In this document: positions 1 through 64,000 of the stretch, piece after piece
How the letters are laid out: every line of letters starts with the position of its first letter
How positions within the stretch are numbered: the stretch's first letter is position 1
Assembly: GCA_020891255.1 (NCBI GenBank)
Contig: BQFW01000014.1
Span: 1,364,001-1,428,000 of the forward strand
Source of the DNA: Entomortierella parvispora E1425
Lineage: Eukaryota; Fungi; Mortierellomycota
Direction: 5' to 3'
Length of the DNA: 64,000 nucleotides
Translations under genes and position numbers: made by a program
The notes under the pieces: model-generated
What the model was told of the DNA's origin: nothing
Database searches by the model: none
What the model saw: only the letters and a program-made list of their open reading frames with translations

Positions 1-1814
1 TGGGTCGAAGAGCTTCCTCAAGCGACTTTGGAGCTTGCAGGTATAGAGGCTTTCCAGCAATGGCAAAACTTGGCTTTTTCAATTGACTACCGATATAAAC
101 ATATCCATACATGTTTGCAAAAAAAAAAAAGTGTTAGTAGCCTTGATCATATCCAACAGCGATGGCTTTGTAGCAGGCAACACCCCAATAGTCTTCTTAC
201 GCATCAGGTTTTTCTTTCAAAAAGTCCATAAACTCTTCCAGAGTCTTGTCACCGCGGAACTCCATCTTGGAGACAGCATTTCCGCACACAGGGCAGTCAT
301 CCTTCCGCTGATGTTCGAAAGTGTAGGTGTAAACACTGTCGTTGCCGCTGTACATCATGTAGTTGTTCAGATACTTGGCGCTAGTCGAGGCAAGCTTGAG
401 AGCTTCATTACAGCATGATGCTAAAAAGATGGAACCAAAGCGTCATGTTAAAAAAAGCCAACAGACATGGTCTTGACCTCTAGTTATAAAACATGTATGA
501 CGGCAGACTTTGAACGTACCGGCAATGATGGCATTAGTTGAGGCAATGGCTGGAATGATGTTTTTGACAACACCCTGTGTCAAACTGTAGGTAACTCCTT
601 GAATGTTGTACTGTTTAGCGCGAGCAAGGGCAGTCTCATAGAGCCACTGAATATCCTTTGGATCGTCTGTGTCCATTTTTCTCTCTGAGTCATGAAAGAG
701 AGCGCGTTAGCGTCCAGAGCGGTGGTATTAGTTTATAGCGACCTTTGACTTTTATGACAGGCCGTACCTCCATGCTTGTTTGGCCACTCCAAGACGGAAG
801 CCCATTCAATACAATGCTCCGGCAGACGTGGCGTGTTTGCAATTGTGCAAAGAGGAAATCCGGTAGGTTTACTAAGCATATCCATTGAGCATTCATAGCA
901 AGAGGTGTTTCCAGGAAGAATCACGCGTGCTTGTCCCTTGAAGCCTGATCATAGACAATAAATGCAAGGCACATTAATACGGTTCCGGCTCAAAAGACAA
1001 AGCGTTTGGGACGAGGAAACTTCTACGTACCCTCGGTGCCTCCATCGATCAGCGGCTTCATTGTGTCAGGGTTCTCGGGGTCGAACATTCCGAACAAAGT
1101 CGCGTTCATCCAACGTCTGGCCTCAATTGAATCCAGACCACAAATGACAAGTGCGAATTCCTGATAAAAGTCTTCGTCCTTGTCTTGAATTTTGCAGTAG
1201 TGACTAGGGATGGGCGCCAGATTTTTGGATTAAAACTGACATGCCTTTGAAAACGCGCTCATTCTGTCATTTGGATATGACTTACGGAGTGACGGTGACA
1301 CCTTGGACACGTTTGTTGATGAAGGCCGCAGCAGTGACAGCTTTGGGCTTTCCAACATCAGCTCGTCTATGGTGCCATAAACGAACACCATGTTAGTTTT
1401 TTTATGATAAATCTTCTTTGGGTCTCCGGGATACCTTAGGACAGACTGCGTACCTGAACAAGAACTGTCGATTGAGGTTCGAAACGTCAATGGTGTCCAT
1501 GTCAATGACATGAATGTTGCAGAAACCGGACAATGCCAGATTCTTGAGGATTTCGCAGCCAAGGCCACCAGCTCCAATGACGAGAATCTTTGCCTCCTTG
1601 ATGAATTCTTTAATCTAAGCACATAATACACAAGAGCTAAGTCTTGGGCATGACATTGCATGGTCAAGAATGATGCGTCATGTTGGCTTTTTCACGGTAC
1701 CTGGTCGACGGGCTCGAACTCGGGGTGGATAAGACTCGAGCGGTCCAGAAGCTTGTAGACACCAGCCCAGCGCTGGCTGTCATCGAGGGTAAGGGTTGAT
1801 TGGGCGTCTACCAT
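1..1814 (-). CDS. UBA3: NEDD8-activating enzyme E1 catalytic subunit; multi-exon, 3' end runs off the left edge
   Basis: Spliced translation gives MVDAQ...; [44 protein letters not shown]; LIDGGTEG|[18 protein letters not shown]...[20 protein letters not shown] (catalytic Cys motif); [18 protein letters not shown]; [21 protein letters not shown]. Introns are canonical GT-AG. Confidence 0.93.
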
Positions 1815-1948
1815 TGGAGGTTGCTGAAGGTATGGAGGAAGCTTGAAAGTTGAAAGGAAAAAGGGCGTCTGCGCCTCGCGTCGTTGACAAAGACCAGCGC
1901 GGCTGTGCAGTAAAGGTGTGGAACAGTCACTCTTTTTATTCTAGATTT

Positions 1949-3409
1949 TTACTGGTCAAGGACCATGTCTCCAGAGCTCTCTGTTGCCACATGGGGATGC
2001 GTGAGGTTGGCCCACGCACGCACAGTCTTGTCAAAACTGCAACTGATCAGCATTCTCCGTTCATAGTCCATGAAAAGACTGCGGATGACAGAGGTGTGGC
2101 CCTCCAGCGTTCCCACCAGCGCCTGTGTGCGGACCTCGAAGCAGTAAATCTTGTGGTCGTTTCCTGTCACATAAAAGTATTTGCCACTTCTGTCCCAGGC
2201 GTTTCGAGGAGTAGAGAATCCATCTGTCGGCACGCCGTAGTAGTTGAAAAGCTGCAAGGCAGAGTCCGTTCTGAATAGGATTTGTCGGCCAGTGGGTGCG
2301 TCCGTCGTCACAAGTAGATAACCACCCTCATTATGAGGCGAGGCTGAGATATCCATGGGCGTGAATGAAACCCAGTCGTCCTTGTTGACGTTCATGTTGT
2401 ATTTCGTGACACTATAGTTGGTCAAGTCGATATAGTGAAGGTAGTTGTCGTCACGAGTACCAATGATCACTGTTGGTGCGCGATTTTTGGAAGGAGGGAG
2501 AACACACATGCTTTCAACAGCACCCTTGAACACCATTGTTTTGTCGAGGGCGTACACAGGCAAGTCGTTCGTGTCGTGGCTTTGACGCTGCTGTGCCTTG
2601 TAAAAGTTGGCGGTCTTGTCGTGCGATCCGGTGATAAACATGGCTCCTTCCATTGCGAATTTTGCGCGGACGACAAACTTTGCGTGGTCCTTGAACTTTT
2701 GGTGCTCTTTGCCTGTCACTGTGTTGGTGATGACTGCAGTTTTGTCCATGGCGCTGGTCAACATCAACTGGGGATGCAATGGATGGAAATCAATGTCAAG
2801 AGCGACACCTTCATGAGGTTGCAAAATCTGAAAGACTTGTCCTGGGAGATCGTCACCATGGGCTTTGTCGAGGAGAGAGAACTTGACGGTCCTATCAGCT
2901 GCAGCAGAGATCAGGGCAGGGACACGCTTCACAGTCATCTCTGGATCTTTTTCCAGATCCTGCCATGCTGGTGCCACAGCGACGTTGGCGGTCCTTGCAA
3001 AGATGATGTTGACAGGATGCAGGTCCCTATACACGACTTTAGCTTCGTTTGGCATTGTGTTGTTCCCTGGTGTTGCAAAGTCTAGTTCTTCTTTTTCGCT
3101 ATCGACCGCAGAGATGTAATTGAAGAGTGAGCACAACTTTCAGCGCTCATACCTGAGCAAGATGCCGCTAATGAAAGGAGAGCTATACCTCGGCATATTG
3201 AGCTGTCCAAGTTGACTATGCAACTGTGCCATTCTAATGTCAGTCAGGATCTCGAGCAATGGTCTCGGGGCAGGCGTGCTCTTTGGAATGTCTTCCAGGA
3301 CAGGGTTAGCATCGGTGTTGAATGCAGTGAGGGCATTCGTGTAGCCCTGAGCCTGGAGAAAGTCCTGCACGATGAGATGGGCCTCGCTGATGAGCTTCCT
3401 GTACTCCAT
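1949..3409 (-). CDS. LisH-motif + WD40-repeat protein (2 exons), function unknown
   Basis: Exon 1 has LisH-like LIVQDFLQAQGYTNALTAF. Exon 2 (ORF 1949..3136) has WD40 repeats, e.g. LTSAMDKTAVIT, FITGSHDKTANFY and LEGHTSVIRSL..MLISCSFDKTVRAW. Confidence 0.85.
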
Positions 3410-4115
3410 TGCTACTGTCTGTTAGGCTGGTGGTGTGGTTGCGTGGTGGATGGTCGTCAGTTGGCCGAGGATGTCTTTTGCCTTTGGTGGCAAGGAGAAA
3501 GGGGCCGCGCGCTTGTTAAGGGGCGCATCGCCTTCCGTCGGTTCATTCAAAAGTGTCACTCAGTCAATGCTCCTTGCCATCATGGTCTGACCTCCACCCT
3601 CCTTTGTCACTCTCTCTTTTTCTCTCTCTCTCTCTCTTTCTCTTTCTCTGCCTTGCGTCTTTGTGCCCGTTGTCCTTTTCCCTTGGTGCCATCGTTGAGG
3701 TCCTCTTGAGATTCTCCTTTGTCCCCTCAGCCCAGCAACCCCATCGTCCTTGCTTAGATCCGTTCCTAGTTGGTAATCACCAGACCCATGTTCCTCACTC
3801 CCTATTCACCTGGCCCTCATTCCAATCTCCTGGCTCAACTCGTTGGGCTCGGGAAGGGGATGGTTCGTCAGTTGCCAACAACCCCTTTATGTTAGACCTC
3901 ATTCTTCCCCCCCCCCCCCCCCCCCTTCATCGCAGTGGTGTCTCGACAGAGCAGAATAGGCACACACAAACACACGCACACCTATGCGCACCCACCATCC
4001 CACACTTGGGTGTCCATCTGTCTGTCTTCTATCTATCTGTCTGTCTGTCAACTGACACCCATGCACTCATGCACACCTCAACTTATCCACCCTGATGGAA
4101 GATTCGATTTCGCCT

Positions 4116-4170
4116 CTGGACTGGACTGGACTGGACTGGACTGGACTGGGCTGGACTGGACTGGACTGGA
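4116..4170 (+). repeat. (CTGGA)11 pentanucleotide microsatellite, one unit CTGGG
   Basis: Directly visible tandem array; it produces the spurious LDWTG-repeat ORFs. Confidence 0.95.
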
Positions 4171-4359
4171 CCCAGGCTGGACGGCACTCTGCGCGGCACT
4201 GCCCTCTGCACAGTGCACAAAGACCAGGACAGGACAGCACAGGGCAGCACAGGGCGACAGTTGACCAACATCCCTTTCCTTCTCTTCTTTTCTCTCTCCT
4301 CTCTCTGCAGTCTTTCATATTGCCAGAAACCTAATCGTCTTGTTCTTTCTTCTCTTTGC

Positions 4360-4393
<34 letters not shown>

Positions 4394-4756
4394 GCTCAAC
4401 TCAGCTCAGCTCAGCGTCTTGGCCCTCCCTTTATTGTTCTCTTGTTTCCTATCCTTGGACCTCGCCGTTCCAGGATTCTCCCTTGCCACTGAGCAAGAGC
4501 CAAGCACTACACTCAGAGAGCCGAGACCCCGCTCTTAAAGCAGCATTGTCTGCGTCCCCTCCCCGCGGCCATAACAGGACAGACTTGCCACGTGAACTGC
4601 GAACCATGGGCACATCCATCTTCCTTGGATAACTGTCCTTGATCCTGACCTCCTTCAGCCTCTTTCCTCGACCCTCTCTCTTTCGCACCTGCTAAGCCTT
4701 ACGACCACCGATTGCTCATCCTTCCTCCTGTTCTCCTGCCGCTGACCAACCGAGCA

Positions 4757-7630
4757 ATGATACCCAGTCCAAACCAAAACCAACATCGGCCACGCTTGGC
4801 CGGCTCGACCTCCAACGGGAGCTCTAATAGCAACGGCAGCCTACCCAACATACCAACCCAAGCAGTCGCCAACAACTTTTATAATAATATACACCAGCCT
4901 TCCGCAAGGTCTCCTCTCAGTCAGGAAACGACGCCATTCGGATTCTTTCGGCACAAAAACCTCTCCACCTCAGCGTTGCCTTCTACCCAGAATATTTCCT
5001 CGTCGTCTTCCAACCTTGTCTATGCGCCGGTCACTAATGCCTACTCTACAAGGACCTTCTCACCAAGTGCTTCCCACACGGATCTTTCAGAGACCTCAGG
5101 CAGTCCCTACCAACGAAGCGCTGAAGTCGCCAAAGCCACAGTGACTCAGTCCCCCGTCTTGCCACCTCTGCCGCCGCTTGCGAAAGTCTCTGCTAGTGCC
5201 AGTCCAAAGGTCAATGGACGGCCACCTTCATTTCAGTATGTAGCGCAATATTATGCATGGTGGGACTATATTGCACGCGACCATGACGAGCTTTCCTTCA
5301 GAAAAGGAGACATCCTCCTCGTTAGCCGTGAGTTTGATGACCTCTGGTGCCTGGGATCGGTGATGAAACACGACAAAAGAACAAGCGCTAGACATGGCTT
5401 TTTCCCTCTTCAGTACTGTTCCCTTGAGAATCATTGTTACATTCCGCCTACAAGAGTTGCAGTTCGGTCAACAGGAGTTCCAGGAACTGAGCCAGGCGGT
5501 CGGTTGAGCATCGTCCTTCCGTTCAACGCCAACGCACAGGACGAAATGACCCTTCGACCCGGTAATCAAGTCCGAGCTATCCACTACTTTGACGATGGCT
5601 GGGTTCTTGGTGAGCAGATTGATCATTCAGGAGTGGTCTTGTCCGTCGGTGTGTTTCCAACTGTTGTTGCCAAACCCATCACTGCCGCTATCGTCGAGGC
5701 CTTGACTGCAGCCTCGGCTTCTGTAGGTGGACCAGGATCTGGAAATTCGACCTCGACTCACAATGGAAATTCAGGATCCGGTTCTGTCACATCGTCACCT
5801 TCAAAGCCTAGACATGCAAACATAGGCTCACCTCTTGTTTCTGCGCAGGATATTGGGCTTGTCAAAACGCCACGACAACGGGAGGACAGCAGCAGCCAAA
5901 ACACAAGCAATTTTAATACCCTATACAGTCAACAAAACTCTAGCTCGCATTTGTTGCAACATCACCCTAATAACGGCAGCATCAGTAGTCTCAACAGTTC
6001 CGCCTCTACCATCAAGCCCCCGGGATCGCCGACTTCATCCGCCTACGGCTCGTCTTCTCAGAGCTATAGAGCATCACCATCGGTTGCTCCTGGCCGCTCT
6101 CCCCTTGCTGGACACGAGGCTCTACGCCTTGGAGCCAATCCGAACCGTGTCAGTGTGCAGTCGACATCAAGTTTCAGCAATAGCTCTCGTACAGCGCTTA
6201 CAAATATGGGCACAGTTACAGAAGAGCAGGTGATCCAGGCATTACAGGAACGGCCCGCTCAGGATTCAGTTCTCCAACAATACCTTTCTCAAGGAGGAAA
6301 CCCCAACATTGTCGATGGGAACGGAAACTCGCTACTGCACTTGGCTATTGTTGCCCATTCTCAGGCAAGCGTAGTATTCCTACTCAGTGCACCTGATATT
6401 CGACTGGACTATGGATCTCCTATCAGTCCCCTTTACACTGCGGTCCGTTTCCGGTCTTGGAAAGCAGCTCAGCAACTCTTGATCCAGGGTGCGGATCCAA
6501 ACGTCCACGATGAACGAGGCATGTCTGTCCTTCATATTGTGCTGATGTTCATGACAAAGGGCGAGACACTTGCAGAAGAAGTGGTGCATTTGCTTTGCGA
6601 GAATAAGGCAGACGTCAACTGTGTTGCCAACGACAAAAAGACGATTCCGTTATCAATGGCGGTTGATAGAGAGCTTTGGGCCGAGGCAGAGATTCTGATG
6701 GCCTACGGCGCCAATCCATATTTGATTTGGGGTCGAGACAGGCGACAGAGCTCGGGATATGGACAGAATGACGGAACGCTCTCGAACGGCACACTTCCGA
6801 CGGGCTACTATGATGATCCCTTGTGGGAAGCCGTGAACGACGACAAGGTCAATCTCGTGCGACTCTTGCTCAAGTTTTATTACGCGCCCACCAGCTTCTC
6901 TGCCGCGTCATCGTCGCCATCGCCTTCGCCTTCATCAACACAGTCGTCACAGTCTTTCTTTGGACCTCAGCACAATTTTGCGCATCATTCTTCTGCCTCG
7001 TCGTATTCGGCAAATAATGGAAGCACCGGTAATGTCAACATTCCAAATCTTCCCCATGGAAGTTCAGTCCCAATGCCATTTGCAGGCGCAGGTGGACACG
7101 GGACACCGGCATCGATTCCCTCTCCATGTTCGGCCCAATCTTCGCCTGGATCGGGCGCTCTGAATGGATACATGGGACCACGGACAGGAAGTACGGATAG
7201 TCAATCGATGGGTCCACCCATGACAGCCACCAGCGTAGCCTCCCCAAAACTGAATGCGATCCAAGGTGGCAGCGGCCATGTCGGATCCTTTACGAATGCG
7301 AGCGCAAACGCTAATATGATTGGAGGAGCGAACCCCATCTACATTGTCACGCCAAAGGTTCTACTTCAGGCTTTGACCTTGGCCAAGGATCTTAATCATA
7401 CGGAATGCCTCCAAGTTTTGTCTCGACCAGAAGTGACGTTGAAAGAAGGAACACTGTTTGGGACGGGCAGTTATGGATACAACCAGATTCCTCTCCTCCA
7501 GGGCAATGGCGGACACTACCATGGAGGACATGGTTATGGTCATGGCTCTGGAGGCTCTGGAGTCGGTGGACATATTAGTGGCAAGGAGCACCGTAACTTG
7601 ATTCAAAAACTGACCAGTCTTTTCAAATAA
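4757..7630 (+). CDS. Intronless protein with two SH3 domains, ankyrin repeats and S/G/P-rich low-complexity linkers
   Basis: 972-aa ORF, likely start MIPSP at 4757. SH3-1: YVAQYYAWWDYIARDHDELSFRKGDILLVSREFDDLWCLG..HGFFPLQY. SH3-2: FNANAQDEMTLRPGNQVRAIHYFDDGWVLG..GVFP. Ankyrin repeats: GNSLLHLAIV, SPLYTAVR, GMSVLHIVL, TIPLSMAV. Confidence 0.88.
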   Translation: MIPSPNQNQHRPRLAGSTSNGSSNSNGSLPNIPTQAVANNFYNNIHQPSARSPLSQETTPFGFFRHKNLSTSALPSTQNISSSSSNLVYAPVTNAYSTRTFSPSASHTDLSETSGSPYQRSAEVAKATVTQSPVLPPLPPLAKVSASASPKVNGRPPSFQYVAQYYAWWDYIARDHDELSFRKGDILLVSREFDDLWCLGSVMKHDKRTSARHGFFPLQYCSLENHCYIPPTRVAVRSTGVPGTEPGGRLSIVLPFNANAQDEMTLRPGNQVRAIHYFDDGWVLGEQIDHSGVVLSVGVFPTVVAKPITAAIVEALTAASASVGGPGSGNSTSTHNGNSGSGSVTSSPSKPRHANIGSPLVSAQDIGLVKTPRQREDSSSQNTSNFNTLYSQQNSSSHLLQHHPNNGSISSLNSSASTIKPPGSPTSSAYGSSSQSYRASPSVAPGRSPLAGHEALRLGANPNRVSVQSTSSFSNSSRTALTNMGTVTEEQVIQALQERPAQDSVLQQYLSQGGNPNIVDGNGNSLLHLAIVAHSQASVVFLLSAPDIRLDYGSPISPLYTAVRFRSWKAAQQLLIQGADPNVHDERGMSVLHIVLMFMTKGETLAEEVVHLLCENKADVNCVANDKKTIPLSMAVDRELWAEAEILMAYGANPYLIWGRDRRQSSGYGQNDGTLSNGTLPTGYYDDPLWEAVNDDKVNLVRLLLKFYYAPTSFSAASSSPSPSPSSTQSSQSFFGPQHNFAHHSSASSYSANNGSTGNVNIPNLPHGSSVPMPFAGAGGHGTPASIPSPCSAQSSPGSGALNGYMGPRTGSTDSQSMGPPMTATSVASPKLNAIQGGSGHVGSFTNASANANMIGGANPIYIVTPKVLLQALTLAKDLNHTECLQVLSRPEVTLKEGTLFGTGSYGYNQIPLLQGNGGHYHGGHGYGHGSGGSGVGGHISGKEHRNLIQKLTSLFK

Positions 7631-7990
7631 GCAAAATTTCCTTTTTTTTTCATTCTCTCTTTTTCTTTTTTCTTTCATATACCTTTTTTCCTCTCCCTTT
7701 ACACATTGGTCTTCCTTCTCCATTGTTCTAATGTTCTAATTCCCTACTTTTGCCTATGTGCATTGCCTCGATCACCCCCCCTTTGTAGTGGCATTTGTGC
7801 GCACACCTCCTCTTGTATTTTACATGTACTTCAATAAAAAAAAATTGTGCAGATGTGCAACACAATGTGAACCTGGCAGAGTATAATATGTTCAGCCTTT
7901 TTTCCATGATGATGGTGATGATGATTATGAGATGGAGCTGTTGTATGATAATATAGTATGTTGTTATTGTACAGTTACAGGAATGAAGAA

Positions 7991-8564
7991 CTAGTTTAAG
8001 CAGCCAGCCCGGATCATGTCGTAGGCCATCTTGCCGTTCAAGACCAAGAGACCGAGGTCACCAATGTGTCCAAAAGCACCCAAAGAGCGCTTCTTGGGGT
8101 CACCGCTGGTGTAGCCGTAGCTGTAGGCCACACGACCGAGGCACCAGATGAGACCCAAGGCAGCCGAGGCGGTAGGGTACTGAAGACCGGCGATCAAGAG
8201 GGTGACCATGTAGGAGGTGAAGCCCTCCAAGGTGTTCTGGTGAACACGCTGCTTGCAGTTGAAGATCATCTTCTTCTTGTCCTTGAGGGCCTCAGCCTCA
8301 TCAGCGTACATGATGGGAAGAGGGACATTGGCGACCTTGCGGTAGCCTCCGACACGGGCACCGAGACCGATGACGAGGACGGAAGAGAGGACCGAGACGG
8401 CGAGGGTCTAAAACATGGAATGAGCAGACTGTTAGTACCTGGAGAAGGCCGAGAGAAGGAGGTGGGGGGATGAAGAAGGAGAGGAGGACGACGAGAGAGT
8501 CTGAATGTGAAAGAGTAGTTTCACTTACGTATCCGAATTCGGGAGCGAGGGTGAAGGTGACCAT
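7991..8564 (-). CDS. MAPEG family microsomal glutathione S-transferase (MGST3-like), 2 exons
   Basis: MVTFTLAPEFGY|..GARVGGYRKVANVPLPIMYA..KMIFNCKQRVHQNTLEG..AAALGLIWCLGRVAYSYGYTSGDPKKR. The FNCxQRxHQNxxE and GRxxYxxGY motifs are typical of MAPEG proteins. Confidence 0.9.
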
Positions 8565-9253
8565 TGTAGGAAAGTGAGAGTGGGTGAGAAAAGGGTTTGA
8601 TGATGAGAAAGAAGAGAGAAAAAAAGGAGGAAGGGTGCAGCGTATTTATATAGAAAGGCAACTCGTGAATGAATATCCGGTTTTATTATTTGTTCTTTAG
8701 CCTTCTGGATCAAGGTTCTGGTGAGGTGGGGACACAAAGCGAGGAGGCGATCGCCCTTTTTTTTTTTTTGTCATTTCTTCCACGTCAACGCTTGGCTCTC
8801 TGATCGTGGAGAGTTTTTTTTTCCTTTTTTTTCTTAATTTGTTAGTCTTCCTTCCTCTCCAATAATGGAGGGGTGGGAGAGAGGTGAGGGTCAAGGCCAT
8901 GTGCACAAACGATGACAGGACGACGCCAGTGCATCTCCACCAAAGATCAAAGGGCAAAAACCTTGCGGTGACGAATAATTCGCAAGCAAACGCGCGTCCT
9001 TGATCTGAACCTTGTGGGGCTTTCTCTGGTGTGATCTCACCAATTGCCGGCCCTGCACGACCAGACGCACACGTCGTCTCTGAGCTTTTTTTTTTTTTTT
9101 TTTGACCCCGATCACTTTTTTTTTTTTTCTTCTCCTTGACGATCGTTTGGGCTGGAGACAGCAGTCCATCTTCATGCATTTTTCATCCTCGTGCCTCGTT
9201 CTACTCGATCTCTCCTTTTTTTTTTTTTTTTCTTGCTTTCTTTCTTTATTTTA

Positions 9254-10083
9254 TCATATATCGGAACGCCGGCCCGTGGCGACAAGAACGTCAATCAGAA
9301 AGTAGACGAAACCTCTTCAAGATCGTTTCTAACGTCCTTCAAGATCATGGATATGTCCCACCCAAGCCGACAAAGTAAAATCACTTGTTGTTTATTCAAA
9401 AGTCATATAGTACATGTTCAAGAGAGAAAGAGAGACAGAGAGGAGAGAGAGTGCGTAGTAATGTACATTGCTCATTTCAGGTGGAGCTCACGACTCTCTT
9501 CAATGGTAGGTTCATGACCTTTTGAGGTTTTCCGCAAGTGAAAATAAGAGAAACCGCCAGACTCGTCTTGTTCACCTCCTTCAACAATGCGTGGCGAGCT
9601 CAGAGAGAGGGGCATCACTGGTGTTCGGACAACTCCTCCACCCTGTGCGTTCGTGTGATGAAGAAGGCAAGGGTTCGAGACCGAAGTGCGGCGATGAAGT
9701 GCGGGTGATTGTGGCAAAGTCCGCGACGACGAGTGTACGTCATAGGAGGACGAGGCAGGGGAGGTGGAGACATACAAGTCCTTGCTCTGTCCTTGGTGGG
9801 TTGTTTTGGCAGCAGGCGAACCAATACTGCCACGATCTTGCTTGGACGTAGCTGGATGGTGGCTGTGCTGGTTGTGATTCTGTAAGTAGGTGCTGAGACC
9901 AACGTCGCACTCAAGGCCAGAAGATGCTCGGCGCAAATGTTGGTTGGCTTCACATCCGTAGCCTTGTCCAGCACCCTCGCAAATGTATGGGGATGTTCGG
10001 GGCGAATGCGCTGGAGAGACCTTGGACCCGCCAGTGTTGTCGTTGCCGGATGGGTGTGTGTAAGCTTGTGCGAAAAAGTCCAT
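9254..10083 (-). CDS. Hypothetical Ser/His/Pro-rich low-complexity protein; 3' end uncertain (stop at 9472 unspliced, or 9254 if spliced)
   Basis: ATG at 10083 follows a pyrimidine-rich leader and opens ~200 codons (MDFFAQAYTHPSG...). A possible GTGAGC donor near 9491 joins in frame to ILLCRLGWDISMILKDVRNDLEEV. No recognisable domain. Confidence 0.35.
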
Positions 10084-11787
10084 GGTTTGTTGTTCGTTAT
10101 TGAGGAAGATGAAAGAGTTGTTGTAGGAAAGAGGGGATAGAAGAAAAAATAATGTAGTGTGTGGGAACAGCATAAGATAAGGAAAGGAAAAGGCAGGGTA
10201 AAGGGGGGTCCATGCGCACAAAATGAAAAAAAGTGGTGAAACACAGCACCACCCACAAAAAGATAGAGTGAGAATCAAAGCCTCCCAAATCAGAAAGACC
10301 GAAGGCCCCAACCAGGAGAGACCCCTTCTCTCCCCAGAGACACCCAAAAGAAGCACAAGCGAATCCCCTCAGTCGAGAAACTCATGTCATCACTATGCCA
10401 TGGCCATGTGTACATGGTAACCTGGTAACAAGAGCTTTACGGATTGAGAACCCATATTCATAGACATTGCAGGAGAACGCGAGTCTTGCAGTACAGCTGA
10501 TCCAGACCCTCTCAAGAAGACAATCCAGCAAGGATGTAAAGGGCTGACACATCTACGATCCTGTCTCATTCTCATATCCAGTTCCTGGCGATTGGAAAAG
10601 GTTGAGCAAGTGCAGAGATCTCGATGGAAATGCAAGTGAAAGCCCTGCATTGTCAACCCCACAGATTTTGTAATCTTGCAAGGGGTCATGGTTCTACTGA
10701 GAGCAATGTCCTGTTCAAGCAAATGATCACCAGCGATATTGTTTCTCGCACACCCGTTTCGCTTTCGTTGCCAGCAACCAGCACTCGTTCGAAAACGAAG
10801 GCCTGACTTCAAACATGCCTTTTTTGGTCGCATCATCGAGGAAAAAAATGAAAGTGGAGGAGAAAGCAAGTCCATCACTCTTAGATCAAACACCACCCAC
10901 CACCTATCTCCAGATAACCCAGGGCTCTAAAAGAGACAACAACCCCAACAGTCCTGCAAAGGGCGCGATATATCCATCCGATTGAAAACTAAAAGATGCC
11001 ACACATAGTCTGCTGCTATAAACACTTGTCCCCCAATGAATGAGAAGCAAAGAGTCGTCGCCGCAGAGTGTTTTCGGCAAGGTTGCTAAGTGTCGTCATA
11101 GGCGCTGCAAAACCGATGCAGTTAGGCGACTCCAGAGATGTTTGTCCACAATGTTTGGCTCAAGGTCTACCCAGAAGGACAGAGCAGGGGGAAGCAAGTG
11201 AAGGAGAAAGGACTTTGCCGCCAACCATCCACGCACCTTGTCAGATTTCTGTTCGACTCTCATGGTGTCTATCCAATCTGGTCAACGTACAGACTTGCAC
11301 AAAGACGTAGAAGGAAGGACGCTCGTCATGTGTGTGAGTTTTATCATCAACCAAGGTTTTGAGGCGCGGATGGCGAGCAAAAGTCAAGAGAAAAAAGCGC
11401 CATGAAACGCCATGTAGTCCAGAGGTTTCCGGTAAAAAAAGTCCTTTAGCCTGATATCCTATGTGCACCCAATGAAAAACTGAAGGTGGTATTGTCGTCT
11501 CCTGAAGAAACAGCTCGTTTTATTGAGGTTTGTGCTGGATTGAATGAATGTGAGAAGTAAAGTAGATCCTGGATGCTGATGCTGACATGCATGCAATCAT
11601 CAGTTCCACGTCACGAGCACGCATGACTGCGTTTTTCAACGGGTCAGGCAGGCAGAAAGCGGGCCCTGTGGACAAAAGCAGCCTCCCCTTTCGCGCCGCC
11701 TGTGCTTTGCACCCTTTCTCTGCATTCAGCTGCCCCATTGCACTTTCTCCATTCCCCTTCACTTCACAACCAACAGGAGCTGCAAAC

Positions 11788-12070
11788 ATGTCCATGGCTG
11801 TATGGAAAACGTGTCGTTTATCAAGTCGTTCCAGAGGCGTTCTCACAAGCCGGTCCTTACATATCGTCGCTCTTTTTTTCACGTAGAATCTCTTTGGCTT
11901 CTCGGCCCCAGTGGATATCCAGGTCGCCTTCCGAGGCGAGGAAGATAGAAAGATGGTCGAGGTCAAGGTAGACAAGGACAGGAGGGAGAAATTCCCCTTG
12001 TACTTTGATGGCGAAACCGTCGCCGGAAAGGTAAGGGAGATCCATCGGTGGGCCAGACAAGCCAAGCAAC

Positions 12071-12101
<31 letters not shown>

Positions 12102-13364
12102 GAAAAAACACGTCAGCAACCTCACCTACTTTTCAGACATGCTAATATCCAGACCGAACGTCTTGCTATAGATCCAAATCCGTGTCAAGGATGGCAAGAA
12201 GCTGGAGCACAATGGCATCAAGGTCGAATTTGTCGGCAACATTGGTACGTTATCCGTCTTCTGCCCTTTTTTTGTTCCCACGAGACGCAAGCCCACACAT
12301 CTTGGCAGATCAAACTCAACCCAGGATTCTTTTGTTGTACCTACTAGAACTTTTTTACGATCGCGGGAACCACTACGAGTTTTCTTCGCGCCAACAGGAA
12401 TTGGCTGTGCCGGGAGAATTGAGGGCGAGCACAACCTTTGACTTTGAATTCAAGAATGTGGAAAAACTGTACGAGAGCTACCATGGCATCAACGTAAAGC
12501 TCCGGTACTTTATTCGCGTCACAATTCTGCGTCGTCTGGCCGATGTGGTCAAAGAGAGCGACATCTGGGTCTACTCTTACGTGATGCCTGCCGAGAATGC
12601 CAACAACTCGATTAAAATGGAAGTTGGTATCGAGGACTGTTTACATATCGAGTTTGAATACAACCGGTCCAAGTAAGTCGCGTTCTTTAGTTTGTTCTGA
12701 CTTGCCTAAACTGTTCGTTGCCCTGAAAAAAGGCCCTCCTTCCCGTCTTTTGCACTGACGCACCTTTTTTTTATCTTTATATCTTGACAGATATCATCTG
12801 AAGGATGTCATTGTTGGGAAGATATACTTCTTACTGGTTCGCATAAAGATCAAACACATGGAGTTATCGATCATCCGTCGAGAAACGACAGGAGCTGCAC
12901 CAAACCAATACAACGAAAGCGAGACTATCACCAAGTTCGAGATCATGGATGGCGCGCCTGTTCGCGGAGAAACCATCCCCATCCGTCTGTTCTTGGGGGG
13001 ATTCGAGCTGACACCTACTTTCAGAGAAGGTAATAGGACATGTTAGATGAGGAGATGGGATCGTTATGTTTCTTTGTTATGTACGTCTGTATTTGACTTG
13101 GCATGGTCACTAACAACTCTTCCTTAGTCAACAAAAAATTCTCCACCAGGTACTATCTCAACTTGGTTTTGGTTGATGAGGAGCATCGCCGATACTTCAA
13201 GCAACAGGAGATCACCATCTTCCGCCGCAGAGGCAAGTCGAAGGATTCTCTACGGCACTATCTGTAATTGCGCGCAGCTGTGACTAACTCGAGCTTTTCG
13301 TTCTTTCCCCTCAAAACTAGTGGACGACGGACTTGAACCTGAAGAAGGAGACGAAACTGCATAG
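11788..13364 (+). CDS. VPS26: Retromer cargo-recognition subunit Vps26 (7 exons, last intron GC-AG)
   Basis: PLYFDGETVAGK|IQIRVKDGKKLEHNGIKVEFVGNI|ELFYDRGNHYEF..FDFEFKNVEKLYESYHGINVKLRYF..IKMEVGIEDCLHIEFEYNRSK|YHLKDVIVGKIYFLLVRIKIKHMEL..KFEIMDGAPVRGETIPIRLFL..STRYYLNLVLVDEEHRRYFKQQEITIFR. Confidence 0.96.
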
Positions 13365-13520
13365 GACACACACTGCTTTGTAGATTGAATATATCCACGG
13401 AAGGAAAACTGCGCTGCAATAAACCTTTCGACTCTCTTTTATTTGCAAAACTGGCCGAATTTTGAGTAGGGCTATTAGAGGCGAGAGCCTGCGGAACAGT
13501 GGTCAATCTCTTACAAAACG

Positions 13521-15858
13521 TCAAGGGTAGATAAGCATCCTGGGTGCCAAAGCTGGTCCAAAAGCTGCATAGTAATCTCTCATGAGCTTGGACACGTTTT
13601 TGTCGTTCCTGAACATGTCCGTGTCCTAATCAAAGTATACCGTTAGTTCTTGCTCATCTCAGGCTGTTAAAATGGCGTGAACTCTGAAGGAATATGAAAA
13701 CTAATTACCGTAAGCATGAGTGCCTTGTTGTCTTGAAAAACGACGAGCTGCGACAAGTCTTTGTCAGTCACCAATGCAGGGTCCATCATCCCTGGTGGAG
13801 GCAAAGGAGTCAATGAGGGTCGTTTTCCGGTCCGAGTGTTTTCACCAGGAGAACTCTCATGAGGACGTCGTTTCCGCTTGGTGCCATCTTCATCGCTGCT
13901 GGAAGCGCCAGTGTCTGACAGTCCCTTGACATCGAGCGTATTAATATCTGTTTCATCCACGTCCATGCTCTCTGAGGATGACGACGAACGCCTCTGTGAT
14001 GCTTGTGCCAAGACTTTCTCACGGTTCTTTTTCTCAGCAGTTACTGTAATCATTAGTCCCTTTACTCTTGGGTGAAAAAGGTCGCAGAGACTGAGTGAGA
14101 AATACTGCCTCGATTGAAGCAAGTAGATGCAGCGCTCAAATGGTGTCCAAGTGAACGACTCCTATCCAAGAATGATAGTTAGGATAACATTCATATTAGT
14201 TTCTGGTGCTGCACATGTTTTTTCTTTGGTTGACTTTTGGTCTTTACCGGGTCCATGAGGTATGAAGGATGGTACATTGCCTTGTAGTGCGTCTTGGAAG
14301 CCGAATGGACGTAGTGGCCCATTGTATAGTACTCGATATCTTCATATCCTGGGATCGTCTTGAGCTCTTGGATGAGGGCGATCTCGCGCAGGGTACTGTA
14401 TTTTCCCAAGCTCAAGCTGGATAGAGTAGGGTCGTAGAAGAAGTAGTCTGATGAAACGCATCGTGGCAGGATATCAAGTACAGCCAGAGCCACAAGCTTG
14501 CCGTCCAGATAGAAGCAATAATGATATGTTCCGTATCCTTGAAAGTCGCGTTTCTCGAGTTTATTCTTTGGGCTCTCGATCTATCAAGCGTCAAGCGCGC
14601 AAAGAGGGGTTAGGTTAGAGCAAAGAAGACCAGGGGGCAGAGCGAGCTGTTTAGTGTATCATCTGACTTACAGACAGAGGGGTCAACGTTACGCTTTTAT
14701 CGAATGACTCTCGAGTGATCATAGATGGTGCAACGCCATGGATGCCCTTTTGATATTCGCAGAAAAGGTCAAACTTTTCCTGAGAATAAGTTGCTGGCTC
14801 CAACTTCACCTGTGAAAGAAAAGTAGGGGAGACGACCTTCGCAATTAGCAATTGCAACTTTGTAGAGACGTAGCTCCACCGAAAGGGCCACTCACTTTAA
14901 ACTGCCGCCAGCCTTCGACCGAAACACCCGTCTCTGTGTCCGAATCCGATGATCGAATTGCCTGGAGAAAGTCTGTGGGCACACTCTCGTTTTTGCCGAG
15001 CGATGGTGAGGTTGATTTCTGTCGAGTAGAGCGCTGAGTGTCGGAAGCTGTTTCGGCAGCGAGGCCATCATCCTCAAGGGCCACTGTATCCTCTCGAGTG
15101 ATGCTTTCCCGTGAGATCTTTAAAGGGACGTATTGATGTCGGATATATCGGATAACTCGACCCATAACGCGCCTCTGGCCCTTGGAGGGAGCGAACTTGG
15201 ATGCATCCAGACTATTTAACGAAACCCGGGGGTTAGCAAGAATAGGCCGCGGGGTTTACAACAGGCAGCCAGCACGGGCAACAAAGTTCTCTAACCGAAT
15301 AGTGTACTGCTTGCAGCAGCTAGAATTACGAAGAGCAATGAGACGCACAGGAGAAAAAAAAGCAAAACTCAGCACATCAGCTAACGTCATTCGATGATTG
15401 ACACCCAGGGTGACCGTATGAGAGGGGTTCCTTACCTATCTCTGACATTTGGCTTGTACAGGTAAAGGCCGAATCTAGGTAGACACCGGTGAAGAGCAAG
15501 AAAGTCAGGCGGTTGAGCCGTGAATTCGTTTGTGGTACCTTCTCAAAAGACAAACACCTGCAATCGTACCTCCGCCAGCCTCTATCCAACAGATCTTGGT
15601 AGTCCTAGAGAACGGGGTCAGCATAAAGAAGGGGAGACAGGAGACAAGGAGGTCACTTCTTTATGAACGCGTTCAGGTACTCGAAAGTTCAGCTGCATGT
15701 GCAGAGCACACGGTTTGGATGAGGACAATGGCACGTACCTGACTGGCCAGTCGGTAGGCGAATGCACCAAAGACATGCGTCGAGTTCTCGGAGCCACAAT
15801 AGCCGCAGGATGCAACAGAGAAGCCGGTGGGCTTGACAATGCTAAATGGCTCAGACAT
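13521..15858 (-). CDS. ATE1: Arginyl-tRNA--protein transferase 1 (multi-exon, several 24-40 nt micro-exons)
   Basis: SCGYC; DYQDLLDRGWRR; LYLYKPNVRDSCCKQYTIRLDASKF; EKFDLFCEYQKGIH; GTYHYCFYLDGKLVALAVLDILPRCVSSDYFFYDP..LGKYSTLREI..YYTMGHYVHS..HYKAMYHPSYLMDP. Confidence 0.92.
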
Positions 15859-16944
15859 TGCGCGCGCGTGAATGTGAGAATGGATGGAGGTGCAGAGTAA
15901 AAGCAGAAGAGCGAGTCGAGTGGGGAACGAGTTGCAAAAGAGGAAGGAAGAAGGGAAGGGTGGGCAAGGGCATGTATGTGGGTATGTGGAAGAGGGGGTG
16001 GAAAGAGGGGGGGCGTGTGCGGGCAAGAAGGACACAAAGAGGCTGGCTGTGGTCCACGCATCATTTCCTCGCCCCTTCTGTCGTCCCATGCGGCGCGTGC
16101 GGAGAAAGCACACGCCCACCGGTCACATGACGGTAGCAGGGTGGACTGCATGTAGCGAGCAGGGTGAGGCTTCCTACGTTAAGTCTGCTAGCTGAACGGT
16201 CCGGGGGGCTGGTCGACATCCGTCTGACCCAGGAGCAAGTACCTATCGGCAATGGACCAGCAGTTACGAACCGGTGGTGGCCATAACCCCCATTCTCCTA
16301 TCCTTGGCGATAAATGTCGATGTCGATCTTTCTCTATCTTCTCTTCTTCCATGTATTCTCCAGCATTGCAGGTTGAGACCAAAGTTAGTGTGGACGCTTC
16401 CTTTGTTCCCGCCATTCGGCGCAGAAGACACCATGAGCCGTTCATCTCTATGAAAAGCTGGGCTGACAAAGTGAGCCCTAACTGAAGGAGCGCCCACCTC
16501 GCGTTCCCTCGGACGTAAAGAGACAGGATCTCATAAACTGCGAGAGGTGATTCTTCTTCTTCGCACTGACAGCCATCGTTCCCAGTGTGTAATGAACAGA
16601 GCAGAGCTGAGGCATGGACAAGCCGGAGGGTTGTAGCGCGTGTCGTTACCCCACCGCGCTCCGGTGTAGATGAATGTGCCTGTGCCTGAGAGCCAGTGTC
16701 TGGCCCTACCAGCTTTGACCCTCACTGCTCAACAGAAGTGAAAAAAAAAAGGGCGGGAGCTATATTTCTTAATTTACTTTCCCCTTCACCACTCTCTTCT
16801 TCATCTCCTCATCTGCCGCTCTGCTCTCTCGCTCCTCCTTGTCCACCATCTCCCCTTGGCTGGTCTGAACCCCTGCCCATCTCCCGCCGAGGTATCGCTC
16901 TACTAGGCTAAGAGCATCCTCCTTCATCTGGCACGCTTCTCTCA

Positions 16945-18421
16945 ATGACATCATTGGGCGCACACGACCTCAGGGACATGTCATCTGCATCATCATCTCA
17001 GGGCAGACACCGCTCTGAATCGGTATCCTCCCATAGTCATGACCCTAATGGCACAAGCGGATCAAACTCATCACTGATGCCCCCGGATCAGACCAGACCC
17101 CGATCCTCCTCCAGCTCAAAGGCTCTTCTCACCATGGCCCTCCTCGAAGCTCAGTCTGCAGTTCAGCTTGACAACGCGAACGATATTACTGCAGCCCTTG
17201 ATGCCTACCGCCGTGCGGTGACATTGCTAGGCAAGGTCATGGATGCCAGCTCCTCGGCAGAGGAGCAAGAACGACTGCGTACCATTGTAGGTGGTTGGAT
17301 GACTTGACGGGATTCGGGTCGATGCTTTGGCGCTTAGCGGGACCGGTCGATTATATGTTTGAAACAATATCCTTCATTTCGTCTATTAACATTGCCCACT
17401 TTGTTTTTTCTCCTACTTAGCATGACTCTTACCTATTCAGAATACACCTGCTCTCCACCCCACCAGCTCCCCCATCTTCCTCAGCAGCAGATTTTGGAAA
17501 ACACATGCTCTCTTCCCCACCAACCCCTTCAGTACCATCCGCAACAGCATCAGAAACGACTGCCCAGACCTCACCGTCGCGCCAACCCCCTGCTCATCAT
17601 CAACAACAACAGCAGCAGATGAACATGATGTCAGCACCGCAACACCCTCCTCCTCAGCAACCTCTCCCTCCACCTCCTCGGCAGTCAGATTCGTCGCGTG
17701 TCTCGGGCTCCTCCAACGTCTCTTTAATCACACCTGCATCCTCTTCAAACGCGCTTTCCTCAGCGCAAAATGGCGATTCTGAATTGGTTGCACAAGGTGT
17801 TGTCCCACCGCCCAGACGCACCAAAAAACATGTCCCTGTACCACTGCAACCGTCCAGCTTGACCAGTTCCAACGTTCAACCACCCAGTGAACCCAGGACT
17901 CCTAGACAAAGATCGGACTCAACATCTGCAGGGGAACATGGATCACCAGGGCACACTCGTCACCATACCCGCTCGCACACTGGAGGATCTACTCACAGGA
18001 TGACTGGTGATCTCATCTCTGCAGCGGAGCAACTCCAGATCCAGGCTCAGCAACGGGTTCCAGGAGTTCCCAAAGTCAGGAGTCGCGACCAGCTCGGAGT
18101 CCCTATTCATCCAGCGCCAACGACGCCTCTCCCGCCCACACCTACCGCCCTCGGCCCACCCCCCTCCACGCCTCCGCCTGTCCCTGTGCCAGGGACCAGC
18201 TCTGCTTCCAGCACCCCAACTCACTCGAATCCCTCCACACCTGGTCTGGGTAGTGTTCAGATGTTTTCGACATCGTTGCCAGCACTTCCACCCACACCGC
18301 CTCCAAAATCACCTCTCCCTCAAATACCAACCAACTTAGTTTCGCCTCCAGCATCACCAGCGCATGCTACTCGTCGAATCTCGCCACTGGTACCTTCCTC
18401 TGCGTCACCTTCTGGTCCAAC

Positions 18422-18487
<66 letters not shown>

Positions 18488-20487
18488 GCAGCAGCATCAT
18501 TCTGGACATGGGATCTCTTCTCAATATTCCTCTTCTCCTCTTCAGAAATCATTCATGTCACCTCCCGAGAGTTCCCCAGAAAATGAGGCCAGCATTACGG
18601 AGCAGGGACGCTTTTATGGCGAGGAGCCAGTCTCCGATGAATGGCTCCCCAATTTGTCGTCCAAGGCTTACTCTATCTCTCAGGAACATGTTTCAGAAGA
18701 CCCTTACCCACGCGAGCGAGTGACCTCGAAAGGTAATCTTAGTTTTTTCTTCCGCCACTAATATTTACCTTTTTCTATGTGACTCTGACAAACTTGCTTT
18801 GGTTCAATAGGTTCGTACACAACAGCTCAGATCGAGCAGATCCGCTCAAGAGCAGCCAGTGTTGCAGATTCCAGTCATCACACTCAGCAGCAGCAACAAC
18901 AGCAGCAACAGTCAAGTTTGCCACATCATCAAAGATCTGCGTCTCAATCTTCAACGATTTCTTCGCACCATTTGCCAATCGCGCAGTCTTCCAGATCACC
19001 ACTGTCAGGGCCCATGTACAACTTCCAAGGGGGAGCGTCCTCTATTAGCTCACTGCATGCTCTCGATAACCCTTCATCTTATAAGCGCGTTTCGGATTCT
19101 GCCCGCTCCGTCAAGGAAGGTAGTCCGTTGATGCGTTCATCTGCAGGTTTGGGAATTGCTAATGGCACAGGAGCAATCAACTCTCCATCCCCATTATCAT
19201 CATCCCCTGGCCAACAGCAAATTCGCCCAACAGTGCTACAGCATCAGAGCAGTAATTCTAAGCTTTCGAGCAAGTCGGCATCGCCTTCCATGGATAAGTC
19301 GTGGAGTCCAAACTTTCACAACAGCCCTGGACAGCAAACATCCACTGGTGGGATGACCCTGTTCGATGTTATTTCCGAAGACCCCTTCGGAGGAGTCAGC
19401 TTCGTAAGTTCTTGGTCGAATTCTTCATTACTAAATGAAGTGGAAAAGAACTATTGTTGTTACAGGAAACTCACGCTCTCCTTTTATTTAGCCTATCCCA
19501 CCCCCATTTGTCGAAGCTGCCCCTACGGATCCCTATCTCCGCTGCTTCTGGCTCATCCACAAACTTGAACAGACAATGCTTACAGGCGGATTTCTCTCGA
19601 AGCGACTCTACGTTCCGCGAACGATATGGTATCAGTCTGCTGTCCGTCTCCCCGCCGCGGATTCCAAGATTAGCGCTTGCCAAACGCTTTCTGCTGCTTT
19701 TAGTCGAATTGCAACGCAGTCTCGTAATGGTGCTTTGAATCTTTTAGTCGAAGCTGGAGGCGGTCCGGAGGGAGACACGGAGCGGATGACTGTACTCAAA
19801 GAGCTGGAAAGCCTTGAGACAGTGGCCCATCAAGTGCAGGCCAAGCTGAGCAAAAAGCTATCGTTTATTCATCGTCCAGGCAAAAACGGTGGTGCACCTC
19901 TCACGATTGCAACGAACCAGGGTTACCAAGAAGATCAACAGGGTCCGCTTACGGGCGGAAATGCAAGTGTTTACAACTTGGCGTCGTATGACTGGAGTGG
20001 CAGTACCGAAGAGCCAATGCCAGGAAGTTCACTTACCCATGAGAAGTCGATCAAGAAGGCTGCCAGCAATTCTGATGCTGGATCCGGAGGACTAAAAAGT
20101 CAGTGGAAGAGCTTCTCAAAGAGTGTTCAAAAGTCAATCGCTAACGACAGAGTGTAAGTTGAAAAAGTACCCAGGCGTGCAGTGGTCTCTTGAATGACCG
20201 AGACCAAGCTCTTACTCCTTTTTTTTTTTATCCTTGGGCATATTAGTGAAGACACGTCTTCGTACACGGAAGCCGTGGTTCGACTCTTCCAAGCGAGCTA
20301 TGTCCTCGAGACAATGCTGCGCCATTATAGCGCACTCTCACCATTTCAGACTCATATCCAAATTGTTAATCGATTACGACGACTATGTGACGTACTGCAT
20401 CAGGTTATTTGTGCCTTTGTGGTCCGCGACCTTGGCGAACTCATGGGCAAATATGTAAAGAGGGTTGGATCGTGGGTTGCGGAGTAG
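16945..20487 (+). CDS. MIT-domain protein with a long P/S/Q-rich disordered middle and a helical C-terminal domain (multi-exon)
   Basis: MIT-like KALLTMALLEAQSAVQLDNANDITAALDAYRRAVTLLGKVM..EEQERLRTI|HDSYLFRIHLL. C-terminal region: LRTIWYQSAV...YTEAVVRLFQASYVLE..RLRRLCDVLHQVICAFVVRDLGELMGKYVKR. Confidence 0.8.
18423..18494 (+). repeat. CAG/CAA trinucleotide repeat encoding ~24 Gln
   Basis: (CAGCAA)n followed by (CAA)n, in frame in the MIT-domain gene. Confidence 0.95.
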
Positions 20488-21340
20488 AAATAAATACCGG
20501 CCAAGTTCCTGCTCAAAGCTCAAATTGACTGCCTCAATTGTTCCAAGTTTTGAGCCCTGCCCGCTCCTTTTGCCTATATCTGAGAGGTTGAGAAGACCCC
20601 CAGGTTTGTTCCACCTTTGTGACTCCTAGTTGACTGAGAAAAGAAGGACTGGCTTTTTCCTTCTCTTTTCTTTTCTTTTTTTTTCCTTTCTTCTCTATTG
20701 CTGTCAATGGACGCCGCTGGCATTGCTGGTGGCTCGTCGTTGTGGTCCCAATGGACTACGGTGTGTCCAGGGGTAGCGTAGAGCAAGCCCAATGGACCCA
20801 GGAGAACATGTTCGCCTGGGACCCCATGCACACAAATAAGCCGGCCAAGCGACGTATTTCTGGGGACGGAAATCATGTCGAAAGGTGACTTTTGCGTGCC
20901 ATATTCAATATTCAACCTTCAAAAAAAAAAAAAAGACATTCGGATGCATTGGCATCAGAGCCGGAGATGCTGGGTGTGAATCTGGAAAAAAAAAATGAAA
21001 AAAAAAAAAATGAAAAAAAAAAAAGCTTGCGCACGTTGGCACACCTCTCCTCTCCTTCTCCTCTCCCCTTCATTCAGTCTGCCTTCATCCCACTCCCACC
21101 TTTGTTGTCTTTCTGCACACATCCAGCACTTTCTTCCGACCCCTCGGCCGTGCTTGTCAGCCTTTGCTCTGCGCCCCTTTTCTCCAGCTCCTTCACTTTG
21201 CAACAGCTCAAACAAGATACCCACCTCACTCGCTGGAGCTCACCTTCTTTCTGGATCCATAACGCCTGTGATTCTCGGACTGAATTGTCAAGGATCAGAC
21301 ATCACCTTCAACCAACCGTAGTCCTTGTTGCTACGCCATC

Positions 21341-24300
21341 ATGATCCAGGAGACGCTGGAAAAGTTTCTCCATCCACCGCCATTGGCGACCCTGGTCCTG
21401 ATGGTTTCAATCGTGTTTTTATTACCTCGTCATCACCGACAAAAGCTTATTGCATTGGTGGAACATGTCCTTGCCGTGGACCTCATGAGCCTTATAGAGT
21501 CATTGCCTTCACTGTGGCAAGTCTGGGCCATGCTTCCCTCCTGTCAAAGTCTCATTACCAACCCGCTTACAAGGATACTCCTTGGTTGGGAGCAAGAGGA
21601 CTTGACCCCGGACAATGGCTTTTTTTCGCTTGGAATTCGCCCCGTGTTGCATGAACATGGAAATGCCACCACCGCGACTGCCCTGCCTGACAGGTCAAAG
21701 ATCACGAGCCGAGTGCAGCTGAGCCAGCTGAACAATGCAGCTGCTCAAGGTAGGTGTGGTTTTTTTTTCTTTTTCGTTCCTCAGGTAAATGATGCTCCTC
21801 AATCTGTTACTGACTGGTTAATTCCTCGTTGGGTTCTCTCAGGAATCTCGCTCGCCTTGAATGGGACCACCAAAGCACCGACTACAAGCTCGCTTCGATA
21901 TGTCCATGGACTCGTCAACACTGGAAACTCCTGCTTCTTGAACTCTGTTCTGCAGGTGAGAAACAGAAAGCAGAATGTTTTGGGTGTGTTTCCTGTCATA
22001 TTCGATGTGCGCAATGGCACTGACCAAAGCACCGTTACTTCTCTTGCAACGGCTCAACTTTTTAGGCACTGTCCGCACTCACAGTTCTTTCGCCCTATCT
22101 CGAGTCACTCCTTCATCGGTCAGTAGACTTGCACTTGGAGGATGATGACATCCAGGTAACGGAAGCGCTACTCGACACCATCGAAGGTAAGCAGTCAATC
22201 CGCACTATTCTTTTCACTTCATCTGTCAGAAAACAACAACTGACTAATTTAATTTTTTTTTGTATCTTGCAAACATGTCACTCAGCATTGCAGCAACCTC
22301 TCGCATCTCGCGATTCGTTTAGACCTCGAGACCTTGTTTCGGCTTTAGAGGCATCAAGAGCCAGAGACCCGAAATCATCTGGACATCGTAGCAGCATCAT
22401 GAACAGGGAGCAGCAGGATGCACAGGAACTTTTTCAAATGATCTCGAGCGCCTTGAGCACAGAAGAATCGCGTATCGACAAATTACAATCGACACGTCCT
22501 CTTTTGAATATCGACTTTCTCAAGAAACTTGTCGGGCTGGGTCAACATCAACATCAACATTTGGTCAAGAAGATGCCATCGAACCCAATGAACGGGTTGC
22601 TCGCGAGCAGGCTCTCGTGCATGCAATGCGGATATACCGAGGCAGTGCGCCACTTCACATTCGATAACCTTTCTCTGTCTTTGCCATCAAGTCACTCCTG
22701 CAATATTGAAGACTGTTTACGACAATACATCAACCTCGAGTCGCTGCACGATGTCGTTTGCCGGAAATGCTCGTTGATCGCCACCTTGACTCGCATCGGG
22801 AACGAAATCAAGCGTCTAGATATTGCGCCTACACCAAACAGCAAATTGGAGCGACGGAGGCAAGTCAGTATGGAAACAGATGATGACGAGTCAGAGGACA
22901 ACTGCGATGTTTCAGATAGCGACCAGAGTGTGCTAGATTCGGACGATATGATGCCTACACGTCTGGTATCCTCAAAGCCTCTGACGAAATCAGAGAAGGC
23001 GGCGGCGAAGGCTACCTTGGAAAATCATCGAGAATTGCTGGAGTGCGCGATACAGTCTGATGTGGAGCGTACATTTCCCAACCTCAAGCTGTCAAAGGTC
23101 ATATCTCGGCATTGCACCAAACAAGTCATGTTGGCCAAACCTCCAAAGGTTCTCTGTCTCCACTTTATTCGATCCCAGTACTCGCCTTATGGAACCGTCA
23201 GCAAAAACAGCTGCCATGTCAACTTCCCTGAGTATTTGGATTTGGCACCATTTTGTACAAGCGGCATCCTGTTGACGCAGCCCAATCTGCCAATGTCTAT
23301 CTCGGAAAAGGATCTGGAACTTCTCAGCACCAAAGACTCACCCAAGAAGAATCCATTGGCGGAGCAGCCTCAAACACAGCAACCCGTATCACCAAAACGC
23401 ATTCTTTACAGGCTGCAATCTGTCGTTGTCCACTATGGAGGCCATTCTTATGGACACTTTATTGCTTATCGTCGAAAGCCACAGAGTATGATCTCAAAGG
23501 TTCGACCAGTGGGCCTTGGCCTCGAGTCAACATATGTCGAGAGGGCTGGATCCCTCTATGACAATGGCGGTAGAGTCGAAGATTGGTTTCGTGTCTCTGA
23601 TGAGACTGTTGACTCGGTCTCTTTGGACAATGTTCTGGGATCGAATCCCTACATGTGTCTGTATGAGAAGGTTGAAACGGCAGAGCCTTCGGCTGAATCA
23701 ACAGAGACAGATCCAAATGGTGCTAAATTGTCCTTCCAGGCAGTGGAACTTGGGTTGAAGGCACTTCTTTTCAGGGATATAAAGGCGAGCGATGACCCGA
23801 TCAAGAAAGAATTGGTACCAGACCAATCTCGTATTGATTTGTCGTCCATATCCGAGCAGGAATACCTGAAGCTGTTCAAGGAAAGACCCAAGGCAATGTC
23901 CATTCACTCACGGATGACAAATGCGAATCACGACGAGGATATGTCGGACATGGAAAGCCTACAATCTCACGAGGACGAGCGAGCATGGCGATCCTTTGTT
24001 TCTTCACCCAATTCGACAACACCACCTTCTCCAGGCTCTGGCTCATCAGACACTTCCGCGAACTCTTCCTCGTTTACCTCTCCGATCTTGAAACAACGGC
24101 CCAACCACAAGAAACACCATCAACACAGCGCCATGCCGTTGGTCAACAGCCTCCGAATTCAATCTGTGTGCACACCTGATTTAGAAGATTCACTCGTTGG
24201 ATCCTCTGAATCGTCTTCGCCGCCCTCTCCAAGTATACCCGAGGCCTCGTCACTCTCCATGTCGCCAACTTTGGCCGCGGTTGTGTCGAGTATCGACTCC

Positions 24301-24405
24301 AAACCCTCATTCAATTCAACAATCAGCACGCGCTCACCCTCAGCCACCAAATCAACCAAGGCAAACCACAACCGTTCGTCTGGGCATGGTCGAAAGAAAA
24401 GATAG
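21341..24405 (+). CDS. Ubiquitin C-terminal hydrolase (USP/peptidase C19) with an N-terminal transmembrane segment (USP30/Ubp1/Ubp16-like)
   Basis: N-terminal hydrophobic LATLVLMVSIVFLL; Cys box GLVNTGNSCFLNSVLQ; EQQDAQELFQ; GLLASRLSCMQCGY; His box VVVHYGGHSYGHFIAYRR; WFRVSDETV..NPYMCLYE. Confidence 0.92.
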
Positions 24406-24447
24406 TCGCAATAAACCTTCTTTTTTGACGCCACCAAATGCACATAT

Positions 24448-24483
24448 CACGTGTGTATAAAAGCACGTGATATATCACGTGCT
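24448..24483. promoter_or_regulatory. Three CACGTG E-boxes, a TATAAAAG and a 22-bp perfect palindrome upstream of the tRNA
   Basis: CACGTG at 24448; TATAAAAG at 24456; AGCACGTGATATATCACGTGCT at 24462-24483 is its own reverse complement. Function is inferred. Confidence 0.45.
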
Positions 24484-24561
24484 CGTCGGGCTCTCTTTTA
24501 TCTTTGTTGAATTGTGAATGGTGGCCATCGGAGTTTGACCGGTCTCTTCTGATTGGTCATT

Positions 24562-24634
24562 GCCCCAATAGTTTAGTGGTTATAACGTTTCACTCGTAAT
24601 GAAAAGGTCCTCGGTTCAACTCCGAGTTGGGGCA
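24562..24634 (+). tRNA. tRNA-Thr(CGT), intronless, 73 nt
   Basis: Acceptor GCCCCAA/TTGGGGC; D arm containing AGTGG; anticodon stem TTTCA/TGAAA with loop CT-CGT-AA; T arm CTCGG-TTCAACT-CCGAG; discriminator A; T-run shortly downstream. Confidence 0.95.
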
Positions 24635-25184
24635 CTCCTTTTGCTTCACAGTCCTTGCGGTTTCTTTTTGCTCGAAGACGTCGTCAAGTGCTGCTTTTTG
24701 ATCACCAAGGTTGCATACCTGCGCAATGAAGAAAGGCCATCCATTCCTGCCGGCTGTTAATAGCTTGTGTTGGATCGCATACATTGAGTTATCTTGAGGT
24801 CCTAGCTATTTTGATGGATATTTTTGTTCACGCGCCGTCAATGACAGAGGCGCGTGGCTTGCCTGAGAGGGGCGACGCAAAAAAAATTATTTTTTGTTAG
24901 ATTTTTTTTTTTTCTTTTTTTTTTTTCGCGTCCACAGTTTTGCTCTTTTGTTTCCTTGTTTCTTTTGTTTTGAGATTCTCACCTCCTTTTCTCATCCAGT
25001 CATCACCCACATTCCGACTCGACTCGACCTTGGTGCATTACTCAACCGTTCATTCACAAGGAAACTGTTTAAATCGTTCTTGACATCCGTTCTCATTAGT
25101 GGAGCAACGTTTTTATTTTCCTTTTTACTTTATTTTTCCCCCTCTGTTCGCTTCTTTATTTTCTCTTTTTTTTTTCTTTTCGTG

Positions 25185-26434
25185 ATGGACTCAACCGCAA
25201 CCCGTCGCTCGAGTAGAGCTGTGAAGCCAGTAGAAAAGGCAAAAGCGGCTCCGGTCGTTAAAAAGACGACTAAAAAGGCAGTAGGAGCGCCCAAAAAGAC
25301 AAAGGATACTCCTTCCGGCACCGTAACCGCTGACGGAGTTGTCAAGCGGAAGGTGGGTCGGCCCTTGGGCTCAACCAAGACCAAGAAAGCCCCAGTCTCG
25401 GCCTCGACCAAACCAAAGGGCCCTGAGCGTCGTGGACGTAAGCCAAAGGCAGCTACATTGCTGGCACGCGCTGCCGCCGCCGCTGCCGCTGCCACTGCTG
25501 GAGCGACCGGAAATGGACTCAAGGTGGAGGAACAAGTTTCAAAGCTCGATGTGGGTCCAAAAAAGTCTAACGCAGGTCGCAAGAGAAAAGTAGAAGAAAT
25601 CTCAAGTGACAATGTCTCTGCGAAGCGAAAGGCAGTGGTCAAAGATGAGGCTGAAGCGGATACGCCAGTTAAGGGCAAGCGCGGGAGACCTGTTGGCTCT
25701 GGAAAGAAACAGGCTGTGAAAGCAGAGGCGACGGCGACTACTACAGGAACAGAGTCCGTGTCAAAGGATGTTGCAAAGGACGACTCTGAGGGCGACTACA
25801 GTGGCATCAAGCTGACAATTGAGCGATGGTGGGTTTTTTTCCTAGCAGAGATCCCCATTCATCTCTTCAAAGTATTGACAACAGCTTGCTCCAATCCATG
25901 TTTTCTTGATGTAGCACGACATGCACTCAATATCGCAAGAATGTGAAGCGGATCTTTGAGGTAATGTGGCCAGATGTTTATTCCTACGGCGTTCGCATTA
26001 GTCTCAATATGATATTTAACGAAGAAAATTGCCGTTTATTTTCTCTATTCTTCTAGGTCACCAAGAACCTGTACCCTCACGCGCTGCTCCACGAGGAAGT
26101 TGTGCCAAATTCAAAGTCCTTTGAAATCTATTTGAGTGTGGACGGATCGAAAAGTAAGATCTTGAGCTTTTTTTCTTTTTTCTTTTTTCTTTATTTCAGC
26201 ATTTGTTCTTTTTGACTGACATGACCTGTTGAATCATCACAGACAAGTTGATCTGGAGCGGCAAAGCACATGCCCCACCAAAGTAAGTTCTCGTGGTTCG
26301 ACAACAGGGTAGAGCACTTCACGAACCAGAAGCAAAAGTCTCTGACATATCTCTTGCGTTTCCTTAGGCGACTTGCATTCCCGGACACGGACGTGTTTGT
26401 TGGATTGCTCAACGATGAGTTCAGGTCCAAGTAG
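25185..26434 (+). CDS. Selenoprotein-H-like (Rdx/thioredoxin-like fold) protein with CxxC and a long Lys/Arg-rich N-terminus bearing several AT-hook-like motifs; 5 exons
   Basis: Splicing introns 25829-25914, ~25961-26056, ~26155-26242 and ~26283-26367 gives IKLTIERCTTCTQYRKNVKRIFEVTKNLYPHALLHEEVVPNSKSFEIYLSVDGSKNKLIWSGKAHAPPKRLAFPDTDVFVGLLNDEFRSK*. This parallels the human SELENOH pattern IEHCTSU..GSFEV..LWTG..GPPRKLKFPE. N-terminal motifs: KRKVGRPLG, RRGRKPK, KRGRPVG. Confidence 0.82.
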
Positions 26435-26753
26435 ACCAAATACAAGACCCGCCGCGTATCTCGACCAACCAAACAGCCTCCAACTTGTCACCTTGCCAGT
26501 CCACTCATTGTATCTCCTTTGACAAGCTTCTCATGGATAGCTCCAAGACCTTTGATACAGTCCCATGAAAAGACAGAAGTAAACGAATGATCTTGAAGAT
26601 AGAACGCGTCTCTTTTCTTGAAGTTGTGATGGCCAAAAAAAAAAAAAAAAACCTGAGTGACGTGTCAACTTTTTTTGGCTTCGCCTTTCAGCACTCCTTT
26701 TGCATCTCGAGGCGCACACACTTTATTCTATCCAACAAACTCATCATTCAACC

Positions 26754-27443
26754 ATGCTCGAATACCACATTGTAAACTTCTGAAGCCTCTACCTGACAAT
26801 GCTTGAGAGACCATGCATTGCTGCCATGGGATGGCGCAACGGACCCGGACAAATTGCTGACCCTATTCTCTACTCTGCTTAAACATGAACAGGACTTTCA
26901 AGGCCAGAGTCGTGCAGAGGTGATCACACAGGGACTCATCACGACATTTGGAGTATGTTCATCCTTCCTTACTGCTCCCTTTCGCTGATGGACAAACCGC
27001 CGACCAAACGCCTGTCATGCCTAATGCTGAGTGAGGCGTCAGAGATCGAGAACTTTATTTCATTTCACTGATGCGAGTGTCTTCATGGTTATAGGTCGTT
27101 GGTTTCCTCGTTGGTCTCGTCTTGCAAGATATCCGTCTTTCTCTCTTCATCTTTGCTGCCGGGATCGTCTTGGCAGGCTTGGTAAGTAGAAGGCGTAATT
27201 GATCGGCGTACCGTTCGATTGTCTATGTGTGGTTCCTTGGCTGTTGAGGTTACTTGTGAAGCTGACCCTCCCCTTCTCCTCTCTTTCCAATTGGGTATTC
27301 CTTAGTTGGTTATCCCAGCATGGCCATATCTTAACAAGAACCCCGTCAAGTGGCTTCCAAGCAGAGCCAAGGCTGCCTTGGAGCAGGAAAAGTCAACAGT
27401 ATCATCATCATCCACCGGATCCGAAAAAGAAAAGGTGGCATAG
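26754..27443 (+). CDS. SPC1: Signal peptidase complex subunit 1 (SPC12/SPCS1), 4 exons
   Basis: MLEYHI|DFQGQSRAEVITQGLITTFG|VVGFLVGLVLQDIRLSLFIFAAGIVLAGL|LVIPAWPYLNKNPVKWL; has the DFxGQ and PxWPxxxxNPxxW motifs. Confidence 0.92.
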
Positions 27444-27757
27444 ACAGACAGACAGACCACGGAGGTCGCAAGCCCAAAACGAGGGACCTCTTCCATCCCT
27501 TGGTTTGGGAAGAGCGGGAACCAAATAAAAAGCAGTATCAGTTGCAGCCCCAATTGAAAGCAGTTGGTTTCTTAAATTTTGTTTCTGCGTTCCAGGTCAG
27601 CTACCCAAAGAGACATCTCGCCGCGTCAAGTAACCCCGAAGACCCCAAATTGAGCCACAGATGGTCACAATAACACTTACCTCGAACGCTGCAGCCGGAA
27701 TTTGTTTTGTTCTTTACAACGCAAAAAACACGTGATCTTATAAAAGCACATTGATTT

Positions 27758-27918
27758 GAGATTTCCGGACCCTACGGGGCGAGGGAATCAACGACCTTCT
27801 TTGCCGTAAAAGATCTCCAGACTGATGTTAATATATATTATTTCGAACAGTCAGAGAATTGGGTGTCATGGCTGCGAGTTCAAGCCTTTGTGCGGGTTCG
27901 ATGCTGCCCAGGACAATA
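27758..27918 (+). ncRNA. Candidate structured ncRNA with box H/ACA layout
   Basis: Hairpin GACTG(27820)/CAGTC(27848); H box AGAGAA (ANANNA) at 27853; hairpin TGGGTG/CTGCCCA; ACA at 27913 followed by 3 nt and an AT-rich tail. Extra 5' hairpins GATTTCC/GGGAATC and TCTTT/AAAGA. TATAAAAG at 27739. Confidence 0.4.
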
Positions 27919-28095
27919 TTCACTGGCACATTTATATTTTATTTTTAAAAATTTTATTCCAACAAAAAAAACCTGATCGTAGTAACTTACAGCAGCCTTG
28001 AGAATGTTGGTGAAAAGTGCAATAGGCTTTTGACACAGATCCCTTACTCGACAGACCCTGTCTTTGGATTAATACTCCTTCTAAAGCAGTGTTTA

Positions 28096-29022
28096 TTACT
28101 CTAGTACCATATAATAAACAGTGCCGAGTTGTGAACGCTCTTTTTCTTTGATCTTTAAACCCGCTTCTACAACCAGATCCTCGATCTCTCGGTTCCAGTA
28201 GCACCCATACTTGTGTACATGTCGATCCAGTTTAGATGCTTGCATGTCCTGCATTGCCTTCCAATTGCTGTTGCCGTGCTCCAACAGTAGCAGCTGACCA
28301 CCTGGCTTGAGTACACGCTTCATCTCCTGAAGAACCTTCACGGGCTCCTCGAACGAACACAGACCAAACGTGTCCACAATGGTGTCAAAGCTCTGGTCAG
28401 GGTAAGGGATCGCAGCCGCATTCATAGTCTTGAAGCCAATCCTTGTCTCGACGACTGCGTTTGATTCTGCCTCCTGTCCTTGGTTCACGGCATTTGTACC
28501 AGGGGTGGTCGTGGCTGATGTTCCTGCTGCTGCGGACGCCATCTTGGTCGAGTAGGCTATCCGCTCCAATTCCAATTGCTGTTGCCTCCGCATCTGATAG
28601 TCGAATCGCTTGCCCAATTCACTCTTGGCCACCTTGTCCTTCAACACCTCCATCATCCCCTCAGAGAAATCGGAGAACACAATCTCGGAACAGCAGCCCT
28701 TTGGATAAAAGTCAATGTTCCGTCCTGTCCCGGAGGCAATCTCGAGAACTCGTCCTTTTGCATTCTTCAAGAGCCGTTTCCGTCGGCGTTGGATGCCAAG
28801 AAGGTATTCATGAATTCGGACCTCGCTGTCATAACCGGGCGCCAAGTTATCAAAGGTCGACTGACGAGTTGACTCTGTCGGGAAACGACCATGGCTGGAA
28901 TCTGACTCCTGCTCTATTGACTTTTGGGGTAGGAATGTCAACGCAAACGAGACCCCTGTGGCGTAGGTGATTAAACCACCAATGACGAGCTGTGTACGCG
29001 AGAATCGACCGAGAAATGACAT
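28096..29022 (-). CDS. Class I SAM-dependent methyltransferase, OMS1-like (probably mitochondrial, single TM)
   Basis: Single exon. N-terminal MSFLGRFSRTQLVIGGLITYATG; motif I VLEIASGTGRN; SFDTIVDTFGLCS..LQEMKRVLKPGGQLLLLEHG; HKYGCYWNR. Confidence 0.88.
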   Translation of the reverse strand: MSFLGRFSRTQLVIGGLITYATGVSFALTFLPQKSIEQESDSSHGRFPTESTRQSTFDNLAPGYDSEVRIHEYLLGIQRRRKRLLKNAKGRVLEIASGTGRNIDFYPKGCCSEIVFSDFSEGMMEVLKDKVAKSELGKRFDYQMRRQQQLELERIAYSTKMASAAAGTSATTTPGTNAVNQGQEAESNAVVETRIGFKTMNAAAIPYPDQSFDTIVDTFGLCSFEEPVKVLQEMKRVLKPGGQLLLLEHGNSNWKAMQDMQASKLDRHVHKYGCYWNREIEDLVVEAGLKIKEKERSQLGTVYYMVLE

Positions 29023-29337
29023 TTAGGGCACAGAGATTGAAGTGAAAGATCCAGAGATGCTGCCATCCTTTGAGGAAGCGATCTCTTAAGGGGCATATTG
29101 ATCTTTGATGGTGTTTTCATCTTCACCTCTCCGTGAACTTTTCTACGATTCTTACGAGCTTTAATAATTCTAACAAAAATAATTTTTTTTGGAGAGCAGT
29201 ACGTATCTACAACAATGGAATGCAAAGAGGGGAGATGAAGAGAGTGAAAGGGAAACTAAACAAAAACAAAACAAAATATCTATAGAGGGTCATAACATTG
29301 TCAAAACAACCTCAAGAGAAAATCATCTGTTGGCTAT

Positions 29338-32300
29338 TTAGAACTCCTCCTCAGAGTCGGAGACCTCCTCACCGCGCTTCTTGGCAGCAGCGCGACGCTT
29401 CTGCTTCTCCTTGAGCTCCTTACGAGACAACTTGCGAGTGGACTTGACCTTCTCGACGTTACCGAAGGCATCGACCTTGACCTCCTCCTCCTTCATGACG
29501 ATCTTCTCCAAGTTCTTCTGGGTGTAGTTGTTACCGGTGACAACGAGCTTACCGGCATCAACGGACCACTTCTCGACGGTGACGGTGTCAGTGAACTCAC
29601 GGTTGTGGGAAATAATGACAACTCCACCTCCGAACTCCTTGATGGCCTCAGACAAGGCACCGAGGGAGTCACGATCCAAGTAGTTGGTGGGCTCGTCGAG
29701 GACCAACAAATGGGGGTTGAGCCACATGGCGGCGGCAAGGACGACCTTGACCTTCTGACCACCGGAAAGACCGCGGATACGGCTGTGGGTGGCGAACTCG
29801 GCATCAAGACCGAGATCACCCAAGTGCTTCTCGACCTCAACGGCAGTCAAGGAGCGGGTCCAGGCACCAGCCTTGGCAGCCTCCTTGTCGTCGAAGGCCT
29901 GGAGGACCTTCTCGAAACCCCACTCCTCGAGCTTCTCACGAGCAATCCAGGCGTTGTCCTCATAAGAGCGGCCAACGAACTGAACCTCGTACTCGAAAGA
30001 GCGCTTGGCCTTACGACGTCCATAGAGATCCTCGATCTGGACCTTCTCGATCTTCTCGTTAATCTCCCACTGGATGAACTTCTTCATCTGGGCCTCCTCC
30101 TCGGGCGAGATCTGGCGAGTGGCCTTGTTGACCATCTCACGATCCTCACCGTACTGGTAACGCCAGCGGATGTACTCGTTGGGGGTCTTGTCCAAGTGCT
30201 GCTCGACGTGGTGGAAAGCGTGCTGGGCGACGTAGGCGACACGGACGTTGGGGTGCTTGGTAACAACACCATCGGTGGGGAGAGTCTCACCGGTCAAGAC
30301 CTTGATGAGGGTAGACTTACCGGCACCGTTGGGTCCGATGACGGCAACACGGGAGTTGAGGGAGACCTGGCAAGACATGTTCATGATGGTCAACTTGGAG
30401 GCACCGGGGTAGGCGAAATCAATGTTCTGGAGCTTGACAAGGGCCTTATCCTTGGACTTGACACCATCCAAGAAACCGGGCTCGGGGAGCTTGAAGGCAA
30501 TGGGGGAAGCAGAGAGCTCGTAGTAAGACTTGCCCTGGGGGTACTGCTCAACGAACTTGGACAAGTTACCCTTGTACTTCTTGAGCTTACGGGTCTCGTA
30601 GTGGATAATACCAGTGCAGACGGCGTCAAGGAAACCAGAGTCGTGGGAAACGATCATGGAGGTGACGTTGGTCAAGGAGTTAAGGTAGTTCTGCAACCAG
30701 GCGACGTTGGCAACATCCAAATGGTTGGTGGGCTCATCCAACAACAAGATATCGGCGTTCATCAACATGGCACGGGCCAACTCGAGCTTCATCTTCCAAC
30801 CACCGGAAAGAGATCCGACAGCCTGCTCCTGCTTCTCCTTGTCGAAACCGACAGACTCGAGCATGGCAATGACATCAGCACGCTCGAGGTTCTTGATCTT
30901 CTCATCAGCGAAGATGAAGGTGGCGACGGGGAGGTCGGCATCCTCAGCCTGGAGGTTGTGCTCGACGAAGACGGTACGGAGCTCATCGGGGGAGGGGAAG
31001 CCCTCGAGCTGACCATCAGCAATGGCGCGCATGAGGGTCGACTTACCGACACCGTTGGGTCCGCAAAGACCGTAACGCTGACCACGACGGAGGTTGAGGC
31101 GGGTCTTGTTCAACAAGATCATACCACCATAAGCGAGAGAGAACTCGCAGTCGCAGAGAAGCTCACCCTCCTCAACATCAGCAACAGCGGCGTTGGAAAG
31201 AGCATTCTTGGCATCGTAATCGATGTAGAAGGCGTTAAGGTCACCAGCAAGAGCGGAGACCTCGGCCTCGGAACCGATGACGGTGGTGTAGGGGACGATG
31301 GAAGCAACCCAGGCATCCTTCTCGAAGTTGCGGGAGGCAATCAACTCGGCGCAGAGAGTGGAGACATAGGCGAGGACGGTGGCAGAGAAAGCATCCTCCT
31401 TGACGAAGGTGGCCTTCTCCTTGAGGACCTCGAGGACCTGAGCGGAGGAGACGGTGTAGGCAACAGTGACGACCTGGTCCTTGGAACCGGGCTCACCACC
31501 ACCGACGCGAACCAAGGTGGAACGGGCACGCTCGGCAACGGAACGGAGCTCGGGGGAGGCACCGATCTCGATCATACGGTCCAAACCGGGCAAGAGCTTG
31601 GGCAAGAACTGGACGGCGTGAGCGGGGTTCTCGACGAGCTTGCACATGTTGTCGATAATGACAGCGGTCTGACGCTGGATGGAGGGGGTACGCTCAGCAA
31701 GACCACGGACCAAAAGGGGGCACATGATGGCGAGGGTGGGCTCCTCGACGGTGGTGACGAAGGTGGTGGCAGCAAGCTGGTGAATGCAGTCGGCAGCCTC
31801 CTCGGGACGGTTGATGCATCCAACCAAGTAAGGGATGGAGGAGATCAAATCGGGGTTACCGACAACGTTGAAGCAGTCGGTGATGGTCTTGGTGGCCTGG
31901 TCACGGACCTGTATTGGACAGGAGCGAAAAGCGGATGCGGGTCAGTCCTCTGCTATTGCTGGGGCGTTCGAGTCTGCTCTTCTCTGGTGGCACTGGTTCA
32001 AATGTATCTCCTGTTTTCACTTTGTCCACTAGCCTTCACAAATCAGATTCACTTGCGCCGTTCCATCACGTGGAGTCGACTCTTTTTTTTTTCCGTCTGT
32101 TGGGTAAATGTGGGCTCGCCAGCAAAAAAAATAGTGTAAGAGGAAAAGAAAAAGAGAAGGAAAACATACCTCGGGCTTGGAGTCCCACATGGTCTCAGAG
32201 ACAATAGGGATAATGTCAGAGAGAGCAGCAGAGATTTGCTACAGGCGCAGTTAAGAGAGGATAAATGAAACATTAGACATTCATTCCTGTGGCATGTTTG

Positions 32301-32898
32301 TTGTTCCTGTGAAAGGGACGTGCTTCCTGTGCACAGACATCCTGCATACCTGAGGAGCAGTCTGGGTCAAGCCAGACAAGATATCCAAAGCACCGATCTT
32401 GGAGTGCCTGTTGGTTTGGTCGAGGTAGAGAGGACTTTGTTAGAAGTCTGTGGAAGAGTTAACTGCATTCAGGTACAAAAAAGGATCCTTCGAGGCATAC
32501 CACTTCGACTCCTTGATGGCGTGGAAGATGACGGGCAACAAGAGACGGACGGCGTAGCGGGTAGGCAAAGCCATGATAGCCTTGGAGGCGACATCGGCAG
32601 CCTGACGGACAACGACCATCTTGTCAGAGTAAAGCTCGAAAACCTTGGGCATCTGGGGGATCAAGAAAGGCTCGCCGGCCTGACCGAAGACAACGGCGAG
32701 GGAGCCAAGAGCGAGAAGAGCGCCCTCACGGTGGGGGACGGACTTCTTGTTCTCAAGGAGAGGGGAGAGGCTCTCGATGATAGCAACGGACTTGACAAGA
32801 CCCTCGGTCTTGGCGAAAGCAGCAAGAGCGTCGGCGGCGACCTGGCGCTGCTCGGTGGTCTCGGCCTTGATGATGGCATCAATAAGAGGGGCGGACAT
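29338..32898 (-). CDS. YEF3: Translation elongation factor 3 (ABC-F ATPase), 4 exons
   Basis: HEAT-repeat N-terminus; ABC1 GPNGVGKSTLM, LSGGWKMKL, LLLDEPTNHLD; ABC2 GPNGAGKSTL with chromo-like insert, LSGGQKVKV, LDEPTNYLD; basic C-tail. Strong C-ending codon bias. Confidence 0.96.
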
Positions 32899-34549
32899 TG
32901 TGATGGAGATGTCGATGGGGTTAACGACGGGGAGAAAAGGGGTGGCTAATGAGTGGAATGGGTAGGGAAGAAGGTGGTGAATGCCAAAATCCCAGGTATT
33001 GATGCCGGATGGAAGGAGAGAAAGAAGGGAAGATCAGAGGATTGCGAGCTTGCGAAGTGGTTTTATCAGACCAGCCAGCGTGCGGTGGCCGTGGCCGCAC
33101 GTTGGCGGGTTCTGTGGCACGTAGGCCGCGGACCCCTGCAGGAGCAGGGACACCTTTTCGCACAATAAAAAAAATTTTATGCGGTGGCTTGTTTATTTTT
33201 GTTCTGGCTGTGCTCATCCTTTCAACTTTCGCCAGTCCAGCTTTGTTGTCCAGACTCTGCTCTCCACGGTTTACACGTTCAGTCCACTGTCCACGCGCAG
33301 TGCAAAGAAAACGAGGGCTCGGTGGGGATGGGTTGGGAGAGTCAGCGCAACGAAGTCAAGGAAGAAAGATCAGTTGATTCTGTTTACACTGAGAGTTGGG
33401 AGTTTGTTGTCACCACTGCCACAAGGTATGCATGTCTGTGCACAACATCTACACATAGGAAACACGCCTGCACATCGTTGGCATGGTCTCCCTTCACCCA
33501 GCACGCCAATTCTGGGATCAAATCGCCGTCTCAGCGTCTCTCCTGTCCAACGATCTCCTGTCCTATTCCTGTTTTTTTGCTCAAGAGTTGCAACTCTTTC
33601 TGAGATCATTGGTGAAGTCCCAAGTCGTTATCATCGTATCAGCGTGGGAAGAGTGGAGCAATTGTTAGTAAAAGAAGGAAAAGGAAGCCGAGGATGGCGC
33701 AAGTCCCAAGAAGATATCGGTCGAACGAGAGTCAGCCAAAGTGAGTCGGAAATCCTCCCCGCTTTTTCTCTTTGCTCAGCTTGACCGGCAGCGATAGGAT
33801 GATAGGGGACCGAGCAGCCCAAGGTTAAAAGACAGCAGAGGTGCGCCGGTTTCTTTGATTTCGGTCGATGAAAAAAGACGACGGCAGACTGATCCATTGC
33901 ACCACTTGGAAGGGGTCTCTGGCCGAGACACGTACAGAGCGAGCTGGACGAACGCCGTGTACGGGAGATGCGTCACAGCAGACAGTACACCCAAGCGGAT
34001 TAAGGTTGGGAGGGCGGTACCCCGCAATTCGCCTCTTTCCTTTTTGATCCCAACGCGGATAAGGACTGGGGTATAAAAACTGATGTTGCTTTTTGTCTTC
34101 TGACTCTCTTTTCTTTTCCCTTGCTCTTTACTCTCTCCTCACAACTGCCCCTTCCTTTCGTTCAGTCGAAATACACAAGGTAAAGTCTCGCTGTTTTCCC
34201 ATGGTTTCCCCTCCAATCCCCACCTTCCTCCACTCCTTCATCCTCAACGAAAATATTCAGGAAACGAGCGCTGGGAATCTTGCCCGCTTCTGTCCGAGAT
34301 TTTTTTTCCTTGTCGACTGGAGCCACTCCTTGTGTGAGGGAAAACACAACAAAAAATGTTCTCCTGTGAGAGCGTTTTCCCACACTGTTTTCTCAACTGC
34401 CGATGGCGTTATTTGCAACTCAAAGAGTCACCATCACCTTGACTGCCAGATTATCAGATCGAGGCACCCTCACTCTTCCTCATCGTGGTGTACAAAAAAG
34501 TCTGGTCCTGTTTTCTAATCGACATCACTTCTTCTCTTAGATATCCACA

Positions 34550-36129
34550 ATGACTCAAGTTGATTCCTGGAACGCTGGTATGAACACCCCTCTCAATGTC
34601 GAGGACCCCGAGATCTACAAGCTCATCCAGCAGGAGAAGTACCGCCAGTACTCTGGTCTCGAGTTGATCGCCTCTGAGGTGAGTCCCTGCTTCCTGGAGC
34701 AACGAAAGGAGAGAAAAAAAAAGGAAACAAAAGAAATAGGGGCAAAGGGGGCGGCGCAAGAATTGAAAGATGGGAATTGATAATTCATCAAGGGAACCGT
34801 CAAACTGATAACACGCCGATCTCCCATTCGCTTTTGCATGACCGATAGAACTTCACCTCCCAGGCCGTCATGGAGGCCAACGGATCGGCCTTGACCAACA
34901 AGTACTCTGAGGGTCTCCCCGGTGCCCGTTACTACGGTGGTAACGAGTACATTGATCAGATCGAGAACTTGTGCCGCAAGCGTGCCCTCGAGGCCTTTGG
35001 TCTCTCTGCCGAGGAGTGGGGTGTCAACGTTCAGCCTTACTCTGGATCGACTGCCAACTTTGCTGCCTTGACCGCCATGATCCAGCCCCAGGATCGCATC
35101 ATGGGTCTCGATCTCCCCTCCGGTGGACATTTGACTCACGGTTACCAGACTGCCAAGAAGAAGATCTCTGCCACCTCGATCTACTTCCAGTCCATGCCCT
35201 ACCAGGTTGACTCTGTCACTGGTCTCATTGACCTTGACCGCCTCGAGGAGAACGCCAAGTTGTTCCGCCCCAAGGTTCTCATCTGCGGTGCCTCTGCCTA
35301 CCCCCGTGAGTGGGACTACGCTCGTTTCCGCAAGATTGCTGACCAGCACGGTGCCTACCTCATGTCCGATATGGCTCACATCTCTGGTCTCGTTGCTGGT
35401 CAGGAGGCCGAGTCGCCCTTCAAGTACTGCGATGTTGTCACCACCACCACCCACAAGACTCTCCGTGGTCCCCGTGCTGGTTTGATCTTCTTCCGCAAGA
35501 ACCAGGGCGCCAAGGTTGAGAAGGGTGAGGATCTCGAGTCCCGTGTCAACCAGGCTGTTTTCCCCTCCATCCAGGGAGGCCCCCACAACAACACCATTGC
35601 TGGTATCGCTGTTGCCTTGAAGCAGGCTGCCAGCCCCGAGTTCAAGCTCTATGCCAAGCAGGTCATTGCCAACTCCAGAGCCCTTGCCGCCACTTTGCTC
35701 GGCCACGGTTACAAGATTGTCACTGACGGTTCTGACAACCACTTGATCCTCTGGGATCTCCGCCCCAACAAGCTTACCGGCAGCAAGGTTGAGCGTATTT
35801 GCGACATGGCTTCCATTACCCTCAACAAGAACTCTGTCTGCGGTGATGTCTCCGCCGTTACCCCCGGTGGTGTTCGTCTCGGAACCTCGGCTTTGACCTC
35901 GCGCTCCTTCAAGGAGGCCGACTTTGTCAAGGTTGGTGAGTTCTTGCACCGCATCGTCCAGATTGCTCTTGAGGTTCAGGCCAAGGCTGGCAGCAAGCTC
36001 ATGAAGGACTTTGTTGCTGCCCTTGAGGGCAACGCCGATGTTGCCACTCTCCGTAAGGAGGTCGAGGCTTTCGCCACCTCCTTCCCCTTCCCCGGATTCG
36101 ATGTCAAGGACCTCACCCCCAACCACTAA
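34550..36129 (+). CDS. SHM2: Serine hydroxymethyltransferase, cytosolic type (2 coding exons; 5'-UTR intron ~34180-34540)
   Basis: LELIASE|[33 protein letters not shown]; [10 protein letters not shown]; PLP lysine motif [12 protein letters not shown]; QGGPHN; GVRLGT. No mitochondrial presequence seen. Confidence 0.96.
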
Positions 36130-36539
36130 ATGTTGGATAGCTCGGCACAGGATCAATTCTTTATTTTCTTTTACTGTTCGTTGCTTTCAAGGGTGACCAC
36201 GAGGCGTATGCTCAACCATGCCCCTGGCCATTCATGTCCAAACATTCAACATATCGCAATCCATCCTCTTTTACACTTGTCTCTGTGCTGTATTTTCTCT
36301 TCCCTCCTTCTCTCTCTTATTCGCATATTTCTTTGTTATTTTTCATGCAAACATTTTTTGCGCTCGTCAAAGGTAGACATGTGGTCGGTGCTGCCACCTA
36401 CGCTTTGACTGTATCATAGTTTCATCAGTTCCCTAGGATATTCAACATTATCGATCAATAATGAAGAACAAAAAAACCAAAAAAACCAAAAAAAAAAAAA
36501 ACCCCCGCCCCGATTGTTTAATTTTATTCAAGTGGGAAT

Positions 36540-38890
<2,351 letters not shown>

Positions 38891-40238
38891 GCAGGTCGAT
38901 GAGGGAGATCTGCGCCGAGTCGGGGATGGTCCAATGGTTCAATGCAGTGCACAACTGAACGCCAAGGGAAAACCCTGCACGTGACCGGAGCTTTCACGCG
39001 TCTTTTTTTTTTTTCTTCGATGCCCAAACGTGCCATTTGGGCAAGGTACTTGGGTCTCCTTCATGCAATACGGTAGAGATATCATGTCGGTGTCGGTGCT
39101 GCTTATGTAAACAGCACTCTATTGCGATCGCAATTGATCTACAGGTTTGACCAAGGAAAAACCCAAACACCGGCAGTTGCACTTCTTCCGAAGCAATTGG
39201 GGCGAAGCAAAAGATCCCTCCAAAACGTCAATGATGCTTTCCAACGAAAAAAAATAAAAAATAGAAGAGGTGTGATCTACCCCTATTCCCCCTTTGTATT
39301 TTCGTATGAAGGGTTGCGCACATTGACCACGCGTGACACCTGCACTTTGCGAAATCCCTTCTTCCTCTTTTTTGATAGCATCATCATTATCATGGCCTTC
39401 TCTTGATCATCGTTACTATTCTCCCTGCTGAGCTCTTATTATTCAATAGATGATCAGCCCTGACCCCTTGGCTTCGCTTCTGTCCACGGCCCTTTATTGG
39501 ATTCGATGGTTTCCTTTGGAGTCTAGCAGCCTGCCCTGCTTCAGACAGAACATCGCTGTCGGCCCTTCCCACTGGGTCAGGTCAGTAACAACAACGTGAT
39601 GGGTTATGAAGAATATCTGTTATAAAGCCAAGAAAGAAGAATGAGAAAGAAAGTCAGATCACACAGGAGACAGCAGTGCTGCGTGGCGGTGAGTCTCAGA
39701 GTTGGCTGAGTCCTTTCAGGCCTTAGAAGAAGGGCCGCAGAAGCCGACCCAACGTCGTCATAGTCTTCGCAAAGTATTTTGCCATACTGACTCTTCCGTG
39801 GGCTGTCCACACATGAGTCGGTTCGTCCCTTGATGTATTCGCCAGGGGGGTTGGATTGCGCACTGCCGTTTGATTTCCTGCAGCCACTTCGACCCGGCCG
39901 CTCTGCCACGAAAGCGCATGGCATCGATGTCAACAAAAAGGGCACACCGAAAATGGCCACGGTCCCAAAAACGACCCATTTCCCTCTTTTTTGTTTTTTT
40001 TTACCTTCCACTGTCCCTTTTGTTTCTTTGAGCACCTCTTTTCCCTTCGTCCAATTCTCTGTCGAAGTACCCTCACCACGCCTTGATTCCCAGTTGAGCG
40101 CCATACTTCCTTCTTTTCCTCTCCACGGCGCTCCAAAGTAGTTACTCAAGCAATCCGTTGCTGGTCTTCACATAGACCTACCATCCATCCACCGATACTC
40201 ACCCTCTGTCCTCAGCTCGCCACTTGTTGCCACTCACC

Positions 40239-40269
<31 letters not shown>

Positions 40270-40405
40270 AGCTCAGCAACCCCCTTGGTTCAAAAGGAGG
40301 CTATCCAGGGTCCGCAGCACCATTACTTCCTCTCAAACCCTTTGAACCTCTCCTTCTTCCTTCGCCTTTAATCACTTACGTACATATAATCCTTATTTTT
40401 TCATA

Positions 40406-43592
<3,187 letters not shown>

Positions 43593-44025
43593 ATCTATGG
43601 CAGCGAAGAACAAACATCCAACCCACAATAATCCCGCCCCTGCCCTTCTTTCTTTTTTATACAAAAGAAGACGAGAGCGACAAGCACAACTGCCGGAAAC
43701 TTTAGGAGAAAAGATGGCGATTCGTTCGACCGTCCAACTCAGTCTTTCTGGTCCAGTTCTGCAGGATTTGTGGAGACGCTTTTTTGTATGTTCCAAGCAC
43801 GATGCCATTTCAAACCCCCCTCAAAAAGCGTCAAAACCCCTTTGCTTTCCTTTTTACGTTGGTAATATATCCCCTGGTTTTGTTCAATGGTAGATAGGGG
43901 ACATTTTGCTGCCATTAAAGTTGTTTATAGTTTATAATACAAAAACTGAAGTGCTCTTCCGCTCGACCATTGCCGGGACAGGGTCGGTTCGATTGCCAGT
44001 TCGGGGCTGAGGGCGTTTGGCGGGA

Positions 44026-46010
44026 CTATACCATGTTCTTGGGTACGGTTGTTGTAATGGTCTACAATAAAGAACAGCCAGACACATGTGTTAGTCTAAT
44101 CCTCTAAAAAGCATGATGTGAAGTCCCCAAAAGCTCTTACCTCGCTGCAGTACGGACAAAGCCCAAAAAGAGTTTGAAAGCTCTGTCGCGTTGTGTGAAC
44201 AGATCGAAGCCACTGAAAGGAAAATTCACATAGTCGTTGTAAGTACAAAGTCAAAAACGATCAATAGTCATCCAGGAGAGACGAAAAAAGTGGCCATTCT
44301 TTACCTCGTAAAGGCACACTTTGTGAAAGGGCTGCTGGCATTTTGCATGGCTGCAAAGTTGATCGGGGACTTGACCATCGTACCGAAAGGAATAGCAGAT
44401 TCCACACTCAATGTTCATGTCCTCCTTAGAAACGTTGACTGGAGATGGGAATCCATCTGCTAGCTCGAGAATGACTTCCAGGTTCTCACGAGGAAGCTTG
44501 GTAATGTCCCTATTTCAAGCAATAAAACCGTAGACCGTTCAGCCGCTATTTCTACAGCAATGACACGTAGAGGCGAAAGGCAGTTATGTAACAGTTACCA
44601 TAAGCCAGAGTTCTGAAACAGTTTGGTCCGCACTGGCTCAACGCTGGCTACAGGACCAAAGAGTCGTGTTTCGGGTATATTTCGTGGTAAAAGTGGATCC
44701 ACAGTTATCTGAATCGAACAATGATTTCCCAGAGCACAACGACGCATACAATCCGCCTTGGTCGGCCTTTCAGGGTCAATCACCCATGAATTACTGTCAA
44801 AGTCCTGCATCACATCCCAAAAAGGCCGGAATATCTCCAATTGCTAGGATAGTGACAAAAATTCACAGTAAGTCCCATGTTAGGTCATTGTTTGTATTCC
44901 CATCTCACGTCTCAAGTGAGATGAATGCATCCATGGGATTTTACCTTCTCAGCTTGCTTAACGGCCGATGTCAAATTCACTCCTTCTGCAACTGAGAATA
45001 TCTGGCCACGTCCCTCCCATTGCTGATCAGAGTCGCACGTTGGTATCTCCAATGGGTTTAGCTTAAAAGGGACAACGGGATATCCAGGCGGAAACTCAAC
45101 CACGATTTTGTGCCTCCTTTGAGAACCATCACTATTTTGAAGTACAAAGACACATAGTAGTCCATGTCAGTGGATGCTCTCACATTAAGCCAAAGTTACT
45201 GTCGTGAAGTTGGTACCTAAGATCAACTTCTGCAAGGTGGAGATCTGGACTGAGATGAGAGACCCTGTCCCATCCTAGAGCATCAATCTGTGCCATAATG
45301 CTTGACCAGTAGGTGACCGAGTTTTCCTTTTGCTCTTTACTATCGGCCGAGCTGAGTATGCTCTCCTGGTTGACATCAAAGAACGACAAAAAAATGTTGG
45401 TCAGGCTGCTCAACTGGGAAAGGAAAATGTACCGATCACACAATTGTTGCAGACAGCTTTACCAGAGTGTCCACTAGTTCGATCAAAAAGTCTTCCATGG
45501 ACGCAGCTTCCTCCATTTTCTATTAATCGAAGGGGAGGGAAAAAAAAACAGGTTTTGGATGTGAACATCGGCTGATCGTTCGACCGTTTCTGTCAGTATT
45601 TAATAGCAACGGATTGAGTGCTACAGATAGTTTACCTGTTGCAATTGTGCCTCACGCCCTTCCAGAAGCTGCCAAAGCTCCTGATTTCCTGCAAGAGATC
45701 CTTTGCTGCTTGACAGGGCTCTTTGAGGTACCACTGCCGTTGAGCTTGGTCCTGCAGTGCTGTGGAAGATGCTGTTGTCCTTTGTGCTGGTCGATCTCCT
45801 TTCTAAGCCTGTCTTCGGCATCTCTATGCAGAGTTCCAGTTCTCTGTCCTACAAACATGTCGGGTGCAGGAAACATCGTGTCAGTCTCGTTTCTCAGTTG
45901 AAAATTGGTGGCGTCGACCTCCTCGAAGGACATGTTACCATGACAGTCAAGAACCCATGGTAGACTGGTGGACTGGCACTCCATTGCACCAGCAGCGGGA
46001 ATGCATGCAT
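44026..46010 (-). CDS. FANCL: Fanconi anemia E3 ubiquitin ligase FANCL (ELF-DRWD-RING), multi-exon
   Basis: N-terminal MHAFPLLVQW..YHGFLTV; WSSIMAQIDALGWDRV; FWDVMQDFDSNSWVIDPERPTKADCMRRCALGNHCSIQITVDP; RING ECGICYSFRYDGQVPDQLC..CQQPFHKVCLYE|WLRS..QSFQTLFGLCPYCSE. Confidence 0.88.
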
Positions 46011-46432
46011 GGAAGGCGGAGGAGGGCGGCGGAAGGAAGAAAGGAGCCGCGAGTCAGCCTGTGTCTTGCGCCCACAACCGGATTCGTTCCAGGAAAGAAA
46101 GAGAAGAGTGAGAGTTCAAGAAGACGGCGTCATTGTTAATCCTCTTTTTTTTTGTTTTCTTCCCTTGCTCTTTTTTGGGACATTGCTGTCCATCAGTCAT
46201 CCCGCAGCCCCGCCTTGCACGCGCACAAGCCCATTCCTGTTTCTTTCCCTTTCCGCTGTTAGTCTGACCCATTCACTTCTTTTCTCTCGTCTCCCCATTC
46301 TCGTGACAAACACGCCTCCTCGGCTGACCAACACTTACGTTCCCTCGACGCCACATCCTCTCTTCTTTCCTTATCCCTTCACCAACAAACTCGTAACCGC
46401 ACCCTCCTCGTGTCACTTTCAATACTTCAAGA

Positions 46433-46897
46433 ATGGCCTCGGCTATCGCCCCTCCCGCCTCTCTCGGTCTTGTCTCTGGCTCTGCCTTCTCTTCGGCCTC
46501 TCCTGCTGTCCTCGAACAAATGTTGGACACTCTCGATGTCGAGTCCCTCGAAAAGGAGCTCGAGCGCCTTCAACGGGCCACCCAACAACTTGTCCAATCC
46601 AACAAGGAAATCGAAGAATTTATTGAACTTGAACAGCAGGATCTCTTGGCTCACCACCAAAACCAAAAGGAACTCGGTCTGACGAACGAGGAGCATAGCT
46701 CGGTTGAGCCAGATCCCGAGTTTGTGTTGGCGATCGAGGAGAACAAGGAGGTGATAGAGAAGTATGAGCGAACCTGTGTACATCTGAAGACTGCTATTCA
46801 AAAGAAACGAGGCGTTTCGTCCGCTCAGTATGGTTCCGTAGAATCTACGGCTCAAGGGGAGACGGAAGCCGAGGTGGAGGGCGGTGTGTTTCTATGA
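46433..46897 (+). CDS. Small acidic coiled-coil hypothetical protein, 154 aa, single exon
   Basis: Coherent ORF with coding-like codon usage: SLEKELERLQRATQQLVQSNKEI..DPEFVLAIEENKEVIEKY..GGVFL*. Confidence 0.75.
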   Translation: MASAIAPPASLGLVSGSAFSSASPAVLEQMLDTLDVESLEKELERLQRATQQLVQSNKEIEEFIELEQQDLLAHHQNQKELGLTNEEHSSVEPDPEFVLAIEENKEVIEKYERTCVHLKTAIQKKRGVSSAQYGSVESTAQGETEAEVEGGVFL

Positions 46898-47316
46898 AAG
46901 AATAGACCTCCTTTTTAATAAAATCAAACAGATGCACCCAAGTCCAAGCACGAACGCGCCAATGTTCTGGTGGCAGTTGGACCAGCTTTAAGTAAGCGGT
47001 GGTATTGAGGGACTCGGGGTTCCAATGAAGTAGGGTACAGAAGAGTCCCTTCAAAGAGCTGGCTGCAATCTGCGCTGCAGGCTTTCAAAAAGCACCCACG
47101 TGACTGAATCCGATCCAAGCCACAATCGTAAACATTTCTTTTTTCTTTTTTTTTGTAGCCACCATAGTGCCTTCACGTTAACAGGCAAACCATCGTCGAC
47201 CCTTGTCCCATTAGTTCATCTCTTTGCATTCTCGCTCTTTCGACCTCTTTCTCATTCTCGCACTGCCTGCAGTCCAAACTTTCGCATCACCCACCTTAAC
47301 ATAGACACAGAACCCG

Positions 47317-49428
47317 ATGGTGGAGAAAAAGAAAGAAAAGAAGGACCCCGTCTTGGCCATCGTGCCAAAGTATGCCCGAGGCAATGCCCATGAGGCTTTG
47401 GATGGTGTCAATGTAAATGACTTGCTCAAACACAAATACCACCTTCCTCTTTCGTTGCCATCCCTACTCTCGGCCTCAGACGATTGACTATAACGAGAAA
47501 CCGCTTCTAACCGACACCTTTTTTTTTTTTTTTTTTTTTTTTTGGAACCAACAGAAACTCGAAAACAAAAAGTTGAAGGGCACCATCAAGCGGAGAGAGA
47601 AGCAGTTCAAGGAAGCCGCCTACAAGGCTGCCTCGTCCGAGCTTTTGTTGACAGAAGAAGGAGGATATCTGGAGCCTGAGGGCATTGAGAAGACCTATCA
47701 ACTCACTCAGAGTGCCTTGAAGAAGGAGGTCGACATTTCGACGGCCCACAAGATGTTCACGTTGGATCTGAAGTTTGGACCTTACTCGATCGACTATACC
47801 CGGAACGGTCGTCATCTGTTGATCGGAGGAAGGAAGGGACATGTGGCAGCTTTTGACTGGCAGGCTGGAAAATTGGCTTGCGAGTTGCAGCTGAGAGAAA
47901 CCGTTCGTGATGTCAAGTACGAGCCATTTCCATTTCTCTGCTCATGCTGTTGTTTTCGCCAGACGATTTTTGGCAACGGATCAAGGGTCTTTTGGTCATT
48001 CAATATCAGACTTGTTAACCTTTGTCTCATTGTTTCCTTTATCCTACTCTTTTAGGTGGCTCCACAACGAGACCTTGTTTGCGGTGGCACAAAAGAAATA
48101 CGTCTACATCTACGACAAGACGGGAACGGAAATCCATTGCTTAAGAAACCATATCGAAGTCAACAAGCTCGACTTTTTGCCATACCATTTTTTGCTCGCC
48201 TCAGTCGTAAGTGCTCCAAGTTTCCGTTTTATCGAGTTTTCCTGGGGAAACGGGTTGTTTTACTCACGGCCATTGATCGCTGTCGTTCAATTATCTAATC
48301 ATTTCCGTCCTTTTCTTTTTCTAAATCAGGGCAACGCAGGATACCTCAAATACCAGGATACATCAACCGGAAAGTTGGTAGCAGAACACCGTACTAAGCT
48401 TGGAAAGTGTGATGTCATGACCCAGAACCCCGCCAACGCCATCATGCACTTGGGACACGGCAACGGAACGGTCACACTCTGGTCTCCCAATATGACCACA
48501 CCTTTGGTCAAGATGCAGTGCCATCGTGGACCTGTCACAGCCATGGCCATTGACCACGCTGGAAAGTACATGGCCACGGCAGGATTGGATGGACAGTTGA
48601 AGTTGTGGGATCTCAGGAGTTATAAGCCTATGCAGGAGTACTTCACACCCACGCCCGCATCCTCGCTCTCAATCTCTCAAAGAGGATTGTTGGCCGTTGG
48701 ATTCGGACCTCATGTGAGCGTATGGAAGAACCCCTTCACGACCAAGCAAACATCACCTTATATGAGCCATCTTCAACCTGGCTCGCCAGTGCATGATGTC
48801 GAGTTTGTGCCATTTGAGGATGTGCTTGGATTCGGTCATCGTTCTGGCATCAGCAGTATTGTCGTTCCTGGTGCAGGAGAGGCCAACTTTGATGCATTGG
48901 AGGCCAACCCCTTCCAGACAAAGAAGCAGAGACAGGAGATGGAGGTTCATGCTCTTTTGGACAAGATTCAACCCGAGATGATCACCTTGGATGTGGAGCA
49001 TGTGGGCAAGATGGACAAGGCCCCTATCCAGGTCATCAACAAGGAAAAGAAGGAGGCTTGGGCTGCCGCCAACCCAGAACAGGCCACAGAGCTGAAGTTC
49101 AAGGCTCGTGGCAAGAACTCTTCTTCGCGTCGTCATCTCAGAAAGAAGGCCAAGAACGTGATCGATCAAAAGAAGGTACGAATGATCCCCCTCCTCTATG
49201 AACCGAATATCAATGATTGCAAAAAAAAAAAAAAAAAAAAAGTGACAACTCGATCTTTTGAAGCCATCTTGAGTGCTAACATTTATTCTTGTTTTTGTTT
49301 CTTTTTAGGTCGATCTCTTGGAGAGAATCGAAAACGACAAGAAGGAGCGTGCCAAGAGGAGAGCAGGCAACCCCGACGAACCAGCAACGGCACTGGATCG
49401 TTTCTCGGGCAAGAAGAGGAAGCTGTAG
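47317..49428 (+). CDS. UTP7: U3 snoRNP / SSU processome WD40 protein Utp7 (WDR46, BING4 C-terminal domain)
   Basis: ELLLTEEGGYLE; FGPYSIDYTRNGRHLLIGGRKGHVAAFDW; WLHNETLFAVAQKKYVYIYD; GHGNGTVTLWSPN; SSIVVPGAGEANFDALEANPFQTKKQRQEMEVHALLDKIQPEMI. Confidence 0.94.
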
Positions 49429-49920
49429 ATGAATCTCATTTAATTACATTCATAAAAAGACAACCCTTGCATTTCATCATACAAACCAGTCAATGGCTTT
49501 ACAGACATTGTCGCTAGAGTATTGACGACTAACATCAACATGCCTTTTATTGACATCTTATAAAGGCAGGCCACGCCGCCGTTCACCTGCAGCCTCCGTT
49601 GTCAAAATGAAAGGCTACCTCAGACTTCTCAAATGACTTCCGTGAAGTTGGCAAAGTGTCCAAACCATGTTTAACCATAGTTGTGGCGATCAATGACTGC
49701 CCCTACAATCTCGAAAAACAGACAGTATTTATTTATATTTTTTTGGGATTTTTACAAGACTTGGAATGTATCGTCTATGATGTTCTGCATGGCATGAATA
49801 ATTTCACTTTTTTTTTAAAACAAAAGCAAACCTCTTTGGAGATTCGTCTCTTCAAGTTCCTCTATCAATCCTCAGGGGTGACGGGGAGCGGCGGGTAGTG
49901 TCCAGGGAGACTGATCTTAT

Positions 49921-52900
49921 TTACACAACGACCAAGTGCATCAAGGATTTGAGACGGGTCAAGTTCACAAGCCAAGGAGGCAAGTGACGCTCACCCTCGA
50001 GGTCGACATCACGAATCTCGGGTGTCTCGAACGATCCAGCATCCTCCAGGGAGATCGCGTCCAGCATCAGGGTATCATTCTTCTCGTTCGCGGCCACACG
50101 CTGGGCAATGGCCTTGATCAGATCGGGGCTGACGGGAACCTCATAGTCGGCAATCATGTAGTTCTGAACCAGCTTTTGGACTTGGGTAGGCGTCAGCATC
50201 CAGCAGACATCATAGATAATCTCGATATCGTTGTGAGATGCCTTCTTGAGCTGCAAAAGCTTGGTCGCCTGCATGAGATGCTCGAGCTGAAGAGTGCCCT
50301 CAGGCAGGTCGTGACCCTTGCACCACTCCTCAATACGAGTGATGTTGTACTGAATCTGCATAGCACGCTTCCATGTGCAGAAGTTGCGACGCATCAACAG
50401 GTCGTTGAATCCAGTGACACCAACCATCTTCAGAAGCTCAGTCATCACTTGACGCACAACAGAGTGCTCAACATAGTAGCAGCTCATGGCCTTCCAGATC
50501 TTGTTGAACAGCATCAGGAGGTCGTCCATGCTGAAGGTAGGTCCGGATCCAATCAACTTGTTGAAGAAACGTCCAGAGTCGTTGGTGATGAATCCAGGAA
50601 GGGCCTGACTCTCAATGATGGCGGGGATAATCATCTTGTTCAGCTGCTTCTTGAGCGACTTCATCCAGACATGGAAGATGTTGTACTCGAGGCACTCCAA
50701 CTCGTACTTGACAGTCGACACCAGTTGTTCGTACTCGGCCCAGTCATAATCCTCACCGCAGCGAGCAATCAGCTCCTCGCGGGTAATCTCCTGTTCACTA
50801 ATGCAGATCAGGGACAAGAGCTCATGGACGTTCGACAACCAGTAAGCGCAAGGGATGATAGTATCGTCTCCAACGATAGCCATAGACTGCTGCTGAATGG
50901 CCTGCATGACGTTGATCATGAGACGCTCCGACTCCTTGACATAGCCATACTTCCACATCTGAGTGGTCAACAGACCAATCAAGTGGGCTGGGAACATGAT
51001 CTCCTTGATCAAGGGCAAGTTGGACAAGCTAGGCGAAGGGATCTTCATGTTCTTGATCAGTCCACTCAAAATCTCTTCTTGCAAACCCTCTTCGTCCTCC
51101 AAGATTCTCATGATCTCCACTTCGGGCTGCTCAATCAAGCTATGGATGCTTGGGCGAGAGCGGGGCATACGGCGAGCCCAGTCATCGCCCGACATGGTCT
51201 TGGCTGTTCGACTGTGATTATCCAAGTTGTCAAAGACACTGTTGGTGGTCTTCTGGGGCTTGAAGAGCACACCGTTCTCAAGTGCAGCAATATCGGGAGT
51301 GCTGTTGCTGCGGTTGCGGTTGGCCTTGGGTACAGAGGACTTTGCACCGTTGGTGTGGGGAATAGGCACTGCAGCGGGGAGGGTAGTGACAGTCTTGTGG
51401 GGGGCCTCCTTGGTGAACGAGTAAGAGTTCTCATACTTGTCAATGGTACCTTGGGCCAACTGATTATGGATCGAGTGGGCCGTATGGGACTGAGGGATCG
51501 CGGCGTTGTTGCTCGTTGGGGGGGAAAGCACCTTCGACGTGACTGGGAAGCTTGAAGTGTCGCGTCCAGTAGCTTTTGACAGCTGAGCTAACTGCTCGCG
51601 GACGTATTGGTTTTCGCGCTTCAGGGCAGTGACCGTCTCCGAGTCCTCGGGCTTGACCTTGGCCTGGGCTGCCAACTTCAGAATGTCTTCTTTGGTCTTG
51701 GCGAGATTCTCGGTGAGCTTGGCGATCTCTTGATCCAAGCTCCTGTTCTTTTCGACTGCCTCGTTGTACTTGGACTGGAGTTCCTGGTTGGCTGCCTTCA
51801 AGAGCTCGAACTCGTTCTTGGGAACAGTAGGATTCTCCGCAGCATGGGCAATCTCTTTCGACTTCGACTGTTGTGATAATTCGTACTTTTCTTTCCACGA
51901 CCGGACCTGGGATTCGAGTGCCACCACTTGGGAATCGAATTGTTTGTTCTGCTGATGCGCCAAGTCCAGAGCTCGCGTCAGCTCCACCACTTTTCCCTCC
52001 AGGCGATAAGAAACTTCCTTCAAGTGATCCACAGACCGAGCCTCGGCCTTGAGCGCCAAAAGCTCCTTGCGAGCCTTGTTGCGGCGAATGCACGACTGAA
52101 CCAAAACAACCGCGCGAACCTCCTTCTTGTACTGGCGGCGCGCCATGATACCGCGCCAAATTTGCTGGATCTTGGTGGCTCCAGCGTTCTCACGCATGTG
52201 CTGGTAAGCAATACGGGCTTGCTTGGCACGGATAGCGCACTGAAGACGGAGGACAGTGTTGCGAGTCTCGACGTATTTCTTGCGCTGGACATAGCCACGC
52301 AAGAAGGTCTGCAACAAAATAGCAGAGCGTTCCTGGCGAAGGGAGCGAGCCTCCTTTTGAGCATGGATCTTGCGAGCAAAGCACTGAATCTTGATGGCGG
52401 CGTCGCGGATGCGGATGTACTTTTTGCGAGCCACAAAGCGGCGCATGTTCTTTTGGATCAGGGTGGCGTAGGCGTTCAATTTGTCTGTGCGAAGCTTCTC
52501 CATGTACGCCAACAGACCAGCGCGGAAGAAAATCTTTGTAAGACCGACTTGATACTTGTCGGCCTCCTTGATGGTGGCTTCAAGAATGGCAGAGCACATC
52601 TTTTGAGTATCGAAGCCCCAATGCTCAGAGTTGACAAGCATGTAGTAACGCTCCACAAACTCGGGGAAGGACCAGCGTGATGGGTAACCGGCGCAGGAGA
52701 TACGAATTGTCTCCAAAACACCGCAAGCACGCAGCTGTCCGAGAACCATGGGGGCATCAAACACCCAGGGCTGCTTGGCCTCATTGGGCTTGAGACAGCG
52801 GATATAGTGGACATTGGTCGAGTTGATTGTATCCATAAGCTGGATAAGAGATCCCTTGAAGATAGATCCGAGTGTGGGCTTTCTGTTGATGACACTCTTG

Positions 52901-55159
52901 CGCTTGTCCTCGGTCAACTATAGGAGAGAATGAAGATAACAAGGTCAGGCTCTGTTCTCGTCATCCATCTATGCCATTAATGCGATCAGCTGCACTTTCA
53001 CGAGAACTTACACTGCCTCCTGCACCAAGAGTGGCACTGGTCATAAGAACCTCCTCCAAGAACTCGTTGTCAGAGTTCTTGATCAAGTTCAACAACTCGT
53101 CAGGAAGAGTATCGCGATTCTTCTCCAAGAAACCGTCACAGTCGTAGGTAACATCGTGAGCGTAATGTGAGATGGTGAAGGCCGAGTTGGAGAAACGAGG
53201 CTTGGTGAACCACTTCTTGTGCTTCTCAGTTCCGAGCTGTGAGAACAACTTGTTGCACCAACCCTGGTCCGAACCAGAGGGCATGCGACTCTCCTCGTCC
53301 AAGAGCGAAAGCACTCCGAGCTTTCCTTCAATCATCTCGATACAGGGCTGGTTATCGCTGAACTCGATGAACTTCCAGTCAATCTTCTCGCGGACATACT
53401 CTTCTTGCTCGAGCTTGAAGACATGCTGGTTGAATTCTTGCTGCAGCTTCTCGTTGGCATAGTTAATACAGAACTGTTCGAACGAGTTCTTCTTGAAATG
53501 CTCGAAACCGTAGATATCCAAGACACCGATAAAGGAGTGGATTCTGCTGGCAACAGCCTCGCTCGACAAGCTGGCATTGATGTTGTTCACAAGCCAGTCA
53601 AAGAGCGAAGAGTAGATGTACTTTGCAACAGAGTCACGAACAATCAAACTCTGGTCCGGCTTCAGGCTGGAGACGATCTTTTCCGAGCGAGTGACGATCT
53701 GCTTCTTCACAAGCCATTTCTTGAACTCGGTCAAAGGAATACCAAGGACGCGGGTCGCTGTGATCAAGGAAGGATCATCATCCGAGATCATAGCATCGTT
53801 ACGACCTGTAACCTGGATGTTACCGATGTGAAGAAGGGCAGCAAGGAGCCGGAAAATGTACCATTGGACCTGGACAGAGATACCGATTGTGGAAAGGGCA
53901 CGTTGGGTGATTTCGAATTCAGCAGCGTCGTCAACACCATTGATGACGCTGACTCCGCCCTGTCGCAAGTAGGCAAACTGTTGAATTGACTGCAAGTCGA
54001 GCTCTTTCTTCTCCGATGGAGGTGCACCGGCCACAAGCTGGTAAAAGATATGGTAGTTTCGCTCCAATTCAGGCTGGTAAACGAGACGGGACCGCTCCAA
54101 CAAGTAGGTTCTGATTTTGGCACCGATAATGTTACGCTCCTTGTCGAACTGGATCTCAGTGAATTTACCAAAGCGGGAGGAGTTGTCGTTACGGGTGGTT
54201 TTGGCGTTACCAAAGGCTTCCATGATAGGGTTGGTAGCCAAAATCTGCTCCTCAGTCTCGCTCATTCCGGCCTTGGACGCGTCCTTGCCACGATCACTAT
54301 CGTCGGCGGTGGCAAAATAACGCATGATGAACTTTGCACTGACGGTTTTACCGGCACCACTATGAGAGTGAAGTGTAGAGGAGAAAGTGTGAGTATATGA
54401 GCTTTGCATAAAAGACGCCTTCAGGTATCAAGAAATGGTACCTCTCTCCAGAGACAACAATGGTCTGGTTCTTCTCGTCGCGGATCATGCAGCGATAAGC
54501 ATCTTCGGCAATGGCAAACAAATGGGGCTCCAGTTCACCACGTCTCCTGCCAGAGTAGGCTTGGATGATGTCCTGAGTATAAAGGTTGACGCGAGCGAAA
54601 GGATTTGCGGCAATCAGGACGATTCCAGAGTATGTGTAGATATTGCAGTGTGAGTAACGGGTCTTGATGTTGCTCAACACTAAAGTGCAGGAGGAGAAAA
54701 AAGGGCATCAGGATAAGGTTAGAGTCCCAGTTGCAATCAGACCAGTAGCGTTGCATTGCCGATGCGGGTGCAGGCCTTACCAGCGGGTTCGTTCAGGTAC
54801 GACAGATTCGTCAGATCTTCTGTGCCCTCCAGAAGAGGGGGGTTACGCATGGGGGGCAGGGTTGTATTGTTGGTCTCTTCGATCTTGGCGAGCGTTGAGG
54901 CGAAGGAATGTTCCTATTATTATTTCAAGATTATTTGCCATGTTTGCCATTGTTAGCGTAAAGAAAAGTGATTGGTCGTATGTTCTTGAACCTGTTATGT
55001 AGCAGTTGGTCTGGTTACCTTGCCGTTATCGTCCACAAAGGTCATTGTGACCTTTCCATCGGCAGCGACATCCTTGGTGCTCAAGGTGGCACTGATCCAG
55101 CCCTCCTTGTCGTCCGTGAACCAGCACTTTGTGCCCTTGACGTAGGTATCCAACGACAT
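49921..55159 (-). CDS. MYO2: Class V myosin heavy chain (motor, ~6 IQ motifs, coiled coil, DIL cargo domain)
   Basis: YVKGTKCWFTDDKEGW; IYTYSGIVLIAANPF; SGE|SGAGKT; NPIMEAFGNAKTTRNDNSSRFGK; LDIYGFE; QLRACGVLETIRISCAGYP; IQ repeats; DIL FNDLLMRRNFCTWKRAMQIQYNITRIEEW. Confidence 0.96.
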
Positions 55160-56651
55160 GATTTATAGAATGTGGTTCTTGGGTATTCTACGTGGACATG
55201 GATCGAGGAAAGGATGAAGAGGAGAGGAGATTAGTACCATCATCATTGTGGTGCCTGGGGATTGACCTTCTACAATGAACTCTTGTAGCTATTCTCCACA
55301 AAGTAACCATTATGCCACCAGCATGCTCTCATGCAACGTCGCTCTTATCAATGCCTCGGATGATGAGCACAAGGAGTTTGGGCAGGGGCACCTGTTCTCT
55401 TTGGCCCTTTTCCTGCCTGCCCTGCCCTGTCCCTGTCCTGCCGTGCTCATTTAAAAAAAAAATTCTTCCCATCCGTATTTTTTTGTCCGCCCTGACATGG
55501 TCACAACGCGCGGTATGTTTCTGCAGGCTGGATGAGCAACTGAAAAAAACGGCCGTTGTTGTGCGCACATACTCCCATTGCCACGTTTTTGTATGCTCTG
55601 CTCTGTCCCTCTTTTTGCGCACACTTGCATTTGTTCATCATCTGGGTCAGACTTACAAAGTGTTGTTAATCGAGAAGGATGGGTCTCTTGGTGGCGATGA
55701 GATGGAGTCAGACACCGCGCGCTTATTTCCTTCGAGACGGGATGATCAACCCAGATGGAGGACGAGAGCTAAAAAAGAATGGAACAAAATAAAAAAAAGG
55801 GGGGGACCCAAGGCTAGACACTGCGGATGAGGAGGCAGTAGGTGCGGTGGGGGGTGAAGAGGGACAGAGAGGCGGAGGAAGGGAGGATGGGAGATGGACA
55901 CTGAGGCGGGGGAGGGGTGATGAGAAGAGAGGAGGAGGGGGAGGGAGAGAAAGAGGAAGAGAGGAGAAGAGAAAGGGAAAAAAGGCGACAGTAGTGGAAA
56001 AGAACGTTTTCCCCGTCTCCCCTCCCTCCTGGTCCCTGTCCCTGTCCCTGCTCCCCTGTATGAGTCCGTTGCTTGACCGTCGTGGTCGTGGCCACGCCTG
56101 TTCGGCCGTCGCATTGGCTCGAGTGAGTGTGGTCTTGCCCCTGCTCTCACTCTCTTTCTTGCTCCAGCTCATCTCCACCCTCACCCTTTTGTCTAAAAAG
56201 GGACTTGCCTCAACCACCTCCCTCACCTCCCTCGACTACTGTATTGCCCCCCCGGCCTCCTGTGAGTCGAGCTGCTCGATCGACAGAGATTTCAGTGCAC
56301 TCTGTTGGCCAATTTTTTTTTTTGTCCCGGGTCCCCCTCCCATCTCTTTGTGTTCCCATGTCGCTTCCAAACGGTCCACTGACGGTGCACCTTTGGCTCT
56401 GAGTTTCATTCACGTGGTTTGAGGGCTACCCTTAAAAGTCTCTTTGGGCGACTTTGTTCCCTGTCCTTCACTCCTTCCCTCCCTGCTCTCCTGAGATCTC
56501 TTCATGTTTGCTCGTCTCCCTTGGATCGATGTTCACATCTTGGACTTCGTTTGTGCCTTTTTTTTATGATTCGTTTTTTAATTTCGTATTCGAGTACAAT
56601 GCTGTTCTACACTTCATCTCAGATCAACCACAGCGTTGGACTATCTCTAGT

Positions 56652-57986
56652 TTAGATGCCCTTCTTGCTCTCTGACTTGAGTCCTTTGAGCTTCTTCTCC
56701 ATGGCAGTGTTCTCGTCGGCCATACGCATGTATTCATCCTGCTGCTGCTTTGCCTGCTTCTTCAGGTTGTCGAGATCTTGTTTGGCAGAAGAGTGATGGG
56801 CCACAATCTCGCTCAGGTCCTTGATCTCCTTTTTCAAGTTGGACTCGGACTCGAGCACACGCTGGTACTCCTTGGATTGCTGGGCAGCCTGTTGATCACG
56901 TATAGAAGGGTCAACCGGTCAAGATCAATAACCCTGAAAGATATCAATTGCATTCAGCAAAAAAAAAATAAGGTATAGATCGCTTACCTGCTTCTTGATA
57001 ACCTCCATCTTTTCTTCGCTCTTGAGCAAATCGAGGATCATAAAGAAGGTGCGATTCAAGATAAGGGACAAGAACAAGGTAAATCCAGTGAGGTACCTAT
57101 ATAGTTTTTAAATCGAGATTGTGGTGAGTAAGCATCTGTTGCTAGAGTCTGCAAAGTAGCTTTGCTCGCTGTGATCCGCTTACATGTTGCGCTGAGCGAT
57201 GAAACGGTTGGCGGCAGCGTGGGTGGCGGCGCCATGGTCATGGTGGTGAGGAGATGATTCGGCAATTTTCTCAACCTTCATGATACGGTTCAGAGAGTCT
57301 GTGACAGCAGCGGATCAAAAAATAAATTAATGCCTGTTAGCACGGTTCGCGAACGATGACATCGACAATCCGGCCATGACGATCACGGTCATAATCGTTC
57401 TTGTGATAAAGCCAGTTGGTCATCTTTACCAAGGAAGAGGATAAACACAAACCTACAACGAGTGAAAGAAACGATATAGAGGTGAGAAGCGGATACGTGG
57501 CATTATCACAGATCAATCGCCAAGAACACGCCAAGCAATAAAGAACAAAACGCTGTAGAGAACTCTTTTTTTTTTTTCAATCCCAGTGAGCGACACCTAC
57601 ACAAAGACAATTTTCATGACATATTGGACATGCCCCATGATGGGTGACTCGGAGAGGAACTTGAGCATGCCTCTTCTCCACTTGAAGGGCAATGGGAGCT
57701 GGAGCACGCGAGAAGAGGAGAGAGTCAGCCAAAGACTGACAATCCAGATCGTGTGAAAATAAAAAGTATGAGCTTCCTTTGAAATAGTCAGGTCCTTGGT
57801 GCCACTTACAATGAGAACAATAAAGGCGATCATCTGGAGAGGTTGAAAAGAAGACGGGGATGAGCAGGTCAGCAGGACTGAGCAACATGGACATTTAGAT
57901 CGTCGAGGTCAGTCTTGGTTTAGGTCAGTGAAGAGACTTGCCTCGGTCATCAACAGGGTGAAGACCATGGTGTAAGGGATAGACAT
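56652..57986 (-). CDS. BAP31/Yet family ER membrane protein (multi-exon; first intron GC-AG)
   Basis: MSIPYTMVFTLLMTE|MIAFIVLI|VPLPFKWRRGMLKFL..; DSLNRIMK; RFYSQRNMYLTGFTLFLSLIL; C-terminal coiled coil ..DLDNLKKQAKQQQDEYMRMADE..KSESKKGI*. Confidence 0.9.
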
Positions 57987-58289
57987 GATGGAATGATGAT
58001 TTGAGGAAATGAGAGGAAAGTAAAGTGGAAGAGTGAATGGGGGTTGAAGAATAGACTGAGAGAGGAAAGAGGAGAGAAGAAGAAAAGGAATTCAGACCGG
58101 TTCACAGAGAAAAGCCAAGAATGCATGCCCTGTTGAATTCGACGTGTCATCACCCCCGCTTGCTCCGTTCGCTCACTCGCACGAGCTCGTGCGAGGGAAG
58201 GAGAGATAGCAAGCAGTCACTCGGCGGGGCAGGTGCGCCCTTGCGCTTTGCCCATTTCCCACTGTTCCCTTCTCTCTCCCCACTCGCAC

Positions 58290-58760
58290 ACCACCCTCTC
58301 ACCCTCTCACTCACTCTCTCTCTCTCACTCTCTGACTCTCTCACTCTCTCACTCTCTCACTCTCTTACTCACTCATACCCTCATCCTCACCATCCTCGCC
58401 ATCCTCGCTTCTACCTCTGCACTCACGCACCTCATCCTCCTCACCACACTCCCTGCCCTCCGTGCTCCCTGACCCTGTCTGCCTCTCCTCGTTCTCGTTC
58501 TCGTTCTCGTTTTCGTCCTCTTCCTCTTCCTCTTCCTCCTGCTCTTCCTCTTCCTCACATCCATCCCAAACGGACGCCCCTGTGTCTTCGTCTACTTCCG
58601 CAGCCTCCATCCTCTTGCACTCATCCTCAAGTACCCGACCTTTCGCCTGCCCCTCTTCGTCCTTTTGTCCTCCTCTCGTCACCTGCTGATCCTCAAACAC
58701 TCAGTCCTCTTTCGACCTCTTCCTCCCGTGTTCTTGTTCCGGAAGCGCAGCACCCAGATA
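58290..58760. repeat. Polypyrimidine/(CT)n, (CTCTCA)n, (TCTCGT)n low-complexity tract between the BAP31 and Yippee starts
   Basis: Directly visible simple-sequence mosaic. Confidence 0.8.
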
Positions 58761-58926
58761 AAGGCCGAACCCGCGTTCCACCTCCCCCTTACTTGTCCAT
58801 CCTTTGCTCCTCATCATACACTCTCCGGTATCAACACCCGCACTGCTACCTTTTTAACCTCGTTCAATCACATCCACTCCATCACCCGCAAAACTACAGA
58901 GTGAAAAAACGAAGGGTGGTTGTTCG

Positions 58927-60010
58927 ATGGGTATCGTCTATAAGAAATACCTGACTGGGGAGAAAGTCCTCACCTGCAACAACTGCAAGACCCACTTTGC
59001 CACCTGCGATAGCATCATATCAAAGGTATTAAACGACAGACTGCTCTTCCTCCTCTTCCTCCTCTCGCTTTCCTCACCGTCCAGGAAAGAAGATCAGGCA
59101 TGAGAACCTCTATTGTTTCCATCAACCAAGTATTACTCGCACATACATGGACCAAAAAAAGGACAGAGGGGTGTGGGAGAATAAGGAGACAGAGGACATT
59201 GTCATTCTGCGCACCATCGCCTCGGACACGAACGGGCGCGAGGACACTCGCACCCGCTCTTTTTTAAAAAAGGCGTTTGCCAAGGGCCTTACTGGGACCT
59301 GAAACCAGAGCACACGAATAGCAAACAGATGACCTGCACCACGAGCTTTCCTTCTTTGATGAAAAGGGTCTCCCCTTCTGACTCCTCCTCTCTCTATCTG
59401 ACGCATAGAACTTTCACGGGCAAAATGGTCGGGCCTTTCTGTTCTCGAACGTGTATGTGGATAGCAAGCGTCTTTTGGAGTTATATCCTGTGACGGCACA
59501 TGTTCTCTGTAGCCTTCATCTCTAACTTCGCTGGCATCTTCCTTCTAGTATCAACGTGTACACTGGTGATGCTGAAGACCGGCTGATGCGGACAGGCCAG
59601 CACACTGTCCAGGACATCCACTGCGCCGAATGCTCGACGGTCGTCGGCTGGAAATATGTAAGTTTGTTAGAGTCACTTCCACGCAAATAGCCGGGAGAAT
59701 AGGCTTTATTACAAAAGAAGAGCGTGATCATGATCATTTGGCCAATTCTGCCTCTTTCTCCTGGGGCACATTTGCACTTGAGCAGGAGGAGCAATGACCA
59801 GTTCGCCTTATTGCCAGTACTGCTCTTTCTGTTGGTTGCTGTATCTAACGGCTTCATCCCTGTCGTTTCTCTTTCTTCCCGTCTCCCTATTGTTAATTCA
59901 CTGACACCCATCCGTATTGAAAATAGCTGGTTGCGTACGAACAGTCGGAGCGATACAAGGAGGGACGCTTCATTCTGGAGAGGACCTTGCTCCACTACAC
60001 ATCGACGTGA
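58927..60010 (+). CDS. Yippee/Moh1 (YPEL) family zinc-binding protein, 4 exons
   Basis: [22 protein letters not shown]|[15 protein letters not shown]|[28 protein letters not shown]|[18 protein letters not shown]. Confidence 0.93.
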
Positions 60011-60727
60011 ATAGAGAATCCATCTTGCATGGATGCACTGATCAGCCATTGTTGCCTTTACACCATCGCGCTTTTTACTCATGATAAGTACAACGTGCAT
60101 ACGTTGCAATGCTTTCTGCTTCTTTCGACGCCCTTGCAGTTTCATGAACGGGGCTCTGTCTCCTTGACACCACTCTCTTCTATGTTCATCCTACTTCCAG
60201 CCCTTCTTTGCCTTGGTAACCATTTCTGATATCATGTTCGTTTCTATAGAAATCGCATCATGTTTTGATGCTTTTCATTTTCGTTTGCACTCCTCCCAAC
60301 CCCTTTTCATTTCAGAAAAAAAGATATATTTCCCTTCCAATGTGTCATTGAGAAATAAAAATGAGCCTCAGTTTGTCCAGAGATCCACCCGCGGTTGTCC
60401 CTTCCTAATGGGTTGATACTTTTTCCTCATGGGCTTCGCCTAGCGTTCTTTGCTCCTTAAAAAAAGAACTTTGGTGTTGGCGACAAATAAGAAAAATTGC
60501 ATAGAGAACGAGAGCGTTGCACAAAAATGTTGACAACGTGGCACCTTGTTTCGTCTCAATGGCCAGATCTTCATTCCAAGGTCTAAATGCGAATAATTAA
60601 TAATCTATAATCTTACTTAAATAAATACAATATTTTTATAATTTATTCTAACTATTAAGATTAGAGATGCAAAGATGGTAGGTATAGAAATAGGCAAAGA
60701 TGGTAGGATGGAACTCTCTTTGTTCCT

Positions 60728-61387
60728 TTAGGCCATGGTCATCAAGAGAGCAGCAGCACCAATCAAGACAGAATGGAAGGTAGCCATGCTCTGGAAGACA
60801 CCGACAGCGCTGGAGGGCTTGGAAGAAGTGGATGGGCTAGCAGAACCGCCATGGCCATCAGTCGTGGTGGCGTTGGCGACGGTGATAACAGCAGCGGGGA
60901 AGCCAGCAGTCTTTCCAGAGGCATCAGGGATGTTGGTCCAGTTGTTCCACGCGCCGTTGGTGCAGTGTTGGTAGACAGACCAGTACAAGGGACCCTCCAT
61001 CACGGGCAACTTGAACTGAAGACCGAAATCCTCGTAGTAGCTGTCGAGCAAGTTTCCGCCAGACCAGGTAATGGATCCAACTGTGGTGTTGATGGTACCG
61101 GTAGGGGTGGTGATAGGAGTGTCCAAGGGGACCATATTGATGTTGGTGATCCAGGGAACGGTGGCCTTGGGCTTGACTCCGGAAACACCCTTGGGGATCT
61201 CGACAGTGACGGAGTCAGTGGCATTACCGTCACAGCCGTGAGGGACACGGAAGTTGGACTGGAAGTAGCCACCAGAAACTGCCACGGAAGGGTTAGCAGT
61301 GACATGGGCCTCGACGGAGGAGGAGCCGAGGAGAATGGCAGAGACCAAGGCAGAGGCCAAGACGGTAACGGAGCTAGAGAACTTCAT
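60728..61387 (-). CDS. Secreted, probably GPI-anchored YcnI/DUF1775 copper-binding-domain protein, intronless
   Basis: Signal peptide ending VEA, then mature H28-VTANP; FRVPHGC; T..VTVEIP.GV..VKP; ITWSGG..YEDFGLQFKLP..LYWSVYQHC..WT, which is the YcnI pattern. Ser/Thr linker, then SSA and a hydrophobic tail. TATA (TATAAAG) lies ~100 nt upstream. Confidence 0.85.
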   Translation of the reverse strand: MKFSSSVTVLASALVSAILLGSSSVEAHVTANPSVAVSGGYFQSNFRVPHGCDGNATDSVTVEIPKGVSGVKPKATVPWITNINMVPLDTPITTPTGTINTTVGSITWSGGNLLDSYYEDFGLQFKLPVMEGPLYWSVYQHCTNGAWNNWTNIPDASGKTAGFPAAVITVANATTTDGHGGSASPSTSSKPSSAVGVFQSMATFHSVLIGAAALLMTMA

Positions 61388-61725
61388 TGTGGATGGTATT
61401 AGATATTATGGAGGGGGGTGGTAGAGGACAGGAGGGTGGAGAGAGAAGAGTGAAAAAGAGAAGAGTGGAGGGGAGACAGGGTCTCTTTATAGTTTGTGTT
61501 GAAGAAGGAAAGAAGGCAGCAGAAGGCGCGAGTCCACCATTCCCACAGGTCTGGGACTGAATAGCGCGTTTCTCACTCGGAAGAGGAGTACAGACCCGAG
61601 TTGAACAACCGCAATGAACATGAATTCACAGAAGGAGTCTGACACCGTATCGGCGCCGTCTAAGTGCAAGGGATTCGCGAGCAGCAGAATGGCGTTTTTT
61701 TTCTATTGTTTGGCCTTTGAAAGGG

Positions 61726-62864
61726 TTGACTGCCCCGGGTAAGCACAGGGGGGCAAAAGTAAGGTTGACAGCGTGTACCGCACCAGGGGCGGACACCGCT
61801 GTCAATTGTCAAACCTTCTTTTTTGCTCAGCGGTCCATCGATTCGATCCAATCTGTGAGTCCTCGGTAAGTTGTCGAGTTTGTCAAGCCTATGTGTACTT
61901 TTGTTTTCCCTTTTGGTTGAGTGAAAGAAATGAATGTTTAATGTAGCACCACGCAGGCACAACCTGGACAGGATAACCCTCCGAATGCACGCACAGGTGC
62001 GCACCCAATTCATCCAACGGCTATCAGTGAACACGAAAGCTATTTGTCGTCGAATTGCGCTGTAATGTATTGTACGCACAATGCAGTCTGTTTGCCGTCA
62101 GATAGAGGTCGGGGAGACACCTTACTTCTCCTTCTCTTTCTTTTTCTCTACCTCTGTGTCCCGGAGTTCTGAGTCAGCTCTTTGTGATCAGACATCTGCA
62201 TCGCAACCGCCAGGTTCCCGTCCGTGTGTTCGATGGATCCACTGATATGTGCTGTATACATGCATGCAGTACCCGCCGCCCCAAGACCCAACCATCTTTC
62301 TCGATCTTTGTTTTAGCGCCAACCCAGCCGCCCAGTGTCTCTCCAGCCCCTCTGGGTCAATGGAAGGTTCCATGTCTTCTTTCTGACTCGGGAGAGTGTG
62401 TCATTTTAGTTGGGTTCCGTTTTGACGTTCTGGGATTGAAATAATTTTTTTGACATTTTTTTTTTTTTAAAAAAAAAATCACCCTGTCAAAAGAAAAGAA
62501 CACCAAGACCCGGGCTCGGAAAGAACCCTCATGGCATCGAAGCTGGAGATAAGTGAGCAAGAAGCACATCTCCTCCTGCCTAAACGAGGAGATGAAATGG
62601 GGGGAAGAGGTTGGTGCGGTGCTCTAAAGATCAGGCTCACTCTCTTTGTTTGTCGGATAAAGTTTTTTTTTTGACAGGTTGAACCACTTTGACATTCTGC
62701 TATTGACAACGGAGGCGTCGGACCTGTGGCAGGGACCCACGCCTTGCATGAGAAGGGGGGGGGGGGGGTATTCCGCAATGGTGTACCTTCAAGATTTTTC
62801 TCACTGACCTGTCAAAAAAAAAGTTGACTCTGGACCACCACGAGGTTGTCAAAAAAGTTGATTG
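61726..62864. promoter_or_regulatory. Cluster of TTGACA/TGTCAA sites (11 exact, plus TTGACT x2 and TTGACG) and one TTTGCTCA in the YcnI upstream region
   Basis: Exact hexamers start at 61765, 61800, 61807, 61881, 62450, 62485, 62671, 62689, 62703, 62810 and 62847. TTTGCTCA is at 61822. Confidence 0.55.
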
Positions 62865-63154
62865 TGAGATGAATCCGATCCCTACGTCAGCCTGTACAGT
62901 TCTCTCTGTTCATCCGGACATGAAGCTGCGGAAAAAATGAGAAACTACGGATTGTTTTTCCCCCTAGATATTATTATAGATATCTTCACATAAGCCAAAG
63001 AGAAAAGAGAAAACAATAAGATATGAATTTGTTTGGTTTATTGATGAATTTGTTTCTTGGATGGTATATACACAAAGATATGAAGTGATGGTTGAATGTT
63101 TGGTGAGCGCTAGAGAGGGTGATAGGGCTGAAGGAAGCCTAACAGCTTGGCCAT

Positions 63155-64000
63155 TTATCCGCAACCAGCGCAGCCGCTGGATGAACCATTTGAAGCAGCT
63201 CCATTCTTGGATTGGACCATGACCATGTTCCTCTGTCGCGAGAACACGACCGCGCCCACGCAGAGTCCCAAGATCACGGCAAAGAATAACGCCACGTTAA
63301 AGGTCATGGTAACCAACATAAGCGCGTATCCCAACGTGGTCTCCACAAACATCAACACGGATCGGATCAAGTTCTGGCGCACCTCCCGGGCAGACCAAGG
63401 CTGACGCCACAAGTAGACCCAATTCATCAGGATGGAGCTGGAGCCGGAGGGTCCCACGGTCCTGTTCGAGTTCAACGATACTGAAGTCAAAGGTTCCGAC
63501 GGGCCCGTCTTGGCAGTCTCGGCTTCGGCCTCAATCTCAGCAGCCAATTGCTCGGCCCATTGGATATCCAGGCCGGTACGGTAGGCGGCAATGGTCTGAT
63601 AAAACAGTGTCAAAAAGAAGAGCGCGAACCAAGTGCCAGCGTATTGGCCTGCGGATCGAGGCACCCAAGTCTCAAAGAGGACATAATCCTCAAACCCAGT
63701 GTGGAAATACATCCTCATCTTGGGGGGATTCATGTCTGCACCTCCCACGCCAGCAGCACAGTACTCGGACTGATCAAAGCCCATGCTTGAGGCTGATGGG
63801 GTGCACATAGACTTCCAAGTCGAGCATTGGCTCATCTCTGGCATGGCCTTGCAAAGGATTGCATAGGTACCGAGGGTGTCGCATTCGGCTGCATAGGCGT
63901 TGGGGGCGGGCTTGGGGCAGCGCTCGCATCCAGCCATGTCCATCTCTGTGCAGATACCAATCACAAGAGCGGAGGCACTCTTGGTCGTGGGGAACGACGG
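63155..64000 (-). CDS. Ctr (SLC31) high-affinity copper transporter with a Cys/Met-rich N-terminal ectodomain; 5' end beyond the window
   Basis: MRMYFHTG..VLFETW; TM1 YAGTWFALFFLTLFYQ; TM2 LGYALMLVTMTFN (MxxxM); TM3 FFAVILGLCVG (GxxxG); C-terminal GCAGCG*. Confidence 0.92.
   Translation of the reverse strand, partial: PSFPTTKSASALVIGICTEMDMAGCERCPKPAPNAYAAECDTLGTYAILCKAMPEMSQCSTWKSMCTPSASSMGFDQSEYCAAGVGGADMNPPKMRMYFHTGFEDYVLFETWVPRSAGQYAGTWFALFFLTLFYQTIAAYRTGLDIQWAEQLAAEIEAEAETAKTGPSEPLTSVSLNSNRTVGPSGSSSILMNWVYLWRQPWSAREVRQNLIRSVLMFVETTLGYALMLVTMTFNVALFFAVILGLCVGAVVFSRQRNMVMVQSKNGAASNGSSSGCAGCG

What the first reader, a model, noticed from the sequence alone, without database searches (positions are those of the whole stretch)
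60728..64000. Candidate fungal copper-capture module: cell-surface YcnI-type Cu-binding protein in tandem with a Ctr importer
Seen: two adjacent same-strand genes that both point to copper. One is a Ctr transporter (MxxxM, GxxxG). The other is a signal-peptide/GPI-type protein with a YcnI (DUF1775) domain whose mature N-terminus would be His. Established: bacterial YcnI binds Cu(II) through its N-terminal His and is encoded with the copper importer YcnJ in the Bacillus ycnKJI operon. Cryptococcus uses a GPI-anchored His-brace protein (Bim1) with Ctr1 for copper uptake. Inference: this fungus may have assembled an analogous surface Cu-scavenger plus importer pair from a bacterial-type domain and a eukaryotic Ctr, possibly co-regulated. 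I am not aware of such a module being described in early-diverging fungi.
Basis: partly seen in the sequence, partly recalled or inferred. Interest (0 to 1): 0.85.

Follow-up and report, generated by a model that had tools for sequence, protein, structure and literature searches.

The report
Fungal YcnI-like protein beside copper importer
A soil fungus (family Mortierellaceae) encodes a surface-tethered relative of the bacterial copper-binding protein YcnI next to a copper importer; this pairing recurs in distant early-diverging fungi and the genes share a dense promoter motif, pointing to an undescribed copper-capture gene cluster whose function is still untested.

Summary
Window 60728-61387(-) encodes a 219-aa protein with a full-length DUF1775/YcnI domain (Pfam E 2e-33). 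It has a signal peptide ending just before His28 and a hydrophobic, GPI-type C-terminus. Window 63155-64000(-) is the 3' part of a Ctr transporter (E 3e-34) with MxxxM, GxxxG and Cys-Met ectodomain motifs.

The interpretation passes the genomic tests it set itself:
- The Ctr-DUF1775 pair is kept in four other Mortierellaceae genera.
- It reappears in Calcarisporiella and two chytrids.
- It is missing in six other lineages.

The module is larger and older than proposed. A free GPI-type copy of the Ctr ectodomain (CTRA protein) belongs to it. In Calcarisporiella and Synchytrium a DOMON/cytochrome b561-type gene does too.

In Mortierellaceae, the DUF1775 promoter and the Ctr/CTRA divergent promoter carry 7-11 TTGACA sites each (expected 1-3), although the promoters cannot be aligned.

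One correction: the Glu copper ligand of B. subtilis YcnI is absent. An invariant His50 (PHGC motif) and the Trp are kept.

Copper binding, copper regulation and uptake remain inferred, and no RNA run was listed. No paper in the searched library describes fungal DUF1775.

First-reader notes of this scan on the same genome had flagged the motif array and the CTRA neighbour.

The parts
60728..61387 (-). DUF1775/YcnI-like gene, single exon, 219 aa
   Evidence: ORF. Pfam PF07987 E 1.9e-33. An identical 219-aa protein is on record and there are about 35 Mortierellaceae orthologues. The AF2 model core has pLDDT about 90, and its best PDB matches are YcnI 7MEK/7ME6 at E 4e-9, TM 0.82.
61307..61387 (-). 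Predicted signal peptide (residues 1-27, ends ...VEA)
   Evidence: Hydrophobic N-terminus. The A-x-A|H junction is conserved in all orthologues and in bacterial homologues. Cleavage is inferred.
61304..61306 (-). His28 codon, predicted first residue of the mature protein (equivalent of B. subtilis YcnI His27)
   Evidence: Aligns to residue 1 of chain 7ME6. His is present in 140 of 142 homologues.
61232..61243 (-). PHGC motif (residues 49-52): invariant His50; Gly51 at the position of YcnI Glu50; Cys52
   Evidence: Alignments to 3ESM and 7ME6. His50 is present in 140/142. Cys52 co-varies with Cys142: both present in 132, both absent in 7.
60938..60940 (-). Trp150 codon (equivalent of YcnI Trp137), inside an N-W-T sequon
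   Evidence: Alignment to 7ME6. Trp is present in 139/142. Sequon list.
60731..60877 (-). Ser/Thr-rich linker and C-terminal hydrophobic tail (candidate GPI-attachment signal)
   Evidence: The tail has no charged residue after it and the same layout is seen in all fungal homologues. Bacterial homologues end in a TM segment plus Arg/Lys or in a His-rich soluble end. GPI anchoring was not tested.
61388..63154 (.). Intergenic region and promoter of the DUF1775 gene, with 11 TTGACA/TGTCAA sites (61765-62852), 7 of them TTTGACA
   Evidence: Dinucleotide shuffles expect 1.5 sites and 0 of 1000 reach 11. This is the richest stretch of the 64-kb window. No Rfam match.
63155..64000 (-). Ctr copper transporter, 3' 281 codons plus stop; the N-terminus lies beyond the window end
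   Evidence: Pfam PF04145 E 2.8e-34. 66% identical to residues 119-384 of the Podila orthologue.
63752..64000 (-). Second Cys-Met (CTRA-type) ectodomain repeat of the Ctr, with CxxMxMxxC and CxxMxxMxxC
   Evidence: Motif coordinates. Homologous to the free CTRA protein of Podila at 36% identity, E 3e-28 for the Podila pair. Domain as named in bioRxiv 10.1101/2023.10.19.563170. The start of this part is approximate.
63242..63349 (-). TM2 with MxxxM (63305-63319) and TM3 with GxxxG (63254-63268)
63158..63175 (-). C-terminal Cys motif (GCAGCG) of the Ctr
   Evidence: Conserved in Podila.

Best explanation
The window holds two of the three genes of a conserved Mortierellaceae copper-acquisition cluster. 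The three genes are a free GPI-type CTRA protein (just past the window end), a CTRA-Ctr importer, and a GPI-type DUF1775/YcnI-like protein. Proposed mechanism, all inferred: (1) An unidentified factor that recognises dense TTTGACA arrays drives the genes together. (2) The DUF1775 protein is secreted, cleaved to expose His28 and tethered at the cell surface. There it captures Cu(II) with its amino terminus and His28, probably with His50 as a second imidazole ligand in place of the Glu of B. subtilis YcnI, stacked against Trp150. (3) Cu(II) is reduced. Calcarisporiella and Synchytrium encode a DOMON/cytochrome b561-type protein in the same cluster; in this genome the reductase would be encoded elsewhere. 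(4) Cu(I) is passed to the Cys-Met CTRA domains and through the MxxxM pore of the Ctr. What is shown here: domain identity, fold, residue conservation, synteny and motif enrichment.
For: Domain and fold. Ligand conservation over 142 homologues: His28 in 140, His50 in 140, Trp150 in 139, Gln140 in 140, with a co-varying Cys pair. Synteny within Mortierellaceae. In Lobosporangium the downstream flank differs from Podila, yet the trio is kept. In Actinomortierella the Ctr/CTRA pair is inverted but stays next to DUF1775. Synteny in other phyla: Calcarisporiella has Ctr, CTRA, DUF1775 and DOMON-cyt b561. Phlyctochytrium has Ctr and DUF1775 as divergent neighbours. Synchytrium has Ctr, DUF1775 and CTRA-DOMON. 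All linked Ctrs are of the CTRA type. Shared cis element: 7-11 TTGACA sites in each of 7 promoters from 4 genera, against 0.9-2.8 expected. In five of the seven promoters none of 1000 shuffles reached the observed hexamer count, and in the other two one did. TGTCAAA is the most enriched 7-mer, 18-fold over flanking DNA. The promoters share no alignable sequence. Precedent: YcnI binds Cu(II) at about 2 nM through His27, Glu50 and Trp137, and DUF1775 genes neighbour copper importers (PMC8424229). ycnI and ycnJ deletions give the same copper-limitation phenotype (bioRxiv 10.1101/2025.05.23.655588). CTRA domains are proposed to acquire copper ahead of CTRA-Ctr transport. Cbi1/Bim1 works through Ctr1 in Cryptococcus (PMC9258870 abstract).
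Against: There is no expression or copper-response data; no RNA run was listed. The Glu ligand of YcnI is absent, and no member of the PHGC subgroup has a solved structure or a measured copper affinity in what I searched. I had no model coordinates, so the proximity of His28, His50 and Trp150 was not checked. The TTTGACA motif does not match the yeast Mac1 consensus TTTGC(T/G)C(A/G) as I recalled it from memory; only one such site occurs in the 1.77-kb region. The signal that controls the array is therefore unknown. Linkage to Ctr is absent within 10 kb in Conidiobolus, Basidiobolus, Hyaloraphidium, Umbelopsis, Catenaria and Saprolegnia. The TTGACA array is not seen in the three distant linked loci. 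Loss of the free CTRA protein CTR3 in Chlamydomonas gave no phenotype, so accessory proteins may be dispensable.
Confidence: 0.6

Rival explanations
1. The DUF1775 protein binds copper at the surface but serves a role other than uptake. It could deliver copper to secreted or wall-bound cuproenzymes, as bacterial PCuAC/PcuD-type proteins are thought to supply oxidases. Or it could buffer and sequester excess copper in the cell wall. Under this reading its linkage to Ctr reflects shared regulation, not a hand-off.
For: Bacterial DUF1775 domains of the same PHGC subgroup are often fused to PCuAC (PF04314) chaperone domains. [quoted passage not shown] Cbi1/Bim1 also affects copper stress resistance through the cell wall (PMC9258870 title and abstract).
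Against: The repeated neighbour is an importer with copper-capturing ectodomains, not an exporter, metallothionein or cuproenzyme. A reductase-type DOMON gene in the same cluster fits uptake chemistry.
Confidence: 0.2
2. The genes are co-regulated surface proteins, but the controlling signal is not copper. The TTTGACA array could respond to iron, oxygen, development or general stress. In that case DUF1775 has a redox or structural wall role.
For: The motif differs from the known fungal copper elements I could recall, and its factor is unknown. DOMON/cytochrome b561 proteins also reduce iron (my own knowledge, not checked here).
Against: Two of the three cluster members belong to families defined by copper handling. 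The third keeps the two most conserved YcnI copper-site residues.
Confidence: 0.12
3. The adjacency has no functional meaning. It is inherited gene order within one family, with chance neighbours elsewhere.
For: Mortierellaceae are related, so their synteny is not independent evidence. Six of nine outgroup lineages lack the linkage.
Against: Immediate or near-immediate adjacency recurs in three lineages from two other phyla, in varied orientation. By my rough estimate, a genome of about 10,000 genes with a handful of Ctr genes would give well under 1% chance of this per genome. The trio survives a local inversion and changes of flanking genes. Non-alignable promoters keep the same site array.
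Confidence: 0.05

Closest known systems
Bacillus subtilis YcnI and the ycnKJI operon (PDB 7MEK/7ME6; PMC8424229; bioRxiv 10.1101/2025.05.23.655588)
   Same: Same Pfam family and fold. Both have an N-terminal His exposed by signal-peptide cleavage, the conserved Trp, a C-terminal membrane tether, and a copper importer encoded next door.
   Different: The Glu50 ligand is replaced: Gly51 sits within an invariant PHGC motif, with a co-varying Cys pair. The tether is GPI-type rather than a TM helix. The partner importer is a eukaryotic Cu(I) channel (CTRA-Ctr) and not the CopC-CopD-YtkA protein YcnJ. There is no YcnK repressor. The genes are separate units with long promoters, not an operon.
Cryptococcus neoformans Bim1/Cbi1 (X325 LPMO-like) with Ctr1
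   Same: The logic is the same: a GPI-anchored extracellular protein with an N-terminal His copper site working with a Ctr importer.
   Different: The fold and family are unrelated. Pfam finds only DUF1775 here and the best structural matches are YcnI. In Mortierellaceae the partner genes are physically clustered.
CTRA-CTR transporters and the free CTRA protein CTR3 of Chlamydomonas; P80 of Dictyostelium (bioRxiv 10.1101/2023.10.19.563170)
   Same: The window's Ctr has Cys-Met ectodomain repeats. Its orthologues sit head-to-head with a free copy of that ectodomain. That paper places proteins of 'Fungi incertae sedis' in this family.
   Different: The fungal free copy is GPI-type and has a His-rich mature N-terminus. 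That paper does not mention DUF1775 or gene clustering.
Proteobacterial and actinobacterial DUF1775 proteins of the PHGC subgroup, some fused to PCuAC (e.g. Bradyrhizobium PcuD, as cited in PMC8424229)
   Same: They share the PHGC motif, the Cys pair, Gln140 and the Trp.
   Different: They are bacterial periplasmic or TM-anchored proteins with different neighbours. In a quick tree the eukaryotic sequences group apart from them.

Membership tests
DUF1775 / YcnI family (PF07987) | Match to the family profile above the curated cutoff, over the whole domain | tested here: met
   116.4 bits against a cutoff of 25; profile 1-146 of 146.
DUF1775 / YcnI family (PF07987) | Beta-sandwich (cupredoxin/Ig-like) fold of solved YcnI | tested here: met
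   The AF2 model core has pLDDT about 90. Foldseek gives 7MEK, 7ME6, 8UM6 and 3ESM as the top six hits at E 4e-9 to 2e-8, with TM by target 0.78-0.83.
DUF1775 / YcnI family (PF07987) | His as first residue of the mature protein (YcnI His27) | tested here: met
   His28 aligns to residue 1 of chain 7ME6 and follows an A-x-A type site. The cleavage itself is inferred.
DUF1775 / YcnI family (PF07987) | Conserved Trp next to the copper site (YcnI Trp137) | tested here: met
   Trp150 aligns to it; present in 139/142.
B. subtilis-type mono-histidine brace (His/Glu/Trp ligand set) | Glu ligand (YcnI Glu50) | tested here: not met
   The position is Gly51 in PHGC, and Gly in 131/142 of this subgroup. 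The protein is therefore not filed under the mono-histidine-brace subgroup.
DUF1775 / YcnI family (PF07987) | Binds one Cu(II) ion | not testable with these tools
   Needs purified protein with a native N-terminus, then EPR, ITC or ICP-MS.
Ctr copper transporter family (PF04145) | Profile match; MxxxM in TM2 and GxxxG in TM3 | tested here: met
   119.3 bits against a cutoff of 25.3. MLVTM and GLCVG found.
CTRA-CTR subfamily (Strenkert et al. 2023 preprint) | Cys-rich CTRA ectodomain repeats N-terminal to the Ctr domain | tested here: met
   Two Cys-Met motifs lie in the part inside the window. The Podila orthologue has two repeats, homologous to the free CTRA neighbour at E 3e-28. I did not align directly to the Chlamydomonas proteins.
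ycnKJI-type operon | CopC-CopD importer YcnJ and repressor YcnK encoded with YcnI | tested here: not met
   The neighbours are Ctr, CTRA and Yippee genes; no CopC/CopD was reported in any fungal locus. The cluster is analogous to the operon, not a member of it.
Bim1/X325 LPMO-like proteins | LPMO-like fold and sequence family | tested here: not met
   DUF1775 is the only Pfam match, and no LPMO appears among the listed structural matches.
GPI-anchored protein | Omega site plus C-terminal hydrophobic signal, and an N-terminal signal peptide | tested here: inconclusive
   The layout fits and is conserved. No GPI or signal-peptide predictor was available.

The most novel reading that the evidence does not exclude
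Early-diverging fungi have an ancestral, genomically clustered extracellular copper relay that Dikarya no longer use. A DUF1775 protein with a true two-histidine brace (His1 plus the invariant His of PHGC) captures Cu(II). A DOMON/cytochrome b561 protein reduces it. CTRA domains carry Cu(I) to a CTRA-Ctr pore. In Mortierellaceae the whole set is under a new copper-responsive regulator that binds TTTGACA arrays. This would be the first eukaryotic function for the YcnI family and a counterpart of Bim1-Ctr1.
Probability: 0.3. Interest if true: 0.85.

Novelty: new variant of a known kind. Interest (0 to 1): 0.7.

Why it matters
It is poorly understood how eukaryotic cells gather scarce Cu(II) outside the membrane and hand it, reduced, to Ctr channels. 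Bim1/Cbi1 in Cryptococcus is the main worked example.

This locus offers a second, unrelated solution built on the bacterial YcnI fold. Its parts are written side by side in the genome: a Cu(II) binder, Cu(I)-binding CTRA domains, an importer and, in some lineages, a reductase. That layout makes the relay directly testable.

It also gives the uncharacterised PHGC subgroup of DUF1775 a concrete ligand hypothesis. Most of the best-scoring homologues found here, bacterial ones included, belong to that subgroup.

Finally, it supplies a candidate cis element for finding the copper regulon and its regulator in Mortierellaceae, a family used for lipid production and common in soil and around plant roots.

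Tried and rejected
- **RNA evidence.** Two run searches listed only DNA runs of the source organism and no RNA run.
- **Known copper elements.** It occurs once in the 1.77-kb promoter, so it is not the dominant signal.
- **Literature on the motif.** A search for TTTGACA in fungi gave nothing relevant; the hits were mostly plant WRKY W-box papers. A WRKY-type or TALE-homeodomain factor is only a guess.
- **RNA genes.** Rfam found nothing in 60000-64000.
- **NCBIfam.** No match for either protein, as expected for a bacterial naming library.
- **Recent transfer from bacteria into this fungus.** Rejected. The nearest relatives are other early-diverging fungi, and all named eukaryotic sequences fall in one group in a quick tree (SH-aLRT 87). 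The careful tree search did not finish, so the deep branching and any ancient transfer remain open.
- **AFDB entry A0A507DG15 as a DUF1775-DOMON fusion.** Not relied upon. In Synchytrium microbalum the two genes are separate, 162 bp apart on one strand, and sum to about the same length. The 'fusion' may be a merged gene model.
- **DOMON homologue in this locus.** None found in the window or in the Mortierellaceae loci.
- **Geometry of His28, His50 and Trp150 in the model.** Could not be measured, because coordinates are not exposed.
Full report
**What is in the window**

On the minus strand, 60728-61387 is one uninterrupted ORF of 219 codons. Pfam matches it to DUF1775 (PF07987) at E 1.9e-33, and the whole 146-position profile aligns to residues 28-170. 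The profile begins exactly at His28, which follows a hydrophobic leader ending in V-E-A. After the domain comes a Ser/Thr-rich stretch and then a 14-residue hydrophobic end with nothing charged behind it. Four N-x-S/T sequons are present.

Upstream on the same strand, 63155-64000 is the last 281 codons of a Ctr transporter (PF04145, E 2.8e-34). It carries MLVTM in TM2, GLCVG in TM3, a C-terminal Cys motif and two Cys-Met motifs in the ectodomain. The frame runs off the window. Compared with the 384-aa Podila orthologue, about 118 N-terminal residues are missing.

The 1767 bp between the genes contains no Rfam match. Orthologous loci have no annotated gene in the equivalent space. Signal-peptide cleavage and GPI anchoring remain inferences.

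**Is it a YcnI?**

An AlphaFold2 model built on 22 homologues has a confident core, with pLDDT about 90 for residues 30-80 and 100-150. Its six best PDB matches are B. subtilis YcnI (7MEK, 7ME6, 8UM6) and the Nocardia DUF1775 protein 3ESM, at E 4e-9 to 2e-8 and TM by target 0.78-0.83.

Damle et al. showed that YcnI binds one Cu(II) at about 2 nM through His27 (amino terminus and imidazole) and Glu50, with Trp137 adjacent. About 60% of family members keep all three residues. Most of the rest, mainly proteobacterial, keep His and Trp but not Glu (PMC8424229).

Profile alignment to chain 7ME6 places the window residues as follows (same result against 3ESM):
- His28 aligns with His27.
- Trp150 aligns with Trp137.
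- Gly51 aligns with Glu50.

The fungal protein therefore belongs to the Glu-less subgroup. In an alignment of 142 of the best homologues, fungal, oomycete and bacterial, conservation is:
- His28 in 140.
- His50, the H of an R-V-P-H-G-C motif, in 140.
- Gln140 in 140.
- Trp150 in 139.
- Cys52 and Cys142 both present in 132 and both absent in 7.

A second His as invariant as the first, next to what looks like a disulfide, suggests a two-histidine site. I could not measure distances in the model, and no structure of this subgroup turned up. That suggestion is a hypothesis.

**Distribution**

The protein has orthologues at 54-77% identity in about 35 Mortierellaceae assemblies, which places the window in that family. 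A profile search of 1.84 billion representatives gave 2636 hits.

The best non-Mortierellaceae hits that carry names are all early-diverging fungi:
- Hyaloraphidium, Calcarisporiella, Umbelopsis, Conidiobolus, Basidiobolus.
- Syncephalis and Thamnocephalis.
- The chytrids Quaeritorhiza, Phlyctochytrium, Boothiomyces, Cladochytrium, Synchytrium, Polychytrium and Rhizophlyctis.
- The blastoclads Blastocladiella, Catenaria and Allomyces.
- In addition, the oomycetes Aphanomyces and Saprolegnia.

No Dikarya protein was named among the hits I could look up. That is not proof of absence.

In a quick maximum-likelihood tree, all 24 named eukaryotic sequences fall in one group of 34 (SH-aLRT 87). The oomycete sequences sit next to Polychytrium (98). 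The careful search did not finish. So the domain is bacterial in type but long resident in fungi, and this fungus did not acquire it recently.

**Synteny**

- Podila verticillata, two Haplosporangium-labelled assemblies and Lobosporangium transversale have the order: 270-aa protein(-), Ctr(+), DUF1775(+).
- The downstream flank differs between Podila (Yippee, Bap31, SHMT; the window also has Yippee-like sequence at about 59556-60010) and Lobosporangium. The trio persists in both.
- In Actinomortierella wolfii the first two genes are inverted as a unit: Ctr(-), 267 aa(+), DUF1775(+).

The 270-aa protein has a signal peptide and a mature end starting with His. It has Cys-rich repeats and a hydrophobic tail. 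It is 36% identical (E 3e-28) to the ectodomain of the neighbouring Ctr. It is a free copy of the CTRA domain as defined for Chlamydomonas CTR1/2/3 in bioRxiv 10.1101/2023.10.19.563170. That preprint places 'Fungi incertae sedis' proteins in the family and proposes that CTRA domains acquire copper before transport. It does not mention DUF1775 or clustering. First-reader notes of this scan say the same head-to-head CTRA gene lies just past the end of this window. I verified it only in the orthologous loci.

Outside the family, with 10-kb flanks, three lineages show the linkage:
- Calcarisporiella thermophila has Ctr(-), CTRA(+), two small genes, DUF1775(+) and DOMON/CDH-cyt/cytochrome b561(+).
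- Phlyctochytrium bullatum has Ctr(-) and DUF1775(+) as divergent neighbours.
- Synchytrium microbalum has Ctr(-), DUF1775(+) and a DOMON protein(+) whose N-terminal part resembles CTRA.

All three Ctrs have CTRA-like ectodomains. No Ctr lies within 10 kb in Conidiobolus, Basidiobolus, Hyaloraphidium, Umbelopsis, Catenaria or Saprolegnia.

That makes three of nine outgroup lineages with direct or near-direct adjacency, in two further phyla. This is far more than chance for a genome of about ten thousand genes with a few Ctr genes. That figure is my rough estimate, not a computed statistic.

**Shared promoter element**

The 1767-bp intergenic region has 11 TTGACA/TGTCAA hexamers out of 76 in the whole 64-kb window, and 7 of the window's 24 TTTGACA heptamers. 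It is the richest stretch of the window. None of 1000 dinucleotide shuffles reaches the observed counts, against an expected 1.5 and 0.5.

The same holds in Podila, Lobosporangium and Actinomortierella, both for the DUF1775 promoters and for the divergent Ctr/CTRA promoters. Each has 7-10 hexamers where 0.9-2.8 are expected. At most 1 of 1000 shuffles reached the hexamer count, and at most 5 reached the heptamer count.

An unbiased k-mer comparison of the seven promoters against flanking DNA ranks TGTCAAA first among 7-mers, at 45 observed against 2.5 expected. The 61 sites give a consensus of T-rich, then TTGACA, rarely followed by C.

The promoters have no alignable similarity to each other. 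The array is therefore maintained by turnover and not by inherited sequence. It is absent from the short intergenic regions of the three distant linked loci.

This is good indirect evidence that the three Mortierellaceae genes share a regulator. It says nothing about the signal. The motif is not the yeast Mac1 element as I recalled it from memory, and I found no paper on it.

**Most likely mechanism**

I put the probability of the following at about 0.6. The cluster is a copper-acquisition unit.
- The DUF1775 protein, tethered at the surface, captures Cu(II) with its free amino terminus and His28, probably with His50, against Trp150.
- Copper is then reduced. Two other lineages encode a DOMON/cytochrome b561-type gene in the cluster. 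A scan note reports a Ctr-cytochrome b561 fusion elsewhere in this genome, which I did not check.
- Cu(I) is taken by the Cys-Met CTRA domains and passes through the Ctr pore.

Domain identity, fold, conservation, synteny and motif enrichment are shown. Cleavage, anchoring, copper binding, the order of hand-offs and copper control are inferred.

The analogy with B. subtilis is real. There, YcnI and the importer YcnJ both bind extracellular Cu(II), and their deletions give the same phenotype. The fungal partner, however, is a Cu(I) channel, so a reduction step is needed that has no counterpart in the ycn operon.

Rival readings:
- A copper chaperone or buffer role not tied to uptake (0.2).
- Co-regulation by a signal other than copper (0.12).
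- Meaningless adjacency (0.05).

**Comparison with what is known, and novelty**

The protein is a member of the DUF1775/YcnI family. It is not a member of the His/Glu/Trp mono-histidine-brace subgroup, because that feature was tested and not met. The cluster works like ycnJI and like Bim1-Ctr1, but it belongs to neither.

Full-text searches found no description of a eukaryotic DUF1775 protein or of its linkage to Ctr. The search terms were DUF1775 with fungi, YcnI, YcnI-like and accession terms, Mortierella with Ctr, and Mucoromycota with Ctr, GPI-anchored and histidine brace. Databases only carry automatic names such as 'YncI copper-binding domain-containing protein'.

I rate it a new variant of a known kind, with an interest of 0.7. 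The comparative evidence is strong and the hypothesis is testable, but the function is unproven.

Noticed in passing
window 61388-63154; L001, L004, L006 promoters: A second, weaker over-represented word, GGTACA (often A/G-GGTACA-C/A), occurs 14 times in 6 of the 7 promoters against 2.4 expected. It is mostly not adjacent to the TTGACA sites. From memory, GTAC is the core of the green-lineage copper response element. No link is claimed.
   Followed up: partly
window 60935-60943 (residues 149-151): The conserved Trp150 lies inside an N-W-T glycosylation sequon that is invariant in Mortierellaceae. It is also present in several other fungal homologues. A glycan next to the proposed copper site would be unusual.
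   Followed up: no
L011:10001-12211 and L011:7467-8290: Hyaloraphidium curvatum has a 529-aa protein with three DUF1775 stretches and a further 194-aa DUF1775 gene divergently next to it. No Ctr lies within 10 kb.
   Followed up: no
L008:10001-12566: Conidiobolus coronatus has two DUF1775 genes in tandem, 203 and 209 aa.
   Followed up: no
P0068, P0081, P0170 (oomycetes); P0077 (Polychytrium): The Saprolegniales DUF1775 proteins group with a chytrid sequence (SH-aLRT 98). Together with it they have lost both members of the Cys pair (PHSY/PHSF, and Thr at position 142). This hints at fungus-oomycete gene transfer. In Saprolegnia the gene is not next to a Ctr.
   Followed up: partly
L014:11181-12602: The Synchytrium microbalum DOMON protein has an N-terminal region similar to CTRA domains. 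It lies 162 bp downstream of DUF1775 on the same strand. The 616-aa AFDB entry A0A507DG15, which looks like a DUF1775-DOMON fusion, may be these two genes merged in a relative's annotation.
   Followed up: partly
L009:18738-19418: In Basidiobolus ranarum a Cu/Zn superoxide dismutase gene lies about 8 kb from the DUF1775 gene. This may be coincidence.
   Followed up: no
P0034 (Lobosporangium, 175 aa) and P0192 (Allomyces macrogynus): Lobosporangium has a second, shorter DUF1775 record that lacks the His28 region and an internal block. An Allomyces DUF1775 protein carries the source name 'nuclear export factor GLE1', which looks like a mis-annotation.
   Followed up: no
L001:1977-2789 (Podila), L005:3154-3972, L006:5742-6545: The free CTRA protein also has a predicted mature N-terminus beginning with His (…SA|HEGPHD-type) and a His-rich stretch before its hydrophobic tail. 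Both accessory proteins of the cluster may therefore present an N-terminal His.
   Followed up: partly
window 62445-62475 and 62752-62765: The promoter contains long homopolymer runs: a T-run directly followed by an A-run, and a run of about 12 G.
   Followed up: no

Follow-up and report, generated by a model that had tools for sequence, protein, structure and literature searches.

The gene and its neighbourhood

The soil fungus Entomortierella belongs to the Mortierellaceae, which are of both biotechnological and soil-ecological interest. The window, i.e., the whole stretch of 64,000 nucleotides that was analysed, contains on the minus strand (60728..61387) a complete single-exon coding sequence for a fungal YcnI/DUF1775 protein, which in the list of open reading frames runs from ATG to stop without interruption and encodes 219 aa plus the stop codon. 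A search of the 38.9-Mb genome gave a YcnI copy number of one. The sequence-only reading had recognised a DUF1775 domain here, and this was borne out by Pfam: the protein matched PF07987 with an E-value of 1.9e-33 and 116.4 bits (cut-off 25), residues 28-170 (60878..61306, minus strand) covering positions 1-146 of 146, which is the full length of the profile. Since profile position 1 is aligned with His28, the domain starts exactly at this residue. The AlphaFold2 model is all-beta with a pLDDT of 96.6, and its best Foldseek matches were 3ESM, 7ME6, 7MEK and 8UM6 (E 1e-9 to 1e-8; target-normalised TM-score 0.80-0.84), a set made up of 3ESM and the apo, Cu-bound and W137F forms of YcnI. The structure prediction that had been proposed thereby recovered the YcnI fold, and the protein is predicted to form a YcnI-type cupredoxin-like/Ig-like beta-sandwich. 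An NCBIfam search with the protein returned no meaningful match, and an exact-sequence look-up returned no record. The ORF is confirmed as a genuine and intact full-length DUF1775/YcnI domain protein, and its codons (GC3 0.68, 51% C-ending, 4% A-ending) resemble those of the neighbouring genes, in agreement with the host-like, C-ending usage noticed at first sight.

Immediately upstream, also on the minus strand, lies a gene for a Ctr copper transporter (63155..64000, continuing to 64369 past the end of the window; PF04145, E 2.8e-34). The full Ctr ORF encodes a signal peptide and a Cys-rich ectodomain and is a single uninterrupted frame. Ctr is paired with a gene, here called X, that encodes a paralog of its ectodomain, in effect a free copy of the Cys-rich part, and X likewise reads as one uninterrupted ORF. 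The other flank of the YcnI gene is occupied by a myosin gene, also eukaryotic. Such surroundings bear on the suspicion of an artefact, according to which the ORF would come from a bacterial contaminant contig or would be a dead relic. A single-exon frame with a bacterial-type domain is what such an artefact could look like; however, the contig that holds the gene is 2.26 Mb long and one of 20 in the assembly, both flanks of the gene are eukaryotic, it combines host codon usage with a eukaryote-type GPI signal, and intact orthologs with 54-77% identity are present across Mortierellaceae genera. Bacterial contamination was rejected by the size of the contig and its eukaryotic context, and the probability left to an artefact of either kind is negligible.

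The trio formed by Ctr, X and YcnI recurs in Podila, Actinomortierella and Calcarisporiella, so that YcnI is genetically tied to Ctr in at least two deep lineages of Mucoromycota. Linkage to Ctr was not found at the YcnI loci of Conidiobolus, Hyaloraphidium, Umbelopsis, Catenaria and Aphanomyces. The promoter region between Ctr and YcnI (61765..62852, no strand assigned) contains 11 TTGACA/TGTCAA hexamers against 1.85 expected (Poisson P 4e-6), the densest cluster of the window, and the intergenic region between Ctr and X has a second array of eight sites (P 2e-5). Both arrays are kept in Podila and Actinomortierella, three Mortierellaceae genomes having been compared in all. The yeast Mac1-type element TTTGCKCR was considered as well and rejected as a shared copper-response element: it is not enriched in the window (16 sites vs 10.8 expected, a count of 16 being reached in 8 of 100 shuffles), and while one site lies upstream of the YcnI gene, the Podila promoter has zero.

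Predicted processing and the candidate copper site

The signal peptide and the GPI signal were both judged by rule and by conservation. Residues 1-27 (61307..61387, minus strand) have the features of a signal peptide, with Lys2, a hydrophobic core and a putative cleavage site VEA/HVT that places Val at -3 and Ala at -1, directly before the residue at which the PF07987 profile starts. The cleavage after Ala27 claimed from the letters thus fits both the -3/-1 rule and the profile, and the protein would be cleaved to a mature form with His28 at its N-terminus. A small residue directly precedes the His in the 25 named eukaryotic homologs, with the exceptions of an Arg in the three-domain protein of Hyaloraphidium and of one homolog in which the pattern matched the wrong His.

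After the domain comes a Ser/Thr/Gly-rich linker (residues 171-191; 60815..60877, minus strand), delimited from the translation and a sequon scan, with an N-glycosylation sequon at Asn172; in the orthologs this region is of low complexity and of varying length. Residues 192-219 (60731..60814, minus strand) read as a GPI-attachment-type signal, in which K-P-S192-S-A is followed by a spacer of nine residues and then by a hydrophobic end, 16 residues long and without any basic one, S192-S-A being the candidate omega site. Orthologs keep an [S/N/D]-[A/S/G]-[A/G] triplet and an uncharged hydrophobic C-terminus, and the layout of signal peptide, His1 and uncharged hydrophobic C-terminus is common to the 25 named eukaryotic homologs. 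By these rules and their conservation, the protein is probably GPI-anchored at the cell surface. Bacterial relatives end instead in a TM helix followed by Arg/Lys, or in His-rich tails, and the suggestion that the bacterial TM anchor had been exchanged for a Ser/Thr linker plus a GPI-type signal agrees with both lines of evidence.

The candidate copper-site residues were counted over the 149 nearest representatives, which are mostly bacterial-type. His28 (codon 61304..61306, minus strand), the predicted mature N-terminal residue, is His in 139/139 and is the counterpart of B. subtilis YcnI His27, the N-terminal His with a Cu ligand role (PMC8424229). Trp150, within NNWT (codon 60938..60940, minus strand), is Trp in 143/143 and is aligned exactly with residue 111 of the 7ME6 chain, which is Trp137 of B. 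subtilis YcnI, so the proposed match to the YcnI Trp ligand region was sustained. The second His, His50 of the motif RVPHGC (codon 61238..61240, minus strand), is present and is a candidate second Cu ligand. The HMMER alignment to 3ESM (PTESE vs PHGCD) sets it one residue before the Glu, not in its place, and the column of Glu50 of B. subtilis YcnI holds Gly51 in the window protein, which thus lacks the Glu ligand. This absence does not exclude membership in DUF1775, because a class of "His+Trp but no Glu" proteins, mainly proteobacterial and amounting to about 40% of the family, has already been described (Damle et al. 2021, PMC8424229). Moreover, His50 is His in 144/145 of the mostly bacterial-type representatives and, being near-invariant there, is not a fungal novelty, contrary to what an adaptation of the fungal protein would imply.

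The Cys residues provide a further element of the putative site. Cys52 (codon 61232..61234, minus strand) and Cys142, the last residue of Gln140-His141-Cys142 (codons 60962..60970, minus strand), occur as a pair in 137 representatives and are both missing in 5, with a single Cys in none; such perfect co-variation points to a disulfide between them, and a Cys52-Cys142 bond is probably formed. In the same triplet Gln is conserved in 145/146 and Cys in 139/145, and His141 was rejected as a ligand for its lack of conservation (H, R, T or K at this position). From these residues, binding of Cu(II) by the protein and a ligand role of His50 may be proposed. Removal of the signal peptide would expose His28 and make its amino group and imidazole available to Cu(II), the site would consist of the His28 amine and imidazole together with His50, Trp150 would be packed over the metal, and the Cys52-Cys142 disulfide would hold His50 in place.

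Phyletic spread and origin

Homologs of the window protein were found in Chytridiomycota, Blastocladiomycota, Zoopagomycota, other Mucoromycota and one oomycete, and the orthologs across these phyla have the same design of signal peptide, His1 and GPI-like end. At E<=0.001 there were 1292 DUF1775 matches, of which 150 were listed; among the matches examined the eukaryotes consisted of early-diverging fungi and the oomycete only, with Dikarya absent, and the oomycete copy would appear to have come from a fungus. In the tree, the nearest rows to the window protein are fungal, the eukaryotes are grouped in one half, inside the subfamily with the PHGC motif, and the Mortierellaceae are placed within this eukaryote-dominated half. 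Monophyly, i.e., a single eukaryotic origin, was not rejected (AU p = 0.27), on a backbone that is weak and in which the eukaryotes are interspersed with a small number of bacterial sequences, as exemplified by one that groups with Basidiobolus and Synchytrium with support of 95/87. The highest bacterial identity to the window protein was 41-42%, as given by a genome-collection scan with an 11-sequence alignment, the scan pattern (RVPHGC...) biasing its matches towards the PHGC class.

These data speak to the idea, put forward by the sequence-only reading, that a bacterial gene was transferred to the fungus and was adapted in Entomortierella by gaining a second His, and with it a bis-His brace, along with a GPI tail, the missing introns being a trace of the event. 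The great majority of DUF1775 domains are bacterial (PMC8424229), those of eukaryotes fall inside a bacterial PHGC subfamily and the window gene is intronless, all of which would suit such a transfer. Yet His50 is a bacterial inheritance, the signal/GPI-like design is the same across four phyla of fungi and in an oomycete, and the linkage of Ctr, X and YcnI is common to Calcarisporiella. The absence of introns is no better as a trace: the gene is indeed single-exon, as had been stressed against an intron-rich neighbourhood, but Ctr next to it and the Ctr paralog read as uninterrupted frames as well, and YcnI orthologs of several other lineages have introns, those of four lineages extending over a longer stretch of DNA than the coding sequence itself and one showing a canonical GTAAGT donor. 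Nor did the genome-collection scan reveal any close bacterial relative that could act as an endosymbiont-like donor, by which a recent transfer from Mortierella endobacteria was rejected; for the Mortierellaceae, neither nesting in a bacterial group nor a close bacterial relative was found. Adaptation of a transferred gene within Entomortierella is thus very improbable.

What stands of the claim is its older and more general part. As the phylogeny largely gives the broad eukaryotic clade that had been named as contrary evidence, recent or lineage-specific transfer is largely refuted, while it is likely that an early ancestor of the fungi received the gene by an ancient transfer. Since the design is common to several phyla, any transfer from bacteria must predate their split, and an identity of only 41-42% to the best bacterial match means that it would be very old and not specific to Entomortierella. 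Judged by these comparisons, the YcnI gene is ancient in early-diverging fungi, neither peculiar to Mortierella nor a recent bacterial import. That the eukaryotic clade came from bacteria is plausible, because in bacteria DUF1775 is a very large and varied family (PMC8424229) and eukaryotes form one cluster within the PHGC subfamily; the probable source would be a single ancient bacterial donor of this subfamily rather than any recent transfer. The domain has a long eukaryotic history, with an anchoring solution specific to eukaryotes.

Proposed role and comparison with known copper systems

The position of the YcnI gene beside a Ctr copper importer makes a cell-surface copper catcher its most likely product. 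We consider it probable, with fair rather than full confidence, that the product of the gene is a surface Cu protein, secreted and probably GPI-anchored, that feeds Ctr and that descends from an old clade of early-diverging fungi. The protein would capture extracellular Cu(II), which after reduction would pass to the importer encoded next door, and the third member of the co-regulated locus would supply the ectodomain of Ctr once more, as a free but tethered protein. By analogy with YcnI-YcnJ of B. subtilis and Bim1/Cbi1-Ctr1 of Cryptococcus, capture of Cu(II) at the surface in support of Ctr is the most likely function, and a hand-off of copper from YcnI to Ctr may be part of it; a complex prediction with the YcnI domain and the Ctr ectodomain returned a score of 0.00 without a verdict and is neutral as evidence.

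A role in buffering or detoxification, by which excess Cu(II) would be sequestered in the cell wall instead of being supplied to Ctr, would call for the same Cu-binding domain at the same surface location. Early discussion of YcnI considered that it might limit copper, the roles of bacterial DUF1775 proteins are unsettled (PMC8424229), and most of the fungal lineages examined show no linkage to Ctr. Nonetheless, the genes to which it is linked and with which it has the promoter hexamer in common are those of a high-affinity importer and an ectodomain paralog rather than of efflux or metallothionein proteins, and B. subtilis genetics favour a role under copper limitation (PMC12362106), which leaves buffering an unlikely function, albeit one of some weight.

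Less probable still is a redox or enzymatic role, either as an LPMO-like oxidase of cell-wall polysaccharide or in cupredoxin-like electron transfer, through a His-brace copper. The N-terminal His, the second invariant His and the invariant Gln recall LPMO second-sphere residues, electron transfer has been raised for YcnI/X325 in a review (PMC10952591), and in Calcarisporiella a DOMON-cytochrome b561 gene follows the ortholog. On the other side, there is no relation to LPMO in fold or sequence, the sole LPMO match being at chance level (E 0.79) and the Foldseek matches listed containing only YcnI-type structures, with neither LPMO/X325 nor CopC homology among them; the window protein has no substrate-binding surface or CBM, and no convincing demonstration of redox activity exists for this group of proteins (PMC10952591).

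Returning to copper capture for Ctr, a broader version may be put forward tentatively, being possible but on balance doubtful as a whole: in early-diverging fungi, a YcnI protein derived from bacteria would scavenge extracellular Cu(II) for Ctr and be the counterpart of the unrelated Bim1/X325 of Dikarya, encoded in Mucoromycota by an ancient Ctr/ectodomain/YcnI locus co-regulated by a TTGACA-binding factor and equipped with a disulfide-locked PHGC brace of two His residues (His1 + His50). If true, this brace would be a mode of coordination that no DUF1775 structure has shown so far. The literature searched treats YcnI/DUF1775 as a copper protein of bacteria alone (PMC8424229, PMC12362106, PMC10952591), and the fungal copies have automatic database labels with no paper devoted to them. 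The fungal protein offers a tractable eukaryotic model for the "no-Glu" PHGC class, and the repeated TTGACA sites make the locus a test bed for copper regulation in Mortierellaceae.

Among known systems, CopC and PCuAC are also small beta-sandwich extracytoplasmic Cu(II) binders with an N-terminal His and located near copper importers (PMC12362106), but they belong to different Pfam families and gave no sequence or Foldseek match to the window protein among the matches listed. A parallel in genetic setting is B. subtilis YcnI, which binds Cu(II) through its N-terminal His, Glu50 and Trp137 (PMC8424229) and exchanges it with the importer YcnJ (PMC12362106). Both proteins share Pfam family and fold and the equivalent Trp, and both are encoded beside a copper importer; the mature N-terminal His and an extracytoplasmic, membrane-tethered position are also common to them, as predicted for the fungal protein. 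At only about 20% sequence identity, the fungal protein differs by having Gly51 in place of the Glu50 ligand with His50 adjacent, by the predicted Cys52-Cys142 disulfide and by a GPI-type signal where YcnI has a C-terminal TM helix; its partner is a eukaryotic Ctr channel, whereas YcnJ joins CopC, CopD and YtkA in one fused protein.

In sequence, a near counterpart is the bacterial "no Glu" class, with 33-42% identity, the identical signature His1 ... P-H-G-C ... Q-x-C ... W and copper-related neighbours, as in a DUF2946-DUF1775-TonB-receptor operon and in DUF1775-PCuAC fusions. Its members are either soluble proteins of the periplasm, many of which carry His-rich tails or a fused PCuAC, or TM-anchored, and differ by the lack of the Ser/Thr linker and GPI signal. 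No structure of this class has been solved, 3ESM and B. subtilis YcnI being the only ones among the structures searched.

In design, finally, the protein resembles Bim1/Cbi1 of Cryptococcus and X325 of Dikarya, GPI-anchored secreted Cu proteins with an N-terminal His that work together with Ctr when copper is limiting (PMC9258870, PMC12113139, PMC10952591), Bim1/Cbi1 taking part in Ctr1-dependent uptake (PMC9258870, PMC12113139). These have an LPMO-like fold and belong to a family unrelated to the YcnI-like protein of the window. Hence, the tie between YcnI and Ctr in deep Mucoromycota suggests two separate origins in fungi for the capture of extracellular Cu(II) before it reaches Ctr, by folds that are unrelated to each other, one YcnI-like and the other the LPMO-like Bim1 of Dikarya.

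The YcnI gene and its predicted surface design

An uninterrupted open reading frame of 219 codons at 60728-61387 (minus strand) encodes a protein, here YcnI, whose residues 28-170 cover the Pfam DUF1775 profile fully (positions 1-146 of 146; E 1.9e-33; 116 bits, where the cut-off is 25). Since residue 28 falls on profile position 1, the domain starts exactly at His28. Modelled with AlphaFold2 on an alignment of 64 sequences, residues 28-175 form an all-beta domain with a mean pLDDT of 96.6. In Foldseek its top matches were the two DUF1775 proteins of known structure, 3ESM from Nocardia and YcnI from B. subtilis (apo, Cu-bound and W137F), with E values of 1e-9 to 1e-8 and target-normalised TM-scores of 0.80-0.84, and generic Ig-like domains ranked next. 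The domain and fold proposed in the sequence-only reading are thus confirmed. YcnI belongs to a known family, and in UniRef the fungal copies carry the label "YncI copper-binding domain-containing protein"; no treatment of eukaryotic members was found in the searched literature that mentions YcnI or DUF1775, and what is new is their eukaryotic, GPI-type, Ctr-linked form.

Contamination was excluded: the gene is single-copy in the 38.9-Mb assembly of 20 contigs, lies on a 2.26-Mb contig and has the codon usage of its neighbours (GC3 0.68; 51% C-ending, 4% A-ending). A myosin motor-domain frame at 52961-54409 (minus strand; PF00063, E 7e-176), which is probably a single exon of a larger gene, confirms the eukaryotic context of the locus.

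The signal peptide ends in V-E-A and His28 is the next residue, so that His is the predicted first residue of the mature protein, as had been suggested. This design is common to the 25 named eukaryotic homologs, which have a short signal peptide with a small residue immediately before His, except for two entries: the three-domain protein of Hyaloraphidium, with Arg at that place, and one pattern match at the wrong His. At the other end, a Ser/Thr/Gly linker leads into K-P-S192-S-A, a spacer of nine residues and a hydrophobic end of 16 residues, after which there is no charge. Orthologs retain the small triplet ([S/N/D]-[A/S/G]-[A/G]), the spacer and the hydrophobic uncharged end. By rules and by this conservation, the C-terminus fits a GPI-attachment-type signal. 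Bacterial DUF1775 relatives, in contrast, are soluble with His-rich tails or end in a transmembrane helix followed by Arg/Lys, which is in line with the proposed replacement of the bacterial anchor.

The predicted metal site

The sequence-only reading had placed a second His at about the position of the YcnI Glu ligand and had proposed a His-brace-like site in a protein adapted to the fungal surface. The second His is present, but His50 lies one residue ahead of the Glu of 3ESM (P-H-G-C-D versus P-T-E-S-E), and the Glu column holds Gly51; the B. subtilis loop is presumably one residue shorter here, which leaves exact residue equivalence uncertain. Conservation was assessed in 149 best representatives from an exhaustive HMMER search, aligned to the family profile and mostly bacterial-type by their C-termini. 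His28 (139/139) and Trp150 (143/143) are invariant, His50 is found in 144 of 145 and Gln140 in 145 of 146, Gly51 occurs in 135, and His141 is not conserved. The presence of His50 in these mostly bacterial-type proteins contradicts a fungal adaptation.

The late Trp was matched correctly: Trp150 aligns in HMMER with residue 111 of the 7ME6 chain, i.e., Trp137 of B. subtilis YcnI, which caps the copper (PMC8424229). Damle and others described a DUF1775 class that keeps His and Trp without Glu, "predominantly proteobacterial" and perhaps with "a different ligand set" (PMC8424229). By sequence, YcnI and these representatives are this class, and no structure of it was found among the solved structures searched with Foldseek. 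Cys52 and Cys142 co-vary perfectly in the representatives (both in 137, neither in 5, a single Cys in none), a new observation of this analysis; because the two are present or absent together without exception, it argues for a disulfide that would tie the His50 loop to the Gln140 strand. Near-invariant and putatively braced in this way, His50 would be the natural candidate ligand in place of Glu, and might complete a true histidine brace with His28.

Trp150 also lies at the centre of an N-glycosylation sequon, N-W-T (residues 149-151; 60935-60943, minus strand), retained in Mortierellaceae and not in every fungal homolog. Another sequon, Asn55-Ala-Thr, comes after the PHGC loop. Glycans might stand next to the metal site.

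Distribution and origin

Homologs were found, by word-based and exhaustive searches and by cluster look-ups, in all genera of Mortierellaceae sampled (full-length orthologs, 54-77% identity). Holders also include other Mucoromycota (Calcarisporiella, Umbelopsis), Zoopagomycota in the broad sense (Basidiobolus, Conidiobolus), Chytridiomycota (Hyaloraphidium, Quaeritorhiza, Phlyctochytrium, Boothiomyces, Cladochytrium, Synchytrium, Rhizophlyctis, Polychytrium, Borealophlyctis), Blastocladiomycota (Blastocladiella, Catenaria, Allomyces) and the oomycete Aphanomyces; Dikarya were absent among the matches listed. In Calcarisporiella, Umbelopsis, Catenaria and Hyaloraphidium the gene is longer in DNA than its own coding sequence, and the Calcarisporiella gene shows a canonical GTAAGT donor; these genes have therefore long resided in eukaryotes.

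In maximum-likelihood trees of 145-147 columns, whose backbone is weak, all eukaryotic sequences fall in one part along with a handful of bacterial ones, Mortierellaceae forming a starred clade inside it, and a single eukaryotic clade was not rejected (AU test, p 0.27). Other fungal phyla share 44-50% identity with YcnI over matched stretches and bacteria are no closer, at most 41-42% in a scan of one genome per species, where most relatives came from Alphaproteobacteria and the rest from Betaproteobacteria, Bdellovibrio, Cyanobacteria, Chloroflexia and further groups. This broad eukaryotic clade tells largely against the bacteria-to-fungus transfer first proposed. Yet one ancient bacterial origin of the eukaryotic cluster would be most economical, since bacteria hold a very large part of the family and the eukaryotic sequences group together within a single bacterial subfamily; any such origin has to be older than the split between these fungal phyla. 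One relative near the fungal cluster, on a bacterial metagenome contig (L092:1589-4870, plus strand), is clearly bacterial and lies in a DUF2946 - DUF1775 - TonB-dependent receptor operon, in a context like Gram-negative outer-membrane copper uptake.

The Aphanomyces euteiches pair (L010:5748-6245, minus; 8001-8624, plus) nests with the chytrid Polychytrium (support 100/98), and both cysteines are lost in all three proteins (P-H-S-Y-P), which suggests a secondary fungus-to-oomycete transfer. Hyaloraphidium curvatum has two head-to-head genes (L007:5467-6290, minus; 8001-10211, plus), for a single-domain paralog and a 529-residue protein of three tandem DUF1775 domains with a GPI-like tail; each of the three domains is most closely related to the other two, which indicates an internal duplication.

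Linkage to Ctr and a proposed role in copper capture

The upstream neighbour, which lies on the same strand from 63155 past the window end (ATG 64369, minus), encodes a Ctr copper transporter (PF04145, E 2.8e-34) that has a signal peptide and whose long ectodomain is rich in Cys. Head-to-head with it lies gene X (263 aa; L011:2389-3180, plus, in DNA running past the window end, equivalent to 65389-66180), a secreted Cys-rich free copy of that ectodomain (35% identity, tblastn). It has a signal peptide of its own and a GPI-like tail, its mature form is predicted to start with His (VSA before HPGHD), and it holds a GDHSGHGSG stretch. X is conserved, and the trio of X, Ctr and YcnI recurs, in Podila, where the order is X(-), Ctr(+), YcnI(+), in Actinomortierella, with Ctr(-), X(+), YcnI(+), and in Calcarisporiella, with Ctr(-), X homolog(+), two small genes and YcnI(+). 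Directly downstream of YcnI in Calcarisporiella thermophila, a DOMON/CDH-cytochrome/cytochrome b561 gene (L005:9461-10770, plus) encodes a candidate cupric reductase of the pathway. The trio is absent at the Conidiobolus, Hyaloraphidium, Umbelopsis, Catenaria and Aphanomyces loci.

Upstream of YcnI, 1.1 kb (61765-62852) holds 11 TTGACA/TGTCAA hexamers where 1.85 would be expected (P 4e-6) and is their densest cluster within the window; the Ctr-X intergenic region (L011:1478-2244) holds eight (P 2e-5). The two regions are enriched in Podila (10 and 10) and in Actinomortierella (7 and 7) as well, but not in Calcarisporiella, which supports a putative co-regulation of the three genes in Mortierellaceae. 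TGACA is a TALE-homeodomain core, which serves as a lead only, and a yeast Mac1-type element showed no enrichment.

By homology, mature YcnI would bind Cu(II) through the amine and imidazole of His28, under Trp150, and at the surface would capture copper for uptake by Ctr. Its surface design, the linkage to Ctr and the promoter element that the genes share make capture for Ctr the best-supported reading, and we regard it as reasonably probable; copper buffering by YcnI seems unlikely, and a redox role quite improbable. Capture for Ctr has parallels in known systems. In B. subtilis, Cu(II) is exchanged between YcnI and the CopC domain that lies on the extracellular side of the importer YcnJ, and YcnI is of importance when copper is limiting (PMC12362106). 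In Cryptococcus the GPI-anchored Bim1/Cbi1, which is unrelated to YcnI, acts with Ctr1, and in Pseudogymnoascus copper withholding co-induces Ctr genes, Bim1-like genes and a reductase (PMC9258870, PMC12113139).
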